From Patescibacteria group bacterium (GTDB lineage Bacteria > Patescibacteriota > Minisyncoccia > Phycocordibacterales > EsbW-18), in contig JBBTTA010000002.1 of the NCBI GenBank assembly GCA_038064475.1, positions 19,195-83,194 on the forward strand: a stretch of 64,000 nt of DNA. Direction: 5' to 3'. The position numbers were made by a program, and so were the translations under genes. This document shows, piece after piece, positions 1 to 64,000 of this stretch (its first letter is position 1; each line of letters starts with the position of its first letter). The notes under the pieces were generated by a model. That model had not been told where the DNA came from, did not search any database, and worked only from the letters and a program-made list of their open reading frames with translations.

Positions 1-961
1 AATGCTTCAGCGCGAAGACGCGCACCATTACAGAGCGTACACACTTCATTGCTAAAAAATTCTTGTGTGCCCAAACCATTACATTCCTGACACGCACCGT
101 ACGGACTGTTGAAAGAAAAGAGACGTGGTTCGATTTCTGGATACGAATAACCGTCGTTGGGACATGAAAACTTTGACGACATCAGTGTGCCAATTTCATT
201 GCTCTTTTTCTTTTTGAATTCGTCGCGCGCTGTTTGCACGATACGCACAAGACCTGCTGCTTCATGCATTGCGCGTTCAAGTCCTTCGCGGAGTCGCTCC
301 ACCGCGCCATCACGTGATTCTTTAAAATCAATCAGAGGAATACGATCAACAAGCACATCGATATCGTGCACTTTGTTTTTCTCAAGCATGATTTGCTCGC
401 GAAGTTCGTGGCGCACGCCGTCAACAAGCACTTCTGAATATCCTTTGCTCAACAAATCGTAGAGTAATTGATAGTACTCACCTTTGCGACCACGAACGAC
501 AGGAGCAAACAACTCCAGTGTTGGTTGTATTGTTTGCGCTCGCTTCACCGCATCTTTGAGATCTCCTAGAGATCGCTTTGGCAGACCTTTCACTGCTTTG
601 TCGGCGTCCGTCAAAACAAAGTTCTGAATTTCTTCAGACGTGAGGCGTTTGATTGGCTCACCACACACGAGACAATGTGGAATGCCAATACGCGCGTACA
701 AAATACGCAGATAGTCTGAAATCTCGGTTATTGTTGCGACGGTCGAACGTGGATTGTTCGAACGTGATTTTTGATCGATAGAAATTGCCGGAGAAAGACC
801 GATGATTTCATCAACATCTGGTTTCGGCATCTGGCTGATGAATTGTCGCGCATACGCAGAAAGAGATTCAACATACCGGCGCTGTCCTTCGGCAAAGATA
901 GTATCGAACGCCAAAGAAGACTTCCCCGATCCAGAAAGTCCTGTAAATACCACCATTTTGT
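1..961 (-). CDS. uvrA: Excinuclease ABC subunit A, N-terminal ~320 aa only; C-terminus lies beyond the window start
   Basis: Minus-strand translation from 961 gives [33 protein letters not shown] (Walker A). Frame stays open to position 1 with zinc-finger-like [17 protein letters not shown] and [14 protein letters not shown]. It is absent from the ORF track because no stop falls in the window. Confidence 0.85.
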
Positions 962-1216
962 TGCGTGGCATTTCAACCGTGATGTTCTTCAGGTTGTGCG
1001 TGCGTGCTCCTTTTATGATAAGCAGGTCGTTGTTCGCCTGTTGGCGAATGTGTTCATTTTTCTTCATACACGCAAGCAGACCCTGCCTTGTCGCAGGGGG
1101 TCCACACAAAAAGACTGTAGCACAAACAGAAAACAAAGAACAGAAAACGGAGTAAATTTGGAGACTCAATCTCCAAAGTATTGAACGCCGAGCGTTCAAT
1201 ACTTTACAAATAAAAA

Positions 1217-1242
1217 GGGCGCGTTCCTTGCGGAACGCGCCC
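1217..1242 (-). terminator. Intrinsic terminator hairpin GGGCGCGTTCC-ttgc-GGAACGCGCCC
   Basis: Perfect 11-bp inverted repeat. On the minus strand it is followed by a U-tract (plus strand taaaaa). It lies downstream of the 1301..1837 minus-strand gene. Two more small hairpins sit at 1163-1200. Confidence 0.5.
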
Positions 1243-1300
1243 TGAGGAAGATTTCGACGAGTGTCGGGTTCTTCCAAACCCTTTTCAACTTCAACAGCTA

Positions 1301-1837
1301 CTACTTCTTCTTGTTCTTCTTGGCGGCGGCTGACTTGCTACCGATGCCCGAGACCACGCCGGAGCGGATCGGCTTGCGCTTCGCGACGGCGTTCTGCGTC
1401 TGCGCGTTCTTGTTCAGATCGCGCAGAGCCGTCATCGGGAGCATGTTCGGACCATCGAGATTAACGTTACCGATGGGAGCCGGCGGCTCGTCCGTGACGA
1501 ACCGACCGGTCTGCTCCTTCTTCACAGGCACGGACTTCGGCAGGCGCACCTTGGAAGATACCCCGAGCCTCATGAGCGCCTTCTCGAGCTTCGCCTCGAA
1601 CGAGTACTGCCGATCGACGAAGCACGTCACGAGGACGAACTGCGCTCCGATCGAGAGCACGTTGCCGGGAACGATGGGAATACGGACCCCGTCGAGCGGC
1701 GTGAGGCTGTTCTGGTCGGGGATGACGATGAGCGTCCGGTTGCCCGGAAGCTTACGATTCGGGCGGAACTGCAGTTGCTTCTCGCCCTTGTGCGTGACGG
1801 TCTGAAACAGCGCAAAAGCTGGAAACGAAATCTGCAT
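1301..1837 (-). CDS. Hypothetical protein (178 aa) in a GC-rich islet, with a Lys-rich C-terminal tail
   Basis: ORF 1301..1855 with start re-placed at MQISFPAF. Upstream on the minus strand: TTGACT-N16-TATTTT plus a perfect TATAAT, and RBS AAAGGGGA 5 nt before the ATG. Local GC is ~60% against ~44% nearby. I see no recognisable family. Confidence 0.5.
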   Translation of the reverse strand: MQISFPAFALFQTVTHKGEKQLQFRPNRKLPGNRTLIVIPDQNSLTPLDGVRIPIVPGNVLSIGAQFVLVTCFVDRQYSFEAKLEKALMRLGVSSKVRLPKSVPVKKEQTGRFVTDEPPAPIGNVNLDGPNMLPMTALRDLNKNAQTQNAVAKRKPIRSGVVSGIGSKSAAAKKNKKK

Positions 1838-2005
1838 CGTCTTCCCCTTTCTCAAAAAATACTGCGTTTATGGTTGACTTCAGGTTTGTATGGGCTCGCT
1901 GAAGTAAAAAATAACCCACACAAATCTGAAGTCAACATTGTTGAAGTTCTTCTGCAAGCATTATACTAAAATATAGTGTTTTGTCAAGTGTCCAGTGAAA
2001 AGTTA

Positions 2006-2033
2006 AACGGCGGCCGTTTTCGTGGCCGCCGTT
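2006..2033 (-). terminator. Terminator hairpin AACGGCGGCC-N8-GGCCGCCGTT
   Basis: Perfect 10-bp stem immediately downstream of the 2055..2543 minus-strand gene. Confidence 0.5.
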
Positions 2034-2054
2034 ATTGTATTTGTTCGTCCTGTA

Positions 2055-2543
2055 CTACTGCTCCGTCCCCCGCAACCCTGAAACCTCGGGAAGAGGCATT
2101 ATGCTTTCAAGACCCTCGATCTTGCCCTCGAAACTCTTCAGCGCAAGTACATGCTCCACACGATGAAGCACGGCCACGGCTGCGGTGTGATCGCCGTCCG
2201 AGAGAAGCTCTCGTATCCAGCTCTTGAGACCCTGAAACCAGTCCATGCCACTGGGGGTCAGGAAGAGGTCTTCGTTCTCCTCGAGGCGAGCGAACATGGT
2301 CCGAATTGAAGTCCAAGTACACCACTCGTCGAGTCGATCGAGAAGCACCTCGATCTCGACACCGCACCTGTGAGCTTCCCGATTGGGAAGCTCACAGCAG
2401 CGTTCGATCTTGGTTTCGATCGCGTGAACACGTCTCAGTGCCGACGTACCATCCACATGGAGATCCCTCTCCATCTTCGTGATGAGACGCTTGAGCCCCT
2501 CGATTCGACTCTGAAACATTTCTTTTGGATCGAAGAGAATCAT
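2055..2543 (-). CDS. Hypothetical protein (162 aa), GC-rich
   Basis: Complete ORF. Strong RBS AAAGAGGGGGGGAG upstream on the minus strand. No recognisable motifs. Confidence 0.5.
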   Translation of the reverse strand: MILFDPKEMFQSRIEGLKRLITKMERDLHVDGTSALRRVHAIETKIERCCELPNREAHRCGVEIEVLLDRLDEWCTWTSIRTMFARLEENEDLFLTPSGMDWFQGLKSWIRELLSDGDHTAAVAVLHRVEHVLALKSFEGKIEGLESIMPLPEVSGLRGTEQ

Positions 2544-2590
2544 CTCCCCCCCTCTTTCGTTTGAACTGCAGGTCTATGTGATATGTCTAC

Positions 2591-2610
2591 ACGTACTCAC
2601 GTGAGTACGT
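2591..2610. promoter_or_regulatory. Perfect 20-bp palindrome ACGTACTCACGTGAGTACGT in the divergent promoter region
   Basis: Read directly in the sequence. It lies between the minus-strand gene start at 2543 and the tsaD start at 2687. This is typical operator geometry. Confidence 0.35.
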
Positions 2611-2686
2611 AAGGATCATCTGGGAGAAAATTATATCAGTTGTTTCGTACTTGTCAATATGGAGTGACAATGCAATACTACCTCGC

Positions 2687-3904
2687 ATGCGTATTTTGGC
2701 TATTGAAACTTCCTGCGACGAAACAGCCGTCTCTCTTCTTGAGTGCAGCGGTGGCTTCTCAAACCCCATATTTTCTGTCCTTGGCACAGGACTTTTCTCG
2801 CAAGCGCATCTTCACGAAAAATATGGCGGCGTCTTCCCTGCTCTTGCAAAGCGCGAGCATCAAAAAAACCTCGTGCCCCTTCTGAAGGTGGCACTCAAGG
2901 ACACTGCTCTTTTGGAGGCTAAGCCTCCAAGGCTTGGAGGCTTAGCCTCCAAGGATCTTGATTCCATCCTAGAGCAAGAGCCAGAGCTCAAAAGACAACT
3001 TGTTGAGTATTTTTCAGAAAACTCGAATATTCCAAATATTGATGCTGTTGCAGTAACACAAGGTCCGGGACTTGAACCAGCGCTTTGGGTTGGACTCAAC
3101 TTTGCAAAAACACTTTCGTTTGTGTGGCAAAAACCTTTGATTCCGGTGAACCACATGGAAGGACACGTCTTTTCCGTTCTAACGAACGGAAAAGAAATTT
3201 CAAATGACAAATCACAAATTTCAAATAAGGAATCTGTAACGATTGAATTTCCTGCACTCGCTCTTCTTGTGTCAGGCGGACACACCGAACTGCAGCTCGT
3301 ACGCGATTGGCTTTCATACGAACGTTTGGGCGAAACGCGCGACGATGCGATCGGCGAAGCCTTTGATAAAGTCGCGCGTCTTTTGGGCCTTCCCTATCCC
3401 GGTGGTCCAGAAATTTCTAAATTGGCCAGCATAGCGCGCGCAGAAAACTCAAACACATACACCATCACACTTCCTCGACCGATGATTAAATCTAACGATT
3501 ACGATTTTTCATACGCTGGACTTAAAACTGCAGTTCTCTACGCAATTAAAGAGCATGGCGACATGGATGACACATACAAAAAAGAAATGGCGCGTGCGTT
3601 TGAGGACGCTGCTATTGACGTTGTGTGTGCAAAATCAGAAAAAGCGCTCGCTGAATATCTTCCAAAAACATTTATCACTGGTGGTGGAGTTATTGGCAAC
3701 ACCTATTTGCGTGAACGACTTACGACACTTATTCAAACCAAGTTTCCAGAGACAAAGATTCTTTTCCCTACACGCGAACTCTCAACAGACAACGCTGTCA
3801 TGATTGGTATGGCTGGGTACCTTCGCTACGAAAAAACACCGCATACATACGGTGTCTACAATCAATCTCAAACACTTGCAGCGTCAGGAACACTTCGACT
3901 CTAG
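2687..3904 (+). CDS. tsaD: tRNA N6-adenosine threonylcarbamoyltransferase TsaD (Kae1/Gcp family) with an internal insertion
   Basis: MRILAIETSCDETAVSLL matches the TsaD N-terminus exactly. VTQGPGLEPALWVGLNFAKTLS and GGVIGNTYLRERL also match. The ORF-track start at 2651 probably over-extends; I placed the start at MRILAIE. Confidence 0.85.
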   Translation: MRILAIETSCDETAVSLLECSGGFSNPIFSVLGTGLFSQAHLHEKYGGVFPALAKREHQKNLVPLLKVALKDTALLEAKPPRLGGLASKDLDSILEQEPELKRQLVEYFSENSNIPNIDAVAVTQGPGLEPALWVGLNFAKTLSFVWQKPLIPVNHMEGHVFSVLTNGKEISNDKSQISNKESVTIEFPALALLVSGGHTELQLVRDWLSYERLGETRDDAIGEAFDKVARLLGLPYPGGPEISKLASIARAENSNTYTITLPRPMIKSNDYDFSYAGLKTAVLYAIKEHGDMDDTYKKEMARAFEDAAIDVVCAKSEKALAEYLPKTFITGGGVIGNTYLRERLTTLIQTKFPETKILFPTRELSTDNAVMIGMAGYLRYEKTPHTYGVYNQSQTLAASGTLRL

Positions 3905-3986
3905 GCTCTCAGGGCAAGCACTTCGACTATAGCTCAAGATAAACGCTTCGCCTTTAGAACAGCCTAATTCTATATTCTTCAAATAA

Positions 3987-4020
3987 CTCTCAAACTGAGA
4001 CGGCCGTCCCAGTTTGAGAG
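3987..4020. terminator. Bidirectional terminator hairpin CTCTCAAACTG-N12-CAGTTTGAGAG
   Basis: Perfect 11-bp stem whose loop is itself palindromic (GACGGCCGTC). It sits between convergent tsaD (+) and the CAP-domain gene (-). Confidence 0.55.
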
Positions 4021-4061
4021 TTAATAAAGTCGAATCAATCCTATTCTAGGTCAATCTGTAG

Positions 4062-5123
4062 CTAGATAACCAGCAAATCAGCTGAAAGCAACAGATAGTT
4101 GAAGTAGAAGAGCAAACAAATGATTGCGAGAAGTGCCGCACCATATGCCATGTTGCGTGAGTGTTGTCGGTGCACTTGGCGATACACCATAAGGAGCATC
4201 ACAAATGCAATCAAAAGTCCGATAACCATGTATCCCCATGCAACAGCCGCGCGTGGGCGTGACATCAACTCTTCCAATACAAGCGCTTCATTTGTTTTTT
4301 CTGTTGGCGCTTCAGCGGGTGCAGGTTCTTCATTTGTCTCTGCGTACGTATCTGTTTCATTTGTAATACCCAATGGAGCAATGGGAAGTGTTACAACAGG
4401 TTCTGGCTCAGGCATCACCTCAGCAACTTCTGGCACTACAGGCTCTGGTTCAACGACAGCAACCGTCTCACCGGCGATTTCTGCCGCACCTTCTTGTGGA
4501 ATAAATTCACTCTCAATCTGCACACTGTTCGATGCTTCTTCGGCAACAACTGCTGGCGTACCAAACAATTGCACGACGTACACCGTTTTCTTTCCTTTGT
4601 ATGTTCCTGAAACAGCGGCAATACCAACTTCGGTAAAGTTGCCATTCATGATGTTGGCACGATGTCCCGGAGAATCCATCCATGCACGATTCACGTCATG
4701 TGAATCTGAAAAGTTCACCGCGAGATTTTCTCCTGCGCGCACAAACTGATATCCAGCGCGATAAAACCAATACCATGGATCAAGTCCATCGGGGCTCGTG
4801 TGTGCAAAGTATTCATTCTTCGCCATATCTTCTGCCTTCATGCGTGCCGCTTCTTCAAGTACGGGATTTATTGAAAGTGTGCCAAGTCCTTCTGCTTCGC
4901 GATCGTCGTTGGCAAGATCAACAAGCACTGCAGGCACAACTGACGCGAGAAACTCGTTGTTCGTGCGCACCAAGACCGCTTGAAATACTGAAAAACCAAA
5001 CAAAAGTACGACAACAAGCGCGATTGCAAGCACACTTGCTTCACGCAACGCATGAGGTTTGTGTTCGTTCCCTTCATGCGGGATAAAATAATCTTTGAGA
5101 TGTTTTCGCATAGATGCAAACAT
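4062..5123 (-). CDS. Membrane-anchored CAP/SCP (PR-1-like, YkwD-like) domain protein
   Basis: N-terminal TM helix. Motifs HTSPDGLDPWYWFYRAGYQF...GENLA...WMDSPGHRANIM are typical of the CAP superfamily. Acidic Pro-rich linker and a C-terminal TM. Confidence 0.7.
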   Translation of the reverse strand: MFASMRKHLKDYFIPHEGNEHKPHALREASVLAIALVVVLLFGFSVFQAVLVRTNNEFLASVVPAVLVDLANDDREAEGLGTLSINPVLEEAARMKAEDMAKNEYFAHTSPDGLDPWYWFYRAGYQFVRAGENLAVNFSDSHDVNRAWMDSPGHRANIMNGNFTEVGIAAVSGTYKGKKTVYVVQLFGTPAVVAEEASNSVQIESEFIPQEGAAEIAGETVAVVEPEPVVPEVAEVMPEPEPVVTLPIAPLGITNETDTYAETNEEPAPAEAPTEKTNEALVLEELMSRPRAAVAWGYMVIGLLIAFVMLLMVYRQVHRQHSRNMAYGAALLAIICLLFYFNYLLLSADLLVI

Positions 5124-5133
5124 TACTCTAATG

Positions 5134-5790
5134 TTACTCTGTCACCTCTTCATCAACAAGAGCGGCATACACAACCAAGACGCGGTCGTATTCTTGTGAT
5201 GTGTGATCAAACGTTCCTGAGCATGTTATGAGGCGGAGTCCTGCGTGATCAATATCACCGTACACTTTTTCTGTTGGAAATTCGCTGCGATTGTAGCGTT
5301 CAAGTGCTGTCACGCGAAATGTCGCTGTCGAACCATCTTCGCGATCGACATAAATGTAGTCACCTTGTGTGAGTTGTCCCAAAAAGAGAAACACCGCCGG
5401 TCCCATGTACGAATCCACATGCCCGAGGACGATTGCAGGACCTATTTCCCCCGGTGTTGGACCATGTATATACCAACCAACTTCTTCAAATCCCTTTGGC
5501 GTCTCTACCTCGCCGTTCGCATCGAGACCAAGTTCGACAAAATGTGTATCGATATAAATGTCAGGAATGCGCAATCGAATGGGGGCAGATGCTTCAAGTG
5601 GTGTGCCGAATTCAAATGTAGGCGCAAACAATTCAAAAAAACCTTTGGTGCCGTCTGAAGCAACATACGACACCACGGTTCCTCGCGAAGCAAGAAACAT
5701 GCTTATGCCAATCGCAAAGAGGATAACGCCGATTGCAGAAAGGTTTTTGTGGAGAAAGTCGGTGACTTTTTTAAAGTCAGGGATTTGCAT
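5134..5790 (-). CDS. Sortase family transpeptidase
   Basis: N-terminal TM. IVLGHVDSYMGPAVF matches the His motif. LRLITCSGTFD matches the TLxTC catalytic Cys motif. Confidence 0.8.
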   Translation of the reverse strand: MQIPDFKKVTDFLHKNLSAIGVILFAIGISMFLASRGTVVSYVASDGTKGFFELFAPTFEFGTPLEASAPIRLRIPDIYIDTHFVELGLDANGEVETPKGFEEVGWYIHGPTPGEIGPAIVLGHVDSYMGPAVFLFLGQLTQGDYIYVDREDGSTATFRVTALERYNRSEFPTEKVYGDIDHAGLRLITCSGTFDHTSQEYDRVLVVYAALVDEEVTE

Positions 5791-5887
5791 ACGAATATAG
5801 TAACTATTTTAGACCATTTTGTCAATGTTCTGTGGAAAAAAACAAAAACCGCCCGAAGGCGGTCTTTGTTAAAGAGTTGGGGTTCTT

Positions 5888-7609
5888 TTACTTTCGACGA
5901 CCTGCTGTGAGAGCAAAGCCACCAAGAAGCGTGAAGAGTGAGCCAAGTGTGCTTACAGATCCTGCCATTCCTCCCATACCTGTCGCTGGTGCGCCAGCTG
6001 GAACGAGGGCAATCTGTTCACCCAAGACTTCTCCGCCATCATTTGAACCTCCTCCGCCTCCACGTCGGCTTGAGTCGCCACCTCCACCGTTATCATCGTC
6101 GCCATCTGTTTCGCGGTTGGTGTATGTACATACGACGTCCTCTCCTTCGCTAAGGCTGATTTCAATATCAGTTTCACCTGCGTCGTGTGAGAATTCGTCG
6201 TTACATTCAATCGTTGGAGCCTCCCAGCCCTCTGGAAGAACTTCGTTGATTGTGTATGAACCAGCCTCAAGATCACTGAAGACCTTTTCACCATCGTCGC
6301 CAAGTGTGAACAATCCAAGACTACCATTGAAATCAAAGAGGTTACCGTTTGCACTTGCAATCTGCTTGATGATTGTGATGCTTGCATCACCTGGGTCTTC
6401 TACGAGTCTGTTCGTAAACGTACAAGTAATATCGTCACCTTCTGCGAGAGTAATACCAATTGCGCCCTCGCCTTCAAAGTCTGCCACTACCTCGACTTGA
6501 GATTCGTCAAGACAGGTAATGTCTACAAGACTCCAGTCTGGAAGACCAACTTCAGTAACCGTGTGTGGACCAGCAGATACATCAAGTGCTCCTGACGTTT
6601 CTCCACCTGCCAAAACTGCTGTAGGTGTTACTGCGTCGTCCAAGTAAAAGTCAAAAGTTTGCTCGCTTTCAACACCCGTTACCTTGTTGATAGTAATAGT
6701 TGTGTCATCAACTTCATCCATTGTGTTTGTGAACACACAGGTGATGTTATCGCCGTCTGCAATGGTTACCCAGACACTGGTGTCTTCTTCTACGATGTAG
6801 GCATCCCAACCTTCAACGTCAGCGTTTGTACATACTACTGAACCAAAGCTCCAGTCTGCCTTATCAAGTTCTGCGACTGTGTGAACATCCTCCAAAAGAT
6901 CAGGGAATGTTTCGTAGTCTCCGTTGTTACCAAGAAGGTAGCTATCGAAGATCGTATTATCGATGTCCTCAAAGCTCTGACCATCAAGTGTAAAACCGAA
7001 CTCAACCTGATTACCTGCTTCGTTGTCTGTATCCTTCATGATCGTCAAAGATCCTGTAGCTGGAGGCACTACAACAACCGTATTTGTAATCGTACATGTT
7101 GCACCGTCTGCGGTGAGGTCAATATCTTCACAACCTTCGTAGGTAGTGTCGAAACCTGCTGCTACTACCTCTGTAACTGTGAAAAGGCCGTCTGCGAGGT
7201 CAAGTTCAACATCGTTTGAACCATCTGCTTCAAATGCTGTTGAACTACCACCATTGATGATAAAGCTAAAATCATCTGCATTCGCATCTGTCTCACCAAC
7301 AATTACTTTCTCAACTGTGAGAGTGCCTGTTGTTGGTTCTGGTACATTTTCATTACACCACGCATTACTACCATTACCGTTCTCGTCCAATGGTCCTGCA
7401 TAATCAAAGTCCCCGTGCGCAATGTGACTGTCATAGGCAGACAAATCAGGAGTATCCAAATAATTCCATGTATCCCCTGTTTTGTGACAAACGTCGAACT
7501 TTGCAGGAGTCTGTGCAGAAGCAAAACTTGCAATTGCAAGACCAACGATAACTACTGTGCCGAGTACGAGATTTGCAATTCGTACAAAGCCCATTGATTT
7601 GCTATTCAT
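5888..7609 (-). CDS. Secreted cell-surface protein with repeated Ig-like (Cna-B/prealbumin-like) domains and a C-terminal sorting signal
   Basis: Signal peptide. At least four repeats each ending in C(T/V)(F/Y)TN(T/R). Gly-rich linker. C-terminus ...LVPAGAPATGMGG + hydrophobic stretch + RRK. It lies directly adjacent to the sortase gene. Confidence 0.7.
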   Translation of the reverse strand: MNSKSMGFVRIANLVLGTVVIVGLAIASFASAQTPAKFDVCHKTGDTWNYLDTPDLSAYDSHIAHGDFDYAGPLDENGNGSNAWCNENVPEPTTGTLTVEKVIVGETDANADDFSFIINGGSSTAFEADGSNDVELDLADGLFTVTEVVAAGFDTTYEGCEDIDLTADGATCTITNTVVVVPPATGSLTIMKDTDNEAGNQVEFGFTLDGQSFEDIDNTIFDSYLLGNNGDYETFPDLLEDVHTVAELDKADWSFGSVVCTNADVEGWDAYIVEEDTSVWVTIADGDNITCVFTNTMDEVDDTTITINKVTGVESEQTFDFYLDDAVTPTAVLAGGETSGALDVSAGPHTVTEVGLPDWSLVDITCLDESQVEVVADFEGEGAIGITLAEGDDITCTFTNRLVEDPGDASITIIKQIASANGNLFDFNGSLGLFTLGDDGEKVFSDLEAGSYTINEVLPEGWEAPTIECNDEFSHDAGETDIEISLSEGEDVVCTYTNRETDGDDDNGGGGDSSRRGGGGGSNDGGEVLGEQIALVPAGAPATGMGGMAGSVSTLGSLFTLLGGFALTAGRRK

Positions 7610-7793
7610 ATTCTAAAATTTACTAAAATAATTAATATTGTTTTCTAACCCCAATCCATAAAGCAGCTAGGCCGTTTTATGAACGTTATCGCGATAATAC
7701 CAAGCTATTACCCCTCTTGTCAAGAGCCAAAAAATGTTGCCTCTTTTTTCTAAAGGACACATCCAAATTATTCAAAATCTCCCCCATTCAATC

Positions 7794-7906
7794 GCCCGAT
7801 TGTGACGTCTCACAATCGGGCTTATTTCATATAAATTTCTAAAGGACATTTTTCGAGTGTCGTAAAAATGTCCTTTAGACACTCTTTTCGCGCGCGAAGC
7901 GCGCGC
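7794..7906. promoter_or_regulatory. Cluster of three perfect palindromes in the divergent promoter region
   Basis: 7794-7821: GCCCGATTGTGA-cgtc-TCACAATCGGGC. 7838-7879: TCTAAAGGACATTTTT-N10-AAAAATGTCCTTTAGA, with a partial copy TTCTAAAGGACA at 7749. 7890-7906: GCGCGCG-AAG-CGCGCGC. Upstream of the surface-protein/sortase operon (-) and the 8059 gene (+). Confidence 0.3.
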
Positions 7907-8058
7907 TTCCGTTGTACACAAAGTTATCAACAGTTCTTTTTGTTTTGACAATTTTCTTAAAATAAATTTTATCTCTTGTGCGTACCATTGCACTATCTGA
8001 TACAACCAAAGATACGCGTCAATATGTACAGAAAAATTACACATAATACGATACTGGT

Positions 8059-8337
8059 ATGACTCAGGACGACCGCCAATTCATGACGGAGCAGTTTGCT
8101 CTTATTCAGGAACAGTTTATTTCCTTTCGTTCAGAGATGGATGGAAAATTTACTTTCTTAGAGACAAAATTAAGTGAAAAAATTGAATCCGAGATAGAAA
8201 ACCTAGCAACACTGACAATGGGTGGTTTTCATGAGATGGATGAACGTTTTACAACTCTTGAAGAACGCCTCGACAGTCGCATAGATCGACTTGCTGATGA
8301 TGTTCGTCTTCTCAAAACGCACGTTGGTATTGCATAA
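8059..8337 (+). CDS. Hypothetical small coiled-coil protein (92 aa)
   Basis: Complete ORF, heptad-like and charged. No family recognised. Confidence 0.4.
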   Translation: MTQDDRQFMTEQFALIQEQFISFRSEMDGKFTFLETKLSEKIESEIENLATLTMGGFHEMDERFTTLEERLDSRIDRLADDVRLLKTHVGIA

Positions 8338-8370
8338 ACTATTGCCAGAAAAATTTGCTAGAATGAATGT

Positions 8371-10620
8371 ATGGTTCCCGATAAGTTTCTAAAGCCCTAC
8401 AGCCATACAGATACAGAAAAAAGAATTTATTCCGCTTGGGAAGAAAGCGGCCTTTTCAACCCTGATGTATGTGTTGAAAAAGGTGTTGCCGCCCCAGACG
8501 CTCCTTCTTTCTCTATTGTCCTTCCCCCACCAAATGTGACGGGCACACTCCACACCGGACACGCTCTCGGCACAACTATTGAAGATATTGTTGTTCGCTA
8601 CCACCGCATGAAGGGCGACAAAACACTCTGGGTCCCTGGAACTGACCACGCCGCTATCGCCACACAAAGTAAAGTTGAAAAGATGCTTGAAAAAGAAGGT
8701 GTCAAAAAACGCGACCTTGGTCGTGAGGCGTTTTTGGAACGCGTTAATCAGTTTGCACAAGAATCTCATGACACTATCGTTGGACAAATTCGTCGTATGG
8801 GATCATCAATCGATTGGTCACGCGAAGCATTCACACTCGACGAAGTGCGTACAAAAGCAGTACGTACTGCTTTTGTGCGCATGTATGAAGATGGTTTGAT
8901 TTATCGCGGTGATCGTATTGTGAACTGGGATTCAAAACTTCAAACAACAGTTTCAGATGATGAAGTTGATTGGAAAGAAGAAAAAACGCCGTTTTATTAT
9001 TTGAAGTACGGTCCGTTCACGATTGCGACAGCGCGTCCTGAAACAAAATTCGGTGACAAGTACGTTGTCATGCATCCAGACGATGCTCGATACGCGAAGT
9101 ACAAACACGGCGACACACTTGCACTTGAGTGGATTAACGGTCCGATTACAGCAACCGTTATCAAAGACTCTGTGATTGATATGGAGTTCGGCACGGGTGT
9201 CATGACGATTACACCATGGCATGACACCGTTGACTTTGATATAGCTCTACGACACAAACTTGATAAAGAACAAATCATCGACACTTTTGGCAAACTACTT
9301 CCCATCGCAGGAGATTTTGCCGGCATGCAAATTAAAAAAGCGCGTGAAGCAATTGTGGCAAAGCTTACGGAAAAAGGTCTTGTTGAAAAAATAGATGAAA
9401 ACTATATTCACCGCATCGCCATCAACTCGCGTGGTGAAGGAGCAATCGAACCACAAATTTTGCGTCAGTGGTTCATTGACGTAAACAAACCGTTCATACT
9501 CAAACACTCAAACATCCCTTCAATCAAAAGCGGAAGCGAAACAACACTGAAGTCGATTATGCGCGCAGGCGTTGAACACAAAGCAATCAACGTACTTCCC
9601 GACCGATTTGAGAAAGTCTACTACCATTGGATTGATAACCTGCGCGACTGGTGTATCAGTCGCCAAATCTGGTACGGGCACCGTATCCCTGTGTGGTACC
9701 GAAATCAGAATCAAGAATCAGGAGTCATGAATCAGGAAGAAGTCTACGTTGGTACAGAAGCTCCAGAAGGCTCCGATTGGGTGCAAGACGAAGATACGCT
9801 TGATACATGGTTCTCATCAGGTCTTTGGACATTCTCAACATTGGGCTGGCCCTACTCCGCCGAGACGGCTACGAAGGGCAAACCTGGGCCCGAAAATGAT
9901 TTTGCGAACTTCCATCCTACGAACCTTCTTGAGACTGGCTACGATATTCTTTTCTTCTGGGTTGCACGCATGATTTTGATGACAGGCTACTTGTTGGGTG
10001 AAGTCCCCTTCAACACTGTGTATCTTCACGGTTTGGTGCGTGATGAAAAAGGTCAGAAGATGTCGAAGTCCATTGGCAACAGTGTTGATCCACTTGATGT
10101 CATTGATGCGCACGGCGCGGACGCGCTTCGCATGGCGCTCGTTGTCGCTGTTGGTCCGGGTAATGACAGTAATCTCTCTGACGATAAAATTAAAGCGTAC
10201 AAAAAGTTTGCGAATAAAATCTGGAACATCACGCGTTTTGTTCTTGAAAAAACAAATGAAGTCCCTGAACGCCCATCACTCACTGATGCCGACATCACAC
10301 GCATCAATGAATTGAATGCACTTATTCAAGAGATTACAGAGGATTTGGAAAAGTATCGCCTCTACCTCGCTTCAGAAAAGTTGTATCATTATGTGTGGCA
10401 CACACTTGCCGATGTGATTATCGAAGAACGCAAAGTGATTCTTGAGGGTAGTGACGAGACGGCAAAAGTGTCTGCACAATGGACATTGCGCACAATTCTT
10501 CGCACATCACTCGCTTTGCTTCACCCATTCATGCCATTCATCACTGAGGACATTTGGTCTGATGTGAAAGGATCAGACGACCCAATGCTCATGATTATGT
10601 CGTGGCCTCGTCAGATTTAA
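8371..10620 (+). CDS. valS: Valine--tRNA ligase (compact 749-aa form)
   Basis: HIGH-region PPPNVTGTLHTGHALG. KMSKS motif present. The ValS-type editing/anticodon regions run throughout. Confidence 0.85.
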   Translation: MVPDKFLKPYSHTDTEKRIYSAWEESGLFNPDVCVEKGVAAPDAPSFSIVLPPPNVTGTLHTGHALGTTIEDIVVRYHRMKGDKTLWVPGTDHAAIATQSKVEKMLEKEGVKKRDLGREAFLERVNQFAQESHDTIVGQIRRMGSSIDWSREAFTLDEVRTKAVRTAFVRMYEDGLIYRGDRIVNWDSKLQTTVSDDEVDWKEEKTPFYYLKYGPFTIATARPETKFGDKYVVMHPDDARYAKYKHGDTLALEWINGPITATVIKDSVIDMEFGTGVMTITPWHDTVDFDIALRHKLDKEQIIDTFGKLLPIAGDFAGMQIKKAREAIVAKLTEKGLVEKIDENYIHRIAINSRGEGAIEPQILRQWFIDVNKPFILKHSNIPSIKSGSETTLKSIMRAGVEHKAINVLPDRFEKVYYHWIDNLRDWCISRQIWYGHRIPVWYRNQNQESGVMNQEEVYVGTEAPEGSDWVQDEDTLDTWFSSGLWTFSTLGWPYSAETATKGKPGPENDFANFHPTNLLETGYDILFFWVARMILMTGYLLGEVPFNTVYLHGLVRDEKGQKMSKSIGNSVDPLDVIDAHGADALRMALVVAVGPGNDSNLSDDKIKAYKKFANKIWNITRFVLEKTNEVPERPSLTDADITRINELNALIQEITEDLEKYRLYLASEKLYHYVWHTLADVIIEERKVILEGSDETAKVSAQWTLRTILRTSLALLHPFMPFITEDIWSDVKGSDDPMLMIMSWPRQI

Positions 10621-10623
10621 TCT

Positions 10624-11316
10624 ATGTCATCATTCCCCACAATTCTTATAGCGTTCGTTGGAGGATTTCTCCCCGCGCTCTTTTGGTTGTGGTTTTGGCT
10701 TCGTGAAGACAACAAACATCCTGAACCTAAACGACTTATTGCATTGTCGTTTTTCTTTGGTGTGCTTGCCGTGCCACTCGCTATTCCTTTTGAGAAAATG
10801 GTGGACGCATTTACGGTTGCTCCAATGTTAGTGCTCATCGGCTGGGCATTTGTTGAAGAAGTACTCAAATATATTGCGGCATGGGCGGGTGGTATGCACA
10901 CACAGGCGGAAAATGAACCAATTGATGCGATGGTCTATCTCGTCACTGCCGCAATTGGTTTTGCCGCCGCAGAAAACGCCATCTTTCTTATTCAACCTCT
11001 GGCACAGGGAGATACCTTCACCACTCTGGTGACAGGAAATGTACGCTTTATTGGCACCACACTCCTGCATGTGCTCTCATCCGCAACGATTGGTGCATCT
11101 GTCGCCTTTTCATTCTATAAACGAAAGCGAGTTCGAATCGAACATTTGCTTATTGGACTTGTGCTCGCAACAGCATTGCACACTCTCTTTAATTTTTTTA
11201 TAATTAACTCAGGTCAGCATTGGATGTTTACGATCTTCGCTGTGCTGTGGTTTGCTATTGTTATCCTCTTGCTCATATTTGAACGCGTTAAAAGAATTAC
11301 CCGCGCGAAACGTTAA
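10624..11316 (+). CDS. prsW: PrsW-family intramembrane metalloprotease
   Basis: Multi-TM protein. VEEVLKY, AAAENAIF and HVLSS correspond to the conserved PrsW EExxK/FxxxE/H motifs. Confidence 0.7.
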   Translation: MSSFPTILIAFVGGFLPALFWLWFWLREDNKHPEPKRLIALSFFFGVLAVPLAIPFEKMVDAFTVAPMLVLIGWAFVEEVLKYIAAWAGGMHTQAENEPIDAMVYLVTAAIGFAAAENAIFLIQPLAQGDTFTTLVTGNVRFIGTTLLHVLSSATIGASVAFSFYKRKRVRIEHLLIGLVLATALHTLFNFFIINSGQHWMFTIFAVLWFAIVILLLIFERVKRITRAKR

Positions 11317-11328
11317 TTACACTTCCCT

Positions 11329-11793
11329 ATGCGAAAACAATCTTTCTTCCAGAGACTCACGGGCGCCATCAACACCGATGACGAATACATGTTTGAAGAC
11401 GATGTGCAAACGTCACGTCGTGGACAAAGCCATGTGACTCAGCTTGCTGAAGAGAAAGAACTCGATGCAGAACTTGCAATCGATATGATTCAAACGCCAA
11501 GCGAAGTGATTATTCGAACAATGGTCGCAGGAGTAAATCCTGAAGAGCTAGAAGTTTCGATCAGCCAAGAGATGGTAGTGCTCAAAGGATCACGCCGTCA
11601 GGTGTACGAGACGGAAGAAAAAGATTTCTTCCATAAAGAATTGTACTGGGGGTCATTCTCACGCACGATTCTCCTCCCTGTTGAAGTGCGCTCGGAAGAA
11701 GCAATTGCAGAATTGAAACACGGATTGCTGACAATTCGTTTACCAAAGATTGATAAGCAGAGACAGACGCGACTTCGCATCAAAACAATATAA
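11329..11793 (+). CDS. Hsp20/alpha-crystallin family small heat-shock protein
   Basis: Alpha-crystallin-domain pattern: DMIQTPSEVIIRTMVAGVNPEELEVSI ... ELYWGSFSRTILLPVEVRSEEAIAELKHGLLTIRLPK. Confidence 0.85.
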   Translation: MRKQSFFQRLTGAINTDDEYMFEDDVQTSRRGQSHVTQLAEEKELDAELAIDMIQTPSEVIIRTMVAGVNPEELEVSISQEMVVLKGSRRQVYETEEKDFFHKELYWGSFSRTILLPVEVRSEEAIAELKHGLLTIRLPKIDKQRQTRLRIKTI

Positions 11794-11799
11794 GAAAAT

Positions 11800-11840
11800 A
11801 CGCCCTCGTCTGCCGTAGGCAGATGAGGGCGTTTTCGTTT
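11800..11840. terminator. Bidirectional intrinsic terminator ACGCCCTCGTCTGCC-gtag-GGCAGATGAGGGCGT + TTTTCGTTT
   Basis: 15-bp stem with one G-U. T-tracts on both strands. Between convergent hsp20 (+) and the 11844 gene (-). Confidence 0.6.
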
Positions 11841-11843
11841 GTC

Positions 11844-12107
11844 CTAGTAGATCTCACGTTTCGGGTTTATGATCAACCCCCAGTCATTCAGGATGTGAAT
11901 ACCAAACGGAAAATCTCCTCCGTGCCTTCCGAGCTCGCGGGGCCGCACCCTCGACAGAAACTCCCTTCGAGCCTCTGCCGCATCTCCAACCGTTTCGAAA
12001 TCACACCTCACGGGATCAGGAAACGGAAGGTATTGTCCTTCCATGGGGTCCCAAAGACGCAGGGTAACCATCCCCTCGGGTGCAATGGCACTCATTGGAT
12101 TGATCAT
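11844..12107 (-). CDS. Hypothetical protein (87 aa), GC-rich, second gene of a 2-gene cassette
   Basis: Its start overlaps the upstream gene's stop (ATGA). No family recognised. Confidence 0.45.
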   Translation of the reverse strand: MINPMSAIAPEGMVTLRLWDPMEGQYLPFPDPVRCDFETVGDAAEARREFLSRVRPRELGRHGGDFPFGIHILNDWGLIINPKREIY

Positions 12108-12376
12108 CGTTTCCTATCTCCTTGTGACGGTGAAGGATTTTGCGTATGGATAAGTTTCTGGGTTGTGTCATCCCAAAATACTTCTTCAGCAACATGTCCT
12201 TCTTCGTCGAGAAGGTATCCTTTGAGGTTATGATTATGCTCGACTCGTGCGCGAGCAAAAACTGAAGCAATTACCCAATGGAAAGCTCCCCGTGAACCTG
12301 GAGTTATCCAATCTTTCTTTTTATCTTTGAAAAGAACCTTGAATCTCCCCTGAAGAGGTCCGTATTCCGTGGGCAT
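12104..12376 (-). CDS. Hypothetical protein (90 aa), GC-rich, first gene of a 2-gene cassette next to tRNA-Phe
   Basis: The ORF-track 149-aa version is an artefact: its N-terminal 59 aa are a translation of the tRNA-Phe gene. The real start is MPTEYGPL at 12376, preceded by RBS AAAGGGGA. Confidence 0.5.
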   Translation of the reverse strand: MPTEYGPLQGRFKVLFKDKKKDWITPGSRGAFHWVIASVFARARVEHNHNLKGYLLDEEGHVAEEVFWDDTTQKLIHTQNPSPSQGDRKR

Positions 12377-12407
12377 AGAATCCCCTTTTGTTGAGTTTTC
12401 TGTCGTG

Positions 12408-12436
12408 ACTTTACGCCCAATCTCTAAGAGTGTCAA
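12408..12436 (-). promoter_or_regulatory. Sigma70-like promoter TTGACA-N17-TAAAGT for the 2-gene cassette
   Basis: Hexamers read on the minus strand between the tRNA-Phe 3' end and the cassette RBS. Confidence 0.45.
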
Positions 12437-12465
12437 TCCACGTATTAAACGTGTAAGTAACGATG

Positions 12466-12538
12466 TGCTCAGGACCAGGTTCGAACTGGTGACCCCCGCC
12501 TCTTCAGGGCGATGCTCTACCAACTGAGCTACCTGAGC
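12466..12538 (-). tRNA. tRNA-Phe (GAA)
   Basis: Reverse complement folds as a cloverleaf: acceptor GCTCAGG/CCTGAGC, D-arm GCTC-AGTTGGTA-GAGC, anticodon loop CTGAAGA, T-arm CACCAGTTCGAACCTGGT. Confidence 0.9.
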
Positions 12539-12540
12539 AA

Positions 12541-12660
12541 ATGAGGATGGCACGCAGCATTAGGGCGTAGTCATCGAGAGAAGAGAAAAAGGAAGCTCGC
12601 TTACTTTTTCTCGCCTCCGAGATGATGGGAGCCCGTTATGCTATGTGATCCGAACGCCGC
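12541..12660 (-). repeat. ~110-nt tRNA-operon leader repeat, copy A (immediately 5' of tRNA-Phe)
   Basis: About 85% identical to 13341-13460, sharing CGTAGTCATCGAGAGAAGAGAAAAAGGAAGCTCG..TTACTTTTTCT. It contains a CGAG..CTCG hairpin, and a CUCG/CGAG hairpin (A) that in copy B is CUUG/CGAG with a G-U. Confidence 0.4.
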
Positions 12661-12726
12661 TCCGGCAAGAGGCCCGTAAGGGCAGATTACCTGAGCGTAA
12701 AAATAAAGTAGCACAAAAGGACATTG

Positions 12727-13047
12727 TTAGCCACCAAAAAGATCCTTGAATTGGTTCTGTGTATCTTCAAAGTCCCCATATACCCCTTGAAGTGTGTTGA
12801 CGTAGGGCTGAAGAAAGTAAAATGTTCCAACCGTGATACCAATGATCAAAATCCAATAAAGCGCACGGAGAGCATGCCCCCACATTGTCGAGCGATACAG
12901 TTTCTTTAAAATTTCATTATTTTCTCTTGAGAGTGCCAGCGCTTCTTGAAGCATTTTCTGTTCTTCGGGATTCATAGATATATCGTACCACAGTGCTCCC
13001 CACCAAGACGCTTCGCTATCGAACTTTCTGGAAACCCCCTCGGGCAT
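12727..13047 (-). CDS. Hypothetical small membrane protein (106 aa)
   Basis: Complete ORF with one clear TM helix (ILIIGITVGTFYFL). Confidence 0.45.
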   Translation of the reverse strand: MPEGVSRKFDSEASWWGALWYDISMNPEEQKMLQEALALSRENNEILKKLYRSTMWGHALRALYWILIIGITVGTFYFLQPYVNTLQGVYGDFEDTQNQFKDLFGG

Positions 13048-13080
13048 AGCCCTACGGGCGAGCCACGGTTTTTGTATTAA

Positions 13081-13195
13081 ACGGTAGAGTGAGCTTGTCC
13101 TGTTGAAACGACTTGCGAGCGCGACGGCGCGAGTACGAGGAAAAATGAAGCTTCATTTTATCCGTACGTTTCGACAGGACCATGCGAATGTCTTG
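13081..13195 (-). ncRNA. Unclassified structured element, copy 1 (abuts the tRNA-Arg 3' end)
   Basis: Outer stem GTCCTGTTGAAACG/CGTTTCGACAGGAC. Conserved core ACTTGCGAGCGCGACGGCGCGAGTACGAGGAAAAAT. Inner palindrome AAAATGAAGCTTCATTTT. Conserved ATTTTATCCGTAC. Its homologues at 18302-18391 and 62166-62296 have different but still base-paired stems. Confidence 0.4.
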
Positions 13196-13267
13196 TGCCC
13201 CCACTAGGAATCGAACCTAGATCTTTCCCTTAGGACGGGATTGCTCTATCCATTGAGCTACAGGGGC
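13196..13267 (-). tRNA. tRNA-Arg (CCT)
   Basis: Reverse complement: GCCCCTG-TA-GCTC-AATGGATA-GAGC..., anticodon loop GTCCTAA, T-arm CTAGGTTCGATTCCTAG, acceptor 3' strand CAGGGGC. One A-A mismatch at the base of the anticodon stem. Confidence 0.75.
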
Positions 13268-13269
13268 GG

Positions 13270-13340
13270 TGCGAGCGATGGGAATCGGACCCATGCCTGA
13301 TGCTTGGGAAGCACCGGTTCTACCACTAAACTACGCTCGC
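13270..13340 (-). tRNA. tRNA-Gly (CCC)
   Basis: Reverse complement: GCGAGCG-TA-GTTT-AGTGGTA-GAAC-C-GGTGC-TTCCCAA-GCATC-AGGC-ATGGG-TTCGATT-CCCAT-CGCTCGC-A. Separated from tRNA-Arg by 2 nt. Confidence 0.85.
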
Positions 13341-13460
13341 AAATAAGGATGCCACGCACGATTGGAGGACGTAGTCATCGAGAGAAGAGAAAAAGGAAGC
13401 TCGTTTACTTTTTCTTGCGCTCGAGGTGATGGGAGTCCGAACTCGTATGTGGTCCGCGTG
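13341..13460 (-). repeat. ~110-nt tRNA-operon leader repeat, copy B (immediately 5' of tRNA-Gly/Arg)
   Basis: Homologous to 12541-12660. Followed at ~13470-13495 by the palindrome GTATAG-tact-CTATAC. Confidence 0.4.
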
Positions 13461-13496
13461 CCGCGAACGTATAGTACTCTATACCGCTTGCGCACA

Positions 13497-13874
13497 CTAC
13501 TCTGTAAAAAACGCCTTCAGTTTTGCCCAGAAACCTACTTCATCATCTTCAGATTCTTTCTGTGCCGAGACATCGTTAATAAGTATGATGACTTCTTCAC
13601 CAGGCTTCGCGACACCATATCTGTCACGAACCACCTCTTCAACCCCTGCAGGAGTATTTAATGTATCAAGATCTTCTGAGAGAACCTGCGCACGTTCCGC
13701 AAGTTCTTCATATTCAACGCGTGATTCTTCGAGCGCCTGTGCAGCGAGCCGTTGTTTTTGGTAGATATCCCACGTTTTCCAAATAACAAGGAGTAGAAGT
13801 GCGGCAAGAACACCAAAGAGCGTTTTTGAATACATGATGCGGCGCATCTTTTGTTTGTGCCGAAAATCTTCCAT
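13497..13874 (-). CDS. FtsB/DivIC-like septum-formation initiator
   Basis: Single N-terminal TM followed by a coiled coil (QKQRLAAQALEESRVEYEELAERAQVL). Size and architecture are typical. The true start may be MRRIMYSK. Confidence 0.55.
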   Translation of the reverse strand: MEDFRHKQKMRRIMYSKTLFGVLAALLLLVIWKTWDIYQKQRLAAQALEESRVEYEELAERAQVLSEDLDTLNTPAGVEEVVRDRYGVAKPGEEVIILINDVSAQKESEDDEVGFWAKLKAFFTE

Positions 13875-14035
13875 GCACTAGTATAACCCACCCAAAAAAC
13901 GTGGTATACTGACATCCTAAAACGATATGTTGTTCAACAAGAAGACAAAAAACGCCGTAAAAAGCATCTGGATTGTGCTTTGTTTCCTCGTGATCATCAG
14001 CATGATCCTCCTCTATACCCCTTTCTTCCGCTAGA

Positions 14036-15823
14036 CTAGCGCTGGACCATTTTCAGGAAGACTTCGTGTGGAATATTCACCTTTCCACGCTCAAGCATTT
14101 TCTTCTTACCTTTCTTTTGCTTTTCAAGGAGTTTCATTTTTCGTGTTACGTCACCACCGTAGAGGTATCCAGTCACATCTTTTCGCATCGCCTTCACACT
14201 TTCTGATGCAACAATGCGTCCTTGTGATTTTGCCTGAATCTTCATAACGAAAAGTTGCCGTGGCAAAATGCCCTGCAATTTTTCAACAGCCTTCTTCCCT
14301 TCTTCTTCAACAACGCGTGTTGAAACCACACGAGAAAATGCTGGAACAATTTCTTCAGCAACTAAAATATCAAGACGCACGACATCCGCATCGCGGAGAT
14401 CCATCAATTCATATGACATTGAGGCATACCCCGCAGAAACACTTTTGACATCATCAAAAAATCCACGCATGAGTTCACGTAGAGGCATCAACAGTGTCAA
14501 AGAGACTCGGCCATCACGATATGTTTTTGAATCCTCGACATTTGCTTCGTGATCGTAGAGCAATTGCATCAACGGTCCAACGTAGTCTGTTGGTGTAATG
14601 AGGTGCACGTTCGCCCATGGCTCGCGCACACGAGTCACAAGTCCGTTATCAGGAAAAAGTGATGGCGAATAAATCATTTCTGTCTTTCCATTCTTATATG
14701 TCACTTCATATGTAATCGACGGTGTTGTCACGATAAGTGCAAGTCCTGATTCACGCCTCAAACGCTCCGTCACAATTTCAAGGTGAAGCATTCCCAAAAA
14801 CCCGCAACGAAATCCACGGCCCAATGTTCCTGATGATTCTTCTTCGTATGAAAGTGATGAGTCAGAGAGACGCAATCGTTCAAGTGCAAGACGCAAAAAA
14901 TTGAAGTCATCTTGTCCTTCAGGAAACACGGACGCCCACACCACAGGTTGTGGTTGCAAGTAGCCACCAAATTGTTCTGCTTTATCACGAGCAATCGTTA
15001 CCGTATCACCTACTGATGCAATACCGGGTTTTTTAATTCCCGTCACGATGTAGCCAATTTCTCCCGCGCTCAATGCTTCAACAGGTTTTTCTGTTGGACT
15101 AAAGATTCCCACTTCATTACAAATAAACTCTTCCTCTGCCGCAATAAATGCGAGGCGTTCTTTTCCCGTTGCGCGACCATTCATGATACGAGCGTGAATG
15201 ACGATGCCGCGGTGGTTTGAGTATGTAAAATCGAACACCAATGCTTGGAGTTTGTTGCTCGTTGACTCCTGTGGAGGCGGAATACGCTTCACAATGGCGT
15301 CTAGAAGCGCTGGAACGCCCTCTCCTGTGCGTCCTGACACCCGAAGCACCTCACTCGGGTCACAACCAATAATCTCAACAATTTCGTCAACAATGTCGTC
15401 GGGCCGTGCAAGAGGTGAATCAATTTTTGAAAGGACAGGAATGATGGTAAGGCCTGCTTCGCGCGCCATTCCTAGCGTTGTCAGTGTTTGTGCCTGCACA
15501 CCTTGTGTTGCATCAACGAGAAGCACGGCCCCTTCAACCGCTTTGAGCGCGCGTGATACTTCGTATGAGAAGTCGATGTGCCCTGGGGTGTCGATAAGGT
15601 TCAGTGTGTTTGTCTCCCCTAGAGTGTCCCATTGCATCGTCACCGGCGCCATTTTGATTGTGATGCCACGCTCTCGTTCAAGGTCCATAGAATCCAAAAT
15701 CTGATCACGCATGTTGCGCATTTCAATCGTTTTGGTTATTTCAAGCATGCGATCAGCCAATGTCGACTTTCCGTGGTCGATATGCGCAATAATGCTGAAA
15801 TTTCTAATGTTCTTGGCCTGCAT
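14036..15823 (-). CDS. lepA: Elongation factor 4 (LepA)
   Basis: N-terminus RNFSIIAHIDHGKSTLADRML. GTPase G-motifs and the LepA C-terminal domain are present. Confidence 0.9.
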   Translation of the reverse strand: MQAKNIRNFSIIAHIDHGKSTLADRMLEITKTIEMRNMRDQILDSMDLERERGITIKMAPVTMQWDTLGETNTLNLIDTPGHIDFSYEVSRALKAVEGAVLLVDATQGVQAQTLTTLGMAREAGLTIIPVLSKIDSPLARPDDIVDEIVEIIGCDPSEVLRVSGRTGEGVPALLDAIVKRIPPPQESTSNKLQALVFDFTYSNHRGIVIHARIMNGRATGKERLAFIAAEEEFICNEVGIFSPTEKPVEALSAGEIGYIVTGIKKPGIASVGDTVTIARDKAEQFGGYLQPQPVVWASVFPEGQDDFNFLRLALERLRLSDSSLSYEEESSGTLGRGFRCGFLGMLHLEIVTERLRRESGLALIVTTPSITYEVTYKNGKTEMIYSPSLFPDNGLVTRVREPWANVHLITPTDYVGPLMQLLYDHEANVEDSKTYRDGRVSLTLLMPLRELMRGFFDDVKSVSAGYASMSYELMDLRDADVVRLDILVAEEIVPAFSRVVSTRVVEEEGKKAVEKLQGILPRQLFVMKIQAKSQGRIVASESVKAMRKDVTGYLYGGDVTRKMKLLEKQKKGKKKMLERGKVNIPHEVFLKMVQR

Positions 15824-16027
15824 AGTATGAACATCCTATCAGACGAACGCCTCTTAAGCACGATATTTTTCTTTTCTTTCTTATGACCTATGTCCTCTTT
15901 TCCGTTCTCTGTTCTTTGTTATCTGTTCATCTTCTTGCAAATCATGATTCCTAATTCTTAATTCCTGATTCTTGATTCCTGATTCTTGATTCTGTTGTCT
16001 GTTCTCTTATGACTCATGACTGCTCTT

Positions 16028-17710
16028 CTAGAGCTCCTGCGGTTCTGGTGCGACAGGTGCCGCTGGTGTTCGTCGCTCACGAATAGTGCGAACAATTTCA
16101 CGAAGTTCAGTACTTTTGAGCATTTTCAAAACAAGAACACCGACAACAATGCCGATAATGCCGGCAATAAGACCTTGCGTGAACACACGTGCGACTGTTT
16201 CAAGACCAAGTGTTGGGCCAATCATGTACAACACCATGTACGCCGCAAAGCCGGCAAAAACCGATGCAGAGAAACTGTGCCACACTGTGTCATACAAACG
16301 TGATGGCAAATGCCCACCAAAATCTTTTCGAAAGAGAAACCAGAACGCGAGTGCGTTTACAATCATGCCGATAGAATATGCAAGTGGTAGCATGAGTATT
16401 GAAACACCGGCAACATCTTCAACACGGAACAATGACTCGATGAAATAACGGAATGTTTCTGATGCCGCAAATACATGTGTTAACGAGTAACCAAGAACAA
16501 CAATACCAATTGATGAAATCGTGTTGATCAACAATGGTCGAAATGTTTTGCCCGCGGCGTAGTATCCGCGCACGAACACCAACATAAGACTGTGCGCAAT
16601 CAAAGAAATAATGAAGAGGGCAAGTGCTGCAGCGGTCAAACGAGTGTCTGCCCAATCAAACGCGCCCGCACCGAGAAGTGTTCGAACAATGTGTGCACGC
16701 AAAACGATAATGAGCGCAATCGCAGGAAACGACCAAAACACAATGTGCCGCACTGCTGTAAGCATTTGATCAATAAATGCTTGCCGATCACCGTTTGAAA
16801 AAAGTCGTGCTAATGTCGGAAATGCCGCAATAGAATACGAAACACCAATGATAGAAAGCGGCGCAGTGTTAATGTTCGACGCAAAATTAAACACGGTGAT
16901 TGAACCTTCTTCCATTGTTGACGCGATACCAACAAGCACAAGCAATGCCAGTTGATTAAGTGCAAGTGTCACCGTGCGTGGAACTGAAACCAAAACAAGC
17001 GCTTTCAATTCGTGCCACGGCAAGTGAAAACGCAATGTTGGCATCAAACGCTCACGGATAACTGTTGGCATCTGAATGAGGGCGTGGAGAACTGATCCCG
17101 TGATAACTCCCCATACGAGGCCCTGCATGCCAAAACGTGGGTACAAAAAGACAACACCCATGATTATGCCAACGTTGTAGAGGATTGGTGAAAGTGCATA
17201 CACAAAGAAGCGCTGCGCAAGTTGGGTAACACTCGCAAAAATATTTGAAATGCCTAGGATAATCGGCGAGAGAAGCAGAATGCGCGTGAGCATAACAAGC
17301 ATCTCATGTTGTTCTCCAACAAATCCGGGATAGAGTGTTGTCGAAAGTTCAGGAACAAAAAACCACACGATTGCCGTCACGACACACATGAAGCCAACAA
17401 ACGCGGTCGATACACTTGAGAGGAAGGCTCGCGCATTCTCGCGCGTGCCGTCAGCCATCTTTTCAGAGAGAAAGGGAATGAGCACGAACAATGACACAAG
17501 CGAAGCAATTGCCGCGAAGAGAAAGTCTGGTATACGAAATGCCGCGTAGTAGATATCGAGCGTTTCCCCTGCGCCGAACATCCCTGCCAACATGCGGTCG
17601 CGCACAAGGCCGAGCAATTGTGACAAAAAAGAAAAGCCCGCAATGATATAGGCCGCCTCGTGAAGTCCTTCAACTTTTGAGGACAATAATGAAATAAACC
17701 TCTTTACCAT
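16028..17710 (-). CDS. murJ: Lipid II flippase MurJ/MviN
   Basis: Multi-pass membrane protein (~14 TM). The N-terminal region AAFRIPDFLFAAIASLVSLFVLIPFL matches the MurJ signature. Confidence 0.8.
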   Translation of the reverse strand: MVKRFISLLSSKVEGLHEAAYIIAGFSFLSQLLGLVRDRMLAGMFGAGETLDIYYAAFRIPDFLFAAIASLVSLFVLIPFLSEKMADGTRENARAFLSSVSTAFVGFMCVVTAIVWFFVPELSTTLYPGFVGEQHEMLVMLTRILLLSPIILGISNIFASVTQLAQRFFVYALSPILYNVGIIMGVVFLYPRFGMQGLVWGVITGSVLHALIQMPTVIRERLMPTLRFHLPWHELKALVLVSVPRTVTLALNQLALLVLVGIASTMEEGSITVFNFASNINTAPLSIIGVSYSIAAFPTLARLFSNGDRQAFIDQMLTAVRHIVFWSFPAIALIIVLRAHIVRTLLGAGAFDWADTRLTAAALALFIISLIAHSLMLVFVRGYYAAGKTFRPLLINTISSIGIVVLGYSLTHVFAASETFRYFIESLFRVEDVAGVSILMLPLAYSIGMIVNALAFWFLFRKDFGGHLPSRLYDTVWHSFSASVFAGFAAYMVLYMIGPTLGLETVARVFTQGLIAGIIGIVVGVLVLKMLKSTELREIVRTIRERRTPAAPVAPEPQEL

Positions 17711-17802
17711 ACCGTGATGTCTTCTATTGTAGCAAAAAACACAAAACTCCGCGGTAGCGGAGTTTCATGATAGGTCTTGTATCGATAAGCCGAATTCTGT
17801 AT

Positions 17803-17835
17803 CCAGCTCCAGTTTTTTCAAACTGGGGCTGGACG
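17803..17835. repeat. Hairpin module CCAGCTCCAGTTT-tttca-AAACTGGGGCTGG, copy 1 (P18 position of rnpB)
   Basis: 13-bp stem with one G-U on the plus strand (C-A on the minus-strand RNA). Four copies in the window. Confidence 0.6.
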
Positions 17836-18066
17836 ACAGGCATCTATCTGGGATGAAAATTACTTTTCACCTCAAGCGGCACTTCTAACGTAAATCAAAG
17901 ACTAACGTTAGACTCGGCCTTGCACGTAGATAAGGATTTTGCCGTTTCACCTCTCATGTCACCATGGGAGTTCACCTCACCGAAGCGAGGGCCAAACTTC
18001 TTTCGTTGTTTGGCGTCACTGTTCGCACCTCTATGCTTGCGCACGACGGGTGTTACCCGCTACCGT

Positions 18067-18102
18067 CCTCCAGCTCCAGTTTTTTCAAACTGGGGCTGGA
18101 CG
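18067..18102. repeat. Hairpin module copy 2 (between P4 and P7 of rnpB)
   Basis: Stem identical to copy 1 and extended by GTC/GAC. Confidence 0.6.
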
Positions 18103-18119
18103 TGTTCGGACTTTCCTCA

Positions 18120-18148
18120 CCCAGCTCCAGTTAAAAACTGGGGCTGGG
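18120..18148. repeat. Hairpin module copy 3 (P3 position of rnpB)
   Basis: CCCAGCTCCAGTT-aaaa-AACTGGGGCTGGG. Confidence 0.6.
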
Positions 18149-18195
18149 CGCGCCTGTCTAATACAAGGTGAATATACTATACCCTATTTTTCGAC

Positions 18196-18300
18196 TTTTT
18201 GCAACCCTCTTTTTCTTGTATTCGTATTTAACGACCTAACGAATTTTCTTTTGTATTGAACGCTGGAACGAGGTTTCCTTTGCATTTAACGGCCCAACGA
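18196..18300 (-). promoter_or_regulatory. Three direct repeats TGYATTnAACGnnnnAACGA upstream of the rnpB promoter
   Basis: tgtattcgtatttAACGACCTAACGA / tgtattgAACGCTGGAACGA / tgcatttAACGGCCCAACGA, spaced ~25-30 bp apart. Read directly. Confidence 0.3.
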
Positions 18301-18301
18301 G

Positions 18302-18391
18302 TTTATAGATTTGGAATGACTTGCGAGTGCGACGGCACGAGCACGAGGAAAAATCCAGTAGGATTTTATCCGTGCATTCCAAATCTATAAA
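18302..18391 (-). ncRNA. Unclassified structured element, copy 2 (immediately 3' of the nrdB stop)
   Basis: Outer stem TTTATAGATTTGGAATG/CATTCCAAATCTATAAA (17 bp, perfect). Core ACTTGCGAGTGCGACGGCACGAGCACGAGGAAAAAT. Inner palindrome AAAATCC-agta-GGATTTT. ATTTTATCCGTGC. There are compensatory changes relative to copy 1. Confidence 0.4.
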
Positions 18392-18400
18392 GGAGTGCTT

Positions 18401-19408
18401 TTACCATTCAAGTTGGCCCCCTGTCTTGTATTCACTCACACGTGTTTCAAAAAAGTTCTTTTCCTTGCGTGTATCCATGATTTCAGACATCCAAGGGAAT
18501 GGGTTTTTCTTTCCGTAGACGGGTGCTAGGCCAATACGTTCCAATCGGCGATCTGCAATGTATTCGAGATATTCTTCGATGCTTCCTGGTGTAAGTCCCA
18601 TAATTCCCTTTGGCAATGCTTCGTGTGCGTATTTTTGTTCGAGTATGACTGCCTCTTTTATTTTCTCTGTCAAAAGCCCCTTAAACTCTGGCGTCCAGAT
18701 TTCTGGATTTTCCTGAACAATAGTGTTGATGAGGTCTGAACCGAATGCGAGGTGCACTGTTTCATCACGCAAGATAAATTGGAACTGCTCCCCTACTCCC
18801 ACCATTTTGTTTTGACGCAACAAAGACAACATCATTGCAAAACCGGCGTAGAAGAAAATGCCTTCCATGATGACGTAGTAGCCAACAAGATCGTGCACGA
18901 ACTGTTGAATATTTGCGACGCCTTCTGTTTTAAAATCAGGATCAAAGACTGACTTCGTAAAGTTGATAACAAAGTCATCCTTCTCTTTGATTGATGGGAT
19001 CGTGAGATACATGTTGTAAATCTCATCAGGATCAAGTCCCAACGTGTCACACGCATAGATGAACGTATCGGTGTGCACTGCTTCTTCATATGCCTGACGC
19101 AAAAGATACTGTCGACATTCAGGGTTCGTGATGTGTCGATAAATCGCCAACACAATGTTGTTTGCGGTCAACGACTCTGCGGTCGAGAAGAATCCAAGGT
19201 TGTAGAGAATCATGTGACGCTCATCATCTGTCAGCGCACCTTGTCCCTGTTTCTTCCACAACTCCACATCAAGCTGCATCGAGACCTCTTCAGGCACCCA
19301 GTTGTTCGCGACACCGTTTTTGTAATGTTGACGTGCCCACGGATACTTCAACGGCAATATTTTATTTGGATCAACGTTTGATGCGTTGAGAATTTGTTTT
19401 TGACTCAT
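18401..19408 (-). CDS. nrdB: Class I ribonucleotide reductase beta subunit (NrdB)
   Basis: Di-iron carboxylate motifs EAVHTDTF, FYAGF and RDETVHL. Confidence 0.85.
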   Translation of the reverse strand: MSQKQILNASNVDPNKILPLKYPWARQHYKNGVANNWVPEEVSMQLDVELWKKQGQGALTDDERHMILYNLGFFSTAESLTANNIVLAIYRHITNPECRQYLLRQAYEEAVHTDTFIYACDTLGLDPDEIYNMYLTIPSIKEKDDFVINFTKSVFDPDFKTEGVANIQQFVHDLVGYYVIMEGIFFYAGFAMMLSLLRQNKMVGVGEQFQFILRDETVHLAFGSDLINTIVQENPEIWTPEFKGLLTEKIKEAVILEQKYAHEALPKGIMGLTPGSIEEYLEYIADRRLERIGLAPVYGKKNPFPWMSEIMDTRKEKNFFETRVSEYKTGGQLEW

Positions 19409-19497
19409 AGTATTTTTGTTTTCCCTGCTCTGTGTTATCTGTTATCTGCTTTCTTATTATTCCTGTTACATGTTACACGCTACATGTTACATGATTT

Positions 19498-22427
19498 CTA
19501 CTGGCACGACTCACAATTCGGATCATCAACTTTACAAAGCTTCAATTCCGCTGTTTTGTGAACGACTGACACTGAAGCAGGTTGCGGTTGTATTGCTACT
19601 ACGGGCGTTGCAACTCCTCCCACAACCACAGGCACTGCGGCATATGGTTTTTCTTGTGCAACGAGTTCTTGTTTGATTTCAGCCACCGTCACCTCTGCAA
19701 GCACCTCCGCGTCACGCTTATCAAGATTTTGCTGCTTATCAAGCGACACGGTACTTTGTTCAATACCTGTCGCACCCATTGAGCGAAGATAATATGTCGT
19801 CTTCAACCCTGCCTGCCATGCGTACGTATAAATATTTGCGAGTTCGGCTCCTGATGTTCCTGAATAAAAGACGTTCAACGACTGGCTTTGGTCAATCCAC
19901 TTCCCACGCGCTGCTGCTGCTTTGATGAGCCACTGCTGATCAATCATGAACACTTCTTTGTACCGGTCCTTAATCCACTGTGGAATAACTGAAATGTGTG
20001 AGAGATCCCCTTCATGCCCCTTTATCACTTCAAGAAGTTCGTGATTCCACAATCCTTCTTTCTTCAAGTCTTCAATAAGGTAGTCGTTCACCACAATGAA
20101 GGTGCCGCTGATGTTTGCCTTCACGTAAATGTTTTTGTACACAGGCTCAATTGTTGGGAAACAGCCCGCGATGTTTGAAATCGTTGCCGTTGGTGCCATT
20201 GCCATAACATTTGAGTTACGCATACCGTATTTGCGAACGTTGTCGCGCACCATGCTCCAATCCATGCTTGCGGTGCGATCAACGAGAATTGCTTCACCGC
20301 GATCTTTCTCAAGCAAATCAAGCGTATCCACTGGGAAAATGTTTCTCTCCCACTTCGAACCCTTGTAGGTCTGGTACGTGCCGCGCTCTTTCGCCAAGTT
20401 TGATGATGCCAAAATCGCATAGTACGAAATCACTTCCATACTTCGGTCAGCAAATCGTACCGCTTCTTCTGAATCAAAGTTGTAACCGAGTTTATAGAGC
20501 GCATCTTGGAATCCCATCAATCCGAGTCCAATTGGGCGGTGACGGAGGTTAGAGTTACGTGTCTCCACAATTGGGTAGTAGTTGAGGTCAATGACGTTAT
20601 CAAGCATGCGAACGGCAGCCACAACTGTCTCGCGGAGGCGTTCTTCAGCAAGGACACCGTCCACAATGTGCTCGCCCAAGTTAATAGACCCCAAGTTACA
20701 CACCGCAACTTCTTTGTCTGGTTCGTTGTTGAGCGTAATTTCTGTGCAAAGGTTTGAGTTGTGAATCACACCAACGTGGTCTTGTGGGCTACGAATGTTT
20801 GACGCATCTTTGTACGTAATCCATGGATGTCCTGTTTCAAAGAGTTGTGTGAGAATTTTTTTCCACAAATCGCGCGCTTGAATGCGTTTGAACAATTTTA
20901 TTTTTCCTTCGTCTGCCTTGCTTTCATACGCAATGTAGCGACGTTCAAATTCTGAACCATATGTTTCAGGAAGATCTGGTGTTTCGTCTGGAGAAAAGAG
21001 TGTCCACTGTCCGTTCTCGCGAATACGCTTCATAAACAAGTCAGGCATCCAGAGCGCAGTGTTCAAATCGTGTGTGCGACGACGTTCATCGCCTGTGTTT
21101 TTGCGGAGTTCAATAAATTCTTCGACATCGTAGTGCCATGGTTCAAGATACACACAACATGCGCCACGTCGTCGTCCACTGCGATTGATTGCAACAACAG
21201 TTGAGTCGAGAACTTTCAAAAATGGAATTGGTCCATTTGATGACGCGCCTCCCGCTGACTTTACGTTTGCTCCTGTTGCGCGAAGTTTTGTCCATGAGTA
21301 TGCAACACCACCTGAGTGTCGTGCCATGTGCGCATAATCTTCAAATGTTTTAAAGATACTGTGCAGATCGTCGCCGACAACACCGAGGAAACATGATGAC
21401 AACTGTGAGTATGTTGTCCCTGCATTTAAGAGTGTTGGTGTTGATGGCACGTAGCGAAGCTCTGACATGAGATTATAGAAACCAATAGCGCGCTCTTCTT
21501 TATTGTCTTCAGCCAATGCCAAACCCATCGCAATACGCATCCACATATATTGTGGCGTCTCAATAAAGCGGTGTGTGGCTGTGGCTTTATCCCTTAGGAA
21601 ATAACGGTCAAAGAGCGTTTGTGTGCCGAGGTAGCGAAGCAAGTCGTCTCGTTCAGGTTCAATCGCCGCAGACATTTTTTCCAAATCAAATGTCAGCATG
21701 CGCCCATCAAGCATTGTGTGTTCAACACCATACGCAATCATTTCTTTAAATGCTTCTTTGTATCGTGTGTTGAGTGCGCCTCTGTCTGCAGGAACTGCAC
21801 CAAATGCATCCGCGTACACAATTCCTTCGAGCAACAAACGTGATGCAACGAGTGAGTATGCAGGATCTTGTTCAACAAATGATCGCGCAACAAGTACCAG
21901 TGTGTGCACGACATCACGCGACGTCATGCCATCAAATAATTCTTTCTGTGATTGTTCAACAAGTGCATCAACAGCAACTGTGCCTTCGTATCCGCGCGCA
22001 GCGCGCGTAAACAATGCGTGAATTCTTTCTGGAGGAAATAATTCTGCACTTCCGTCATCCTTTGTGACAACAAATTCTCTGTTCTGAATTTTTTCTTGAA
22101 CAACTTTCTGTTCTTCTGCTCGAACTTTCTGATGTTCGTAACGATACACGATGTACGCCTTCGCAACATCAAAAAATCCTTGCTGCATGATGGAGAGTTC
22201 AACGATATCCTGCACTTCTTCAACTGATGGAACGTAGTTTTCACCCATTGCCTCGCCTCTCTGAGTGAGTCGTACGACGACAGTCTTCGCAACAAGCTCT
22301 GCTTCCTTCTGATGTGGATCATTCATCACCGCGTAGAATGCTTTTTCAACTGCGCGGTTTATTTTTGCAACTTCAAAGAGCACAACTTGTCCTGTTCGCT
22401 TTCGAATATTGAGCACGTTCGACATAA
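19498..22427 (-). CDS. nrdA: Class I ribonucleotide reductase alpha subunit (NrdA) with ATP-cone
   Basis: ATP-cone KRTGQVVLFEVAKINRAVEKAF. Catalytic SNLCTEITL. The ORF-track start at 22608 is probably over-extended; MSNVLNIRKRTG is the likely start. The C-terminal extension is Cys-rich. Confidence 0.85.
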
Positions 22428-22611
22428 ATACAACGAGGCTAGGTGAATAATGTGTGGGCTTAAAAAAGTGAGGAAACAACAAGCTGTTTTTCACTTCTAC
22501 TACACCTATTCTACCGTCCGCAGCCCTTTTTGTTACGAGTGGATAAGTCAAAAAGCGCCCCCAGAGGACAAAAATTGCAGGACGTAAAGAGTATTTTTTG
22601 TGTCGCAAAAA

Positions 22612-22643
22612 AAATCGCCCCGAAAGTGTTATTTGGGGCGATT
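22612..22643 (-). terminator. Terminator hairpin AAATCGCCCC-N13-GGGGCGATTT
   Basis: Perfect 10-bp stem flanked by T/A tracts, downstream of the DUF192 gene. Confidence 0.5.
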
Positions 22644-22651
22644 TTCTGTTT

Positions 22652-23119
22652 TTAAAAAGTTGCCTTCGTACCGAGTTTTAGGCCGAACACAGAAATTGTC
22701 CATGCGGGCACTTCGAGCACGTATTGTACTGGTCGAGTGGGTGTGAAAACTGTTGGGAATGACTCTGGTGAGAGGTTCTCTTCAAGCCAGACGACATGTT
22801 TAGTGTCATCAAAGCCAATAATGTCTATTGGAAAGAGCATGTCTTTCATCCGAAAGCCGTAAAAATTGCTCTGCTCAAAAATAAAGAGCATACCTGTGCC
22901 GTCTGAGAGTGCTCGGCGGCCGCTTAAGCCCTGAATACGGAGCGGGTCAGTATCAGCAACGTCAGCGACGACCGTCAGTGCCCCAACAGTAAGCGTTGTT
23001 GTCTCATACGTGAGGTCTTTTTTGCTTAAATTGTCCTTCACAAGCTGCCATGCACCATACATAAAGACAAGAATAATAACGAGGGCGAGACACACAATGC
23101 CAATAAAGAATTTTTTCAT
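22652..23119 (-). CDS. DUF192/COG1430-family protein with N-terminal TM anchor
   Basis: Pattern DGTGMLFIFE...FRMKDMLFPIDIIGFD is typical of DUF192. Low-moderate certainty. Confidence 0.5.
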   Translation of the reverse strand: MKKFFIGIVCLALVIILVFMYGAWQLVKDNLSKKDLTYETTTLTVGALTVVADVADTDPLRIQGLSGRRALSDGTGMLFIFEQSNFYGFRMKDMLFPIDIIGFDDTKHVVWLEENLSPESFPTVFTPTRPVQYVLEVPAWTISVFGLKLGTKATF

Positions 23120-23120
23120 G

Positions 23121-23191
23121 CGGGCCCACCAGGATTCGAACCTGGAACGCTTCTTTTGGAGAGAAGAATCTTACCATTAGACGATAGGCCC
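23121..23191 (-). tRNA. tRNA-Trp (CCA)
   Basis: Reverse complement: GGGCCTA-TC-GTCT-AATGGTA-AGAT-T-CTTCT-CTCCAAA-AGAAG-CGTT-CCAGG-TTCGAAT-CCTGG-TGGGCCC-G. Confidence 0.8.
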
Positions 23192-23246
23192 CCGTTGACG
23201 ATATTAGCATTTTTAGGCATTAAAAAACAGCCCGTGTGGGCTGTTT

Positions 23247-23414
23247 TTATTTCTTGATTTGCTTGTAAGGGACGTGCTGACGAAGCGTCGGGTCAAATTT
23301 TTTGAGCTCCAACTTTTCTTTGTTTTGGGCACCCTTACTCTTCTTGCCGCGGCGGCTGTAGTAGATGTGGTCCGACTTCGTCGATTTAAGCTTTATGAGT
23401 GCGTCTTGTGACAT
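23247..23414 (-). CDS. rpmG: 50S ribosomal protein L33
   Basis: MSQDALIKLKSTKSDHIYYSRRGKKSKGAQNKEKLELKKFDPTLRQHVPYKQIKK. The ...Y.T.KN......KLELKK(F/Y)DP..R.HV.YKE pattern is L33. The ORF-track N-terminal extension was discarded. Confidence 0.85.
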   Translation of the reverse strand: MSQDALIKLKSTKSDHIYYSRRGKKSKGAQNKEKLELKKFDPTLRQHVPYKQIKK

Positions 23415-23452
23415 GAGGGATATTCTAGCAGAAATTTTGGGAATGTAAATAA

Positions 23453-23482
23453 CAATCCACCCCAACAAAAGTTGGGGTGGAT
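23453..23482. terminator. Hairpin AATCCACCCCAAC-aaaa-GTTGGGGTGGATT
   Basis: Perfect 13-bp stem between the island's last gene and rpmG. Confidence 0.45.
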
Positions 23483-23687
23483 TTGTAGCTGTGCACTTAG
23501 TCTACCCCAGTTGGAACACCATAGAAAGTACGATTTTACGTTGGAAGGACGTATTCGAGACATATCCTCCGACATATTCAGCAGCCTATTTACCAAGTTC
23601 CACTCCAGCGTAAACGTTGAAAATGCTTACTTTTTTGTTTTGGATCGTCGAAGAGTTACTACACAGATTAGGAGTAGAACATAGCTC

Positions 23688-24479
23688 TCATTCAGTAGTG
23701 GACTGGCGACCAAGCTCCTCCTGTATGACCTTATTTACCGCCTCCATCACTTTTGGATCAGCTTTACCTGCTTTGGCCTGCTCGTAGCGTTCTAAGGCGG
23801 CTGTGCAATGGTTATCGATCCAGAACTGGCGTCTGGCTTGAGCCCAGTCGGTCATATCTGCATCAGGGTGATGGTCAAAGAAGTCATTCGTCCATTTGTC
23901 GGTTGAAGCAAGGTATGCTGCCGAACCAGCATCATCTTGGCCGTAGGCGTCCGGACACACAGCACGGTGGTCAATAGGAATAATGCCAACAGATACCGAG
24001 AAAAGAACAGTGTATATGGCGATAAAGATCCACGGGACCAAAAGTTCTATGTGTGTGAAAGCCCAATACTTGCTTGTATCTTTACCTCGTCCAAGCACCT
24101 CCCATTCCGTATCGTACAGAGCCATAGGTAGGCGTGACTCGATGGCGTGCAATACTCTGTATTTTGCATCGTTGAGATTTTTATGAGATTGAATGATTCG
24201 ATACCACAGATAGCACATTGTGGCACCTGCAATAGGTGCGACGGTAAGAAGCCAAGAGATTGTAACCGGACTCGCTTTAGTGGCGACAAAGCCAAGGAGT
24301 GCTACCAACGCTGTGTTTAATGCGAGAAAGAAATCATTGGATTTCTGTCTTCGGTCGCTGATACGCTCCGCAGAAGCAATATATACTTTGTACTGCTCTA
24401 GAAGATGCTCGACGTATTTGTCGCCATAGTCGGCACTCGTCGACACAAACAGCATTTTATTTATATCTTCTGGTTTCAT
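23688..24479 (-). CDS. Multi-TM protein (263 aa): N-terminal helical region, 2-3 TM helices, ~100-aa C-terminal soluble domain; possible SLATT-like membrane effector
   Basis: Hydrophobic segments FFLALNTALVALLGFV, ISWLLTVAPIAGATMCYLWY, LLVPWIFIAIYTVLFSVSVGII. Last gene of the operon, 3 nt after the TIR-like gene. The SLATT assignment is inference only. Confidence 0.4.
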   Translation of the reverse strand: MKPEDINKMLFVSTSADYGDKYVEHLLEQYKVYIASAERISDRRQKSNDFFLALNTALVALLGFVATKASPVTISWLLTVAPIAGATMCYLWYRIIQSHKNLNDAKYRVLHAIESRLPMALYDTEWEVLGRGKDTSKYWAFTHIELLVPWIFIAIYTVLFSVSVGIIPIDHRAVCPDAYGQDDAGSAAYLASTDKWTNDFFDHHPDADMTDWAQARRQFWIDNHCTAALERYEQAKAGKADPKVMEAVNKVIQEELGRQSTTE

Positions 24480-24482
24480 GAC

Positions 24483-24857
24483 CTAAAGGGCATTAATGAA
24501 CTTGGTGACGTTATCCCATGTCCAGTGTAAGATTCTTTTGCCGCTTAACTCTGATGGCAGACGATTCGCACCAGTGTCGTGGATATACATGGGCAAAACT
24601 GGCACGCCTTCTTCATACGCACACTGTATTTCCCACCTTGCGCCATCTGCATTGAATGTGTTGTTGCTCACGAAAGCAATCACTCCATCACAACCTTTAA
24701 TTCGTTCTCTGCAGTTTGTTTTCCATGATGAATCCCACGGGGTCTTCACTGACATATCAACGAAAGTAAAAGGTGCGCTCTGCCTCTGTGATTGATGAAC
24801 GAGGTTATCTCTAGCGAAACGATCTTCTATGGCGAAACTCACAAATATTCTTTTCAT
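24483..24857 (-). CDS. TIR-like domain protein (DUF1863/ThsB-like, 124 aa)
   Basis: KRIFVSFAIEDRF...CDGVIAFVSNNTFNADGARWEIQCAYEEGVPVLPMYI matches the FxSy..D / ..vI.lvS..t..S.W...Ei..A.e.gkPiipv pattern of bacterial TIR-like domains. Confidence 0.55.
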   Translation of the reverse strand: MKRIFVSFAIEDRFARDNLVHQSQRQSAPFTFVDMSVKTPWDSSWKTNCRERIKGCDGVIAFVSNNTFNADGARWEIQCAYEEGVPVLPMYIHDTGANRLPSELSGKRILHWTWDNVTKFINAL

Positions 24858-24865
24858 ATATGGTT

Positions 24866-27691
24866 TTAGTTTGTTACTGGATCTGTTTGCAACACAAGCT
24901 TCTTAATTTTCTCAATACGGTTGCTGACTCGCACACTTTTTTCGGCCATTTCTTTGACCTTATTGCATGCGTATATAACAGTCGTATGGTCACGATCAAA
25001 TTGTTTACCTATAGATGGGAAAGAGAGTCCTAGGTCGGTGCGAAGAAGGTACATTGCAATCTGTCTTGGCACTACAACGTTTGCACGTCTGGTGTGCTCG
25101 TACAATTCTTCTGTGGTAACACCGTACATCCGAGCAGATGTATTAACTATTCTTTCTGCTTCAGATTTGAGTCTGTTTTCCTCGGCGAGGATATAGTCAT
25201 GCGTGTCTGCTTCATCGTCGAATAGACCACCATCCTCATCTTTGTTTGCGTGAGTCGGTGCAAGTGCTTTGTTGATGATTTGTCTCACTCGTTCACGTGT
25301 AATACCCGATCTTGTCGCAATCTCTTCGAGTGTGTGCCGACGTTGATCTCCGAGCCCATAATACATTTCAACCATCGCACGGGGTCTTTCTTCCATGTTT
25401 TCGAGCAACTCTGTCTCGTCCATCTCGTTCTTCTGCTTCGCTTCCTCCAACTGGTTACTTCTCCTAGCTTCAAGCGGTGTGGGTTCTGCGTCAACAAAGC
25501 AGTCGTAAATTATTTCTCCAAACTCGAGCTTTTTTTGTGCTATGTAAACGGGTATATCAATGGCTGGTCCGTAGTTCTGCGGAATGACGCCTTTTTGGTA
25601 TGCTTCGTTAATCATTCGTCCAAGAGACTCATTCAATATAAGTTCGGCAAGATATAGTTGAGCCTTGTGGGACCCAAGCGCATCCTTCTTTTGTGGATTG
25701 TCACCGAAATAACGTTTGTTTATTGGGTGGGAAGAGTTGATGAGGATAAAGCCCTGAGTGGGGCTACCTTCCATCGGATCGAGAGCCGATTGCTGGTTCT
25801 TTGACAATCCGTTATCAAAATCCCAATCCTTGAACAATCCTGTAACACCGCTTGGCGGATGATCCTTCTTCACCTTGATGTCTACACGACACTGGGCGAG
25901 ATAGCCACCAACATTCGCCTCTATAATGCCTGACTCATCATTTCTTAATCCTCGAATAGTGACCTCCATTTTGGCGACTTTCGACGTGGTCCTCATTCTG
26001 CTCGGGACAGGAATTTTCCCTTTCTTAAGAACTATGGAGTTATTGGTGCTCGTGAAAGTGATTTTGGTCCCTTTCTTTACTGTAGCTAGGTCCACATACA
26101 GATTAAGAACTGTGTCTTTTTCGGCAACCGTCCTCACATATTCAGGATTAAAGGTGATCCCTTTTTCTGGGTACACTATTTCTTCAGATACGATAGAAAC
26201 AACAACGGATGTACTTCTCTTCTCTGCAACGGCTTCCAGTGTGTCGACAGTGCGTGCTTTGGAGCCGGTTACAAGTATTGTCTTTACTAGTAGGTCGTCA
26301 CTGCCTTCAGGTGCTTCGTCTACCATGAATTCCACTGGAGAAAAGCCAATAAGATTTCTTGATGACTTAAGCTTCACGATTGTTCCGGGTTTAACAACCC
26401 GAGTATCGATTGTTATTTGAAGTCCGTATCTTTTTCCGACTGTGATCGATATGTTGTTCCGAGCAAACTGTAGCCCTCCAGTAGGTCGGGTTTTCTTTTT
26501 GGATCGAATTGTGCCACTAACATCTTCTCCCGTGAGCTCTTTGTAGAGCTTGTTCAACTCCTCAAACGCCTTGCGGTGCCTCTCTATGGTCGATTCTGAA
26601 ATGCCCTCATTTGTTCTTTTGTGTCGTTCCTCGTTTAGAATTGGGTACAGCCAGTCCTTAACCTCCAATGCCAATTGTTTGTAAAAATCGTGCTGTTTAT
26701 TGAAGCCGTCTCTTGAGTCAGAAAGGATAGCCTCTGGATGTTTCGAATCGTTAATTTTTTCCAGAATAATCTCTCGGGCACCCGTGAGCTTCATCGTGCC
26801 AAAAAACTTGTCTGCACCCGGCAGATCGTCGAGGCCGAAAAATGTTTGGTCGTAAATTGCTTCTTTGTCATCATAGACAAGTAAACCGTTCTCTCTTTCG
26901 TCTCCCACGGTAGGAAGTGCGGATGTCGCTTTATAAAGCTGCACATCAACAGTAACGGGGGCATACTTCTCGAACTGCAACATGAACCTTTTAGAGTCAG
27001 CGAGGTCCCCTTTAGGGAACTGGTATTTGATAAGACTTTCTTTTGTCCCAGCCCTATCTTTATAAACAATTTTCACCTGTCTCCGGTCGTTGTTATTAAT
27101 TAGGCGCAACATGTAGAACACACCCATTTTCTTCACAAGGTTCTCGTAATCGTGCAGTGGCGTGTTGTCCAACACAAACTCAATGACAGTGCCTCTATCT
27201 CCATCGAGACCCCATTCTTTGGCGATTTTTGTGAGTGGTACGTCTGACTTCTCAATACCGATGTATTGTTTATCCTTCTTCCAATAAAAACTACAGACGG
27301 TGGCTTTGCCGTTTTTTAAAGACTTTATTTTTCCATCCCGATGGTAGAAAAGCACGTCAGACAATCCTTGACCGAATATGCCACGTGCACTAAACCCTTC
27401 GTAAGCTCCGCTCTTGGCGGCACCGTACTCCTTAAACTTCTTTTCAAGTTCTTCTGCCGTCATTCCCTCAGCATGGTCAACGATTCGAATCATTCGTTTT
27501 ACCTTGTCCACAAGTATTGTGACGGGGAATACCAATTTATCCGCCCCAGATTCAGACTCCGTAATGCGTCTATAGCTATCATCCGAATTTGTAATAGGTT
27601 CGGTGAGTGTCTTCAGTAAATTCTTACCGACAGCATCAGACTGCTTTCGTTTTATGTATCGGGACGCAAACTGTACGGCAATTTCAGACAT
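24866..27691 (-). CDS. 941-aa fusion protein: N-terminal GHKL (Hsp90/MutL/MORC-type) ATPase, large central region, sigma-70 region-4 HTH, DnaA C-terminal (domain IV) DNA-binding domain
   Basis: GHKL motifs: N-box EPITNSDDS, G1 IVDHAEGMT, G2 SARGIFGQGLSDV. Sigma70 r4: TLEEIATRSGITRERVRQIINKAL. DnaA domain IV: VVPRQIAMYLLRTDLGLSFPSIGKQFDRDHTTVIYACNKVKEM (DnaA has PRQIAMYL...IG..FGGRDHTTV.HA). Confidence 0.6.
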   Translation of the reverse strand: MSEIAVQFASRYIKRKQSDAVGKNLLKTLTEPITNSDDSYRRITESESGADKLVFPVTILVDKVKRMIRIVDHAEGMTAEELEKKFKEYGAAKSGAYEGFSARGIFGQGLSDVLFYHRDGKIKSLKNGKATVCSFYWKKDKQYIGIEKSDVPLTKIAKEWGLDGDRGTVIEFVLDNTPLHDYENLVKKMGVFYMLRLINNNDRRQVKIVYKDRAGTKESLIKYQFPKGDLADSKRFMLQFEKYAPVTVDVQLYKATSALPTVGDERENGLLVYDDKEAIYDQTFFGLDDLPGADKFFGTMKLTGAREIILEKINDSKHPEAILSDSRDGFNKQHDFYKQLALEVKDWLYPILNEERHKRTNEGISESTIERHRKAFEELNKLYKELTGEDVSGTIRSKKKTRPTGGLQFARNNISITVGKRYGLQITIDTRVVKPGTIVKLKSSRNLIGFSPVEFMVDEAPEGSDDLLVKTILVTGSKARTVDTLEAVAEKRSTSVVVSIVSEEIVYPEKGITFNPEYVRTVAEKDTVLNLYVDLATVKKGTKITFTSTNNSIVLKKGKIPVPSRMRTTSKVAKMEVTIRGLRNDESGIIEANVGGYLAQCRVDIKVKKDHPPSGVTGLFKDWDFDNGLSKNQQSALDPMEGSPTQGFILINSSHPINKRYFGDNPQKKDALGSHKAQLYLAELILNESLGRMINEAYQKGVIPQNYGPAIDIPVYIAQKKLEFGEIIYDCFVDAEPTPLEARRSNQLEEAKQKNEMDETELLENMEERPRAMVEMYYGLGDQRRHTLEEIATRSGITRERVRQIINKALAPTHANKDEDGGLFDDEADTHDYILAEENRLKSEAERIVNTSARMYGVTTEELYEHTRRANVVVPRQIAMYLLRTDLGLSFPSIGKQFDRDHTTVIYACNKVKEMAEKSVRVSNRIEKIKKLVLQTDPVTN

Positions 27692-27693
27692 AT

Positions 27694-28335
27694 TTATTTG
27701 AGCAGATTGGTAAATTTACCCTCCATCCATTGTAGAAAAGCGAGGACCTCCTTATCACCGGCTGTGGTTGCAGAGTTCTTTAATCGATTTAGGTGCTCCA
27801 AAAGTAGTGGCTTTGGCGTGTACGGAGTTGCTTTCAGAAAGGCAAAAAACTCGTAGCTGTTAATTGATTCTTTCACTTGCCATTTTTTATAAGTCTCTGA
27901 ATTCTTGATTTCACTCGTCTCTACTGTTGCAGAACGACCACGAGACCGTGTTGCGGTAGGTGGACGAGCACCGCTCTGTCGTTGAGGATCGTTTAATATA
28001 TCTACGACTTGCTTTCCAACTTCTCTTCCGAGGTCAGTGAGGCTGAATCCATTTTCTACAGTGCCCGTAGCCCAACTCTTCCTCGCTTGGTCAGTAAGGC
28101 GCCTAAGTGCTTTATTGATTCGATTTGTGTCGGGGTATCGTGAAAAATTAGCCATTGAGAACTTCTTTGGAAACAGCCGAAATAAGGCGACGGCTGAGTA
28201 GTCGAAGTAGAGGGGGATTTTCTTCTGCTCTAAAACGCAAAGAGCATACACAGCCAACCTATCGAGATCGATGTTCTCGTAACTCTTCGGTGGAAGAGAC
28301 TTAAGTTCAATGATTTTTTTCTTTTCGTCAGCCAT
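27694..28335 (-). CDS. Hypothetical protein (213 aa) with a basic Arg/Ser/Thr-rich linker, in the defense-like operon
   Basis: Complete ORF. Its start is 3 nt from the 941-aa gene. Confidence 0.45.
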   Translation of the reverse strand: MADEKKKIIELKSLPPKSYENIDLDRLAVYALCVLEQKKIPLYFDYSAVALFRLFPKKFSMANFSRYPDTNRINKALRRLTDQARKSWATGTVENGFSLTDLGREVGKQVVDILNDPQRQSGARPPTATRSRGRSATVETSEIKNSETYKKWQVKESINSYEFFAFLKATPYTPKPLLLEHLNRLKNSATTAGDKEVLAFLQWMEGKFTNLLK

Positions 28336-28341
28336 AAAGGT

Positions 28342-28572
28342 TTAAAGTTTAAACGCCCGCCTCTTCGGATAATGGAACTTGGCTTTTGTTTCCCTGACAC
28401 GACGCTCGATCTCAGAGAATATCTTAGCGATATCCTCTTCGTCATATTCATACACACTACGGTTAGAGCAATTACCGAGAACTTTTAAACGTTGTAAAAC
28501 ACTGTTGGTTCGCTGAGTAGCGAGCCGTTTAAACCTGTCCTTAGATGTCTCTTTTTTATCTATGTTATCCAT
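28342..28572 (-). CDS. Hypothetical small basic protein (76 aa), first gene of the 76/213/941/TIR/TM operon
   Basis: Complete ORF. Preceded by the operator-like palindrome ATCCTTGCAAGGAT. Confidence 0.4.
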   Translation of the reverse strand: MDNIDKKETSKDRFKRLATQRTNSVLQRLKVLGNCSNRSVYEYDEEDIAKIFSEIERRVRETKAKFHYPKRRAFKL

Positions 28573-28584
28573 AGCTCAAGGGTA

Positions 28585-28610
28585 TTCTATCCTTGCAAGG
28601 ATGTCAAGTA
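28585..28610 (-). promoter_or_regulatory. Perfect 14-bp palindrome ATCCTTGCAAGGAT (28589-28602) overlapping promoter-like hexamers TTGACA/TAGAAT
   Basis: Read on the minus strand directly upstream of the 76-aa gene. The hexamer spacing is non-canonical (~13), so the promoter call is weak. The palindrome itself is unambiguous. Confidence 0.3.
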
Positions 28611-28649
28611 TTTATGAAAGGACAGATCCAATCTAGGCCCTACCCTCAG

Positions 28650-28684
28650 CAAAAAACGGCAGTACCCGAAATGGGGACCGCCGT
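28650..28684 (-). terminator. Intrinsic terminator ACGGCGGU-loop-ACUGCCGU + UUUUUU (minus strand)
   Basis: 8-bp stem with one G-U followed by six U, immediately after the stop of the 187-aa gene. Confidence 0.6.
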
Positions 28685-28698
28685 TTCTGCATAAAGGT

Positions 28699-29262
28699 CT
28701 ACTTCGCAAAGCGTTGAATGGCCTGCGATGCTTCGTCTTTGGTCAGTTCGCTCAATTGTGATAGCCAACCCTCACGTTCATCCTCGTCAGCGACATTGCT
28801 CTGAATTAATTCAGTGAGATACGACTTTTGTTTGTCGGTAATACCCACAAATGAATCCTCCGGTGTGTCTGCGCCACCCCATGAGTGAGGCTTTGCATCG
28901 GGACGGAAGATGTCGAGGATCTTTGTGCTTCTCACGATGGCGTCAACAATCGAAGCATTGAATGCATAGCCAATCGTTCGAACGATGAAGCGGTTATTTT
29001 GATTGATAACCGAGGTGCCACGTCCTTGGCCAATTACTTGGTCGCCCTTTTTGATAGTGCAGACAAAGGCAATGATTCCGGGGATATGCTTGAGGGTAGC
29101 AGCAGTCTGCGTATCCTCCTCGAAGGTAGCTGAGAACTGATATGTACCGAGGAGTTTAGTGATCTCCCCACGCACTGTATCTTGTGGCATTTCCTTTTGG
29201 TAATAAGGCTTACGTGTCACCTGGAATGGTGACGGGATGCGGGGTTTGTATGTTGTATTCAT
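28699..29262 (-). CDS. Hypothetical protein (187 aa)
   Basis: Complete ORF. Translationally coupled to the small upstream ORF (7-nt gap). Confidence 0.45.
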   Translation of the reverse strand: MNTTYKPRIPSPFQVTRKPYYQKEMPQDTVRGEITKLLGTYQFSATFEEDTQTAATLKHIPGIIAFVCTIKKGDQVIGQGRGTSVINQNNRFIVRTIGYAFNASIVDAIVRSTKILDIFRPDAKPHSWGGADTPEDSFVGITDKQKSYLTELIQSNVADEDEREGWLSQLSELTKDEASQAIQRFAK

Positions 29263-29264
29263 TG

Positions 29265-29429
29265 TTATTTAGCTAATTTTCTAATGGTAATAAGACCCTC
29301 CTCGTATATGACCTCTATGGATACGCCGAGTTCGAATCCAGCTTTTATGAGAAGCCTGTTAATGATCCGAATCATCGGTTGATTGAGCGTCCCAGGAGCA
29401 CGGGTTACTCGCATGTATCTGATCATCAT
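29265..29429 (-). CDS. Small ORF (54 aa), possible AbrB/MazE-like swapped-hairpin DNA-binding protein; not in the ORF track
   Basis: Hand translation: MMIRYMRVTRAPGTLNQPMIRIINRLLIKAGFELGVSIEVIYEEGLITIRKLAK. The stop is 2 nt before the 187-aa gene start. Family assignment is tentative. Confidence 0.3.
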   Translation of the reverse strand: MMIRYMRVTRAPGTLNQPMIRIINRLLIKAGFELGVSIEVIYEEGLITIRKLAK

Positions 29430-29646
29430 TGGTTGCTAATACACGCCAAAGACACGCATCGACACTGCGTGCTAAAGATGGTCGTTGGCTTAGTTATTAA
29501 TTAATTCCTTCTTTCAATAATCCAGTCGTAATTCGGGACCCCCTATGGGGGGTGATTCGGTTAGGGGTGGTAATCGTGATAGAGGGGGTACATAGGTTAC
29601 CCGCACGGAGCCGGGGTAATTTCGGGCCTTAGCTATACTCCTAAAT

Positions 29647-30018
29647 ATGAGCTGGACCACGCCAACTAGGCACCTGAGAAAGAAGGAGTTATTAGGTAAT
29701 GAGCGCTTTTACCGGCTTCTTTCGGAGCATTCTAATTACATCGACCCTGTAGTGGCCGCTAGTATCTACTTAAGCTTGGTTTATGTAATTGTAGATGAGT
29801 TGCGTAAGCACAAATTCATTCGTCTTCCCACGTTAGGCGATTTTGCGATTGTGAGACAAAAAAGTCGCCCGGCATGGGTCGGCAGAAACCACTGTGTCAT
29901 TGATGGTATGGAGATACTAAAGTTCTACCCGAAATCAAGCTTTCGTGAGTATTTCAACCAGCGCCAAAAGATACAGACACTTTCTTCAATGCCACCGCCC
30001 CCAATTAATTCGAATTAA
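29647..30018 (+). CDS. HU/IHF-like DNA-binding protein
   Basis: LPTLGDFAIVRQKSRPAWVGRNHCVIDGMEILKFYPKSSFRE parallels the HU core [43 protein letters not shown] (beta-arm with G-R-N). Confidence 0.5.
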   Translation: MSWTTPTRHLRKKELLGNERFYRLLSEHSNYIDPVVAASIYLSLVYVIVDELRKHKFIRLPTLGDFAIVRQKSRPAWVGRNHCVIDGMEILKFYPKSSFREYFNQRQKIQTLSSMPPPPINSN

Positions 30019-30200
30019 TTGAATTAATTAAGGCATCTCTTTTTATCGGGTCAATTTACCTATCCTGAAGGTCGAGGACAGAGAAAAATAATTCCTGAAC
30101 CGGCTGGCGGTTATTTTTATCCACTGGTCAGGAAGCAAGACTCTAGTACCGTTAGGGTATGGTGCATACCAACGAAAATGGGTCGAAATATAGTGTTGTA

Positions 30201-30273
30201 GCCCGAAGCGGCGCAGCGAACGTTTGTATGCACCAGCAACAAACCCAACTCGCTCTGCCGCTTCGGGTTTTTG
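30201..30273 (+). terminator. Long imperfect hairpin CCCGAAGCGGCGCAGCGA-N30-TCGCTCTGCCGCTTCGGG + TTTTT
   Basis: 18-bp stem with 2 mismatches followed by a T-tract. Between the HU-like gene and the recombinase-proximal ORF. Confidence 0.4.
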
Positions 30274-30288
30274 TCTGCCAAAAATTGA

Positions 30289-30636
30289 TTGTTAATAGCT
30301 CAAAAGGCTACCATTTCTAATATGGCCATTACTCTAGCCCAATTCAAAGCATCACTTGGCAAACTTGCCGACGGTCTCTCCGACGAGGAGATCCAAAAGA
30401 GGCTCGATTTTACATACCGATTTGCGGAGGGATTTTATGAATGGTTTTCGGTAAGGAAAGGCACCGGGGTTGAAGCAATTACCGGTGCATATGTGAATGA
30501 TGCGATGGCAGATAGTGAGCGTGATGCTGTACGAATAAAGGCAATGAGAAAGGCCGTGCATCTTTTGCCGGAAGCAGATGCAGAGTTAAAGCAAGAAGCA
30601 AAGAAACATGAACAAAGATACCCCTACAAAAACTGA
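30289..30636 (+). CDS. Hypothetical protein (115 aa) immediately upstream of, and overlapping, the recombinase gene
   Basis: Complete ORF. Possible accessory or directionality factor, by position only. Confidence 0.4.
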   Translation: MLIAQKATISNMAITLAQFKASLGKLADGLSDEEIQKRLDFTYRFAEGFYEWFSVRKGTGVEAITGAYVNDAMADSERDAVRIKAMRKAVHLLPEADAELKQEAKKHEQRYPYKN

Positions 30637-32377
30637 TGAGCCGCTCGGGATTGGAGAGACACGGGTAAGTGATACTCGCCAGTTAGATGGCTCGCATGAG
30701 TTTCAAGAAAGCGAAATCAGAAGATTTGCCGCCAATCTTAAAATTGAAATAGCGGCAGATGGCTTTTGGAGCAATACAGTTAAAGGAGACAGCGACGAGC
30801 GGATGACAATGGCTACTGCGCTTGCGTATATTGATGAAAGAATAAAAAACAACAAGCGTCGTGTGACGGATTATTTTTGTTATAACATTGAGCGCTTCAC
30901 TCGTGGTGGACATGCTATGTATGACTTTATGAAAGGCGAGTTGAAGAAACGGGGAGTAAGGATGAGAGATGTAGCAGGAATCATCCAGCCGGATAAAAAT
31001 ACGATGGAAAACTTGGGTATGGATTACAAATGGAGTAACTATTCACCCAGTGGCACTCAAGAGTTGCTTGAAGCAGATAGGGCCAAAGACAACAGACGGG
31101 ACATGCTTACTCGCATGATTGGACAGGAGGTCATTAACGCTCGTCAGGGTTATGCGGTGCACCCTGCACCTGATGGAATGATAAACAAGCGTGACCGCTA
31201 TCACTCTGAGGGTAAACGTAAGCGCCGGTCAACCCGTTATCGAGATCCTGAACGTGCTCCTTTCTACGAAAAAATGTTCAAGCTACGAGCGGAAGGGCAA
31301 ATGTCCGACGAAAAGATAGTGGAAGAAATAAATAAGGATGGCTATCTCTCCAAAGTCCGAACACGCTGGAGTAAAGACAGCAAGACGGAGATCGGATACA
31401 CCGGCGGTATTCCACTTACGGTAAAACAATTACAAGCAATTATTCAACGACCCATATATGCTGGGGTCAATTACGAGGTATTTACGCTCTGGAAACCAGT
31501 AAGGGCTGTTTACGCTGGCTTGGTGGAGATTGATAGATGGAATAAAGCAAATCGTGGCAGATGGTTTATTGAGGAGTTGCCCGACGGGCTATTGCAGATG
31601 CACCAGAACTATAATCCGGAGATACGGACACGAGATAACGAGCAGTACCCCTTCAAAGACGTAATCCTCTGCACTTTTTGCAAGGAATTAGAGGGAAAAG
31701 AGCGGCCATTTCGAGGCAGTGCTTCTCGAAGCAAGAATGGTAATCATTATCCCGCCTATCATGCTGACCATAAAATAAACGGAGTCAGACACAAACGAAT
31801 CGGGGTTAATAAACATGTCTTCGAGAAGCAGGTTGAGGAATTCGTAACCGATCTACAGTTTCAGCCAGAACTGTTGAAGAGCTTTCAATTGGTGCTCATG
31901 GATACATTCAACCAGAAGCAGGCAGGCACTATTGAGGCGGCCACCGGTGCAGAAAAGAGGGTTATCGATCTACAGGAACAGAAGCAGGCGGCTACCAAGG
32001 CCTATATTGCTGCCAATGCTGTTGGTGACGAAGACCTGATGAGCGACATCAAGGCAGAGCGAACTCGATTGGACCAGTTACTAAAGGTCGCCCAGGGTCA
32101 CAGAGATGAACTCGAGGTGGATGAGAGGGATTTGGACGAATTCGTGTGGCGAGTGAACTGGGTGATGGAACACCCCCATGAATTCCTATTGCGTGCAGGT
32201 AGCAAACAACAAAGACGAGCTTACTTCTCGCTCATGTTTGATGAGTTACCAACCTACCAAGACGTATTAGATGGAACACCAAAATTGTCTTGGATTTTCA
32301 GGCTGGATTCGGAAAAACTCCCTGAAAAAGGGTCTGAAAAAAGTTTGGTGCGCCGGGGAGGATTCGAACCTCCGTAG
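30608..32377 (+). CDS. Large serine recombinase (integrase)
   Basis: Resolvase catalytic region GETRVSDTRQ (Ser nucleophile). ERFTRG matches the DRLGR-type motif. KKRGV. Long C-terminal recombinase/zinc-ribbon region with Cys/His cluster CTFCKE...HYPAYHADH. Its stop overlaps tRNA-Tyr by ~30 nt. Confidence 0.75.
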   Translation: MNKDTPTKTDEPLGIGETRVSDTRQLDGSHEFQESEIRRFAANLKIEIAADGFWSNTVKGDSDERMTMATALAYIDERIKNNKRRVTDYFCYNIERFTRGGHAMYDFMKGELKKRGVRMRDVAGIIQPDKNTMENLGMDYKWSNYSPSGTQELLEADRAKDNRRDMLTRMIGQEVINARQGYAVHPAPDGMINKRDRYHSEGKRKRRSTRYRDPERAPFYEKMFKLRAEGQMSDEKIVEEINKDGYLSKVRTRWSKDSKTEIGYTGGIPLTVKQLQAIIQRPIYAGVNYEVFTLWKPVRAVYAGLVEIDRWNKANRGRWFIEELPDGLLQMHQNYNPEIRTRDNEQYPFKDVILCTFCKELEGKERPFRGSASRSKNGNHYPAYHADHKINGVRHKRIGVNKHVFEKQVEEFVTDLQFQPELLKSFQLVLMDTFNQKQAGTIEAATGAEKRVIDLQEQKQAATKAYIAANAVGDEDLMSDIKAERTRLDQLLKVAQGHRDELEVDERDLDEFVWRVNWVMEHPHEFLLRAGSKQQRRAYFSLMFDELPTYQDVLDGTPKLSWIFRLDSEKLPEKGSEKSLVRRGGFEPP

Positions 32378-32432
32378 CCACAAGGGCGCTTGATTTACAG
32401 TCAAGTACGTTTGACCGCTCCGTCACCGACGC
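32346..32432 (-). tRNA. tRNA-Tyr (GTA), type II with long variable arm, CCA encoded
   Basis: Reverse complement: GCGTCGG-TG-ACG-GAGCGGTCAAA-CGT-A-CTTGA-CTGTAAA-TCAAG-CGCCCTTGTGGCTAC-GGAGG-TTCGAAT-CCTCC-CCGGCGC-A-CCA. Confidence 0.85.
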
Positions 32433-32496
32433 GTAATCAGTAGAATACAATAAATAGCAGAGGAAGGCAAAAAATAAAGTTTGTATGAAGTATCTG

Positions 32497-32580
32497 TTGA
32501 CAGAGAAGAATCGTTTGCTACCATTAGGGCATACCTACGAAAAAGACCCTTACAGAGTTCCGTCTCTGTTGGGGGCTTTT
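32497..32580 (+). ncRNA. Promoter-sRNA-terminator module 1 (sRNA ~55 nt)
   Basis: TTGACA-N16-TACCAT, then transcript ...CCUACGAAAAAGACCC + hairpin CCCTTACAGAG-ttccgt-CTCTGTTGGGGG + CUUUUC. Paralogous to the modules at 34809 and 34925. Confidence 0.35.
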
Positions 32581-32614
32581 CATTTCTTCGAGAAAAATTA
32601 GATAGCGTCACCCA

Positions 32615-33040
32615 CTACAGTGGTGCGACGAGGAATGTTACAACGTATTCTTCAGGCGTAATAACAACAGTTGATCGAGGGGCTGGAAGCACTTCGTTAA
32701 TCGAAATCGCATAGCCGTCATATTCAAGCGTAAGATCATTTGAGTTAATGTCCTGAGTTATCTGCGTATCTGTTTTGACTGTAATATTTGCAGTCACCCA
32801 CCCCGCTTGCACACATTGTACATCCACAGCACAACGGTTATCTGAAACAATGGAATTCAAAGTGATTGAAAGGTTTCCTGAATTTTTTGTGTCACCCACA
32901 GAGAGCGGCAACTCCTCTGGCCCACGAACACGCCCATTGTCTGTTACGTCTGCCTCGTCTGTTTTGTCTGTATAGTCTAGTACGTAGTATCCACCGATAA
33001 GAACAAGTGCAATAACAAGTACAAGAAGTACATTTTTCAT
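32615..33040 (-). CDS. Hypothetical secreted protein (141 aa)
   Basis: Signal peptide/TM MKNVLLVLVIALVLIGGYYVL. Complete ORF. Confidence 0.45.
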   Translation of the reverse strand: MKNVLLVLVIALVLIGGYYVLDYTDKTDEADVTDNGRVRGPEELPLSVGDTKNSGNLSITLNSIVSDNRCAVDVQCVQAGWVTANITVKTDTQITQDINSNDLTLEYDGYAISINEVLPAPRSTVVITPEEYVVTFLVAPL

Positions 33041-33118
33041 AAAGAATACGTTAAGACTAGTAACCCCTTACTGCCCTAGTATACCATTTGCCGTAACAGA
33101 GCCGTTTTTTGCCCCAAC

Positions 33119-33162
33119 AAAAAACTATTCTCTAATTCGTGCGAATTAGAGAATAGTTTTTT
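33119..33162. terminator. Perfect 21-bp-stem hairpin AAAAAACTATTCTCTAATTCG-tgc-CGAATTAGAGAATAGTTTTTT
   Basis: Read directly. Bidirectional A/T tracts. Confidence 0.5.
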
Positions 33163-33414
33163 ATCTGTCCGCCAGCCGGCGGTTTTGTCATTTGTTTCCT
33201 CTCTTCCTACAAGCTAAAAAGCTAACGAAGCTACAGGCTAGCTTCTCTATTTCCCTTTCTTCCCTCCTGCCATTCCTCGTCGTGAATTAGGATTTTGACG
33301 AGGTGCGCGCGTCAGGTGCATCTTCTCTTGCATATTCTTCCTCTTATCCATTGGCGCCTGCTTCCCTCCTGATTTTTGTTTGTTGATACTGCTCATATGT
33401 TAAGTGTACACCTC

Positions 33415-33933
33415 TTAGTTATTCCCTGTTAATGCGTTTTGTATTTTTGTTCTTACACTTTCCAAATCTTGTAGTTCAGGTGTTTTTATATGAAGAATAG
33501 GGATTTCTGCACCATTGAGAATGTGGTTTACCACTACGTCTCGTTCTTGTCGGTCAGGTCGCTCATGGGACTTGTCATCAAGCTCGATGGCTAGTTGAGG
33601 TAGAAAGCTAATCTTGTCACACAAGACGAAATCAACAGATTTTTCATCAATGTGCCTGAAAGCACCAAACCAATTTTGTCCGAGTACTTTATGGTCGAGA
33701 ATTGTTGCGAGGTGGATTTGAGGAAAAACGTCGTACCGAGCACCAACCAAAGCAAGAAGTATCTTAAAACACTCTTGTTCCGAGGCAGTCATAATTATCT
33801 TTTTTTTGTACTGATATTCTCTGCGTTTTGGAAATTTCCAATCAACCAACACACCAAGAATCGCGAAAAGAACAATTATAAATATTCCCCAAAAAAGAAA
33901 TGGCTTTATGAACTCAAAAAGGTCTATACTCAT
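33415..33933 (-). CDS. DUF2726-family (NERD/PD-(D/E)xK-fold) protein with N-terminal TM
   Basis: Pattern ECFKILLALVGARYDVFPQIHL...VDFVLCDK...LAIELDDKSHERPDRQERDVVVNHIL matches DUF2726. Confidence 0.5.
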   Translation of the reverse strand: MSIDLFEFIKPFLFWGIFIIVLFAILGVLVDWKFPKRREYQYKKKIIMTASEQECFKILLALVGARYDVFPQIHLATILDHKVLGQNWFGAFRHIDEKSVDFVLCDKISFLPQLAIELDDKSHERPDRQERDVVVNHILNGAEIPILHIKTPELQDLESVRTKIQNALTGNN

Positions 33934-34366
33934 ACCCCCATTCTACCACCCACCCCCCACGCCTGTTTTTGAATCTGGTATGAAAAAGGCGTGCACACCG
34001 AAGTGTGCACGCCTGAGGTTTTGCCCGTTAGGGCTTGGGGTCCCACGGCATCTTGATGTCGAACCCGCCCGGGATTCGAACGGTCGTGTGGCCGCCCTTG
34101 AGCGTGCCGTCGGGGTTCACCCCGAAGGTGTCGTGGAGGTCGCCTGTGCCGGTCGGAGAAGGTCCGATCGGTTGGATCCCGAAGTCGCTGGGCTTGGTGG
34201 GATTCCCGAGAGGGATGAACGGCTTGAATTCGTCGCTCATACTACTTTCCTTTCTGGAGCAATGCTCCGAAGTGCTTCTGTCTATATAATAACAGACATT
34301 TTAAACATTGACAATAGTCTGAAAAACAGTACTTTATAGGAAGAAGTAAAACGACAAGGGGGTTAT

Positions 34367-34663
34367 ATGAGCGACAACTTTCTGAGCAGGGATGAATGCG
34401 TTTGTGGCGCAAGTACATCAGTGTGTGGGGGGCGAATTGTCTTTGACCACGCAACTCACCGAGGGAGGATTTATCACGAGAGGTCAAAAGACCACGTCTT
34501 GAGATCAGAAATGTCGGAAACGTGGGTATGCTCCCGCTGTGGTAGATACAGCGGGTCGTGCGAGCCGGACGAACCTCATCTGTGGTATTGCTCCACAGAT
34601 TTGTGCAATCGTTGCAAAAGACCGAGCTACAATTGCGGGTGCCATGTTGGCGAGCCATACTAA
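34367..34663 (+). CDS. Cys-rich putative zinc-binding small protein (98 aa)
   Basis: Multiple CxxC pairs (CVCG...CGG, CSRCG, CNRCK...CGC). Confidence 0.4.
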   Translation: MSDNFLSRDECVCGASTSVCGGRIVFDHATHRGRIYHERSKDHVLRSEMSETWVCSRCGRYSGSCEPDEPHLWYCSTDLCNRCKRPSYNCGCHVGEPY

Positions 34664-34721
34664 TCTCAACGCGTTATCGCTTCCAATTTTGGAGGCGATT
34701 TTTTTAATCAAACAAAAAACC

Positions 34722-34747
34722 GCCCGCCTTGGCATGCCAAGGCGGGC
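34722..34747 (-). terminator. Hairpin GCCCGCCTTGGCA-TGCCAAGGCGGGC, U-tract on minus strand
   Basis: Perfect 13-bp palindrome. The plus strand has the A-run before it. Confidence 0.45.
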
Positions 34748-34808
34748 CCCTGCGTCAGTTTCGTCTCTGCCGGAGGCTTTTCATTTATATAAAATCCAGA
34801 TAAGAGAC

Positions 34809-34905
34809 CCTTTGACAGCTACATCGGATAGAATATACTTATACTAAGATCACGAATGGAAAAGATCACCCTACAAGGTTTCGTCCTTGTGGGGCCTTTT
34901 CTTTT
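34809..34905 (+). ncRNA. Promoter-sRNA-terminator module 2
   Basis: TTGACA-N16-TATACT, transcript AAGAUCACGAAUGGAAAAGAUCACCCUACAAGG-uuucgu-CCUUGUGGGGCC + UUUUCUUUU. Confidence 0.35.
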
Positions 34906-34924
34906 AAAGTTTAGATAAAATAAT

Positions 34925-35015
34925 CCTTGACAGGAAAAAAGTAGGTAGTACCATAGGCCTATCACGAACAGAAAGAGTGCCCCGATGAGGTTTTGTCCTC
35001 ATCGGGGTCTTTCTT
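34925..35015 (+). ncRNA. Promoter-sRNA-terminator module 3
   Basis: TTGACA-N16-TACCAT, transcript CCUAUCACGAACAGAAAGAGUGCCCCGAUGAGG-uuuugu-CCUCAUCGGGGUC + UUUCUUUUUU. Confidence 0.35.
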
Positions 35016-35544
35016 TTTTCTCAACCTTATTTCTGCTATCACCAACAAATCTGGTGTATGACAAAAAATCCGTGCGCTTTAAAAGTCCGGAATATTTTTT
35101 CCTATTTGGAACCATTAGTGCAAGGAGCTTCTTTTGGCTAAGCAGATAATCAACAAGACAATAAAAATCGCCATCCCCACTAACGATAAGGATTTTTTCA
35201 CAGTCATTGATGTGAATCATCGTATGCAACACCAGTTCTGCATCCACGTTTCCCTTTATCTCTCCATCTGGTATTTCAAATGTTGGCTTAAAAATACAAA
35301 TATAGCCGTTTTTCTGAAGATATTTATATAACCCTTCATTGCCTTTTACATATCCAATACAAAGAAAAGCTTTTTCAATTGAATATTTATCTTTGAGGTA
35401 GACACGGAACCGCGCAAAATCTAGTTTCCAACCTTGTTTTTGAACTCCAAGATTTAGATTCTGACTATCAATAAAAGCAAAGTTGTTCGCTCGCATCCAA
35501 CAATCGTACTCTGCGGAGCTAAAGAAAATATAAAGATTTCTCAA
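34999..35544 (-). CDS. NYN/LabA-like (PIN-fold) ribonuclease domain protein
   Basis: AFIDSQNL, GNVDAELV and the hallmark LIVSGDGDF. TTG start at 35544, or internal ATG. Confidence 0.65.
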   Translation of the reverse strand: MRNLYIFFSSAEYDCWMRANNFAFIDSQNLNLGVQKQGWKLDFARFRVYLKDKYSIEKAFLCIGYVKGNEGLYKYLQKNGYICIFKPTFEIPDGEIKGNVDAELVLHTMIHINDCEKILIVSGDGDFYCLVDYLLSQKKLLALMVPNRKKYSGLLKRTDFLSYTRFVGDSRNKVEKKERPR

Positions 35545-35550
35545 AACAGC

Positions 35551-35583
35551 AAAAAGAAAAGGCCTCGCGTGAGCGAAGCCTCT
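35551..35583 (-). terminator. Intrinsic terminator GGCUUCGC-UCAC-GCGAGGCC + UUUUCUUUUU (minus strand)
   Basis: Read directly. It ends the upstream ORF-free region just before the NYN gene. Confidence 0.5.
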
Positions 35584-36252
35584 TCAGTATTGCGCCGCCG
35601 AAGCGGGTGATACTGGAAAAAGAACTGGTGAGTCTATGACTGACCTCGTGAGCGTACTCTCGAGGATAGACTGAAGCGTTGGGAACGTTGAGCGGGGCCT
35701 ATCGCTCTAAGATGATTTTTTCGCATCGCGACCGAAGTCGTGAGCGTCGTCCTGGGTTGGACCTCATCTGTTCCCTACGAGTCTCGCTGGAGGGCGAGAC
35801 CATTACCGAAGATTTCATTGAACCGAAGTTCGCTGAAGTTCTTCGTTTGCCTGTAAGACGATGGCCGTTCCCGAAGGATTGGTATCGCTGTGTGATGTGT
35901 AGAGGATTTTGAGTTCTCATAACACCACACAAGAAAGTTTTCGATTTCACCGCCGAAGCGACGAAGTGCTAGGTCCGAAATCTCTCCCCGGTGCATTGGA
36001 ACTGAGTTTCCCGTTTTACCGAGTTACTCTCCCATGTTCCCTTGGCTTTTACACGTTCGCTTCGTACAACCTCCGTTGTCGATTGAGGTAAGCGATCCCG
36101 CGGAGGGTTCGCACACATCTCGTCGATTTTCGGAAGCTTCCGTTGCGGCTTTGGGGACGACATGCACTGCCGTATCCCCTATCCGTGTGGTCGTCGCACG
36201 TCAGGCGATCAAATTTCCCTCGCGGGAGTCCGATTGCCAGTGCGCTCTAACC
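35584..36252 (-). ncRNA. Candidate large structured non-coding RNA (~0.7 kb; up to ~1 kb if it extends to 36580)
   Basis: No ORF of >=100 aa on either strand over ~1 kb. The minus strand has six C(UUCG)G tetraloop motifs at plus-strand CCGAAG positions 35586-35950. Candidate promoter TTGACA-N16-TATACT on the minus strand at 36260-36287. Terminator at 35551-35583. No family assigned. Confidence 0.3.
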
Positions 36253-36587
36253 TACCGAGGAGTATACGCGAAATGTATCCATTGTCAATTGGTTGGATAA
36301 TTTCTAAATAAAAATAACATCACGTCAAATCACCACTCCCTTCTTCTTTTGAAAAACACAGAACCTATCAGCTGATAGGTTCTTCCGTACAGCGCCGTCG
36401 CGCTTCCCGGGGTTTTTCAAAAAAGAAGAAGCTCGTTTCCACGTTATACATATAAAATCGAGATAAAAAGATGTTTGACAATAAACCAGAGAAGACTAGA
36501 CTATACTTACAAACCAAACGGCTTCGGCCTTCCCCACAAGGGATACAATGGGGTTCATAAGAACTCTCCCCGTAAGGGGTTACAAAG

Positions 36588-36619
36588 AAAAACTCATGCA
36601 AACAAATGCATGAGTTTTT
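36588..36619. terminator. Perfect palindromic terminator AAAAACTCATGCA-aacaa-TGCATGAGTTTTT overlapping the last codons of the MazF-like gene
   Basis: Read directly. T-tracts on both strands. Confidence 0.55.
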
Positions 36620-37004
36620 CTTTTATATTTTCAAAATCCTCTTGCGAAATATTTCCAATTTTATACTTAAAGCGCCTTACATCTATAAGTCGGATTTGCG
36701 AAAGAATTGCGTTATTTAAAACACCATTTAGAAATAAAGAAAAATAGAAAGGGCCTTTCTTGATTTGTTTTGTTACTGGTACACAAACACATACATTACG
36801 ACCGAATTTTTTAATCACAATGATTGGGCGTAAAAACTGCTCTCCTTTTCCATCTTGTTCATGACCAACATTCACACCAAGTGCACACCACCAAACCTCA
36901 CGTTCATGAAAGAACCGAGTGTTCTCCTGAAAATGAATATCTTTTTTCACTAGGTTCCATCCATCAAAATTCTTAAATATCATTCCTATATGGTATGACA
37001 TCAC
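36594..37004 (-). CDS. MazF/PemK/Kid-family endoribonuclease toxin-like protein
   Basis: EREVWWCALGVNVGHEQDGKGEQFLRPIIVIKKFGRNVCVCVPVTKQIKKGPFYFSL...AILSQIRLIDVRRF..KIGNISQEDFENI follows the PemK pattern (RGdiw.vdl...G.E..k.RP.lVis...vPlTs....p..v.l...g....S.vl.dqirtidk.Rl). No antitoxin ORF is evident upstream. Confidence 0.6.
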   Translation of the reverse strand: MMSYHIGMIFKNFDGWNLVKKDIHFQENTRFFHEREVWWCALGVNVGHEQDGKGEQFLRPIIVIKKFGRNVCVCVPVTKQIKKGPFYFSLFLNGVLNNAILSQIRLIDVRRFKYKIGNISQEDFENIKEKLMHLFA

Positions 37005-37043
37005 CCATAAAGTTTATCTCAAATAAAAGGCTATACTATCTGC

Positions 37044-37664
37044 ATGCAAACATTCCCATTCAAGAAACACAAAGAGTTTACTGTGTTCAAAAAACTCAAC
37101 ACACCAGCGAAGGTGCAGGATTTTGTGAATACGTTGTCCGTGAATTTTGAAAAGGATGGGGAAACGTGCAACTCCCCTCTCTATGTTTTGAAAAATAAAA
37201 GCGCGCACTGCTTTGAGGGCGCGCTTGTGGCGGCGGCCACACTGTGGTATCACGGGCGGCCGCCACTTCTTCTTGATCTTGAAACAGGATTAAACGATGA
37301 ATCACATGTCATCGCACCTTTTAAAGAAAACGGATTGTGGGGAGCGATAAGTACAACAAATCATGCTGTGTTGCGTTATCGCGAGCCAATACACAAAACA
37401 ATCCGCGAACTTGTGCTCTCTTACTTCCATGAATACTTTCTCGATACAGGAATAAAAACACTCAAATCATTTTCAACAAAGCCACTCGACCTTACTCTTT
37501 TTGATGACGAGTGGCCCATCGCTGAATATCCTGTCTGGGGCATTCACGATACTCTCGTTGACGCGCCCCACAGCCCTATCGCGCCAGAAAAAGCGCTCAA
37601 AAACCTCCGTCGCGCAGACCTAATAGAAATACAGGCTGGAAAACTGACAGTGGAGAAGAAATAG
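37044..37664 (+). CDS. Transglutaminase-like/papain-fold putative cysteine peptidase (206 aa)
   Basis: Candidate Cys-His-Asp arrangement (NKSAHCFEGALVAAATLWYHG ... HVIAPF ... D). Tentative. Confidence 0.35.
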   Translation: MQTFPFKKHKEFTVFKKLNTPAKVQDFVNTLSVNFEKDGETCNSPLYVLKNKSAHCFEGALVAAATLWYHGRPPLLLDLETGLNDESHVIAPFKENGLWGAISTTNHAVLRYREPIHKTIRELVLSYFHEYFLDTGIKTLKSFSTKPLDLTLFDDEWPIAEYPVWGIHDTLVDAPHSPIAPEKALKNLRRADLIEIQAGKLTVEKK

Positions 37665-38067
37665 TTACTCCCGAACAATAATTTTAAAGCCTCCGTACGC
37701 CATCTTTTTCATATCGAATGGCATATTGTTGGTTTTCTTCTTATTCTTTTTCTCGTACTCTTTCATTCCATCCATAATTTCTTTATTGATTCTGTTTCGG
37801 TCCGCGCGAGATTTGTACACAATCCATGAGAAGACAACTATCTCGTTTTTCTTCGCTTTCGTGAGCTTTGGAAATGCAAGTGACCACGGTGCACGCATGT
37901 CATCAGCAAAACACTCGCGATATTCGAGCGCGCCACGCTTCATCCACATATCACGGCCTTCTTTCGCCATACGTTTGTACACATTGAGTTTTGTCTTCGG
38001 AACAGTAAGAACAAACCCATCTACATAATTTCCTTCTACTTTTTTCTTTGATTTTGTTTTTTTCATA
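37665..38067 (-). CDS. DUF1428-family protein
   Basis: YVDGFVLTVPKTKLNVYKRMAKEGRDMWMKRGALEYRECFADD resembles DUF1428. Start placed at MKKTKSK. The ORF track extends to 38138. Confidence 0.45.
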
Positions 38068-38089
38068 GTGTTGATATTAGAAAATACTA

Positions 38090-38398
38090 TTAACGAGCAG
38101 CCGAGAGAAATATAACGATATATATCACAACAAAACATGAAAAATATCCGACCGTCTTTGCAAAAAACGTGAGCGCCTCTTGTTTATTGCCATCAAGGTA
38201 CATACGCAATGGTTGATACCCGAAGAGAAATGCCATGATAGCAACCGACAGAACAAGTAATGAGAGCATCATCATGGGAATAACAATCGTATCTTCCGAC
38301 CCCTGTGTGGCATCTACAACCGTACGTATGAATAAGACAATTCCCGCGATATACACTGCCGCACCCACCGCATTAAAAAACGGATTGTTTTTAAACAT
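38090..38398 (-). CDS. Hypothetical membrane protein (102 aa, 3 TM)
   Basis: Complete ORF, hydrophobic. Confidence 0.35.
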   Translation of the reverse strand: MFKNNPFFNAVGAAVYIAGIVLFIRTVVDATQGSEDTIVIPMMMLSLLVLSVAIMAFLFGYQPLRMYLDGNKQEALTFFAKTVGYFSCFVVIYIVIFLSAAR

Positions 38399-38419
38399 AT
38401 GTACAGTATAGCAAAAGGG

Positions 38420-40327
38420 CTATAACGAAACGGTGAGAATAGAGAGAAGTTTTTTGAGGCTGATACTTGCGCCTGCAACAACTGAGTCACCGCCACCGTA
38501 GTACACGAATATCTTCCCTTTGTGCACGGTTGCACCACACGGAAAGACAACGTTAGGAATTTGACCTTCGAGTTCATATTTTTCTCGTGGCTGCATGATG
38601 GCAGATGATGTGCGCGAGAGTACACGTGTCGGATCTTTGAGGTCGAGGAGTACAGCACCAACGCGATAAATGCGCGATTCTGAAACGCCGTGGTATAAAA
38701 GTATCCAACCGTGCTTCGTTTTTATTGGTGGACATGCAATACCAACCTTTTCACTATCCCACATACCAGGACGTGGCGAAAGTACTTGAAAACGGTTTGG
38801 TAATCGGCGGTTCTTGAAAATAAGCGATGGCACGAAATCCGCTGACACCATGTTGTCGAGTCGGTGGAAGATGAGATATTTTCCATCCACTTTTTCAGGG
38901 AAAAGACATGCGTCTTTGTCGTCCACGTTCTCCGGCGTGATAATCTGCGGGTCTGACCAACGCCAACGTCCAGCAATAAAATCATTCTCTTTGACGTGTG
39001 AAATAGCGACTGCGGGTGGCTGTATACCGTTGTACGCCGTGTAGCACATGTAAATTGTGTCATCTATCTTTGTGAGACGCGGATCTTCACATCCAGAGTT
39101 GCCGTTCTCAACTCCTTTATGTTCAAAGGATGTGCGTGGAACATATATTGGCTCTTCGCCACGATACGTAATTGTTGTTCCATTTGTACTCTTCGCGTGT
39201 CCAATGACGGATGTGTTATCGTCCCCCATCGCACGGTACAAAATGTGTGTCGTATTCTTGATGCGGATTGCCGCAGGATTAAATGTCGCTCTCTTTTCCC
39301 ACGAACGCTCGGATGGAATGATTAACGGATTTGTATCAAAACGCTCAACCAACTCATCCATCGCTCCTTTTTTCATGCTATTCAAAAAATGCGCGAGATG
39401 GATATCGACACGACAACATGTCGTGTCAGCGGCACCGTAGTAGATGTGGAGCGTTCCTTTTCGTATGGTTGCGCCCGATGGAAACACAATATTCATCACT
39501 TGCCCAAACTTTTCATATGTCTCTGTGGGCGTGAGAAATGGCCCATGCGTGCGTCCGATAATGTTTTTCGGATCATTGAGGTCAAGAAGTACTGCTTCAA
39601 TACCAAACACCATCTTGTCGGTACCATAGTGGCGTATGTGCGAGTAAATCAAAAGCCAACCGTGGTTCGTCTTCACTGGTGGCGCACCAATCTCAATGTG
39701 ATCTCCTTCTTCGCGCTTCAAATCAATGACGTGCGTATCAATCTCTTTTTGCCACTTCTCCCAAAAATGTGGTGACCACAAGTCTTCAATCCGATCGAGC
39801 ATTGCAATTGATGTTTTCACTGGAGGACTGTCGGTGTGCGCTGAAAAGAGTACAACGTACTTGCCATTTATCTTTTCAGGAAAGAGCGTCATTGCTTTTG
39901 CGTTGAATGGCGTTACGAGATGCTTCTCTTGTATCGTCTTCATGTCCTTCGACACAGCAACAGCGATGCGAATACCATCTGCAGTGAACGGATACGTGCC
40001 GAGTGCGGTGTAGAAGATATAGTACGTGCCATCAATTTTTGTGACACGCGGATCTTCACATCCAAAACGCTCCCAATCATGCTCCGGAGCGATGAATTGC
40101 TCGCGTTCGTTGAAGTGCGTATCGTCACGCCCGCGCGCGATACCAATCGTTGAGATGCGCATATGCGAACCCTCGTAGTAAATCTCTTCCGACATCGCGC
40201 GGTAAAGCGCAATGTGCGTGCCACGATATGATGTTGGACACCAATTAAAAACTGCATAGGCCTCCCACGGATTTTGTTTTACCGGACTCAGTATTGGATT
40301 GTGTGGTGAACGTGCAACAGTGAACAT
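38420..40327 (-). CDS. Tandem GH130-like (DUF377 beta-propeller glycoside phosphorylase/hydrolase) protein
   Basis: Two copies of the GCEDPR(V/L)TKIDGT(Y/I)Y..YTA motif and the YRAMG/YRA.G pattern. Confidence 0.6.
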   Translation of the reverse strand: MFTVARSPHNPILSPVKQNPWEAYAVFNWCPTSYRGTHIALYRAMSEEIYYEGSHMRISTIGIARGRDDTHFNEREQFIAPEHDWERFGCEDPRVTKIDGTYYIFYTALGTYPFTADGIRIAVAVSKDMKTIQEKHLVTPFNAKAMTLFPEKINGKYVVLFSAHTDSPPVKTSIAMLDRIEDLWSPHFWEKWQKEIDTHVIDLKREEGDHIEIGAPPVKTNHGWLLIYSHIRHYGTDKMVFGIEAVLLDLNDPKNIIGRTHGPFLTPTETYEKFGQVMNIVFPSGATIRKGTLHIYYGAADTTCCRVDIHLAHFLNSMKKGAMDELVERFDTNPLIIPSERSWEKRATFNPAAIRIKNTTHILYRAMGDDNTSVIGHAKSTNGTTITYRGEEPIYVPRTSFEHKGVENGNSGCEDPRLTKIDDTIYMCYTAYNGIQPPAVAISHVKENDFIAGRWRWSDPQIITPENVDDKDACLFPEKVDGKYLIFHRLDNMVSADFVPSLIFKNRRLPNRFQVLSPRPGMWDSEKVGIACPPIKTKHGWILLYHGVSESRIYRVGAVLLDLKDPTRVLSRTSSAIMQPREKYELEGQIPNVVFPCGATVHKGKIFVYYGGGDSVVAGASISLKKLLSILTVSL

Positions 40328-40332
40328 ACAAA

Positions 40333-41532
40333 CTATCGTTTACGAGCAAGCTTCGGCGTACCTGTTGCCTTGAGCTCTTTGAGAAACTTTTTTACATCAG
40401 CAGCGGCAACACAGCTCACGGTGTCAGCACCACCGTAGTACACAAACAGCGTGCCGTCTTTGATGATAGCCCCACATGCGTAAATGACTCCTGCTTTGAA
40501 CCCTTGGTTTTCATACCATTCATCAGGTTCGAGAATCGGCTCACTCGCGCGAGCGATGATTTTCTCTGGATTTTTTGCATCAAGGAGAAGTGCGCCGAGT
40601 TTGTAGCGATTCGGATCGCGATTATCCATTGCGTGATACAACACAAGCCATCCCTCAGGCGTGAGAATTGGCGAAGGACCGGCACCGCGGAGCCAGTTGT
40701 CCCATGCGCGACGCTTCGTCGCTTTACCCTTGGGAACGCTCTCCAAAAACTTCGTGCCATCAAGTTCATCAAGACTCTCAACATACGCAACACCGAGCTT
40801 TGGTGTGATGCGGTGCAAAATCGCGTATTTTCCTTTTATTTTTTCAGGAAACAACACCCAGTTCTTGTGTACTTCATTTGGTGGCGAAATGAACACCGGC
40901 TTCTTCCATTTCCAATGTTGATTGAGAAAATCATTGAGACTAATCCATGTGAGCGCAATGCGAATAGAACTCCATCCATCGAATGCCGTGAATACCATGT
41001 AGACGCGATCTCCAATTTTTGTGAGACGCGCGTCTTCACATCCTCCGTTTGTACCGCCACCTGATGAATATGGAACACTGAATGGAACACTTTCGTCTGC
41101 CGCTTGATGGTGATAGAACATTGGTGAAGGAAACTTTTTGTGTATCGAAACGCCGTCTTTGCTTTGTGCATACCCCACCATTGAAATGTCATTGCCCCCA
41201 ACAGCGCGGTAAATAATGTGCACAAGACCGTCATGAAGGAGTGCACTTGGATTGAACGTGCCTCGTGATTCCCAGAAGTGCTCTGATGGCGTGATGATTG
41301 GATTTTTTTCTGAACGCTTAAGAGCAATCGGTGATTGCCCCTTCTTCGCGCGCGGTGCGGAAACGCGCCGCGCGCTTGTATGCGTTTTCCGTACCGGACT
41401 TTTCTTGGAAGTTCGTTTCGTCGTTTTTGTTGTTCCTTTTTTCTTACGCTCGACCATAGTTATCTTCTTCGCGAACGATATCATCTTCGTTAAATGAGCC
41501 AGTTGAAATTTCAAGACATGTCGCATCACCAC
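40333..41532 (-). CDS. GH130-like (DUF377) glycosidase-family protein with Lys-rich N-terminal extension
   Basis: GCEDARLTKIGDRVYMVFTAFDG and IYRAVGGNDISMVGYAQSKDG. Confidence 0.6.
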   Translation of the reverse strand: MVMRHVLKFQLAHLTKMISFAKKITMVERKKKGTTKTTKRTSKKSPVRKTHTSARRVSAPRAKKGQSPIALKRSEKNPIITPSEHFWESRGTFNPSALLHDGLVHIIYRAVGGNDISMVGYAQSKDGVSIHKKFPSPMFYHHQAADESVPFSVPYSSGGGTNGGCEDARLTKIGDRVYMVFTAFDGWSSIRIALTWISLNDFLNQHWKWKKPVFISPPNEVHKNWVLFPEKIKGKYAILHRITPKLGVAYVESLDELDGTKFLESVPKGKATKRRAWDNWLRGAGPSPILTPEGWLVLYHAMDNRDPNRYKLGALLLDAKNPEKIIARASEPILEPDEWYENQGFKAGVIYACGAIIKDGTLFVYYGGADTVSCVAAADVKKFLKELKATGTPKLARKR

Positions 41533-41785
41533 CGATTGCTGTGATGCGATGTGATTCGCCTACGTCGATAAAAAATTCATCGCCTGCCTTCGCATGAATA
41601 ACCGCCTTTCCTTTCTGTATATCAGGTGTTCCTGAAAGCACGCGCCAAAATTCGCTTCGCTCTTTGTGGTGCTGTAAACTCAACGCCTCTCCATCGCGTA
41701 CAAAAAGAATTTTTACCGTTGTTGGCTCATTTTTTGTAAATTGACGAAACGAACCCCACGGACGTTCTATAGTGAACGGCTTCAT
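41444..41785 (-). CDS. Cupin-fold protein (mannose-6-phosphate isomerase-like)
   Basis: The two-His cupin motif region HHKERSEFWRVLSG...GDEFFIDVGESHRI. Confidence 0.5.
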   Translation of the reverse strand: MKPFTIERPWGSFRQFTKNEPTTVKILFVRDGEALSLQHHKERSEFWRVLSGTPDIQKGKAVIHAKAGDEFFIDVGESHRITAIGGDATCLEISTGSFNEDDIVREEDNYGRA

Positions 41786-41797
41786 GCCTCTAGTGTA

Positions 41798-42571
41798 TCA
41801 CTCCTTCTGCGAAAGTAAGCCCCTAATCGCCTCTTTTGTGTCGATAAGTCCTAGGTCACTGACTGAGAGAACTGGAATATGGAGAGACAACACCGAGGAG
41901 TCATTTCCACCTTCAAATAAAGCGTCTCCGATATAGAGCACTTCTTCAGGTAAACGATTGAGGTGCTTCATGAGTCGCCCAAGTCCATACGCCTTATCCA
42001 CCCCTTTTCGTGTGACATCAATTGACGTTGTACCACCCATTTTTATAGAAAATTCAGTCAATAGCGGTGTGAGCTCGACGATAAGTCGTGTGCGTTTTGA
42101 AAAATTGGGATCCCAGTCTTTTTTGAAAGCCCGTGGAGCGTCTCCTCCCAACGCTGAAAAAGTTATCTGTGTTCCGCGATCTTCGATGAGATTTCCTTTG
42201 ATGGTAGGCGCATGCGCATCAAACCCCGTTGCGGCAAACGCAAGCTCAAACGCATCGTAGATTTGTTTTTTCTCGTTTTGGGTGAGCGACAATGCATATA
42301 AAGGTTGCCAGTCATTGTCTTCGTACGTATACAATGCCGCACCGCTCGTGGGAATAATAAAGATATTGCCGCGTTTTTCAGGAGCCACGTCCAGTGGTTC
42401 CACAACTTGTTCCAGACATTGTGGTAAAGCCGCCCCCGAGACAATTGCTACCTGCACGCGTTCTGCTAAACGAGAAAGGAGGTTCGCCATCTCATTATCA
42501 ATCATTGTTTTCGATTCGGTCAGCGTCTCGTCAATATCGAACACAACAAGTTTTGGAGAAGTATGCACCAT
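41798..42571 (-). CDS. HAD-superfamily hydrolase (IIB/Cof- or PMM-like)
   Basis: Motif I VVFDIDETLT. C-terminal GDALFEGGNDSS (motif IV-like). Confidence 0.6.
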   Translation of the reverse strand: MVHTSPKLVVFDIDETLTESKTMIDNEMANLLSRLAERVQVAIVSGAALPQCLEQVVEPLDVAPEKRGNIFIIPTSGAALYTYEDNDWQPLYALSLTQNEKKQIYDAFELAFAATGFDAHAPTIKGNLIEDRGTQITFSALGGDAPRAFKKDWDPNFSKRTRLIVELTPLLTEFSIKMGGTTSIDVTRKGVDKAYGLGRLMKHLNRLPEEVLYIGDALFEGGNDSSVLSLHIPVLSVSDLGLIDTKEAIRGLLSQKE

Positions 42572-42589
42572 GTATACAGTGTACCAGTT

Positions 42590-43852
42590 CTATGCGTGTG
42601 AGCCTGCTACATATCCCGTCGTCCAACACAGCTGAAGACTGTAGCCACCGGATGGTCTGTTTATATTCAGAACGTCCCCAATTACAAACAGTTTTGGAAC
42701 AATGCGCGATTCCATTGTTTTAAAATGAATTTCTTCGAGGAGAACGCCTCCCGCTGAGATAACTGCTTTGTCTGCGCCCAAAAGACCCTTCACATTGAGT
42801 GGAATTGCTTTGAGTGCAGAAACGATACGCGTACGTTCTTCGGTGCGAATACTGTGATTTGGTGTTTCTGTATCAATGTTGATGAGTTTAAGGAATGGTT
42901 CAACAGCTGCTTTTGGCATACATGCAGACAATGTGTTCTTTATTTTTTTATTTGATTCTTTCGTGAGAAGTTCTTGCACCAGTGCACGCACGAGGGCAGA
43001 ATCTTTTTTTGGGAAGAGATCAAGATTGATTGTCACTGTGCTGTGTTGCAACAATTCCCCTACTTCACTACTCATGTTGAGAACCGTTGGACCGCTGATG
43101 CCAAAATGTGTGAAGAGAAGTTTTCCTTTGTGTACGCTTTCCTTTTTTCCATTCACAAAAAGCGTGAGTTGAATGTTTTGTAATGTCACCCCACCGAGCT
43201 TTTTGGCCCAACTATCACTCAATTCAATCGGCACAAGGGCAAAATTGTTTTTTACAATCGTATGGCCGAGTTTTTTGAGCCAGACAAACCCTTCCCCTGT
43301 TGAACCTGTTTCTGGATGTGACAATCCTCCTGTCGCAACAATACATGCGCGTGCTGTGATTTCTTTTCCATTCGTGAGCGTGATAACAAAATGCTCATCA
43401 TTTTTTGTAATTCCCGCAACACCGCTTCGTGTCGCGACTTCAACCTTCCCCTTTTTCATGTACTCGAGGCATGCGTCCCAAATTGTTTTTGCTTTTTCAG
43501 TCTGTGGAAACATTCGTCCATCGTTTTCTTCTTTCAGAGGCACGTTGTGAGATTCAAAAAAATGAAAGCTTTCCTTCACCGCGAATTGTGAGAACGCAGA
43601 AAATAAGAATTTTCCGCTGTCTTGGTATTGCGCAAGCATGGCGCGCACGTCCTTCTTGTTGTTTGTCACATTACATCGTCCACCACCTGTAATGAGAAGT
43701 TTTTTGCCGAGTTTCTCGTTTTTTTCAAGAAGAAGCACTGATTTTCCTAATTGAGCAGATCTCCCCGCTGCCATCATGCCTGCGGGACCGCCACCAATCA
43801 CCACAACATCCCAAAGTTTCTCAATTCCCTTCTGTGCGTCTTTCTTTTTCAT
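42590..43852 (-). CDS. FAD-dependent oxidoreductase, HI0933/BaiN-like family
   Basis: VVVIGGGPAGMMAAGRSA dinucleotide-binding motif. LLITGGGRCNVTN is characteristic of the HI0933 family. Confidence 0.7.
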   Translation of the reverse strand: MKKKDAQKGIEKLWDVVVIGGGPAGMMAAGRSAQLGKSVLLLEKNEKLGKKLLITGGGRCNVTNNKKDVRAMLAQYQDSGKFLFSAFSQFAVKESFHFFESHNVPLKEENDGRMFPQTEKAKTIWDACLEYMKKGKVEVATRSGVAGITKNDEHFVITLTNGKEITARACIVATGGLSHPETGSTGEGFVWLKKLGHTIVKNNFALVPIELSDSWAKKLGGVTLQNIQLTLFVNGKKESVHKGKLLFTHFGISGPTVLNMSSEVGELLQHSTVTINLDLFPKKDSALVRALVQELLTKESNKKIKNTLSACMPKAAVEPFLKLINIDTETPNHSIRTEERTRIVSALKAIPLNVKGLLGADKAVISAGGVLLEEIHFKTMESRIVPKLFVIGDVLNINRPSGGYSLQLCWTTGYVAGSHA

Positions 43853-44009
43853 GAATTTCCCTCAAGTGTACGGGCTTTTTGTTAAAACCGCTATTCAGAG
43901 CAAAAAATGCTACACTGCGTACTCATGAACCATTCAAAGAAGAAACCCCTCCATAAAAAGCGTCCGAACGCCAAAAACGCCGTTGTATACGAGGACCCTA
44001 CGTTTCCTA

Positions 44010-44695
44010 TGCGTATCAATAAGTACCTCGCATGGAAGAAGCACTCAACGCGCCGTGGTGCTGATGAAATGATTGAAAAAGGTCAGGTTCTGCTCAATGG
44101 AAAGCGTGCCGCCCTTGGGGATAAGGTTACTGAAACAGATGTTATTGAAGTTCGTTTCAGAGTTAAACCAAAACCCTACGTTTATTTTGCATACCACAAA
44201 CCTCGCGGTATTGTGACCCACTCCCCTGTGCGTGGTGAGCGTGATATCAAATCACAAGTAAAGATGTCTGACGTCTTTCCCGTTGGACGCCTTGATAAAG
44301 ATTCATCTGGTCTCGTTATTCTTACAAACGATGGACGTATCACTGATCGTCTCTTGAGCCCACGCTATGATCACGAAAAAGAGTATCTCGTGACAACAAA
44401 AAATCCTTTGCGATCAAGTTTCCAAGCAAAAATGGAAGCGGGTGTGCAGATTGAAGATGAAATGACAGCACCATGTCGCGTAAAAATTCTTGATGACCGT
44501 ACATTCCAAGTCATTTTGACTGAAGGAAAAAAACATCAGATTCGTCGTATGTGTGTCGCCCTCTTCCAAGAAGTAGATACGCTCGAGAGATTGCGTGTCA
44601 TGAATATCGAATTGGGGGCGCTCGCTCCAAACTCACACCGAAAAATTACGGGCGATGAACTCAAAAAGTTTCTCGAGCTCCTTGATCTCGCCTAA
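44010..44695 (+). CDS. Pseudouridine synthase, RsuA/RluB family, with S4 domain
   Basis: MRINKYLA S4 start. HKPRGIVTHS. Catalytic VGRLDKDSSGLVILTNDG. The ORF track begins at 43907. Confidence 0.75.
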
Positions 44696-44697
44696 GT

Positions 44698-46197
44698 CTA
44701 GTGTGTCATTGTTCCCTTTCCAAGATCGAGTATTTCGTCGATTCTAATTTGTGCGACAAATTCCGGAACGTGAGAAACAAGTACCATTGCTCCTTGGTAT
44801 GCATCGAGTGCTTTTGCGATTTCAGGAATGTGACGGAAGTTAATGTGGTTTGTTGGCTCGTCTAAGATAAGAAGTCCTGGTTTTTCAAGCACAAGCTGGG
44901 CAAATGCAACCAACCCTTTTTGTCCTTCAGAAAGTGCGCCGATTTTTGTATTCATCACATCTCCCGTAATCAAAAACCCTGCTGCTGTCGCACGCATCTT
45001 TTCCTCATCTTTTCGCTCCATTGCAGATGAGAGTGATTCAAACACTGTCTGTTCAAAATTGAGTGTAGAAAAATCCTGACGGTAATACCCAACCTTCACC
45101 CCAGCGCTGATTGAGGCTCCTTCTGCTGTTCCTTTTGCCATTGATTCAAGAAGTGTCGATTTTCCAATACCGTTTGGGCCGCTCAACAACAAATGATTTC
45201 CGCGCTTCAAAAGAATGTTCGCCTTCTTGGTGACGGGCTTATGCGTTTTTGGATTCATGATGCCGTACGACGTAATCTTGATGATGTCTCCCGTAAGATT
45301 TTCTTGCACCGGAATTGTGAACGAGCGTATCGTTTTATCTTCCTTGCGCACATCCACAATCTCTTCTTCAAGCTCTTCGGCTTCTTCGCGCATACGTTTT
45401 GCAACCAAACGCATCTTTCCTCCCTTAAATGCAAAGAAGTTCGCTTTATCTTTGTTATCTTGAATTTTTTTCTCGAGTTGAGCGTTCTTACGGTTTTCTC
45501 GTTCAACACGCGCGGTAATGTCGTTCAACACATTAAAATAGTTTCCTGAATACTGTTCAACTTTTTTTGTGTGCACATCGAGATACAAAACGGTGTCGGT
45601 AAATGCATTCAAAAAATCTGCATCGTGAGAAATAACGATAACTGTTTTTTTATAGTTCACGAGGAAACTCGTAAGGTGTTCAATCCCCGCTTTGTCGAGA
45701 TTGTTTGTTGGCTCGTCGAGAAGAAGCAAGTCTGGATCTTGAATGAGTGCTGATGCAAGAAGAAGACGTGCCTGTTGACCACCAGAGAACGTTCGAATAA
45801 TTCTATCGTGGAGTTTTTCGTGTCCCTTCAAGTTCACTACTTCAAGTACCCCATCAATTCGAGGATCTATATCGTAAACTTTTTGTGTAAATCGACGTTC
45901 AAAAAAGGCGCGGACCGTGAGCTCCATTTCGTCACGCGGAATAACTTGGCGAGAAATAGCGATTGTAAGTCCTGGAGTTTTGACAACCTTTCCTGATTCA
46001 GGAGTAAGACTTCCGGTGATGAGGTGAAAAATCGTGCTCTTTCCGGCACCGTTTTGTCCCATGAATGTGCTTTTCGTTCCTCGACGTACAGAAAAATCCA
46101 CCTCATCCAAGATGGGCTTCATTGCGCCGTACTCAAACGAGACGCCTTCAAACAAAACAATGGTGTCGTTTTTTGCCATGTCGTAGCACCATAGCAC
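44698..46197 (-). CDS. ABC-F family ATPase (duplicated ATP-binding cassette; translation factor-type)
   Basis: Two Walker A boxes (GQNGAGKST, GPNGIGKST) and two LSGGQ-like signatures (FSGGQQ, LSEGQ). No TM domain. Confidence 0.8.
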   Translation of the reverse strand: MLWCYDMAKNDTIVLFEGVSFEYGAMKPILDEVDFSVRRGTKSTFMGQNGAGKSTIFHLITGSLTPESGKVVKTPGLTIAISRQVIPRDEMELTVRAFFERRFTQKVYDIDPRIDGVLEVVNLKGHEKLHDRIIRTFSGGQQARLLLASALIQDPDLLLLDEPTNNLDKAGIEHLTSFLVNYKKTVIVISHDADFLNAFTDTVLYLDVHTKKVEQYSGNYFNVLNDITARVERENRKNAQLEKKIQDNKDKANFFAFKGGKMRLVAKRMREEAEELEEEIVDVRKEDKTIRSFTIPVQENLTGDIIKITSYGIMNPKTHKPVTKKANILLKRGNHLLLSGPNGIGKSTLLESMAKGTAEGASISAGVKVGYYRQDFSTLNFEQTVFESLSSAMERKDEEKMRATAAGFLITGDVMNTKIGALSEGQKGLVAFAQLVLEKPGLLILDEPTNHINFRHIPEIAKALDAYQGAMVLVSHVPEFVAQIRIDEILDLGKGTMTH

Positions 46198-46206
46198 ATT
46201 TTTTCC

Positions 46207-46455
46207 TCAAAAACTGTATCCCTGTGCCAATGCGAGCTTCTGTGGTCTCGTCATCTTTTTTATTTCTGCTTCTCGTTTGGAAGCGGTGCTTCTGTTTTTA
46301 TGTTTCTCTGTATAGATAATCTTTACTGGTTTTTTGGCACGTGTGTATTTACTTGCACTTCCTTTTACGTGTTCGAAAAATCTCCGCTTCACATCAGTTG
46401 TAATGCCAGTGTAGAGCGTGTTGTCGGCACACGTAAGAATGTAGAGAAAATACAT
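46207..46455 (-). CDS. GIY-YIG nuclease-domain protein (82 aa)
   Basis: YFLYILTCADNTLYTGITTDVKRR is the GIY-YIG motif. Confidence 0.7.
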   Translation of the reverse strand: MYFLYILTCADNTLYTGITTDVKRRFFEHVKGSASKYTRAKKPVKIIYTEKHKNRSTASKREAEIKKMTRPQKLALAQGYSF

Positions 46456-46461
46456 ACTTAA

Positions 46462-46713
46462 TTAACGATGAGAACACCCCGCCCAGCAACACGGCCTACG
46501 CATACCTCCCTTCATCTTTGAGAGCGCTTTTTTGATCCGAATATTCCTTGTTTCTTCTTTTTTCCCGGAGATAACCCAACAGATCCACTCATTGCGTGCG
46601 AGAGGTGTTATATCTTCCCATAATGCCCTCACTGCAGGTATTGAAACAAGAGCTCTTTCAAGGTCTTTTGGCAGTGTGTGTACCGTACCGCTAGGAATTC
46701 TTTTTTTAGTCAT
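46462..46713 (-). CDS. YdeI/OmpD-associated-like small protein
   Basis: WICWVISGKKEETRNIRIKKAL...GGMRRPC resembles the YdeI family. Low certainty. Confidence 0.35.
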   Translation of the reverse strand: MTKKRIPSGTVHTLPKDLERALVSIPAVRALWEDITPLARNEWICWVISGKKEETRNIRIKKALSKMKGGMRRPCCWAGCSHR

Positions 46714-46724
46714 GTGATTTATTT

Positions 46725-47504
46725 CTAGTCCTTCCGCGCCAGAATCGTAAGAAACATCGGAAATTCTTTGCGAGCGGTATCTTCTGCTTTCGCGCGAGGT
46801 CCTCGTTCGCTTTGTTTATGAGAAATCCATTCTTCAAGCCCAGTAACTGAAAATCGCGCAACACGAAGCGCTTTGAAATAATCTTGGAGAGGACGATGGA
46901 ACGATACTGTATGAATTTTTTTATTCCCCAATTCCTCACTAGGGGTCATATCAACTTTTATAGAAAATGGAGTTCCGTAGGCATCAATTCGTCGGTATTG
47001 AGTGCCTTTCGTTTCGTCATATCCCCATGCAGATGCTTTGAGAATTCTAAAGCAAGGATGGTTGAGAACAACGACAAGTGTGCCCCCTTTCACCAACGCT
47101 CGTGACGCTTCTTTAAGAGCTTGTGGCATCTCTTTAATGTTTTGGAGTGCGAGCACAATAAGCGCTCCATCAAATGATCCACTTGTAGCGGGAGTAAGCG
47201 CTTCTGCAGGAGCTACTGCAAAGCGAAGATTTTTACCTTCATAACTTTTTGCGTACGCTACGAGTTCAGGAGAAACATCTACTCCAAGAACAGTAGCGCC
47301 ACCGTCGGCATACATTTTTGAAAAGAAACCTTGTCCGCACGCAATATCTAAAATACGCTTTCCCTTTGGCGGCAAAAGACGAAGCAGGTTCGGCAAAACA
47401 ATTTTGAGTTGGTAAGTGTCTGACCCTCCAAGCATTTCGTCATACCACGGAGCAACTGGTCCCCATGAAGTCTTTCTGCTTTTTGGTGTTTTGATTTTTT
47501 TCAT
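46725..47504 (-). CDS. Class I SAM-dependent methyltransferase
   Basis: Motif I ILDIACGQGFF. Post-I motif. Confidence 0.7.
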   Translation of the reverse strand: MKKIKTPKSRKTSWGPVAPWYDEMLGGSDTYQLKIVLPNLLRLLPPKGKRILDIACGQGFFSKMYADGGATVLGVDVSPELVAYAKSYEGKNLRFAVAPAEALTPATSGSFDGALIVLALQNIKEMPQALKEASRALVKGGTLVVVLNHPCFRILKASAWGYDETKGTQYRRIDAYGTPFSIKVDMTPSEELGNKKIHTVSFHRPLQDYFKALRVARFSVTGLEEWISHKQSERGPRAKAEDTARKEFPMFLTILARKD

Positions 47505-47574
47505 GTATCTCTAGTGTAACAAAATAAATGTCATATCTTGAAAAAAGCTCAAATTTGGGGCATTATGAGCGAAC

Positions 47575-47645
47575 TGCGGGATCGTCTAATGGTAGGACAT
47601 ATGCCTCTGGAGCATAGTATCTTGGTTCGAGTCCAAGTCCCGCAA
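47575..47645 (+). tRNA. tRNA-Gln (CTG)
   Basis: TGCGGGA-TC-GTCT-AATGGTA-GGAC-A-TATGC-CTCTGGA-GCATA-GTAT-CTTGG-TTCGAGT-CCAAG-TCCCGCA-A. U1-A72 is typical of tRNA-Gln. Confidence 0.8.
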
Positions 47646-47686
47646 AACAATGTTCGGTGAAGGAGAGCCTGTAAAAAACCCGTCGA

Positions 47687-47905
47687 CTACAGCTCTTTGA
47701 ATTCTTTGAGATCTTTGTCAGGAAGATACAAAACAAGAAGACCTATAATGATACCTCCGATCGCCAAAAAGTCATGGTTTCCGTTAAAAGCGACTCGGTC
47801 AACAGCATCAAGGGTATACCAAATACCACGCCATACGAGAACAACACCCACGATGATAGAAGTGTCGCGTGCAAGCTGGCGTACTGTTTCGCGTCGTTTG
47901 GCCAT
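47687..47905 (-). CDS. Small membrane protein (72 aa)
   Basis: Two TM segments. Complete ORF. Confidence 0.35.
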   Translation of the reverse strand: MAKRRETVRQLARDTSIIVGVVLVWRGIWYTLDAVDRVAFNGNHDFLAIGGIIIGLLVLYLPDKDLKEFKEL

Positions 47906-47924
47906 AGTGTAACTATTTTTATGC

Positions 47925-48851
47925 TTATGCCTTCAAGTAGCGTCTGACGGCCATAAAACTTGAGACTGCGCCGAGGACAATGCCTGCTCCCATGATAATG
48001 AGAAAGATTTGTCCAAAGTTGTCTGCGTAGTAATCAAAGATATTGATTGCACCGAAAAAACGAGATGTGAATGGACCAAGCCAAATCGTGAGCGGGTAGA
48101 AAATAATGAGCGATATAACACCCGCAACAACACCGTACATAATTCCTTCAACCACAAACGGACCACGAACATACCACGAACCTGCACCCACCAAACGCAT
48201 CACAGAAATTTCTTCACGTGCTGTGTAAATTGCAAGACGAATTGTGTTGAAAGTAATGATGAGCGACAAGACGATAAGCACGATGCTGATTGCAAATCCG
48301 AGTGTTTCTGCTGAATTAATAATTTCTGAGAGTTTTTCAATAACATTCTTGTTATCAAAATAGTTTACTTCCTGAATGATAACGCGCTGTCCTGCCCCAA
48401 GTGCTGCAGCACTTTCCAAGAAATCTGAAATCGTGCCGTATTGCGATGGCTCCCGTGCTTTGATATTAAAGACTGCACCCAATGGGTTATCGGGAAGCTC
48501 TGACAACGCGTTCAAAATAATTTGATCGTCTGCGTGTCGTTCCTCAAATTCAGCGAGTGCTTGTTCGCGTGTCACATATTCAACAAGCGCAACTTCCGGA
48601 AGCGTTTCGAGAGATTTTTTCAACGTCAAAATGTCTTCTTCAGGAGCGTCTGTCAAAAAGTATACGTTCACGTCAACCTTTGCCTGCAATTCTTGCAATG
48701 ACGTGTCGAGCATTGCACGTAAGAACACCACAGAGCCGAGTGTGAAAAGTGTCACAAGCATGATAAGCACGGCTGCAAACGACACAAAACCATTACGCCA
48801 GAAATTCACGAAACCTGCTTTCAATATTCTTTTTGTATTTATCCAAAACAT
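47925..48851 (-). CDS. ftsX: Cell-division ABC transporter permease FtsX
   Basis: 4-TM FtsX-like topology with a large periplasmic loop. Immediately downstream of ftsE. Confidence 0.8.
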   Translation of the reverse strand: MFWINTKRILKAGFVNFWRNGFVSFAAVLIMLVTLFTLGSVVFLRAMLDTSLQELQAKVDVNVYFLTDAPEEDILTLKKSLETLPEVALVEYVTREQALAEFEERHADDQIILNALSELPDNPLGAVFNIKAREPSQYGTISDFLESAAALGAGQRVIIQEVNYFDNKNVIEKLSEIINSAETLGFAISIVLIVLSLIITFNTIRLAIYTAREEISVMRLVGAGSWYVRGPFVVEGIMYGVVAGVISLIIFYPLTIWLGPFTSRFFGAINIFDYYADNFGQIFLIIMGAGIVLGAVSSFMAVRRYLKA

Positions 48852-48863
48852 TAGAGTATTTGA

Positions 48864-49550
48864 TTACATAACGTAACGTCCTTCAGCATCGTCACGCACA
48901 ATTCTTCCCTTCTCCATAGTAATCACACGCTTTCCAAGACTGTCGATGACGCCCTTATTGTGTGTTGTCAAAAGCACCGTCGTACCCAAATCATTAATCT
49001 TTTTCAAAATCTGCACGACTTCAAATGTGTTCAAAGGATCGAGGTTTCCTGTAGGTTCGTCGGCAACAAGGACGTCTGGCTGGTTCACGATAGCGCGAGC
49101 AATAGCAAGGCGCTGTTTCTCACCACCGGACATCTGGTGTGGAAACTTCCATGCTTTGTCCGCAAGACCCACGAGCTCAAGCGCATACGGCACATCACTT
49201 TCGATTTCATCGTCGTGCTTTCCTGCTGCTTCCATGGCAAATGCGATGTTTTCAAATGCTGTTTTGTTGGGAAGCAAACGAAAATCTTGGAAAATCATAC
49301 CAATGCGGCGGCGCATGTCACTAATGTCTCTTCGTGCGAGTTCATTAATATTTTGGTCACCAAGAAGAACCGCCCCCTCTGTTGGGTACTCTTCAGCAAG
49401 AAGGAGTTTCAAAAGTGTTGTTTTGCCTGCGCCCGAATGCCCCACAATAGAGACAAACTCCGCTGGTTCTATGCTGAAAGAGACATCCTGCAGCGCAACA
49501 GAACTGTCGTCGTATGTTTTTGATACGTTGTCGAATTGAATCATGCTCAT
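48864..49550 (-). CDS. ftsE: Cell-division ABC transporter ATPase FtsE
   Basis: Walker A GHSGAGKTT. Signature MSGGEKQRLAIARA. Walker B VLVADEPT. Confidence 0.85.
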   Translation of the reverse strand: MSMIQFDNVSKTYDDSSVALQDVSFSIEPAEFVSIVGHSGAGKTTLLKLLLAEEYPTEGAVLLGDQNINELARRDISDMRRRIGMIFQDFRLLPNKTAFENIAFAMEAAGKHDDEIESDVPYALELVGLADKAWKFPHQMSGGEKQRLAIARAIVNQPDVLVADEPTGNLDPLNTFEVVQILKKINDLGTTVLLTTHNKGVIDSLGKRVITMEKGRIVRDDAEGRYVM

Positions 49551-49587
49551 GTTTCCCTATAAGTATACACTACTCATTTATCTCGTG

Positions 49588-50469
49588 TTACAAATCCTTC
49601 TCTGCTTCAATAAATTCGTCGAGGTCACCGTCATCAAGAATTTTTTCAACATCACGTACTTCCACATTCGTGCGGTGATCTTTCACCATTTTGTACGGAT
49701 GTATGACATATGAACGAATTTGGTTTCCCCATTCCGCATCAGTCGTTGCTGCAATTGAATGTCCACGTGCAATCTTTTTTCCCTCTTCCTCGCGTTTATG
49801 ATACAACTTCGCTTTCAAAATTTCTAGCGCGTAGGCACGGTTTTGCGCCTGACTTCGCTCCGTATCAACGTGTGCGGATAACCCCGTCGGCGTGTGCACC
49901 ATACGCACCGCTGTTTCGCGTTTGTTAACGTTTTGTCCACCTGGTCCCGATGAGCGTGTAAATTGTATATCCAACTCAGATTCGGGAATTTCAATATCAA
50001 TCGTGCCATCCGTTTTCGGTAACACTTCAACCATCGCAAATGACGTGTGTCGTTGCTCTTTTGCATTGAACGGTGAGATGCGCACGAGACGATGCACACC
50101 TGATTCATTCTTGAGAGTGCCATACGCATCCTTACCCACAACTTCAAACGTAATGTTGCGCACACCATTGTGATCGTTTCGATTGCTGTGTACCAATATC
50201 GTTGACCATTTTTTGCGCGCAAAGTATGCGACGTACATATCAAGGAGCATGCGAGCAAAATCTTCCGCATCAAGTCCACCGGCACCAGAAAAAATAGTGA
50301 CGATAGCGTTTCCCTTGTCGTACTTCCCCTTTCCTTCTGCTTTGAGTTTGAGTTCTTGATACTCACGAACAACAGCCTGTGCGGAATCTTTATCGCCCCA
50401 AAAATGAGGCGCCTGCATCTCTGCTTCTATGCGTGTAATTTGAGCTTGGATGTCGTTTTCTTCTTTCAT
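49588..50469 (-). CDS. prfB: Peptide chain release factor 2 (short N-terminus; no frameshift site seen)
   Basis: GGQ motif SGPGGQNVNK. RF2-specific SPF tripeptide (RISPFNA). Confidence 0.8.
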   Translation of the reverse strand: MKEENDIQAQITRIEAEMQAPHFWGDKDSAQAVVREYQELKLKAEGKGKYDKGNAIVTIFSGAGGLDAEDFARMLLDMYVAYFARKKWSTILVHSNRNDHNGVRNITFEVVGKDAYGTLKNESGVHRLVRISPFNAKEQRHTSFAMVEVLPKTDGTIDIEIPESELDIQFTRSSGPGGQNVNKRETAVRMVHTPTGLSAHVDTERSQAQNRAYALEILKAKLYHKREEEGKKIARGHSIAATTDAEWGNQIRSYVIHPYKMVKDHRTNVEVRDVEKILDDGDLDEFIEAEKDL

Positions 50470-50515
50470 ATAGTGAGTGCCTCTTAAAGGAGGCTCGCAC
50501 TTATTTTAGCAAAAA

Positions 50516-50591
50516 TGGAGCCACCTCCCAGGATTGAACTGGGGACCTCTACTTTACGAAAGTAGCGCTCTACCAACTGAGCTAAGGTGGC
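50516..50591 (-). tRNA. tRNA-Thr (CGT), CCA encoded
   Basis: Reverse complement: GCCACCT-TA-GCTC-AGTTGGTA-GAGC-G-CTACT-TTCGTAA-AGTAG-AGGTC-CCCAG-TTCAATC-CTGGG-AGGTGGC-T-CCA. Confidence 0.85.
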
Positions 50592-50630
50592 AATACACAT
50601 GATTTTACCACGATTTTTTGATGTATAAAA

Positions 50631-50658
50631 CAAAAACCACCGAGAGGTGGTTTTTGTT
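50631..50658 (-). terminator. Terminator CCACCGAGAGGTGG with flanking A/T tracts
   Basis: Downstream of the acidic-protein gene, before tRNA-Thr. A second imperfect long palindrome is at 50663-50700. Confidence 0.5.
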
Positions 50659-50716
50659 TATATCTTGATTCTTGACCTGCCCGTCCGGCAGGCGGGTTCA
50701 AGATTCTTGACTCTAC

Positions 50717-51814
50717 CTAGAGTTCGTCAACTGCGTCGTCTGCAAGCTCTTCTGCTTCTTCGGCAGATTCAACTGCTTCATCCCAGTCTTCGTCATCAAA
50801 TGCAGTTTCAGCGTCTGCCAATAGGTCTTCGGCGTCGTCGAGAAGTGCCTGTGCATCGTCGATGTCGTCTTGGTCGGCGTCATCGTCCTCTGCTTCATCA
50901 ATTGCGTCTTGTGCATCGTCAATTGCTTCCTGTGCGTCATCAATGGCGTCCTCTGCGTCGTTTTCATCGTTGTCTTCGTCACCACCATTGTCTTCAAGCT
51001 CATCCTGCGCATCCATTGCGCTCTCGCGAGCATCGCGCGCAAGGTTCTTTGCATCCATCAAATCGCCATCTGCGAAGGCGTCCTGTGCGTCTTGGAATAG
51101 CCCCTCCGCTTCATCGAGAAGCACCTGTGCGTCGTCGATGTCGTCTTGGTCGGCGTCATCGTCCTCTGCTTCATCAATTGCGTCTTGTGCCTCTTCGATC
51201 TCACGATCTGCTTGCTGAAGTGCTACTTGGACGTCTTGTCGAAGAAGTCCTGAGTTGCCTCCTGCCTGAAGGATCTGGTCTTGGAGCAATGCAATCAATT
51301 GCTCAAGAAGCTCTTGAATACGTGCGCGAAGAACGTCTTCGGCTTTTCCTTTTCCACTGTTGTCTTCATCCTCATCGTCATCATCCTCATCTTCGTCGTC
51401 ATCATCCTCATCTTCGTCGTCGTCATCCTCGTCTTCATCATCGTCATCGTCATCACTGTCGTCCTCTAACACGTCCTCTGCTTCGTCAGCAAAGTCCTCT
51501 GCATCCTCCGCAGATTCAACTGCTTCGTCCCAGTCTTCGTCGTCGAATGCTGTTTCAGCGTCAGCGAGTGCGTCTTCGGCGTCTTCGACAAGCGCCTGTG
51601 CGTCATCGACGTCACTTTGGTCTATGTCTTCGTCGCTATCTGCTTCGTCGATTGCATCCTGTGCATCATCAATCGCTTCTTCAGCGTCATCGATGGCCTC
51701 TTGTGCATCTTCTTCCGTTGCAGCTGCATGTACACCCGCTGGGACAAGAAGTCCGAGCCCAAGAGCAAAGAGCACGAATGCTCCACCTATAAATGCTAGA
51801 AATCGTTTATCCAT
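50717..51814 (-). CDS. Secreted highly acidic low-complexity repeat protein (365 aa)
   Basis: Signal peptide MDKRFLAFIGGAFVLFALGLGLLVPAGVHA. Repeated AQEAIDDAQDAIDEAEDDDADQDDIDDAQ units and a poly(D/E) block. The plus-strand ORF 50647..51792 is its mirror artefact. Confidence 0.5.
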   Translation of the reverse strand: MDKRFLAFIGGAFVLFALGLGLLVPAGVHAAATEEDAQEAIDDAEEAIDDAQDAIDEADSDEDIDQSDVDDAQALVEDAEDALADAETAFDDEDWDEAVESAEDAEDFADEAEDVLEDDSDDDDDDEDEDDDDEDEDDDDEDEDDDDEDEDNSGKGKAEDVLRARIQELLEQLIALLQDQILQAGGNSGLLRQDVQVALQQADREIEEAQDAIDEAEDDDADQDDIDDAQVLLDEAEGLFQDAQDAFADGDLMDAKNLARDARESAMDAQDELEDNGGDEDNDENDAEDAIDDAQEAIDDAQDAIDEAEDDDADQDDIDDAQALLDDAEDLLADAETAFDDEDWDEAVESAEEAEELADDAVDEL

Positions 51815-51993
51815 AAAAAAATATATTACTGATAACCCTTCTTAGTATATGCACACAACTTGTAAAAGATTACACGCTAGCGCTCATGCTGAGCGCCGGT
51901 GAGATTTTAGTATAGAGGATTTTTATTATTTTTTCATGAATAAAAGCCCCAAAAGTGAATACCTCACTTCTAGGGCTTAAAATAAAGGACCGA

Positions 51994-53121
51994 TTACTCA
52001 TCAACACCGGCTTGGGGACGCATAGCTTCTTGCGTCAAGCTCTGGAGCGAGAATCCGATCTCAGCGTCTTTGAGGTCGAGTTCACGATAGAGTCCGTCAT
52101 CGCGTCGTGAAAGGAGTGAAAACAGAGGGTCACTCATCGGCATAATGACTGAATGAGACGTGTCACCTCGCCACACGAACGGCGCATCTCGCACATACGC
52201 GACGAGTTCATCACCAAGAGAAAGAGACGTTTCCTCCTGCTCCCCGATCACAGTCAATGTGACCGTCTTTCTGAAACGAGACGTGTCTCCGGAAAGAATG
52301 TCGACGAGTTCTACGTCGACTTCGTAGTACGGAATCGCCGTGTACATCGTCTCGCCGTCTTCGCTCACATCCTCCCAGTATTCGCCCGAGTCCTGATTGA
52401 AACGTGTTTCCGAAATACCAACGACATAGCCATGAAGGACGGCAAGCGCGCGCTTCGCGCGCTCCTCTTTGGTGAGCGTCTCGTAGACGAAATCAAACCT
52501 GATTTCCTCACCAGCCTCAGTCTGTGATGCGCCCTCAAGTGCAGGAATGAACGAGAGCGTATCGTAGAGATGCTCCACGGCGTTCTCATCGTCATTCTCA
52601 AGCGTGCGAAAGTAGGTCTTTCCGTACGCATACGTCGCACACATCGTCGGTCGACTGAACTCAGACACAGACGAGCCACAGCGATAGCTCTGCGTGTGCG
52701 CAACACCCATCCCATGTCCGAATTCGTGCGTTGCGATGGAGCGAGCATCGAGTCGTGTCGACGACGGTGTCGACGAACCCGTGTACCACGACTCTCCAAC
52801 ATCGAAACGTATGCGAATCTTCGTAATCCACGAATTGAGTGTCCAGTGACTCACGTATGCATAGACACCCCCTCGCCCATCGATGTCGTAGAGGTACACG
52901 TCGTTCACACTGCCGTCGTTCGAGCGCCAATCGAAATCGGCGGGGTACTCCCACTTGCCCGATCCGTACGCGACAGCACTCTTCCAGCTCGACGACATCG
53001 TGTGTGCATCGTACGAGACAGACGACACCGGCCAATAGACACCATGCGTGTTGTAGGCGTGTACCGAAGTGATGCAGAAAAATACGAGAACGAGACTTAC
53101 CAACATCTTTTTCTGAAACAT
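51994..53121 (-). CDS. Secreted metzincin (matrixin/M10-like) zinc metalloprotease
   Basis: HEFGHGMGVAH is an HExxHxxGxxH zinc-binding motif. Signal peptide MFQKKMLVSLVLVFFCITSVHA. The ORF-track upstream extension was discarded. Confidence 0.65.
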   Translation of the reverse strand: MFQKKMLVSLVLVFFCITSVHAYNTHGVYWPVSSVSYDAHTMSSSWKSAVAYGSGKWEYPADFDWRSNDGSVNDVYLYDIDGRGGVYAYVSHWTLNSWITKIRIRFDVGESWYTGSSTPSSTRLDARSIATHEFGHGMGVAHTQSYRCGSSVSEFSRPTMCATYAYGKTYFRTLENDDENAVEHLYDTLSFIPALEGASQTEAGEEIRFDFVYETLTKEERAKRALAVLHGYVVGISETRFNQDSGEYWEDVSEDGETMYTAIPYYEVDVELVDILSGDTSRFRKTVTLTVIGEQEETSLSLGDELVAYVRDAPFVWRGDTSHSVIMPMSDPLFSLLSRRDDGLYRELDLKDAEIGFSLQSLTQEAMRPQAGVDE

Positions 53122-53339
53122 GTCTTTCTCCTTGTTGGTTTGAAAAGCATTTTGTTCTTTGCCTTCTGTTCTTTGTCCTCTGTTTTTTGCTTTCTGCTTT
53201 TTGCTCTCTGCAGAACCTCCTTTCTTTGTAAACGAACAAATCTGACTGTACTGTACGCACATGTGTTCAAGAAAATTTCAAAAGAAGCGGTTGACCAAAG
53301 CACCTTGCTGTCGTCTATCAAAAAAGGTTTCTGCGTGCT

Positions 53340-55301
53340 ATGATGCCTCCATCTATGCAGGCTTCCTCGACAGATAGTACACAGCCAACACGGCTTGAAG
53401 GCATCATCAGCACAACACAAAAAGGCATTGGATTCCTCAAACATCCCGACCTTACTGAAGACGTTCGTATTGAAGCTGGTTTTTTGAACGCAGCGCTTAA
53501 CCGCGATTTGGTTGAAGTACAACTCCTTCCCAAAGTTCCTGACATGCAACAGACAGGAGAAGTGGTGCGAATTATCAAGCGCGCCCGCACGAAGTTTGTT
53601 GGTGTTATTGAACACGAAAACGGTTTTGTGTTTGCGATGCCAGACGACCGTCGTTTCTACACAACGATTCTCCTTGATGAAAAAGCAAAGGAACTCGTGG
53701 ATGGCGACAAGGTGTATGTTGAAATGCACGAATGGACAGATCCTAAAAAACAGCCCCTCGGTACTGTGCTTGAAGTACTTGGACATAAGGGTGTGCACGA
53801 AGTTGAAATTCGCTCAATCATTCTTGAAAACGGTATTGATGATTCCTTCCCTGCCGCTGTTGAAAAAGAAGCAGAACAAATTCATCACGAACATCAGGCA
53901 CACACACCAGAAGACCTCGAGGGGCGTGAAGACGTGCGTACTGTTGCGACATTTACGATTGACCCTGCTGACGCAAAAGATTTCGACGACGCATTGTCTG
54001 TACAATTTTTAGAAAACGGAAACATGGAGGTTGGCATTCACATTGCTGACGTGACACATTACGTGAAGCCCGGAAGTGCTCTTGATACAGAAGGCAAGGC
54101 GCGTGCGTACTCGGTGTACCTTGTGGATCGCACCATTCCGATGTTGCCTGAAGTGCTTTCAAATGATTTGTGTAGTTTGAAACCTGACGTTGATCGTCTC
54201 ACCTTCTCTGTATGGGCTGTCATCGACAAAGATTCAAAGGTTGTAGGAACACGCTTCGGGAAAAGCATCATTCACTCACAGAAACGATTTACGTACGAAG
54301 AAGCACAAGAAATCTTGAATAAAGGTGAGGGTACTTTTTACAAAGAGCTCGTTGCACTTAATACACACGCAAAGAGTATGCGCGATCGCCGCATGAAAGC
54401 TGGTTCGGTTGACTTTGAACAACGCGAAGTAAAATTTGAACTTGCTGACGACGGAACACCATTGTCCGTCTACACAAAAGAACGTCTCGATACACACAAA
54501 CTTATTGAGGAGTACATGTTGCTCGCGAACTTTTCTGTTGCGGAACACATCATGGCAAACTTCGGCAAAAACAAACAGCACGTCTTTGTCTACCGCACAC
54601 ACGACCATCCTGACCGAGAAAAATTGAAAATCGTTGCTGAACTCGTAAAGGCAACCGGACACGAACTCCCCCTCTCTCCAAAAGGTGACGTCACTGGTCA
54701 AGCACTCAACAAACTCTTTGCAGAAATCACTGGCTTGCCTGAAGAAAACCTGATTAAAACAGCGGCGCTCCGTTCGATGGCAAAAGCGGCATACACCGTG
54801 CCCAACATTGGACACTTTGGTCTGGCAGCTCCTTCATACTCTCAATTCACGTCTCCTATTCGTCGCTACGCCGATATGATTGCGCACCGATTGCTCTTCC
54901 AAGCACTGACTCAAAACACCTTGCCGAACGACCAATGGGCGTTGTATAACAAAATTTTGAGTGATCTTTCTCAGCGCGAAGTAAACACGGTTGGCGCAGA
55001 ACGCGACTCAATCAAATACAAACAAGTTGAATACATGTCGTCACGTATTGGTCAGGTGTTCGACGGTGTTATCTCCGGCGTGTCTGAATGGGGTGTTTTT
55101 GTTGAAGAAAAAGAAACCCGCTGTGAAGGGTTGGTATCAGTACGCTCAATGAATGATGATTTCTATACATTTGACGCAAAGAAATTCCGTCTCGTTGGTC
55201 GTCGTAGCAATAAAACACTCTCTCTTGGTGACGTCATCCGCGTTAAAGTTGAAAAAACTGATTTGGATAGAAAGACCATCGACTACTCCCTGGTGCAGTA
55301 A
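53340..55301 (+). CDS. rnr: Ribonuclease R (RNB-family 3'-5' exoribonuclease with C-terminal S1 domain)
   Basis: Cold-shock/OB N-terminus. RNB catalytic region HFGLAAPSYSQFTSPIRRYADMIAHR. S1 domain at the C-terminus. Confidence 0.85.
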   Translation: MMPPSMQASSTDSTQPTRLEGIISTTQKGIGFLKHPDLTEDVRIEAGFLNAALNRDLVEVQLLPKVPDMQQTGEVVRIIKRARTKFVGVIEHENGFVFAMPDDRRFYTTILLDEKAKELVDGDKVYVEMHEWTDPKKQPLGTVLEVLGHKGVHEVEIRSIILENGIDDSFPAAVEKEAEQIHHEHQAHTPEDLEGREDVRTVATFTIDPADAKDFDDALSVQFLENGNMEVGIHIADVTHYVKPGSALDTEGKARAYSVYLVDRTIPMLPEVLSNDLCSLKPDVDRLTFSVWAVIDKDSKVVGTRFGKSIIHSQKRFTYEEAQEILNKGEGTFYKELVALNTHAKSMRDRRMKAGSVDFEQREVKFELADDGTPLSVYTKERLDTHKLIEEYMLLANFSVAEHIMANFGKNKQHVFVYRTHDHPDREKLKIVAELVKATGHELPLSPKGDVTGQALNKLFAEITGLPEENLIKTAALRSMAKAAYTVPNIGHFGLAAPSYSQFTSPIRRYADMIAHRLLFQALTQNTLPNDQWALYNKILSDLSQREVNTVGAERDSIKYKQVEYMSSRIGQVFDGVISGVSEWGVFVEEKETRCEGLVSVRSMNDDFYTFDAKKFRLVGRRSNKTLSLGDVIRVKVEKTDLDRKTIDYSLVQ

Positions 55302-55326
55302 AGATGCACTGCTAAAAATAAAGATG

Positions 55327-55370
55327 CCCGTCCAGCCCAAGTTCAAAAACTGGAGCTGGACGGGGCTTTT
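55327..55370 (+). terminator. rnr terminator, the fourth copy of the rnpB hairpin module, + CTTTTT
   Basis: CCCGTCCAGCCCAAGTT-caaaa-ACTGGAGCTGGACGGGG followed by a T-tract. Confidence 0.6.
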
Positions 55371-55852
55371 TAGGTCGTCGAAGAATGGAGGTCTGCCTCT
55401 GTTACCTTGCGAAGACGGTAAAACTTTACGAATACAATGAAGGTGCCCCACTCTTCTGAAAGACGAACCCTCGTCACCGAGTAACGGAGAGGGTGTCCAA
55501 GAAACGGGGGTTGCTTCTCCTCCTTGCGAGGAAGAACGAAGAGTGTGTCGTCAACATGTGCTTGGAGCTGACTCACACCACCTTTCGTATACCATCCTTC
55601 AACAAGATTGAGCTCGAGGATTTGTCCTATGAAGTACCTTTGCGGAGCACGCATACACTCCTTCCCGTTGATGACCGTGCGGATATCATCAACGTTCACG
55701 CGTGTCAGAGTTCCGTTCTGTCTGATGATGCGAGGACACTCGGCAAGCAGGTTGCCGAGCGTATCGCGCTCGACTCCCGTCCTCAATGCAACAATTTGAG
55801 CTTCACGGGAAAGCACAACTTCCTTTCCTCCAATGACAACGGATCTAATCAT
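55370..55852 (-). CDS. Hypothetical protein (160 aa), GC-rich islet
   Basis: Complete ORF. GC ~52%. No family recognised. Confidence 0.4.
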   Translation of the reverse strand: MIRSVVIGGKEVVLSREAQIVALRTGVERDTLGNLLAECPRIIRQNGTLTRVNVDDIRTVINGKECMRAPQRYFIGQILELNLVEGWYTKGGVSQLQAHVDDTLFVLPRKEEKQPPFLGHPLRYSVTRVRLSEEWGTFIVFVKFYRLRKVTEADLHSSTT

Positions 55853-55863
55853 CCATACCTCTC

Positions 55864-56199
55864 TTGTATCGTTTGTTTGAAAAAAGAGCGAGTGTTTTTG
55901 GTGAATACAATACCACGATAAAAACCCGCGTCAACGATACGCGTTCTCCTCGTAACAAGTGCTACAATATCTGTATGTTTGAACTTGATGGCATTGCGTC
56001 GTCTCTCACATCAACGAAAGCCTTATGGTGGCTCTGGGCACTCTTTGCAGTCGGTTTCATACTCTTGAGTGCAGTCCTCACCTACCACTGGCGCCCGTAT
56101 TACGCTCTTGATCCTCACGTAAAGGCGACAAGACTTGTACACCACATTGGCGGCTCGGTGCTCCTTATCATCGCGGCCGCTCTTCTTTTCTTTGCGTAA
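55864..56199 (+). CDS. Hypothetical membrane protein (111 aa)
   Basis: Three hydrophobic helices. Overlaps the start of the next gene. Confidence 0.35.
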   Translation: MYRLFEKRASVFGEYNTTIKTRVNDTRSPRNKCYNICMFELDGIASSLTSTKALWWLWALFAVGFILLSAVLTYHWRPYYALDPHVKATRLVHHIGGSVLLIIAAALLFFA

Positions 56200-56200
56200 T

Positions 56201-56749
56201 ATGAACGAGATACGACCATTGGTGCGCTTGAATCCCGGTGAAGAAATTCTCTTCATGATTCGCCGACATTTGTTCGTGTTTTATGCCCGACTTATTTCAC
56301 TCGTCGTCCTCTTTTTCATTCCTCTCTTTTTTGCAGTACTTCTTATTCGCTTTTTTGAAAATGTGTATGACGGATTGTCCGGTGGGCTCCTCTTTGGGTT
56401 CTTTTATATGCTCTGGCTTATCGTTCTGTGGTTTATCTTTTTCTTGCGCTGGACTGATTACTACTTGGACGTATGGATTGTGACGAATATGCGCGTTATC
56501 GACATCGAACACAAAGGTATTTTTAATTCTGAAGTCTCGACATTCCGTCTTGAAGAAGTTCGCGATGTAACGGTTGAGATGAAAGGTGTTGTCGCTGCAT
56601 TTTTGAAATTTGGAACAGTCACCATCCACACCGCTGGCGAAGGTGTCGATTTTATCATTAAAGACGCCGCACATCCGCTTGAGCTCAAAGAATCTCTGCT
56701 TCGTGCACAAGGAGCTCTGCTTGAAAAGCATCCGAGCTCAACAGTCTAA
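56201..56749 (+). CDS. Bacterial PH-domain (bPH_2/YdbS-like) membrane protein
   Basis: Two N-terminal TM helices, then a PH-like region (GEEILFMIRRH... VIDIEHKGIFNSEVSTFRLEEV). Start placed at MNEIRPL. Confidence 0.45.
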   Translation: MNEIRPLVRLNPGEEILFMIRRHLFVFYARLISLVVLFFIPLFFAVLLIRFFENVYDGLSGGLLFGFFYMLWLIVLWFIFFLRWTDYYLDVWIVTNMRVIDIEHKGIFNSEVSTFRLEEVRDVTVEMKGVVAAFLKFGTVTIHTAGEGVDFIIKDAAHPLELKESLLRAQGALLEKHPSSTV

Positions 56750-59038
56750 CTACTTTGCAACGGCGATTGCTTCGGTAAATGAGACTGAAAGGAGTTGCGA
56801 TGCGGCGTGTGCGTCCATCGTAACACCATAGAGCACACCTGCGCGCGACATGGTTTCTCGATTGTGTGTTATCAAAATGAGTTGTGTACGTTTTGCGAGA
56901 TTTTCAATCATGTCGCCGTAACGTTTTGAGTTTGCCTCGTCGAGTGCTGCGTCTGTTTCATCGAGGATCACAAATGGGGGCGGATTTACCTGTGACATTG
57001 CAAAAATAAGCGCAATTGAGGTCAATGCACGCTCTCCACCTGAAAGCATTTCAAGTCCGCGGATTTTCTTTCGTGGCAATGCAACCTTGATTTCTACGCC
57101 AAGCATTGGCTCTGTATCCTCATTGTCTGTTTCAGGAGAAAGTATCGGTTCACCGTCTTCGTCGTACATAATTTCTTTTTTCACTTTCTCTTTTACCAAT
57201 GCGAGTTCTGCTTCTCCACCACCAAACATAAGTGAGAAGAATGTCTGAAATTCTGTATTAATTTTTTCGACACCGCGTTCAAATTCAAGTGAGAGTGTTG
57301 TGTTCAATTCTTTGATAAGGCCTTCAAGCGAGTCTGCGGACGCATACAAGTCGGCAATTTCACGTTCCAAAAATGCATCGCGATCTCCCACTTCTTTGTA
57401 CTCTTTCATCAAATCGTCTGATCCTCCTAAACCTGATTCCTCGAGACGGATTTTCATGCGCTCAATGAGACGTTTTCGTTCGTGTTGTTCGTGACGGTCC
57501 TCTACTGGCTCATTTCTAAATGTTGCAACCTGTGCTTCATACGCAATACGTGTTCCCAAAAGCGCCGATGCTTCACCAATGTCGCGCTTCCATTCTTCCG
57601 TCTCCGCTTTAAGCGCATCTTCGCGTGCAGAAAGCGTCTGCAAAGAAAGACGGATGTCTTGCTGTACGCCAGAAAGCGCAAAGACTGTGCGTTCCATTTC
57701 TCGTCCCGAATCCTTGTCGTCTTCAATTGTTTTTTGAACTTTTTTGTATGTGTCGCTCAATGATGCTTCACGGGCTTCAATTGAATTGCGGTTTGAAAGC
57801 AATGTTTCTTTCTGTGCCATCAACTTTTTAAGCGTTGATTCAAGTTCTTTCTCCTCAGCATGTGGTGTATCGTCACCGCGAAAACGTTCAATAAGTGCAG
57901 TGAGTTTCTCTTTAAATGTGGCAACAATGCGCTTAAATGCGCCTACATCTTCTGAACTGCCGAGTGACTCAATATCCTTAAGAACGCTTGCGTGGAGCTC
58001 TGAAACCGCAGACCACGGCACCGTACGCAAATCTCCTTTCGCGCGTCGCTCCGCCTCGCGCTCAAGCTGTCGTTTTGTCGCAACGATTTCTCCTTCAATA
58101 CAACCTGTTTCTTCAGTAATGGTGTCTTTTTCTTTACGCACCGTACGAAGTTCTTCTTCTGCTTTCAAAAGATCATCTGATGTTGTGTCTTTTGTTTCAA
58201 GACGTTCCAATTCTTTGCGTGCATGTGTAAGTTCTTTCTCAACGGTATGCATGCGATCCTCAAGCGGTTTCTTTTCAGTACTCAACGCAGTACGTTCGCG
58301 CTCAATATGCACATGCTCGCGTGCAAAATATTCAATCAATTTTTCGGCGAGTTCGTTCGCCAATTCTTGTGCTTTCTCAATCTTTTGAACTTGTTTACTC
58401 AAAAACATGAGATGTGGTTTTATTTCACGACGCAATCCTTCTGCTTTCTCCAAATTCTCGCGTGTCTTCTCAAGTTTTCGTTCGCTCTCTTCTTTTTTGT
58501 ATTGATAGATTTTGAGACCAAGCGCATCTTCAATCATGCCCCGACGTTCACGTGTGTTAACGGAAAGCACGCGGTCTGCTTCACCTTGTGAAATGATGTG
58601 GTGCCCCGATGCACCAATGTGCGCCGCGGCCAATAATTCGATGATGTCTTTCAAACGCACTGGTGAACCGTTGAGCTGATATTCACTCGATGCGTCGCGG
58701 TGAATAATGCGCTCGATAATAACTTCATCAAAATCAATATCAAAAAGACGTCGTACCCCTGCTTCTGTTTCATGGGGCGTGTTATCAAATCTCAACTTTA
58801 CCGATGCACGGTTCGATTTTGGTGTTGAACGAGAGCCATTCCAAATGAGATCTTCCGTGCGGCGTCCACGCATCGACTTCATTGATTGTTCTCCTAGAAC
58901 ATATCGAAACGCTTCAGCAACGTTTGATTTTCCTGAACCGTTTGGTCCAACAATCGATGTGATGGGTGCTGTAAATGACAAAGACGCCTTTCCGGCGAAT
59001 GATTTAAACCCTGATATTTCGAGCGACTTCAAATACAT
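56750..59038 (-). CDS. smc: SMC-family chromosome segregation ATPase (short 762-aa form)
   Basis: N-terminus KSLEISGFKSFAGKASLSF...IVGPNGSGKSNVAEAFRYVLGEQS. Long coiled coil. C-terminal signature LSGGERALTSIALIFAM...FVILDETDAALDEAN. Confidence 0.7.
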   Translation of the reverse strand: MYLKSLEISGFKSFAGKASLSFTAPITSIVGPNGSGKSNVAEAFRYVLGEQSMKSMRGRRTEDLIWNGSRSTPKSNRASVKLRFDNTPHETEAGVRRLFDIDFDEVIIERIIHRDASSEYQLNGSPVRLKDIIELLAAAHIGASGHHIISQGEADRVLSVNTRERRGMIEDALGLKIYQYKKEESERKLEKTRENLEKAEGLRREIKPHLMFLSKQVQKIEKAQELANELAEKLIEYFAREHVHIERERTALSTEKKPLEDRMHTVEKELTHARKELERLETKDTTSDDLLKAEEELRTVRKEKDTITEETGCIEGEIVATKRQLEREAERRAKGDLRTVPWSAVSELHASVLKDIESLGSSEDVGAFKRIVATFKEKLTALIERFRGDDTPHAEEKELESTLKKLMAQKETLLSNRNSIEAREASLSDTYKKVQKTIEDDKDSGREMERTVFALSGVQQDIRLSLQTLSAREDALKAETEEWKRDIGEASALLGTRIAYEAQVATFRNEPVEDRHEQHERKRLIERMKIRLEESGLGGSDDLMKEYKEVGDRDAFLEREIADLYASADSLEGLIKELNTTLSLEFERGVEKINTEFQTFFSLMFGGGEAELALVKEKVKKEIMYDEDGEPILSPETDNEDTEPMLGVEIKVALPRKKIRGLEMLSGGERALTSIALIFAMSQVNPPPFVILDETDAALDEANSKRYGDMIENLAKRTQLILITHNRETMSRAGVLYGVTMDAHAASQLLSVSFTEAIAVAK

Positions 59039-59082
59039 GTCGCTTTATTATCGCAAAAATTTGGCTTTTTTTCCATGTGAAA

Positions 59083-59110
59083 AGGCCCCCGAGCAATGCT
59101 CGGAGGCCTT
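59083..59110 (-). terminator. Hairpin GGCCCCCGAGCA-atg-CTCGGAGGCC
   Basis: Downstream of the 59120 gene, upstream of the smc start. Confidence 0.4.
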
Positions 59111-59119
59111 GTAGCCGCT

Positions 59120-59569
59120 CTAGGCGGCGATGACGTGTCCCAACTTAGTGAGACGCTCGACCCCGCCGATGAAACAGGATACCTTCTCGAAGAACTCCTG
59201 AAGAGCCTGCCCATCGCCCAACTTGTCCTTCCACACGACGATAAGGTTGCCCTCCTGCGTTCCCACGAGAGAGTAGCGCTTTCCCACGAACGACTGGTTG
59301 AAGAAGCTCTTGTTGGAACGACTGATTCGTCCTCCCTCCAAGACCACACGGTCATCGGCCTCTCCCGAGATGTTTCTCGTGTAGTTGTCCTCACCGATGG
59401 CACCTTCGCCGATGTTCGGGTTAATCTCACCCAGTCCGTACGAGATGCGGCCGACGAAAAAAATCTCCCTCGGAAACTGCAACGCTACCTTAAAAAGCAT
59501 GATTTTCCTTTCTGTCCCTAACGGACGGTAAAAGATTGCATGAAGAACTACCGGCCTACAAAATACCAC
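59120..59569 (-). CDS. Hypothetical protein, GC-rich islet (start possibly MLFKVALQ at 59497)
   Basis: ORF from the track. GC ~55%. Confidence 0.4.
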   Translation of the reverse strand: MVFCRPVVLHAIFYRPLGTERKIMLFKVALQFPREIFFVGRISYGLGEINPNIGEGAIGEDNYTRNISGEADDRVVLEGGRISRSNKSFFNQSFVGKRYSLVGTQEGNLIVVWKDKLGDGQALQEFFEKVSCFIGGVERLTKLGHVIAA

Positions 59570-59633
59570 AAATTAATGTCGTAGTAAATAGAAACTGCCG
59601 GAACGCACGAGCGCGTTCCGGCAGAAAAACTTT

Positions 59634-60092
59634 TTACTTGTAGGCCTCGATAACCACAGGAGAGATGGTTCCTCCGTCGTGGCGAACCCCGAAGCAGACC
59701 TTGGTTGTGTTTGCATAGCTACCGCCTGTATCCGAAACCTCTCGGGTTCCGGTACGCACAACCCCAGCACGAACAACAGCGAGGACATGCAGTCCCCAAC
59801 CGCTGGGAACGAAGATGTTGGATAGAAAGCGAAGTTCTGATTCGACGGTCAAAATCTGTTTCCGAGAAAGAAGCACGTCCTGGACCTCGAGAACCCCCCG
59901 CCCTTTTTGCGGATGTTCGGCGAGAGAGATGAAATTCTCTAGGAATTCCTCTTTCTCGAGCTTCGAAAGATGCTGGTCGTCTCGAATCTCGTTGACGCCC
60001 TCGAGAAGCTGATCCAACTTGTACCAGCCCCAATCGGAGCCTTTGATCCTGTAGATCGCCGGAGCCACTAACCGTACGTCTTTGTTTCCCAC
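59634..60092 (-). CDS. Hypothetical protein (152 aa), GC-rich islet, GTG/ATG start
   Basis: Preceded by RBS AAAGGAGAAG and a canonical promoter (next feature). Confidence 0.45.
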   Translation of the reverse strand: MGNKDVRLVAPAIYRIKGSDWGWYKLDQLLEGVNEIRDDQHLSKLEKEEFLENFISLAEHPQKGRGVLEVQDVLLSRKQILTVESELRFLSNIFVPSGWGLHVLAVVRAGVVRTGTREVSDTGGSYANTTKVCFGVRHDGGTISPVVIEAYK

Positions 60093-60170
60093 TTCTTCTC
60101 CTTTATTATCGCCTCCCTGGCGACGGCCGTTGTGGAGAACAATCGGTCACATAACCGATTTCCATTCAGT

Positions 60171-60198
60171 ATTATATCATACATGTGTTGAAAGTCAA
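60171..60198 (-). promoter_or_regulatory. Canonical sigma70 promoter TTGACT-N16-TATAAT, with palindrome AATCGGT-tatgtg-ACCGATT in the leader
   Basis: Hexamers read on the minus strand. The palindrome is at ~60141-60160. Confidence 0.45.
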
Positions 60199-60199
60199 C

Positions 60200-60916
60200 C
60201 TACTTCCATCCACGTGCGTCGAGGCCTGCCTGTGCTGCGGCCTGCTCTGCTTCTTGCTTTGAACGTCCTTCCCCTTGTGCAATTTCAACGTCTCCCACAA
60301 AAACACCAATCGTAAAGAGTTTGTTGTGGTCTGGTCCGACTTCGCTCAACGTTTTATATGACGGCGTTACACCATCGTGCTCCTGCGCCAATTCCTGAAA
60401 ACGGCTCTTTGCATCGCGCCACAAATGTTTTTCAACAATGTCGCCCGTCAATGGCAATACATGTGCGTCAATAAAGTCTCGGGTAACATCGTAGCCTTGA
60501 TCCAAAAACATTGCGCCAACGAGCGCTTCAAATGTGTTCGCCAAAATGTATTGTCGTGCGCGGCCAGTGTCGCGCGCTTCACCTTTTGAAAGAAGGAGGT
60601 ATTCATTCATACCCAATCCTGTTGCAACGGTACCGAGCGTTGATGCATTCACCAACCCTGCGCGGTATGACGTCAAATCACCTTCCGCCTTTTCTGGGTA
60701 GCGCTTGTACAAAAATTCTGTCGTAATCAATTCCAAAACAGCGTCCCCCAAAAATTCGAGACGTTCATTGTGCTCGCGTTTGCCGTTTTTTTGTTCATTT
60801 ACGAATGACCGGTGTGTAAACGCAGTTTCAAGAAGACGTTTGTCACTAAACGTTACGCCTATTCTTTTTTCAAAATCTGCCAAAGTCATAGTGGTCATAT
60901 TATTTCTTTCCGGCAA
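60200..60916 (-). CDS. rnc: Ribonuclease III
   Basis: RNase III signature ERLEFLGDAVLEL. C-terminal dsRBD. Confidence 0.85.
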   Translation of the reverse strand: MPERNNMTTMTLADFEKRIGVTFSDKRLLETAFTHRSFVNEQKNGKREHNERLEFLGDAVLELITTEFLYKRYPEKAEGDLTSYRAGLVNASTLGTVATGLGMNEYLLLSKGEARDTGRARQYILANTFEALVGAMFLDQGYDVTRDFIDAHVLPLTGDIVEKHLWRDAKSRFQELAQEHDGVTPSYKTLSEVGPDHNKLFTIGVFVGDVEIAQGEGRSKQEAEQAAAQAGLDARGWK

Positions 60917-61850
60917 CGAGAATATTGATCGCTTTTGTAATCAAAGGCAAGATGTCATCGTAAATGTTGAGGTTGATGATTTCTGAGAGCTTAAACCAAC
61001 GTGCATCATCCAAACCACCTGATGTACCAAGGGTCAATTCTTGAAACGCTGCCTTCGCGAGATAGTAGTGCACCTGCTTTCGGCTTTTTCCACGTTCTGG
61101 ATGTGACGCAACGTATTCGTTTGAGCCCAAGTCGTCTTCAAGTACCACATCAACACCGAGCTCTTCTTTTATTTCACGCACCGTGCCCTCGCGAACATCT
61201 TCTTCCTTTTCAATTTTTCCTTTTGAAAGTGTCCAGTGGCCAAACACATCGTGCACAAGCGCTACGTAGATATCGCTTCCATTGTTGGCGTACACCACAG
61301 CACCGCCAAGTTTCTCGATTGGTAATTGATCAAACGGCACGTCCTGCATCTTCTTCTTTGACACTTCGTCTTTGCCCGGCTCGCCGATTTCTTTGTAGAC
61401 TGAACCCAACACACCATTTACGAAACGTCCTGATGAGTCCCCGCCGAATGTCTTTGCAAGTTCAATAGCTTCGTTGATAGCAACCTTTGCAGGCACATCT
61501 TTGCGATCGCCAAAGAGAAGCTCATATAAACCGAGACGCAATACGTTGCGGTCAATCGGCGCGATTTTTTCCAATGGCCAGTCTGGCGCAGCTTTTGAAA
61601 TAATAACGTCGAGATCTTTTTGTTTTGAGAGAACGCCCGCCGCGAGCTTCTCCATGAACTTCATATCCGCACCGCCTGATGCGTATTCGTCTGACAAACG
61701 TTTAAGGGTAGTTGCAATAGCACTCTTGTCGAGATTAGAAAAATCGACTTCAAATAAAGCCTGAAGAACAAGTGAACGTGCGAGGTGGCGGTTTGTCATA
61801 GGCGACACTTGTGTGCTGTTGCAAAGAACACGCGATACCGCCCCTTTCAT
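60900..61850 (-). CDS. nusB: NusB antitermination factor fused to a C-terminal Nudix hydrolase domain
   Basis: NusB: RHLARSLVLQALFEVDF ... AINEAIELAKTFGGDSSGRFVNGVL. Nudix box: GKIEKEEDVREGTVREIKEELGV (GX5EX7REUXEEXGU). Start placed at MKGAV, 2 nt after the rpmF stop. Confidence 0.7.
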   Translation of the reverse strand: MKGAVSRVLCNSTQVSPMTNRHLARSLVLQALFEVDFSNLDKSAIATTLKRLSDEYASGGADMKFMEKLAAGVLSKQKDLDVIISKAAPDWPLEKIAPIDRNVLRLGLYELLFGDRKDVPAKVAINEAIELAKTFGGDSSGRFVNGVLGSVYKEIGEPGKDEVSKKKMQDVPFDQLPIEKLGGAVVYANNGSDIYVALVHDVFGHWTLSKGKIEKEEDVREGTVREIKEELGVDVVLEDDLGSNEYVASHPERGKSRKQVHYYLAKAAFQELTLGTSGGLDDARWFKLSEIINLNIYDDILPLITKAINILVAGKK

Positions 61851-61851
61851 C

Positions 61852-62124
61852 TTACTTAGAGGAAGCGGCTGTATCGTCTGCTGTCTGCTTTGAAGGCTGC
61901 CCAATTGCGCGGAGCTTTGCTTGTTTACGAGCAAGACTTCGTTCACCAATACCCTTTACGTCAATAACTTGGCGTCCACGGTACTGACCACACGAAGGAC
62001 ATGCCTGATGACGAATGTGGCTTGCGCCACAGTTCGCACAGAGAGAAAAACGCGCTTCCGTAAGTGCGTGGTGGCTTCGACGGTTTCCCGTGTGCCCCTT
62101 CGTGTGTCGCATTCGAACTGTCAT
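61852..62124 (-). CDS. rpmF: 50S ribosomal protein L32 (with C-terminal extension)
   Basis: MTVRMRHTKGHTGNRRSHHALT ... CANCGASHIRHQACPSCGQYRGRQV matches the L32 pattern (RRSHHAL, zinc-ribbon C..C...H..C..CG.Y.GRQV). Confidence 0.8.
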   Translation of the reverse strand: MTVRMRHTKGHTGNRRSHHALTEARFSLCANCGASHIRHQACPSCGQYRGRQVIDVKGIGERSLARKQAKLRAIGQPSKQTADDTAASSK

Positions 62125-62165
62125 AGGTTTGTACTATAGCACGGGTCTTAAAACTGCGCAAAACA

Positions 62166-62296
62166 CGTTCGCATAGTCCTCTTGAAACGCACGGATAAAA
62201 GTAAGCTTACTTTTTCCTCGTGCTCGCGCCGCCTGCCTACCGCAGGCAGGTCGCGCTCGCAAGTCGTTTCAATAGGGATAAGCTCACTCTACCGTT
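62166..62296 (+). ncRNA. Unclassified structured element, copy 3 (opposite orientation, in the rpmF upstream region)
   Basis: CGTTCGCATAGTCCTCTTGAAACG-CACGGATAAAA-GTAAGCTTAC-TTTTTCCTCGTGCTCGCGCC-[CCTGCC..GGCAGG]-TCGCGCTCGCAAGTC-GTTTCAATAGGG-ATAAGCTCACTCTACCGTT. It shares its outer flanks with copy 1. The inner palindrome has a third sequence variant. The small hairpin is replaced by a longer one. Confidence 0.4.
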
Positions 62297-62341
62297 AGAT
62301 ACTCCAGTGAGAAGCCCCCGATAGTTACAAAACCCTGAGTG

Positions 62342-62386
62342 GAGAAAAAGAAAAGCCCGACATGGGATCGAACCATGTTCGGGCTT
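62342..62386 (-). terminator. Intrinsic terminator AAGCCCGAACAUGG-loop-CCAUGUCGGGCUU + UUUUCUUUUU (minus strand)
   Basis: Stem with a 1-nt bulge. Downstream of the 62395 Nudix gene. Confidence 0.55.
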
Positions 62387-62394
62387 CAAAGGTT

Positions 62395-62877
62395 TCAGGC
62401 GGCGACTCGGTTGTTTTGAGCGAAGTAGTGGAAAGTCTCGAGCTTGGCCTTCCCCCACACGATTCCCTTCTTCAAGGCCATGAGGTGCGAGTACACCACC
62501 TGAGGGTGGTGCTCGTTGATGAGATCGGAGGTGATCTCGATCCACATCGGAGGCTCAACCCACTCGTTCTCGATGAGCTTCCGTTCCGTTCGGATCTGGC
62601 CTTCCCACTCGACTGCCATCCAGAAAGTTCTCAGGTTGAGCGGGTTGTTGGTATCGGGGTACTCCCCCTGCAGGTCGACGTTCTGTGGCCGAACTTCGAG
62701 CTCCTCCATCGCTTCGCGAATCATCGCGTCGTAGGGAGAAACGTCTCCCGTTTCCTGCATTCCGCCAGGGATTTTGAAACGTCGCCCGTCGAAGTGTGGA
62801 AGAAGAAGTGCATACGGCCGTCGCTTTTTCTCCTTGAGAAGAAGGATGCCGCAGAACCTGCTGACGGTATCAGCCAT
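62395..62877 (-). CDS. Nudix hydrolase (GC-rich)
   Basis: Nudix box GGMQETGDVSPYDAMIREAMEELEV. Confidence 0.65.
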   Translation of the reverse strand: MADTVSRFCGILLLKEKKRRPYALLLPHFDGRRFKIPGGMQETGDVSPYDAMIREAMEELEVRPQNVDLQGEYPDTNNPLNLRTFWMAVEWEGQIRTERKLIENEWVEPPMWIEITSDLINEHHPQVVYSHLMALKKGIVWGKAKLETFHYFAQNNRVAA

Positions 62878-62946
62878 GTAGCCCCCTGTACAAAGAACGC
62901 CTGATTGATTCAGGAATCGTCTGGGTAGGATTATAGCATTTTAAAC

Positions 62947-63561
62947 CTATTTGTCAATTCTTTTGTTTTTGTTTGGTTTGCAGAACGTTTTTCGATGAAG
63001 TTTTGAAAGACCATATTTTTTGATTGCGGTTATGTGCAACGCTGTTCCATAGCCCTTATGCACTTCAAACCCATACTTTGGATAGAGTTTTGCATATGTA
63101 CACATTCTCCTGTCGCGAAGCACTTTTGCACATACCGATGCGAGAGCAATTTCAAGATATGTCGCATCCCCTTTTGTGTATGCCTTCTGGTTTTTGAACA
63201 CCTCAGGCGCGCGCAACCCACCGTCGAGTTTCACTGCGTCAGTTGAGCGCGCGCTAGCCATCAAGAGTGCTTTTTTCATTCCCTTCCGAATAGCGTCAAC
63301 AATCCCTCTCGTATCGATATGCGAGGCAGAAACGAGAGCAACCCCATATGTGAGGTGCCCTTCTTTTTTGAGTTTCTGAATCTTTTTAAACCACTCCTCT
63401 CGACGCTTCTCGGGAAGCTGTTTTGAGTCCTTCACTTGGGGAAAGAGTCTTTTAACTGGCGATATATGCGAGATCCGTACAACCCCCACAGCAACAGGCC
63501 CAGCCAATGGCCCTCGACCTGCTTCATCCACCCCAACAATTCCTCTCCTTAAAGCTCCCAT
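62947..63561 (-). CDS. rnhB: Ribonuclease HII
   Basis: GVDEAGRGPLAGPV active-site motif. The ORF-track start at 63579 is probably extended. Confidence 0.85.
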   Translation of the reverse strand: MGALRRGIVGVDEAGRGPLAGPVAVGVVRISHISPVKRLFPQVKDSKQLPEKRREEWFKKIQKLKKEGHLTYGVALVSASHIDTRGIVDAIRKGMKKALLMASARSTDAVKLDGGLRAPEVFKNQKAYTKGDATYLEIALASVCAKVLRDRRMCTYAKLYPKYGFEVHKGYGTALHITAIKKYGLSKLHRKTFCKPNKNKRIDK

Positions 63562-63673
63562 ACCACAATTGTATAGCAAGAATCATGAAGCTAGAATCAT
63601 GAATCAGGGCACGTAAAATCTTGATTCATGATTCATAATTCCTGATTCTTAACCCGACATGTACAATGGGCGC

Positions 63674-64000
63674 ATGTCATCCGGTTTTGTCCATCTCCAC
63701 ACGCACTCACACTATTCCCTCTTGTCGGCTTTGCCCCGCATTCCTGAGTTGGTAAATACAGCGAAGGCTTTTGAAATGAAAGCGCTCGCACTCACCGACA
63801 ACGGCAATCTCTACGGCGTTATCGATTTTTATAAAGCATGTGTCAAAGCTCACATCAAACCAATTATTGGTGTTGATTTTTATCTTGCCGCGCGCACACG
63901 CTCTGATAAAGAGTCTGGAATCGACAGCCGCCGCAAACGTCTTGTCCTTCTCGCAAAAAATGAAGCTGGATACAAAAATCTTATTAAACTTGTTACGTAT
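63674..64000 (+). CDS. dnaE: DNA polymerase III alpha subunit, N-terminal PHP domain (partial; continues beyond window end)
   Basis: MSSGFVHLHTHSHYSLLSALPRIPELVNTAKAFEMKALALTDNGNLYGVIDFYKACVKAHIKPIIGVDFYLA is the PHP-domain start of DnaE. No stop in the window, so it is absent from the ORF track. Confidence 0.8.
   Translation, partial: MSSGFVHLHTHSHYSLLSALPRIPELVNTAKAFEMKALALTDNGNLYGVIDFYKACVKAHIKPIIGVDFYLAARTRSDKESGIDSRRKRLVLLAKNEAGYKNLIKLVTY

Follow-up and report, generated by a model that had tools for sequence, protein, structure and literature searches.

Two divergently oriented candidate RNA genes, one large and structured and one small and convergent with mazF, in an ORF-free kilobase of a Patescibacteria genome

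The longest stretch without an ORF of at least 100 aa in the window (the whole 64-kb stretch of DNA analysed) covers positions 35545-36593 (1049 nt), and the ORF-free region of about 1 kb noticed in an earlier sequence-only reading is therefore real. Both flanking genes encode RNases on the minus strand, as that reading had it: a PemK/MazF-family gene (hereafter mazF) and an NYN-domain gene (Table 1). Between them lie, in order, a minus-strand RNA gene of ~705 nt, a spacer of ~190 nt with inverted repeats, and a plus-strand RNA gene of ~120 nt (sRNA-M), and the GC content of the region is above that of its flanks. Promoters so near to consensus are uncommon: the 64 kb of the window contain 6, where 0.10 would be expected, and three of these fall inside this patch. 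The mazF ORF could start at 37004; it also matches the NCBIfam MazF model (6.2e-8), below the equivalog cut-off. A TTG start at 35544 for the NYN gene was rejected because alignment to homologs fixes the start. In the wider surroundings, a tRNA-Tyr gene lies at 32346-32432, 3.2 kb away, Rfam cmscan placed RNase P at 17772-18167 of the window, and PADLOC assigned no defence system to the neighbouring proteins. A GC-rich patch at 33930-34750 consists of two small protein genes with Shine-Dalgarno sites; paralogy between this patch and 35550-36300 was considered and rejected, as the two share no similarity.

Table 1. Positions of the genes and sequence features in and around the ORF-free region of the window
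Feature	Position	Strand	Basis or remark
Small units sRNA-N, two in tandem	~34846-34905 and ~34961-35017	+	context
NYN-domain gene, 165 aa	34999..35496	-	Pfam PF01936, 7.3e-11; downstream of the large RNA
Predicted large structured RNA gene, ~705 nt	35550..36256	-	5' end predicted from the promoter; 3' end is the terminator U-tract
Large-RNA intrinsic terminator, 13-bp stem and U-tract	~35585..35546 (hairpin 35585..35556)	-	conserved in L187 at 5691..5660
Cluster of six C(UUCG)G-capped hairpins	35598..35958	-	
Most conserved 3' core, multi-branch fold, 46 pairs	35632..35783	-	
Large-RNA promoter, TTGACA-N16-TATACT	36288..36261	-	sigma-70 consensus; both hexamers and the 16-nt spacing kept in L187 and L190
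Spacer, long inverted repeat 36340-36359 / 36412-36431 around palindrome 36361-36382	36340..36431		
sRNA-M promoter: UP-like ATATAAAATCGAGATAA, -35 TTGACA at 36475, -10 TAGACT ending 36502	36450..36502	+	conserved in L187
Predicted small RNA sRNA-M, ~120 nt, convergent with mazF	36509..36630	+	R3 matches, covariation
Near-invariant 5' motif AAACGGCUUCGGCCU of sRNA-M	36516..36530	+	
Bidirectional terminator hairpin common to sRNA-M and mazF	36584..36623		
PemK/MazF-family gene (mazF), 129 aa as called	36594..36983	-	PF02452, 48.7 bits vs cut-off 23.1, 9.5e-13

The large RNA is framed by the two transcription signals that the sequence-only reading had pointed out, a sigma70-like promoter and an intrinsic terminator, both of which were confirmed on the minus strand. 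That reading had also counted six C(UUCG)G motifs and placed them all below 35950; the count is right, yet the last motif lies beyond that limit, with CTTCGG on the minus strand at 35598, 35732, 35806, 35823, 35871 and 35953 and none on the opposite strand. After dinucleotide shuffling, the 707-nt unit contained on average 0.41 such motifs (maximum 4), and none of 5000 shuffles reached six. At five of the six UUCG motifs, at least two further stem pairs are present. The whole unit folds better than its shuffles, with an MFE z-score of -5.6 on the minus strand and -3.6 on the plus strand. The local folding signal is concentrated in 35500-35950, and the 5' half (35950-36250) showed no local folding excess.

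A homolog of the large RNA was found on a related Paceibacteria contig (L187, positions 5635-6490; nhmmer E=2e-70), and a partial copy on a second one (L190; E=5.7e-25). A 122-nt fragment among the copies is nearly identical to one of the two divergent sequences. The window and L187 copies are 68% identical over aligned columns, with 78 gap columns, and mean column identity rises to 92% in a core of 153 nt (35632..35783). By comparison, nucleotide identity in neighbouring genes is 54-73%, and about half of the third codon positions differ in the best conserved of them. The L187 promoter lies at 6448..6421; its boxes and their spacing are kept in both relatives, whereas the spacer sequence differs. 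In L187, UUCG hairpins occupy three homologous positions, and one extra UUCG-capped stem is inserted.

The comparative covariation check that the sequence-only reading had called for was favourable as far as two sequences go. The consensus structure of the window and L187 copies, scored on the same alignment from which it was derived, comprises 164 pairs, of which 24 are compensatory and two are broken. Compensatory pairs in column shuffles averaged 14.5 and never exceeded 22, against the 24 observed, and the consensus energy has a z-score of -4.4. When the 3' partners were slid, compensatory pairs fell to 0-7. With two divergent sequences and a nearly identical fragment, a proper covariation statistic is impossible for the large RNA, and the general mark of a structured non-coding RNA, compensatory substitutions together with a non-coding pattern, is seen here on two sequences. 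The plus strand scores equally in the alignment fold, so the assignment to the minus strand depends on the promoter, terminator and UUCG loops.

The earlier suggestion that the RNA belongs with OLE, GOLLD or ROOL did not hold up, as no Rfam model matched either homolog at E<=10. Cmscan of the whole window at the gathering threshold gave no match to the large RNA, and scans at E<=10 of 33500-37200, 35540-36300 and the L187 homolog returned terminator-like noise only. The Rfam/Infernal check proposed earlier therefore came out negative for GOLLD, ROOL, OLE, HEARO, introns and tmRNA in the region; the raiA model was not matched either, and ARAGORN found no tmRNA in the window. The intron and tmRNA scan does work on such genomes, since a group I intron and a tmRNA were detected in other loci. 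In the literature on the candidate phyla radiation and Patescibacteria, we found no large structured RNA described.

The family may be narrowly distributed. The core model R1, run over ~1.03 Mb of fetched loci, matched the window and L187 seed sequences only, and blastn with the large RNA against phage and plasmid collections gave no match. No homolog emerged from JGI metagenome and IMG/VR contigs with six back-translated seeds taken from spurious ORFs of the large RNA, or from viral contigs scanned with two conserved 22-23-mers. These results may reflect a very narrow family or the insensitivity of exact-pattern scans. Twenty metagenome contigs carrying the flanking proteins were 100% identical except for one SNP and so gave no variation. 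No large RNA was found with other relatives of the 206-aa neighbour (P0127, P0131, P0133) or with P0002, the closest homolog of NYN. The family is known so far only from a few groundwater Paceibacteria.

Taken together, the conserved promoter and terminator, the homolog with compensatory changes, the non-coding pattern of substitution and the lack of a protein or Rfam match uphold the earlier call of a large structured RNA. On this sequence evidence, we conclude that it is a new, undescribed family of large structured non-coding RNAs. The sigma-70 consensus promoter would drive a minus-strand transcript of ~705 nt ending at the intrinsic terminator, and the RNA would consist of a strongly conserved multi-branch core towards the 3' end, with variable outer helices that carry UUCG tetraloops. 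The neighbours differ between genomes, which makes it a stand-alone chromosomal gene, and such a stable folded RNA would be expected to act in trans. By analogy, it would most likely serve as a ribonucleoprotein scaffold or as another self-contained structural or catalytic RNA.

The spacer separates this gene from sRNA-M. A 150-nt folding interval in it scored z=-6.2 / -4.7. The palindrome GAACCTATCAGCTGATAGGTTC described earlier exists, although it lies 10 nt further left than was given (Table 1). In L187 the spacer is not conserved and its position is taken by a plus-strand gene and a terminator. The inverted repeats probably act as terminators or as insulation between mazF and the large-RNA promoter.

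At the right end of the kilobase, a second promoter would produce the ~120-nt plus-strand sRNA-M, ending at a terminator that also ends mazF. From its 5' end, the RNA has a single-stranded segment, three hairpins (hairpin 1 being GGC-UUCG-GCC) and the terminator. The GGCTTCGGCC seen earlier on the plus strand was found at 36520-36529. The terminator hairpin spans the mazF stop codon (36594-36596), so the 3' end of sRNA-M would be antisense to the final ~37 nt of the mazF mRNA, and the same 3'-overlap geometry occurs in other MazF loci. In 77 of 82 loci the 5' hairpin AAACGGCUUCGGCC is found convergent with mazF and no more than 260 nt from its stop codon; the median distance past the stop is 47 nt. 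Some loci carry the compensated hairpin GCC-UUCG-GGC. Most of the MazF loci listed have a TTGAC[AT]-N17-TAnnnT promoter ahead of the motif. A 21-aa ORF within sRNA-M (ATG 36549) was rejected, as it is not conserved in L187.

sRNA-M is conserved in L187 and at other MazF loci. Against L187 (7447-7580), 9 of 20 pairs are compensatory. Of 65 MazF loci searched, most have a match to the model R3 at the convergent position (E<0.01), and 622 kb of control loci have none at that threshold. Over 71 matches, 94% of cells are paired, compared with 70% in shuffles and 41-52% with slid partners; double changes occur at 26 of 27 pairs, with strong covariation in hairpin 2. The covariation pattern of a structured non-coding RNA is therefore present at this depth. 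No adjacent protein antitoxin (MazE/PemI-type) for mazF was found in the window, where a divergent 206-aa housekeeping-type gene begins 40 nt upstream of mazF. At 77 homologous MazF loci, upstream ORFs are absent, divergent or mutually unrelated, with no conserved protein partner, and our literature search found no MazF/PemK with an RNA or convergent antisense partner. Taking toxicity from family membership, we suggest that sRNA-M is probably the RNA antitoxin of an antitoxin-less MazF subfamily. It might bind the MazF protein through the invariant 5' AAACGGCUUCGGCC in a type III-like manner; alternatively or additionally, its 3' end might act by type I-like antisense pairing.

The NYN gene has small RNA candidates of its own. 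Two tandem plus-strand units (sRNA-N) lie on that side, the second of which converges on the NYN 3' end, and one copy is conserved in L187. A profile of sRNA-N gave matches in the convergent position at 37 NYN loci, 30 of them distinct, from several phyla.

Several other explanations of the region have to be weighed. The hairpins could be incidental features of a decayed protein gene or a foreign DNA fragment, as might be supposed from a 125-codon stop-free stretch on the plus strand (35923-36297), the raised GC content and a 73-aa ORF placed by gene callers. Homology gives this little to build on: Pfam matched none of 10 stop-free translations (best E 0.29), and a full HMMER search of the central translation, the one frame searched in this way, against 1.8 billion proteins returned only the spurious ORF of the same sequence. 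The frameshifted pseudogene against which the sequence-only reading had cautioned was accordingly not found in these searches. Substitutions in the large RNA also lack codon periodicity, with mismatches distributed 73/82/69 modulo 3 against 36/25/101 in the coding neighbours, and its indels measure 1, 2, 5, 9, 11 or 12 nt, whereas the coding neighbours have 3-nt indels only. A dead gene would hardly keep its promoter and terminator, nor a 153-nt block at 92% identity while a neighbouring gene differs at about half of its third positions, and we regard decay as extremely unlikely. Action of the GC-rich block as DNA, such as an origin of replication or transfer or a site of recombination, seems just as implausible. 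Many inverted repeats in a patch of small accessory-looking genes would suit it, but UUCG loops occur on one strand only, the promoter and terminator at the exact borders of the block are both kept in the homolog, and no recombinase or relaxase gene is adjacent.

More attention is due to the flanking RNases, for which the sequence-only reading had proposed the RNA as substrate, antitoxin or scaffold, in the manner of a type III system. Its place directly between mazF and NYN on the same strand, next to a mazF without a protein antitoxin, invites such a tie to both enzymes, whether as antitoxin, decoy substrate or scaffold. This adjacency is not kept in the relatives. In L187 the large RNA is flanked by a peptidase S51 gene and an unrelated gene on the plus strand, ~4.6 kb from NYN and ~1.1 kb from mazF, and in L190 it follows purA; the relatives' context is one of chromosomal housekeeping genes (purA, peptidase, tRNA synthetase). 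Conversely, it was found at none of 166 RNase loci, made up of 86 NYN loci (76 from genome contigs and 10 close homologs) and 80 MazF loci from metagenomes. Long ORF-free flanks are atypical of both families: more than 1 kb without an ORF follows mazF in only 1 of 62 MazF loci, and the gap upstream of NYN has a median of ~90 nt. Tandem repeats are absent, and both RNases come with a conserved convergent small RNA of their own. The proposed link between RNA and RNases thus survives for the small RNAs, with the GGCUUCGGCC hairpin at 77 of 82 MazF loci, and fails for the large one, for which we judge it very unlikely. By the same evidence, the large RNA would scarcely be a cis-acting 5' leader or attenuator of NYN. 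No separate NYN promoter was predicted in the 60-nt gap after the terminator, which speaks for a leader; however, the strong 13-bp terminator closes the unit, close NYN homologs have short upstream gaps without the large RNA, and the gene downstream is NYN in the window but peptidase S51 in L187. A role of the large RNA as antitoxin, substrate or leader of the flanking RNase genes is not supported, and the NYN gene is context and not its partner. For sRNA-M, the main alternative to an antitoxin is that the unit does no more than terminate transcription from both directions or regulate mazF at its 3' end. Its 3' part is indeed the mazF terminator, a bidirectional terminator is possible at any convergent gene pair, and the antitoxin role is read from sequence; this alternative is improbable, though less so than those for the large RNA. 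A terminator needs neither a conserved promoter of its own, nor a near-invariant 5' hairpin outside the overlap with C(UUCG)G only on the strand opposite mazF, nor the covarying hairpin 2 that follows, and no alternative antitoxin candidate is present.

The likely explanation, including the roles assigned above, is therefore that the ORF-free kilobase is composite, with two independent, divergently transcribed RNA genes and a hairpin-rich spacer between them. The idea of one ~1-kb RNA was right about a structured RNA but not about a single unit, as the region resolves into two RNA genes and a spacer. A broader reading, which we put a little below even, is that three RNA families in this patch have not been described before. 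One is a large ornate RNA, 700-760 nt long and confined to a lineage of Patescibacteria; the others are two small RNAs with promoters of their own that converge on two unrelated RNase genes and overlap their 3' ends, and which, if they are antitoxins, would form a widespread module of an RNase and a convergent small RNA.

Few structured bacterial RNAs exceed ~500 nt, namely rRNA, RNase P, tmRNA, OLE, GOLLD, ROOL and HEARO, and to our knowledge every one of them is unusual in structure or mechanism. In the candidate phyla radiation, genomes are small and DNA that is not needed is under pressure to be lost. That such a genome retains an RNA of 700 nt, with a consensus promoter, a terminator and a core of 92% identity, makes an important role for it likely. 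The RNA is small enough for cryo-EM and, if the reading is correct, would be the first of the large ornate kind to come from this radiation. The small RNA, in turn, offers a directly testable answer to the question of how 'solitary' MazF/PemK genes are restrained; AAACGGCUUCGGCC with its hairpin supplies a sequence signature for annotating such modules. If the small RNAs are antitoxins, many 'orphan' MazF and NYN genes would be explained.

Among known systems, the large RNA resembles OLE, a stand-alone chromosomal RNA of ~600-700 nt with many conserved hairpins that is thought to be a ribonucleoprotein scaffold. Structures of OLE RNA are available (PMC12286853). The large RNA shares with OLE (RF01071) a stand-alone chromosomal gene, a similar size, conserved hairpins and a non-coding nature. 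It differs from it in giving no covariance match at E<=10, in occurring in Patescibacteria and not Bacillota, and in having no adjoining oapA-like gene. ROOL and GOLLD are large ornate RNAs of unknown function that were found by size and conservation, often near tRNA genes (PMC5737381, PMC12286853). Our RNA resembles ROOL (RF03087) and GOLLD (RF01998) in being a large ornate RNA recognised in this way, but it matches neither model, was not found in phage or viral collections and lies, in the relatives, in a chromosomal housekeeping context. Homo-oligomers are a feature of OLE, ROOL and GOLLD.

The mazF module combines traits of several toxin-antitoxin types. With type II MazEF/PemIK it shares a toxin of the PemK/MazF family, but no adjoining, co-transcribed MazE/PemI-type antitoxin gene was found in the window. 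In the type I systems txpA/RatA and bsrG/SR4 of B. subtilis, the antisense RNA is convergent and overlaps the toxin gene at the 3' end. The sRNA-M locus is similar in its convergent RNA gene, its 3'-complementary transcripts with their antisense overlap, and the lack of a protein antitoxin. It differs in that the toxin candidate is a 129-aa MazF-fold RNase instead of the small membrane or hydrophobic peptide that is usual, though not universal, in type I, and in that the overlap is only about 30-50 nt, with the best-conserved 5' hairpin outside it. ToxN, for its part, has a MazF/Kid-like fold. In the type III systems ToxIN, CptIN and TenpIN, an endoribonuclease toxin is neutralised by a structured RNA (PMC3401426). 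An RNase toxin candidate beside a structured RNA fits this scheme, with inhibition by sRNA-M a prediction drawn from the analogy. The type III likeness suggested by the sequence-only reading nevertheless falls short: TRF and a repeat search found no repeat array in 34700-37100, sRNA-M lies downstream of the toxin gene and convergent with it instead of preceding it in the same orientation, the large RNA, which has a promoter of its own, likewise follows mazF, and the toxin matches PemK/MazF and not ToxN or AbiQ. If the small RNAs are antitoxins, a protein RNase paired with a convergent small RNA would thus constitute a module that is neither type I, II nor III.

The window is part of a 158-kb contig from a metagenome of Hainich groundwater (0.1 µm fraction of well H41), labelled 'Patescibacteria group bacterium' at NCBI; judged by its neighbouring genes, the contig belongs to Paceibacteria/Parcubacteria. 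In the window, the longest run free of ORFs of 100 aa or more (35545-36593) lies between an NYN gene and a PemK/MazF-family gene, flanks that a sequence-only reading had named; that reading proposed there one candidate ~1-kb structured RNA tied to both flanking RNases. Along the window the genes are arranged as NYN <- large RNA <- spacer -> small RNA (sRNA-M) -> <- mazF, followed by a 206-aa gene. The GC content of the large-RNA unit is 0.50-0.55, that of the two genes beside it 0.33-0.38 and that of the window as a whole 0.46. The six CTTCGG motifs claimed for the minus strand are present at 35598-35958, with none on the opposite strand, and further stem pairs flank five of them; dinucleotide shuffles of the unit contain 0.41 on average, and none of 5000 reaches six. 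A quoted palindrome also exists, at 36361-36382, 10 nt from where it had been placed. Promoters within one mismatch of TTGACA-N16-TATACT occur six times in the 64 kb (0.10 expected), three of them in the RNA patch. Folding of the 706-nt unit gives z=-5.6 for the minus strand and z=-3.6 for the plus strand. In 150-nt windows the folding excess is concentrated in 35500-35950, the 5' half being unremarkable and the coding flanks near zero.

Coordinates of features in the window and in related loci
Feature	Sequence	Position	Strand	Remark
Large-RNA promoter, TTGACA-N16-TATACT	window	36288..36261	-	claimed by the sequence-only reading; found
Large-RNA intrinsic terminator	window	35585..35556	-	
73-aa gene call in large RNA	window	35775-35996	-	
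Remaining near-consensus promoters	window	1960-1987, 2630-2657, 62930-62957	-	
Small-RNA promoter	window	-35 at 36475, -10 ending 36502	+	preceded by ATATAAAATCGAGATAA
Small-RNA hairpin GGC-UUCG-GCC	window	36520-36529	+	two more hairpins besides
Two tandem promoter-to-terminator units downstream of NYN	window	34787-35017	+	second converges on NYN 3' end
Counterpart of NYN-side units	L187	492-612		
Other NYN-side units	L097; L024	5485-5555; 4468-4575		
RNase P RNA	window	17772-18167	-	
Identical 30-nt hairpin insertions in RNase P RNA	window	17803-17832, 18070-18099		CCAGCCCCAGUUUGAAAAAACUGGAGCUGG
Divergent small-gene pair	window	34028-34240; 34367-34663	-; +	
Large-RNA homolog	L187	6417->5655		
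76-aa gene call in large RNA	L187	5574-5804	-	
261-aa ORF	L187	6547-7332	+	promoter 6517-6544, terminator 7351-7380
253-aa gene call	L187	6586-7347	-	
Group I intron	L088, Parcubacteria MAG	962-1290		directly upstream of NYN homolog
tmRNA gene	L181	972-1365		directly downstream of MazF homolog
Second small-RNA-model matches	L128; L110; L114	2489-2575; 4010-4100; 1913-1999		a few hundred bases from the first

Contigs carrying the exact flanking proteins were all identical except for one SNP. The large RNA was absent beside 76 NYN homologs on genome contigs, 10 close NYN homologs and 80 MazF homologs, and searches of viral and metagenome contigs with seeds taken from its spurious ORFs did not recover it. 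The lead came from the conserved 206-aa neighbour: its 78%-identical homolog P0126 sits on contig L187 (L188 and L189 are identical), which matches window 35533-36330 (E=2e-70). At L190, the locus of a 77% homolog, the first 122 nt of the large RNA lie at the contig end (E=5.7e-25). More distant relatives (66-75%) had no copy within the available contig sequence, and a covariance model of the large-RNA core found nothing beyond the known copies in ~1.03 Mb.

The L187 copy retains the two promoter hexamers of the window, 16 nt apart and with a different sequence between them, and it retains the terminator too. Identity is 68% over aligned columns with 78 gap columns. Near-invariant blocks are interleaved with variable helices, one of which gained an extra UUCG-capped stem in L187. 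Mean column identity rises to 92% in a 153-nt 3' core (35632-35783), whereas at the nucleotide level the 206-aa gene, in which about half of the third codon positions differ, is 73% identical, and mazF and NYN 54-56%. Of the 164 pairs in the RNAalifold consensus, 24 have both partners changed, 17 have one partner changed and 2 are broken; column shuffles gave a mean of 14.5 compensatory pairs (maximum 22; energy z=-4.4), and sliding the 3' partners left 0-7. These values, from two sequences and a structure derived from the very alignment scored, support a conserved fold. The alignment fold does not distinguish the strands; the RNA was assigned to the minus strand because of its promoter, terminator and one-sided UUCG loops.

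Could the unit be a coding region or a member of a known family? Mismatches by position modulo 3 are 73/82/69 with indels of 1-12 nt, and in the coding neighbours 36/25/101 with every indel 3 nt. Pfam had no match for the in-region ORFs or for ten stop-free translations, and the central 82-codon translation, searched with HMMER against 1.84 billion representative proteins, matched solely the 73-aa ORF called on the same sequence. Public annotation places a gene within the RNA in both copies, of 73 aa in the window and of 76 aa in L187; both calls are spurious. The suggested kinship with OLE, GOLLD or ROOL was not supported: no Rfam 15 model matched the region at the gathering score, and at E<=10 both the large RNA and its L187 homolog returned terminator-like noise only. 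ARAGORN found no tmRNA in the window. The large RNA is alike in kind to OLE, ROOL and GOLLD, whose models it does not match, and is a new family among large structured RNAs.

The proposed tie to the flanking RNases fared no better, as the neighbours differ in L187 and L190. In L187 a peptidase S51 gene adjoins the RNA on one side and, on the other, a plus-strand gene with its own promoter and terminator; mazF is ~1.1 kb away and NYN ~4.6 kb, past a tRNA synthetase and two radical-SAM genes. (A 253-aa minus-strand call there is probably wrong, the plus-strand 261-aa ORF fitting better.) In L190 the RNA comes after purA. Long ORF-free flanks are atypical of MazF and NYN loci, and the few long gaps hold either a tmRNA or group I intron or no known element. 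On this evidence the large RNA is an independent gene, and its adjacency to the RNases in the window is incidental. We consider it very probable that the large RNA is a genuine conserved structured non-coding RNA gene. It would act in trans as a stable folded RNA; by analogy with OLE, its most likely role would be that of a ribonucleoprotein scaffold, which we propose tentatively.

The small RNA, predicted to start near 36509, ends in a hairpin (36584-36623) spanning the mazF stop codon (36594-36596). A counterpart adjoins the L187 mazF, with 9 of 20 pairs compensated, and a model of it matched most MazF loci, always at a single site and in a single orientation. Of 82 MazF loci, 77 carry the motif A-N-GGCUUCGGCC (minor variants included) in convergent orientation to mazF, at a median of 47 nt past the stop; a 6-11 bp hairpin of locus-specific sequence always follows it, and in most MazF loci listed a sigma-70-type promoter precedes it. 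An improved model built from 14 sequences was run on 65 MazF loci: at E<0.01 most of them had a match at the convergent site, and 622 kb of other loci had none. In the resulting alignment 94% of cells pair; shuffling lowers this to 70% and sliding the partners to 41-52%, and 26 of 27 pairs show double changes. Second matches at some MazF loci may be further modules or orphan copies.

Genes upstream of the mazF copies are mutually unrelated, and therefore no conserved protein antitoxin exists at these loci. No tandem repeats were found in the region, no Rfam family matched the small RNA, and no description of it turned up in the literature searched. We lean, with some reserve, towards the view that the small RNA acts on MazF as an antitoxin or negative regulator. 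Because the antisense overlap does not include its most conserved element, we favour recognition by the MazF protein; pairing at the 3' end would be an additional or alternative mode.

NYN, too, is faced by a convergent small unit, the second of the tandem pair. A profile of the pair matched the corresponding convergent site in 37 NYN loci, 30 of them distinct, which come from several phyla. What they share is a 5' (G)AAUCACGA...GAAA and, in the terminator hairpin, the apical sequence AAGGUUYYGUCCUU; no Rfam family matches them. NYN and its convergent sRNA are a second RNase-sRNA module. In several Parcubacteria classes the NYN protein keeps 75-82% identity although its surroundings are unrelated, and in Syntrophorhabdus, Nitrospirae, Dehalococcoidia, Gammaproteobacteria and Saccharibacteria MAGs it still has 55-62%, which hints that the module moves horizontally. 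Very large genes (1170-1767 aa) lie downstream of NYN in some relatives.

Elsewhere in the window, RNase P RNA scores 102.3, barely above the Rfam threshold of 100, and has a third related hairpin near its 5' end besides its two insertions. The divergent small genes, each with a good Shine-Dalgarno sequence, lie in a patch of up to 65% GC and encode a 70-aa Pro/Gly-rich (minus strand) and a 98-aa Cys-rich protein (plus strand), both without a Pfam match. Both proteins start with MSD(E/N)F, from inverted copies of one 15-nt sequence. Metagenome gene callers instead put overlapping 138- and 119-aa ORFs there.

If the antitoxin role is true, the MazF-sRNA pair would be a new arrangement. Features that help to define types I, II and III are missing from it, and it has the convergent 3' overlap in common with some type I systems and the RNase-plus-RNA logic in common with type III systems.

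Follow-up and report, generated by a model that had tools for sequence, protein, structure and literature searches.

How is a MazF/PemK-family toxin held in check where no gene for a protein antitoxin lies beside it? The question is raised by a locus in the stretch of 64,000 nucleotides of Patescibacteria DNA analysed here (the window). Textbooks present MazF as the model type II toxin, and a mazF gene that stands "solo" is usually dismissed as an orphan. Here, as in hundreds of its ultra-small relatives from groundwater, the antidote of the MazF-type toxin is most likely a small RNA (sRNA).

The first-pass annotation of the window had named a MazF/PemK-like toxin gene here, and this is borne out by the Pfam match, the MazF fold and the catalytic Arg and Thr of the product. 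The gene and its alternative starts are located as follows.

36594..36983, minus strand: MazF/PemK-family toxin gene, 129 aa, Pfam PF02452
37001 (ATG) and 37004 (GTG), minus strand: alternative toxin starts upstream

The start at ATG 36983, which gives 129 aa, was taken from homologue alignment and most gene callers. The ORF 36594-37004 (-) matched PemK_toxin PF02452 (E 9.5e-13, 48.7 bits, cut-off 23.1) as its sole Pfam match; the ToxN/AbiQ, CptN and TenpN families were not matched, nor was any PADLOC defence model. With the NCBIfam MazF equivalog the toxin scored 32.8 against a threshold of 120 and is therefore not an orthologue of E. coli MazF. The nearest relative in a PDB profile search was B. 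subtilis MazF (4MDX), whose catalytic residues R25 and T48 align with R52 of the family, invariant in 27 members, and with T71, present in at least 90% of the 27. Both residues of the Arg/Thr catalytic pair of general mRNA interferases are retained in the toxin, and endoribonuclease activity is predicted. Specific to the subfamily is an additional helix at the N-terminus, in which W9 and K13 are invariant. The AF2 model (pLDDT 75.9, core 84-92) predicts a MazF/Kid/CcdB-type SH3-like barrel, and its top 50 Foldseek matches in the PDB are all MazF (E ~1e-5, TM 0.6-0.7). A k-mer depletion test in the toxin ORFs gave compositional effects only; ACAAA was not depleted, and no recognition motif was hinted at.

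It had also been claimed that no MazE-like ORF fits upstream. The divergent gene 37044-37664 (+) lies 60 bp from ATG 36983 and 39 bp from GTG 37004, and a Pfam scan of all the small ORFs flanking the toxin gene returned no antitoxin-like match above threshold. The claim thus holds, and it extends to the whole family: clustering of the neighbours at 76 toxin loci gave no protein family that recurs in more than 5 of them, and the genes adjoining the toxin differ in size and orientation across relatives.

On the opposite strand, a promoter and a hairpin-rich RNA converge on the 3' end of the toxin gene. The features of this predicted sRNA are given below.

36475..36480, plus strand: -35 box TTGACA of the sRNA promoter; the family matrix has TTGAC at -35..-31
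36497..36502, plus strand: -10 box TAGACT of the sRNA promoter, after an N16 spacer
36509..36624, plus strand: predicted sRNA, ~116 nt, 3' end in the U-run after the terminator
36509..36519, plus strand: single-stranded 5' leader ACAAACCAAAC, with CAAAC duplicated; the family consensus is the 6-nt ACAAAU
36520..36529, plus strand: hairpin P1, GGC-UUCG-GCC, equal to the family consensus and its sole exact match in the window
36532..36542, plus strand: hairpin P2 of unit 1, CCCC-ACAA-GGG, from fold prediction
36544..36579, plus strand: second, diverged unit, with leader UACAAU (36544-49), P1' (36550-67) and P2' CCCC-GUAA-GGGG (36568-79)
36580..36583, plus strand: UUAC, the first 4 nt of UUACAAAG, which links P2' to the core terminator; family linkers are A-rich
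36584..36623, plus strand: palindromic bidirectional intrinsic terminator with a 17-bp stem, A-run on the 5' side and T-run on the 3' side
36594..36624, both strands: sense-antisense overlap of sRNA and toxin ORF, 31 nt, from sequence

The promoter TTGACA-N16-TAGACT matches 10 of 12 consensus positions. Promoter-like sites in the 5-kb region numbered 6 against 8.3 ± 3.0 expected, and the match in the window, taken alone, is not above chance. The transcription start is placed at A36509, 7 nt past the -10 box. For the predicted RNA (36505-36630) the folding energy is -45.8 kcal/mol, with z = -7.4 against shuffles; for 36509-36624, z is -7.5. The last four bases of the UUACAAAG stretch (AAAG) belong to the 17-bp terminator stem found by the scan. 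Read on the minus strand, the terminator encodes the last ~9 codons of the toxin, KEKLMHLFA, and its TGA stop (36594-36596); if the toxin mRNA is terminated here too, its overlap with the sRNA would come to ~43 nt. Two tandem P1-P2 units are also found in the closest relative, locus L221, and tandem units are occasional in the family (window, L221, L079). The family model gives this atypical two-unit variant 18.2 bits (E 0.82), an observation that weighs against RNA control of the toxin.

An adjacent large ncRNA had been proposed to take part in toxin control as well, a suggestion that was not borne out: nhmmer found no counterpart of this ~700-nt ncRNA in 80 toxin loci, and it was rejected as part of the system together with the region 33900-34990.

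Across relatives, mostly Patescibacteria/CPR, the convergent element was present in 79 of the 79 assessable loci among 80 genome loci with the toxin subfamily. The plus-strand promoter (36475-36502) that the first-pass annotation had placed ahead of a ~110-nt RNA ending at a palindromic terminator is thus present and recurrent. The arrangement is not a product of chance, because the same promoter, RNA and terminator recur beside every assessable homologous toxin. With nhmmer and a covariance model, the latter giving 73 hits in 624 kb, the element was found only beside toxin 3' ends. The 16-mer ACAAATGGCTTCGGCC adjoins a convergent toxin gene in 71 of its 128 instances in metagenomes; the remaining instances are mostly chance matches that lack the second hairpin. 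What accompanies the toxin throughout this MazF subfamily is an RNA and not a protein.

The common features of the element are a sigma70 promoter at a fixed distance, a near-invariant sRNA start ACAAAUGG-CUUCGG-CC followed by a covarying second hairpin, a linker rich in A, and a bidirectional terminator that spans the stop codon of the toxin gene, this codon lying within the terminator hairpin at 69/75 loci. In the family promoter matrix the -10 box is of the extended type and the start is pyrimidine-purine, from which the A of ACA is taken as the first nucleotide. Relative to the A of ACAAA, the -10 box occupies -12..-7 (T-12 in 129/144, A-11 in 127/144 and T-7 in 129/144 loci). The leader reads ACAAAU in 63 of 80 parsed sRNAs and ACAAAC in 8. 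Mean pairwise identity is 0.81 in the 5' module and 0.58 in the toxin CDS, and the consensus frequency over the first 16 nt of the sRNA (0.888) equals that of the best-conserved stretch of toxin CDS (0.889). A mechanism by antisense pairing only leaves this invariant 5' module unexplained.

The sRNAs were folded sequence by sequence and then aligned with the covariance model; MAFFT on whole sRNAs misaligned P2. Folded singly, 65/75 sRNAs form exactly three hairpins. In the covariance-model alignment the paired share of cells is 99.4%, compared with 82% for shuffles, and compensatory changes occur in 8/10 pairs, with 97 double-change cells versus 26. All seven P2 pairs show compensatory changes; of the P1 pairs one is compensatory (G-C to C-G or A-U, 7/63 distinct rows), one is one-sided and one is invariant. 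On the sRNA strand the alignment holds 11 G-U cells against at most 3 non-pairs. Independent transcription on the antisense strand is supported by the fixed-spacing promoter and by GNRA/UUCG loops and G-U pairs that would be sensible there only. The earlier proposal of a convergent antisense transcript over the toxin 3' end is strengthened by the promoter distance, the covarying structure and the position of the stop codon, and by the detection of the corresponding sRNA on the Campylobacter plasmid pVir.

The RNA family defined by the analysis is short (~75 nt), covaries and is missing from Rfam: there was no match at the gathering threshold, at E <= 5 in the window, or at E <= 1 in 8 consensus loci. 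A known RNA family, including the pemK motif RF02913, was therefore rejected. RF02913 resembles the element in being a conserved RNA tied to pemK genes; it lies 5' of pemK and was labelled Cis-reg in the script that used it, and it differs in giving no match here or in the 8 consensus loci at E <= 1-5. No paper on the CPR family turned up in a literature search, nor any on how broad it is or on its invariant ACAAAUGG-CUUCGG-CC module. To our knowledge almost no sRNAs are known in CPR bacteria, for which the element is a candidate regulatory RNA. An sRNA-encoded peptide (AUG in AAAUGG) was rejected, since at 15/74 genome loci, as in the window, the AUG is replaced by ACG (ACAAACGG); it is also contradicted by frames of varying length and by pairs that covary as RNA. 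A phage origin was rejected too: the 8 matches of the 16-mer on viral contigs are chance hits, because the second hairpin and the toxin gene are both absent.

The reading that we favour as probable is a toxin-antitoxin-like (TA-like) module in which the sRNA stands in place of MazE, with a 3' antisense overlap and a 5' module that possibly binds the toxin; toxicity, neutralisation and which of the two RNA domains is at work are what we infer from the sequence. Under this reading the minus-strand gene would yield a MazF/PemK-family endoribonuclease, and the near-consensus promoter on the opposite strand a stable, hairpin-rich sRNA running towards it. The 3' domain of the sRNA would pair with the 3' end of the toxin mRNA, to which it is complementary, and contact would start loop to loop because both RNAs carry the same terminator hairpin. 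The duplex could open the toxin mRNA to double-strand-specific cleavage and 3' decay, or give a stop-less message, and with abundant sRNA little toxin would be made. The 5' module (ACAAAU leader, GGC-UUCG-GCC hairpin, second hairpin) lies outside the overlap and probably serves to stabilise the RNA, to bind the toxin dimer directly by substrate or product mimicry, or both.

RNA-based control of a type II-fold toxin, as had been suggested for this locus, is the best-supported reading as far as sequence goes, and it has a probable precedent. The pVir0047 protein of the C. jejuni plasmid pVir is a 33% identical homologue of the toxin that matches it from end to end, the N-terminal FDxWNxxKK helix included (hhalign 99.4%, E 2e-21), and no protein antitoxin gene lies beside it. 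Shen et al. (2016, Mol Microbiol 101:909) reportedly described CjrA/CjpT as a type I system in which the toxin CjpT far exceeds known type I toxins in size. From this size and by elimination, CjpT is probably pVir0047 and CjrA probably CJpv3. The latter is a 77-nt sRNA convergent with pVir0047 that was detected by dRNA-seq and Northern blot, with a transcription-start signal of 16164 compared with 28 for the toxin (PMC3656092, Tables S5 and S12). It starts 81 nt beyond the pVir0047 stop codon, is directed towards the gene, and consists of a 6-nt leader followed by hairpins. Together they probably make up the CjrA/CjpT system published as "type I", of which the antisense sRNA CjrA is the reported RNA antitoxin in C. 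jejuni 81-176 (PMC10470494); cjrA-RNA on pVir of this strain is an experimentally validated TADB entry as a type I antitoxin (PMC7826846).

The likeness to the pVir pair of pVir0047 and CJpv3 comprises the homologous full-length toxin, the convergent sRNA, the promoter, the layout of leader and hairpins, and the lack of a protein antitoxin gene. The pVir sRNA differs in ending 5 nt after the stop codon and not in a stop-spanning terminator, and in a sequence that the CPR model does not detect. The pVir and Nitratiruptor loci are not hit by the CPR covariance model, and the case for homology of their sRNAs is one of layout only. The Campylobacterota variants retain the 5' module and lack the shared terminator; this, and the failure of the family model on the pVir sRNA, are observations that speak against the main reading. 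Through pVir, an obscure Campylobacter plasmid system is tied to a very large environmental family.

Among known TA classes, the closest layout is that of type I systems with convergent 3' overlap, such as par/Fst (RNAI-RNAII of pAD1) and txpA/RatA and bsrG/SR4 of B. subtilis, in which convergent RNAs overlap at their 3' ends and the antisense RNA has its own strong promoter. In these systems the bidirectional terminator is shared and the toxins are hydrophobic peptides of <60 aa; SymE is a known exception to the small hydrophobic toxins of type I. The RNA complementary to the toxin mRNA that marks type I is predicted here, with a 31-nt ORF overlap in the window and a stop codon within the hairpin at most loci. 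The small (<~60 aa) hydrophobic toxin is not found: the product is a 129-aa soluble protein, a MazF-fold RNase. Two further differences are that the overlap consists of the terminator hairpin only and that no second pairing site at the toxin's translation start was found. A par-like second site was rejected, as the complementarity of the sRNA 5' end to the toxin translation start was no better than in shuffles (-8.67 vs -8.59 kcal/mol); the lack of extra complementarity there is a point against the main reading, as is the fact that the overlap does not reach beyond a terminator hairpin which, in both RNAs, is so stable that pairing would be kinetically disfavoured.

With type II MazEF/PemIK the module shares the toxin family, fold and catalytic residues. 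It differs in the extra N-terminal helix and in its conserved partner, which is an RNA; a MazE/PemI gene, the adjacent protein antitoxin gene in an operon by which type II is recognised, is absent. The annotation "type II PemK/MazF toxin" is misleading for genes of this subfamily.

Type III systems (ToxIN, CptIN, TenpIN) likewise have an RNase toxin of MazF/Kid-related fold countered by a structured RNA, and a purely type III-like action is the strongest rival to antisense control, if a rather doubtful one. The sRNA would then bind and neutralise the toxin directly, with its ACAAAU leader and P1-P2 core acting as a pseudo-substrate or product mimic in the MazF RNA groove, and the 3' overlap would reflect linkage and terminator sharing in compact genomes. 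It is the invariant 5' module only that suggests binding and inhibition of the toxin protein by the sRNA. The first 16 nt of the RNA are conserved like the best stretch of a toxin CDS that is 58% identical overall, the start is placed exactly at the A of ACA, and B. subtilis MazF (4MDX) recognises UACAU, which holds the same ACA core as the leader. This core is also the recognition sequence ACA of E. coli MazF (PMC7826846). The extra helix with W9 and K13, the resemblance of the two-unit tandem sRNAs (window, L221) to ToxI repeats, the orphan sRNAs with intact promoters that outlast the toxin, and the Campylobacterota variants that keep the 5' module without the shared terminator are all in keeping with direct binding. 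Against it, the convergent, abutting position is invariable (79/79 loci, pVir and Nitratiruptor) and would be needless for a purely protein-binding RNA, and k-mer depletion in the toxin ORFs hints at no recognition motif. The class features differ too: the toxin is a true PemK/MazF member and not of the ToxN/AbiQ, CptN or TenpN families, and known type III RNAs are upstream tandem repeats processed by the toxin, whereas the RNA here is downstream and convergent, has its own promoter and terminator, and usually consists of one unit, at most two.

A hybrid of types I and III may tentatively be put forward. In it a MazF/PemK family would have swapped its protein antitoxin for a single-unit sRNA, independently of ToxIN; the ACAAAU 5' end and two-hairpin core would form an uncleavable product mimic in the RNA groove, and the 3' overlap would add a second, type I-like layer. 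With a type II fold, a type I layout and possibly type III action, the module is a compact test case for the interconversion of TA classes.

A dedicated ribonucleoprotein or enzyme-substrate pair with a cellular role outside TA, for instance a MazF-like protein that processes or chaperones a regulatory sRNA, is improbable. Strict co-occurrence, the conserved RNA sequence and the lack of a PADLOC match would agree with such a role, against which stand the retained catalytic residues of a general mRNA interferase and the validation of cjrA-RNA as a type I antitoxin (PMC7826846). Further points against it are that genomic contexts are highly variable, some genomes hold several copies (L052 and L066 are from the same MAG), and the module is also found on plasmids and in prophages. 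Its GC is below that of the surroundings, and orphan sRNAs with intact promoters adjoin toxin remnants. Decayed toxins beside kept sRNAs fit selfish TA dynamics, and variable contexts, low GC and orphan sRNAs together would fit TA-like evolution.

It is very unlikely that a protein antitoxin was overlooked, either unlinked or encoded by a very small or fast-evolving adjacent ORF. A precedent is the solitary MazF-mx of Myxococcus, which has the unlinked antitoxin MrpC (PMC4803016). A small same-strand ORF lies upstream in ~12/76 toxin loci, and one of 10 such small upstream ORFs of relatives gave a sub-threshold MazE_antitoxin match (17 bits, cut-off 24.7) in a Pfam scan in which none of the 10 was above threshold. 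These points are opposed by the lack of a recurrent neighbour family and by the window itself, which offers just 39-60 bp upstream and no antitoxin-like ORF; an overlooked protein would moreover leave a universally conserved sRNA unaccounted for.

It is scarcely credible that the element belongs to the toxin strand as a 3'-UTR structure and is no separate antisense RNA: it does lie directly after the stop codon, and read-through toxin transcripts would hold its complement, but the opposite-strand promoter is conserved at fixed spacing, the GNRA and UUCG tetraloops and the excess of G-U cells over non-pairs are meaningful on the antisense strand only, the terminator of the toxin strand comes before the element, and the dRNA-seq start in the pVir homologue is on the antisense strand.

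The subfamily numbers at least 580 loci in species-representative genomes, mostly of CPR bacteria with ~1-Mb genomes, together with Campylobacterota plasmids and prophages. If the hybrid type I/III proposal is true, it would be a very widespread TA type in CPR/Patescibacteria.

The ORF at window 36594-37004 (-), 136 aa when counted from its first start codon, matches Pfam PemK_toxin (E 9.5e-13; 48.7 bits, cut-off 23.1). The majority of gene callers and the alignment of homologues place the start at ATG 36983, giving 129 aa. Contigs from Hainich aquifer well H41 (ENA ERZ1292619 and others) carry identical genes. The nearest solved relative, found with a profile of 27 family members, is B. subtilis MazF/EndoA (4MDX, 4ME7; E 3e-8), whose catalytic Arg25 and Thr48 align with the invariant R52 and with T71 (>=90% conserved) of the family; an 'EQIRTID' segment pairs with 'SQIRLID'. 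The best 50 Foldseek matches of the AlphaFold2 model (pLDDT 75.9, core 84-92) are MazF structures exclusively. A subfamily-specific extra N-terminal helix (residues 6-19, W9 and K13 invariant) is followed by H26, E29 and W31. The protein has no model in PADLOC and scores far under the threshold of the NCBIfam MazF equivalog. The subfamily is large, with 275 protein-search matches at E <= 1e-5 (closest 58% identity) and at least 580 confirmed loci in species-representative genomes, nearly all from Patescibacteria/CPR lineages.

The first-pass annotation held that no MazE-like ORF fits at this locus, and there is indeed no room for one, because the upstream neighbour (37044-37664, +) is divergent and only 60 bp away (39 bp with a GTG start), and because the small flanking ORFs, checked by homology, bear no likeness to any antitoxin family. 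Among small upstream ORFs of relatives, 1 of 10 gave a MazE-like match, below threshold. Protein genes beside the toxin vary in size and orientation across the 76 loci analysed, and no neighbour family recurs in more than 5 of them. The divergent neighbour itself (206 aa; no Pfam, NCBIfam or PADLOC match) is not conserved as a neighbour across the toxin family; from its motifs (…AHCFEGA…SHVIAPF…) it resembles a Cys/His protease of the papain or transglutaminase-like kind.

The following features were found at the 3' end of the toxin gene:
36475-36480 (-35) and 36497-36502 (-10), plus strand: sRNA promoter, TTGACA-N16-TAGACT (sequence scan)
36509 to ~36624, plus strand: predicted sRNA, a string of hairpins (fold z = -7.5)
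36520-36542, plus strand: sRNA unit 1, first and second hairpins P1/P2 (single-sequence fold)
36544-36579, plus strand: diverged second unit, UACAAU-P1'-P2' (single-sequence fold)
36584-36623, plus strand: palindromic terminator, 17-bp stem, A-run 5', T-run 3' (terminator scan)

The plus-strand promoter proposed earlier is present (36475-36502); taken singly the match is at chance level (6 promoter-like sites found against 8.3 +/- 3.0 expected), and its spacing is conserved in the family. That spacing puts the predicted sRNA start at A36509. The proposed shared terminator was also recovered, the hairpin holding the toxin TGA (36594-36596) and the final nine codons.

Comparison with relatives carries the most weight. 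An nhmmer search with window 36470-36640 gave matches directly beyond the toxin stop, on the opposite strand, at more than 30 loci, and on inspection a convergent element was seen in essentially every toxin locus. It was present at 79 of 79 assessable loci, stragglers included, the 80th running off its contig edge. The family sRNA, ~75-90 nt in length, consists of leader, P1, P2, A-rich linker and long terminator. Of 80 parsed sequences, 63 have ACAAAU as the 6-nt single-stranded leader, 8 have ACAAAC and 5 AUAAAU. P1 is GGC-UUCG-GCC, with compensated variants GCC/GGC, GGAC/GUCC, GUCC/GGAU and GCUC/GGGC; P2 (4-10 bp) is highly variable in sequence, with 54 distinct stems in 80 sequences and mostly GNRA or UUCG loops. 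In a model-fitted alignment, which favours the structure, pairing is retained in 99.4% of cells (82% when shuffled, <=61% with partners slid), and compensatory changes occur in 8 of 10 pairs (97 double-change cells against 26 shuffled). Independent single-sequence folds agree with this alignment, 65 of 75 sRNAs having exactly three hairpins. A covariance model of the 5' module gave 73 matches in 624 kb, every one at a toxin 3' end; surplus copies were confined to loci with a second toxin match or a neighbouring second sRNA copy. In metagenome contigs, 71 of 128 instances of the 16-mer ACAAATGGCTTCGGCC, which occurs once in the window, adjoin a convergent toxin gene. Most other instances were put down to chance, as they lie in GC-rich coding DNA and lack P2. 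The eight matches on viral contigs were all rejected as chance hits too.

Promoter and geometry are conserved as well. In a matrix of 144 unique sRNA-toxin loci, with +1 set at the A of ACAAA, the -10 box has T-12 in 129, A-11 in 127 and T-7 in 129; TG stands at -15/-14 in 84 and 90, TTGAC at -35..-31 (T-34 in 123), and T-1 in 109. These positions define a sigma70 promoter of the extended -10 type, kept at a fixed distance and followed by a pyrimidine-purine start. Only the antisense strand is consistent with the tetraloop types and with the G-U pairs (11 cells against <=3 non-pairs). The toxin stop codon lies within the sRNA terminator hairpin at 69 of 75 loci and the sRNA starts a median 49 nt past it; the 3' end of the sRNA is therefore complementary to the final ~30 nt of the ORF. 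The antisense overlap would reach ~40 nt if the toxin mRNA stops at the shared bidirectional terminator. The convergent antisense RNA first suggested for the window is predicted across the family from promoter, fold and geometry.

The window copy is a variant to which the family covariance model gives just 18.2 bits, because its leader is lengthened (ACAAACCAAAC) and it has two tandem units. Its closest relative, L221 (58% identity), likewise has two tandem P1-P2 units; two further near relatives have single-unit sRNAs with P1 of the GGAC-ACAUA-GUCC type. The tandem leader-P1-P2 units lie at L221 599-669 (-) and window 36509-36579, P2 is duplicated at L064, and two tandem sRNA copies occupy L079 1062-1206. 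Four of the metagenome instances of the 16-mer (L111, L117, L139 and L211) are genuine sRNAs, promoter and terminator intact, beside a mere C-terminal toxin remnant of the last ~15-25 codons. An RNA with intact promoter beside a toxin remnant is the typical pattern of toxin-antitoxin decay, and these look like orphan antitoxin RNAs remaining after toxin deletion.

The main rival account of the sRNA is a purely type III-like action, and the tandem units or copies in the window, L221, L064 and L079 are reminiscent of type III antitoxins and their repeat arrays. The two conserved features of the sRNA, its position and its 5' module, suggest different mechanisms. The sRNA lies beside the toxin 3' end, convergent and abutting or overlapping, with zero exceptions, which argues that the cis-antisense relation matters, as it does in the type I systems par, txpA/RatA and bsrG/SR4. 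Consensus frequency is 0.888 in the 5' module and 0.889 in the toxin gene's best 16-nt stretch; pairwise identity is 0.81 for the module against 0.58 for the toxin CDS. On its predicted position outside the overlap, conservation of the module cannot be explained by antisense pairing, and no extra complementarity was found between the sRNA 5' end and the toxin translation start. The module has an ACA core, similar to the sites recognised by the closest MazFs of solved structure, and it co-occurs with the subfamily-specific N-terminal helix. Invariant position, module conservation, ACA core and helix co-occurrence together make a two-domain RNA antitoxin the best reading: a 3' domain would act antisense on the toxin mRNA, and a 5' domain would stabilise the RNA and/or bind the toxin. 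RNA-based control of a type II-fold toxin, as first proposed, is supported in its core at the sequence level and extended to the whole family. A TATAAT-like box 6-12 nt ahead of the toxin ATG, with no Shine-Dalgarno, is seen at L014, L016, L026, L028, L033, L058, L064, L066, L070, L084 and L088, which suggests that many toxin mRNAs are leaderless.

Neither the window nor any of eight consensus loci matched an Rfam family, pemK motif RF02913 included, and literature searches for a MazF with RNA antitoxin in CPR found nothing; the CPR sRNA family appears undescribed. Searching plasmids and phages by tblastn gave full-length Campylobacterota homologues of the toxin (Nitratiruptor and Helicobacter plasmids, C. 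jejuni pVir, CJIE4 prophages). Copies are found at L049, L055 and L065 (Sulfurovum, Sulfurospirillum and Sulfurimonas MAGs), L225 (pVir) and L226 (Nitratiruptor plasmid). In the Campylobacterota modules, as in CPR, a strong promoter precedes a leader and two hairpins, but no terminator extends across the toxin stop codon; the module is therefore found in more than one phylum and is carried by plasmids and CJIE4 prophages. The entire pVir homologue (30634-31038, old tag pVir0047), N-terminal FDEWNEVKK helix included, can be aligned with the CPR profile (hhalign 99.4%, E 2e-21). Dugar et al. 2013 mapped a transcription start at pVir 31119 (-) of height 16164, the toxin's own start at 30608 of height 28, and the Northern-confirmed 77-nt sRNA CJpv3 (31119->31043), convergent to pVir0047 (PMC3656092 Tables S5, S12). 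The -10 box, 6-nt leader and hairpins of CJpv3 mirror the CPR layout, as does the Nitratiruptor locus; neither is scored by the CPR covariance model.

CjrA is described as an antisense sRNA that serves as RNA antitoxin in a type I system of C. jejuni 81-176 (PMC10470494), and is placed on pVir by PMC7826846. The other Northern-confirmed sRNA of pVir, CJpv2, lies opposite a 41-aa ORF (PMC3656092). In the pVir annotation, pVir0047 is the sole toxin-family gene. The toxin CjpT is said, after Shen et al. 2016, to be larger by far than known type I toxins. Given that size, the sole toxin-family gene and the short ORF facing CJpv2, there is a good chance that CjpT/CjrA is pVir0047/CJpv3. As a variant among RNA-antitoxin systems the proposed CPR pair is novel, and it is probably related to CjrA/CjpT, itself little known.

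The adjacent ORF-poor stretches hold the following features:
35556-36258, minus strand: candidate large structured ncRNA, ~700 nt (promoter, terminator, fold z = -5.4)
34314-34286 to 34014-33987, minus strand: promoter to terminator, example (scan)
34812-34839 to 34869-34894 and 34979-35008, plus strand: promoter to two terminators, example (scan)

The large ncRNA has the promoter TTGACA-N16-TATACT (36288-36261, -; 11/12 match) and an intrinsic terminator (35585-35556, -). The stretch 35556-36288 (-) has a GC of 0.50-0.53 and no credible ORFs, and the RNA (MFE -263 kcal/mol) has numerous UUCG/GNRA hairpins. It matches no Rfam family at E <= 5 and looks like a real structured RNA of unassigned class. 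The suggestion that it belongs to the toxin/sRNA system was rejected, since nhmmer found no counterpart at 80 other toxin loci. At 36341-36433 a long inverted repeat, CTTCTTCTTTTGAAAAA ... TTTTTCAAAAAAGAAGAAG, surrounds a perfect hairpin, AGAACCTATCAGCTGATAGGTTCT, which with the following GTGTTTTTC is terminator-like on the minus strand (36383-36360); it may serve to stop transcripts that read through from the toxin gene, or it may mark where the large ncRNA unit has its 5' boundary. The region 33500-38500 has 17 terminator-like sites, with 5.3 expected. Between a DUF2726 gene (33415-33933, -) and a NYN-domain gene (34999-35544, -), the stretch 33900-34990 is likewise GC-rich (up to 0.59) and poor in ORFs, and several sites on both of its strands look like promoters or terminators. 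RNase P RNA (bacterial class A) at 17772-18167 (-) scores 102.3 bits, just above its gathering threshold of 100.
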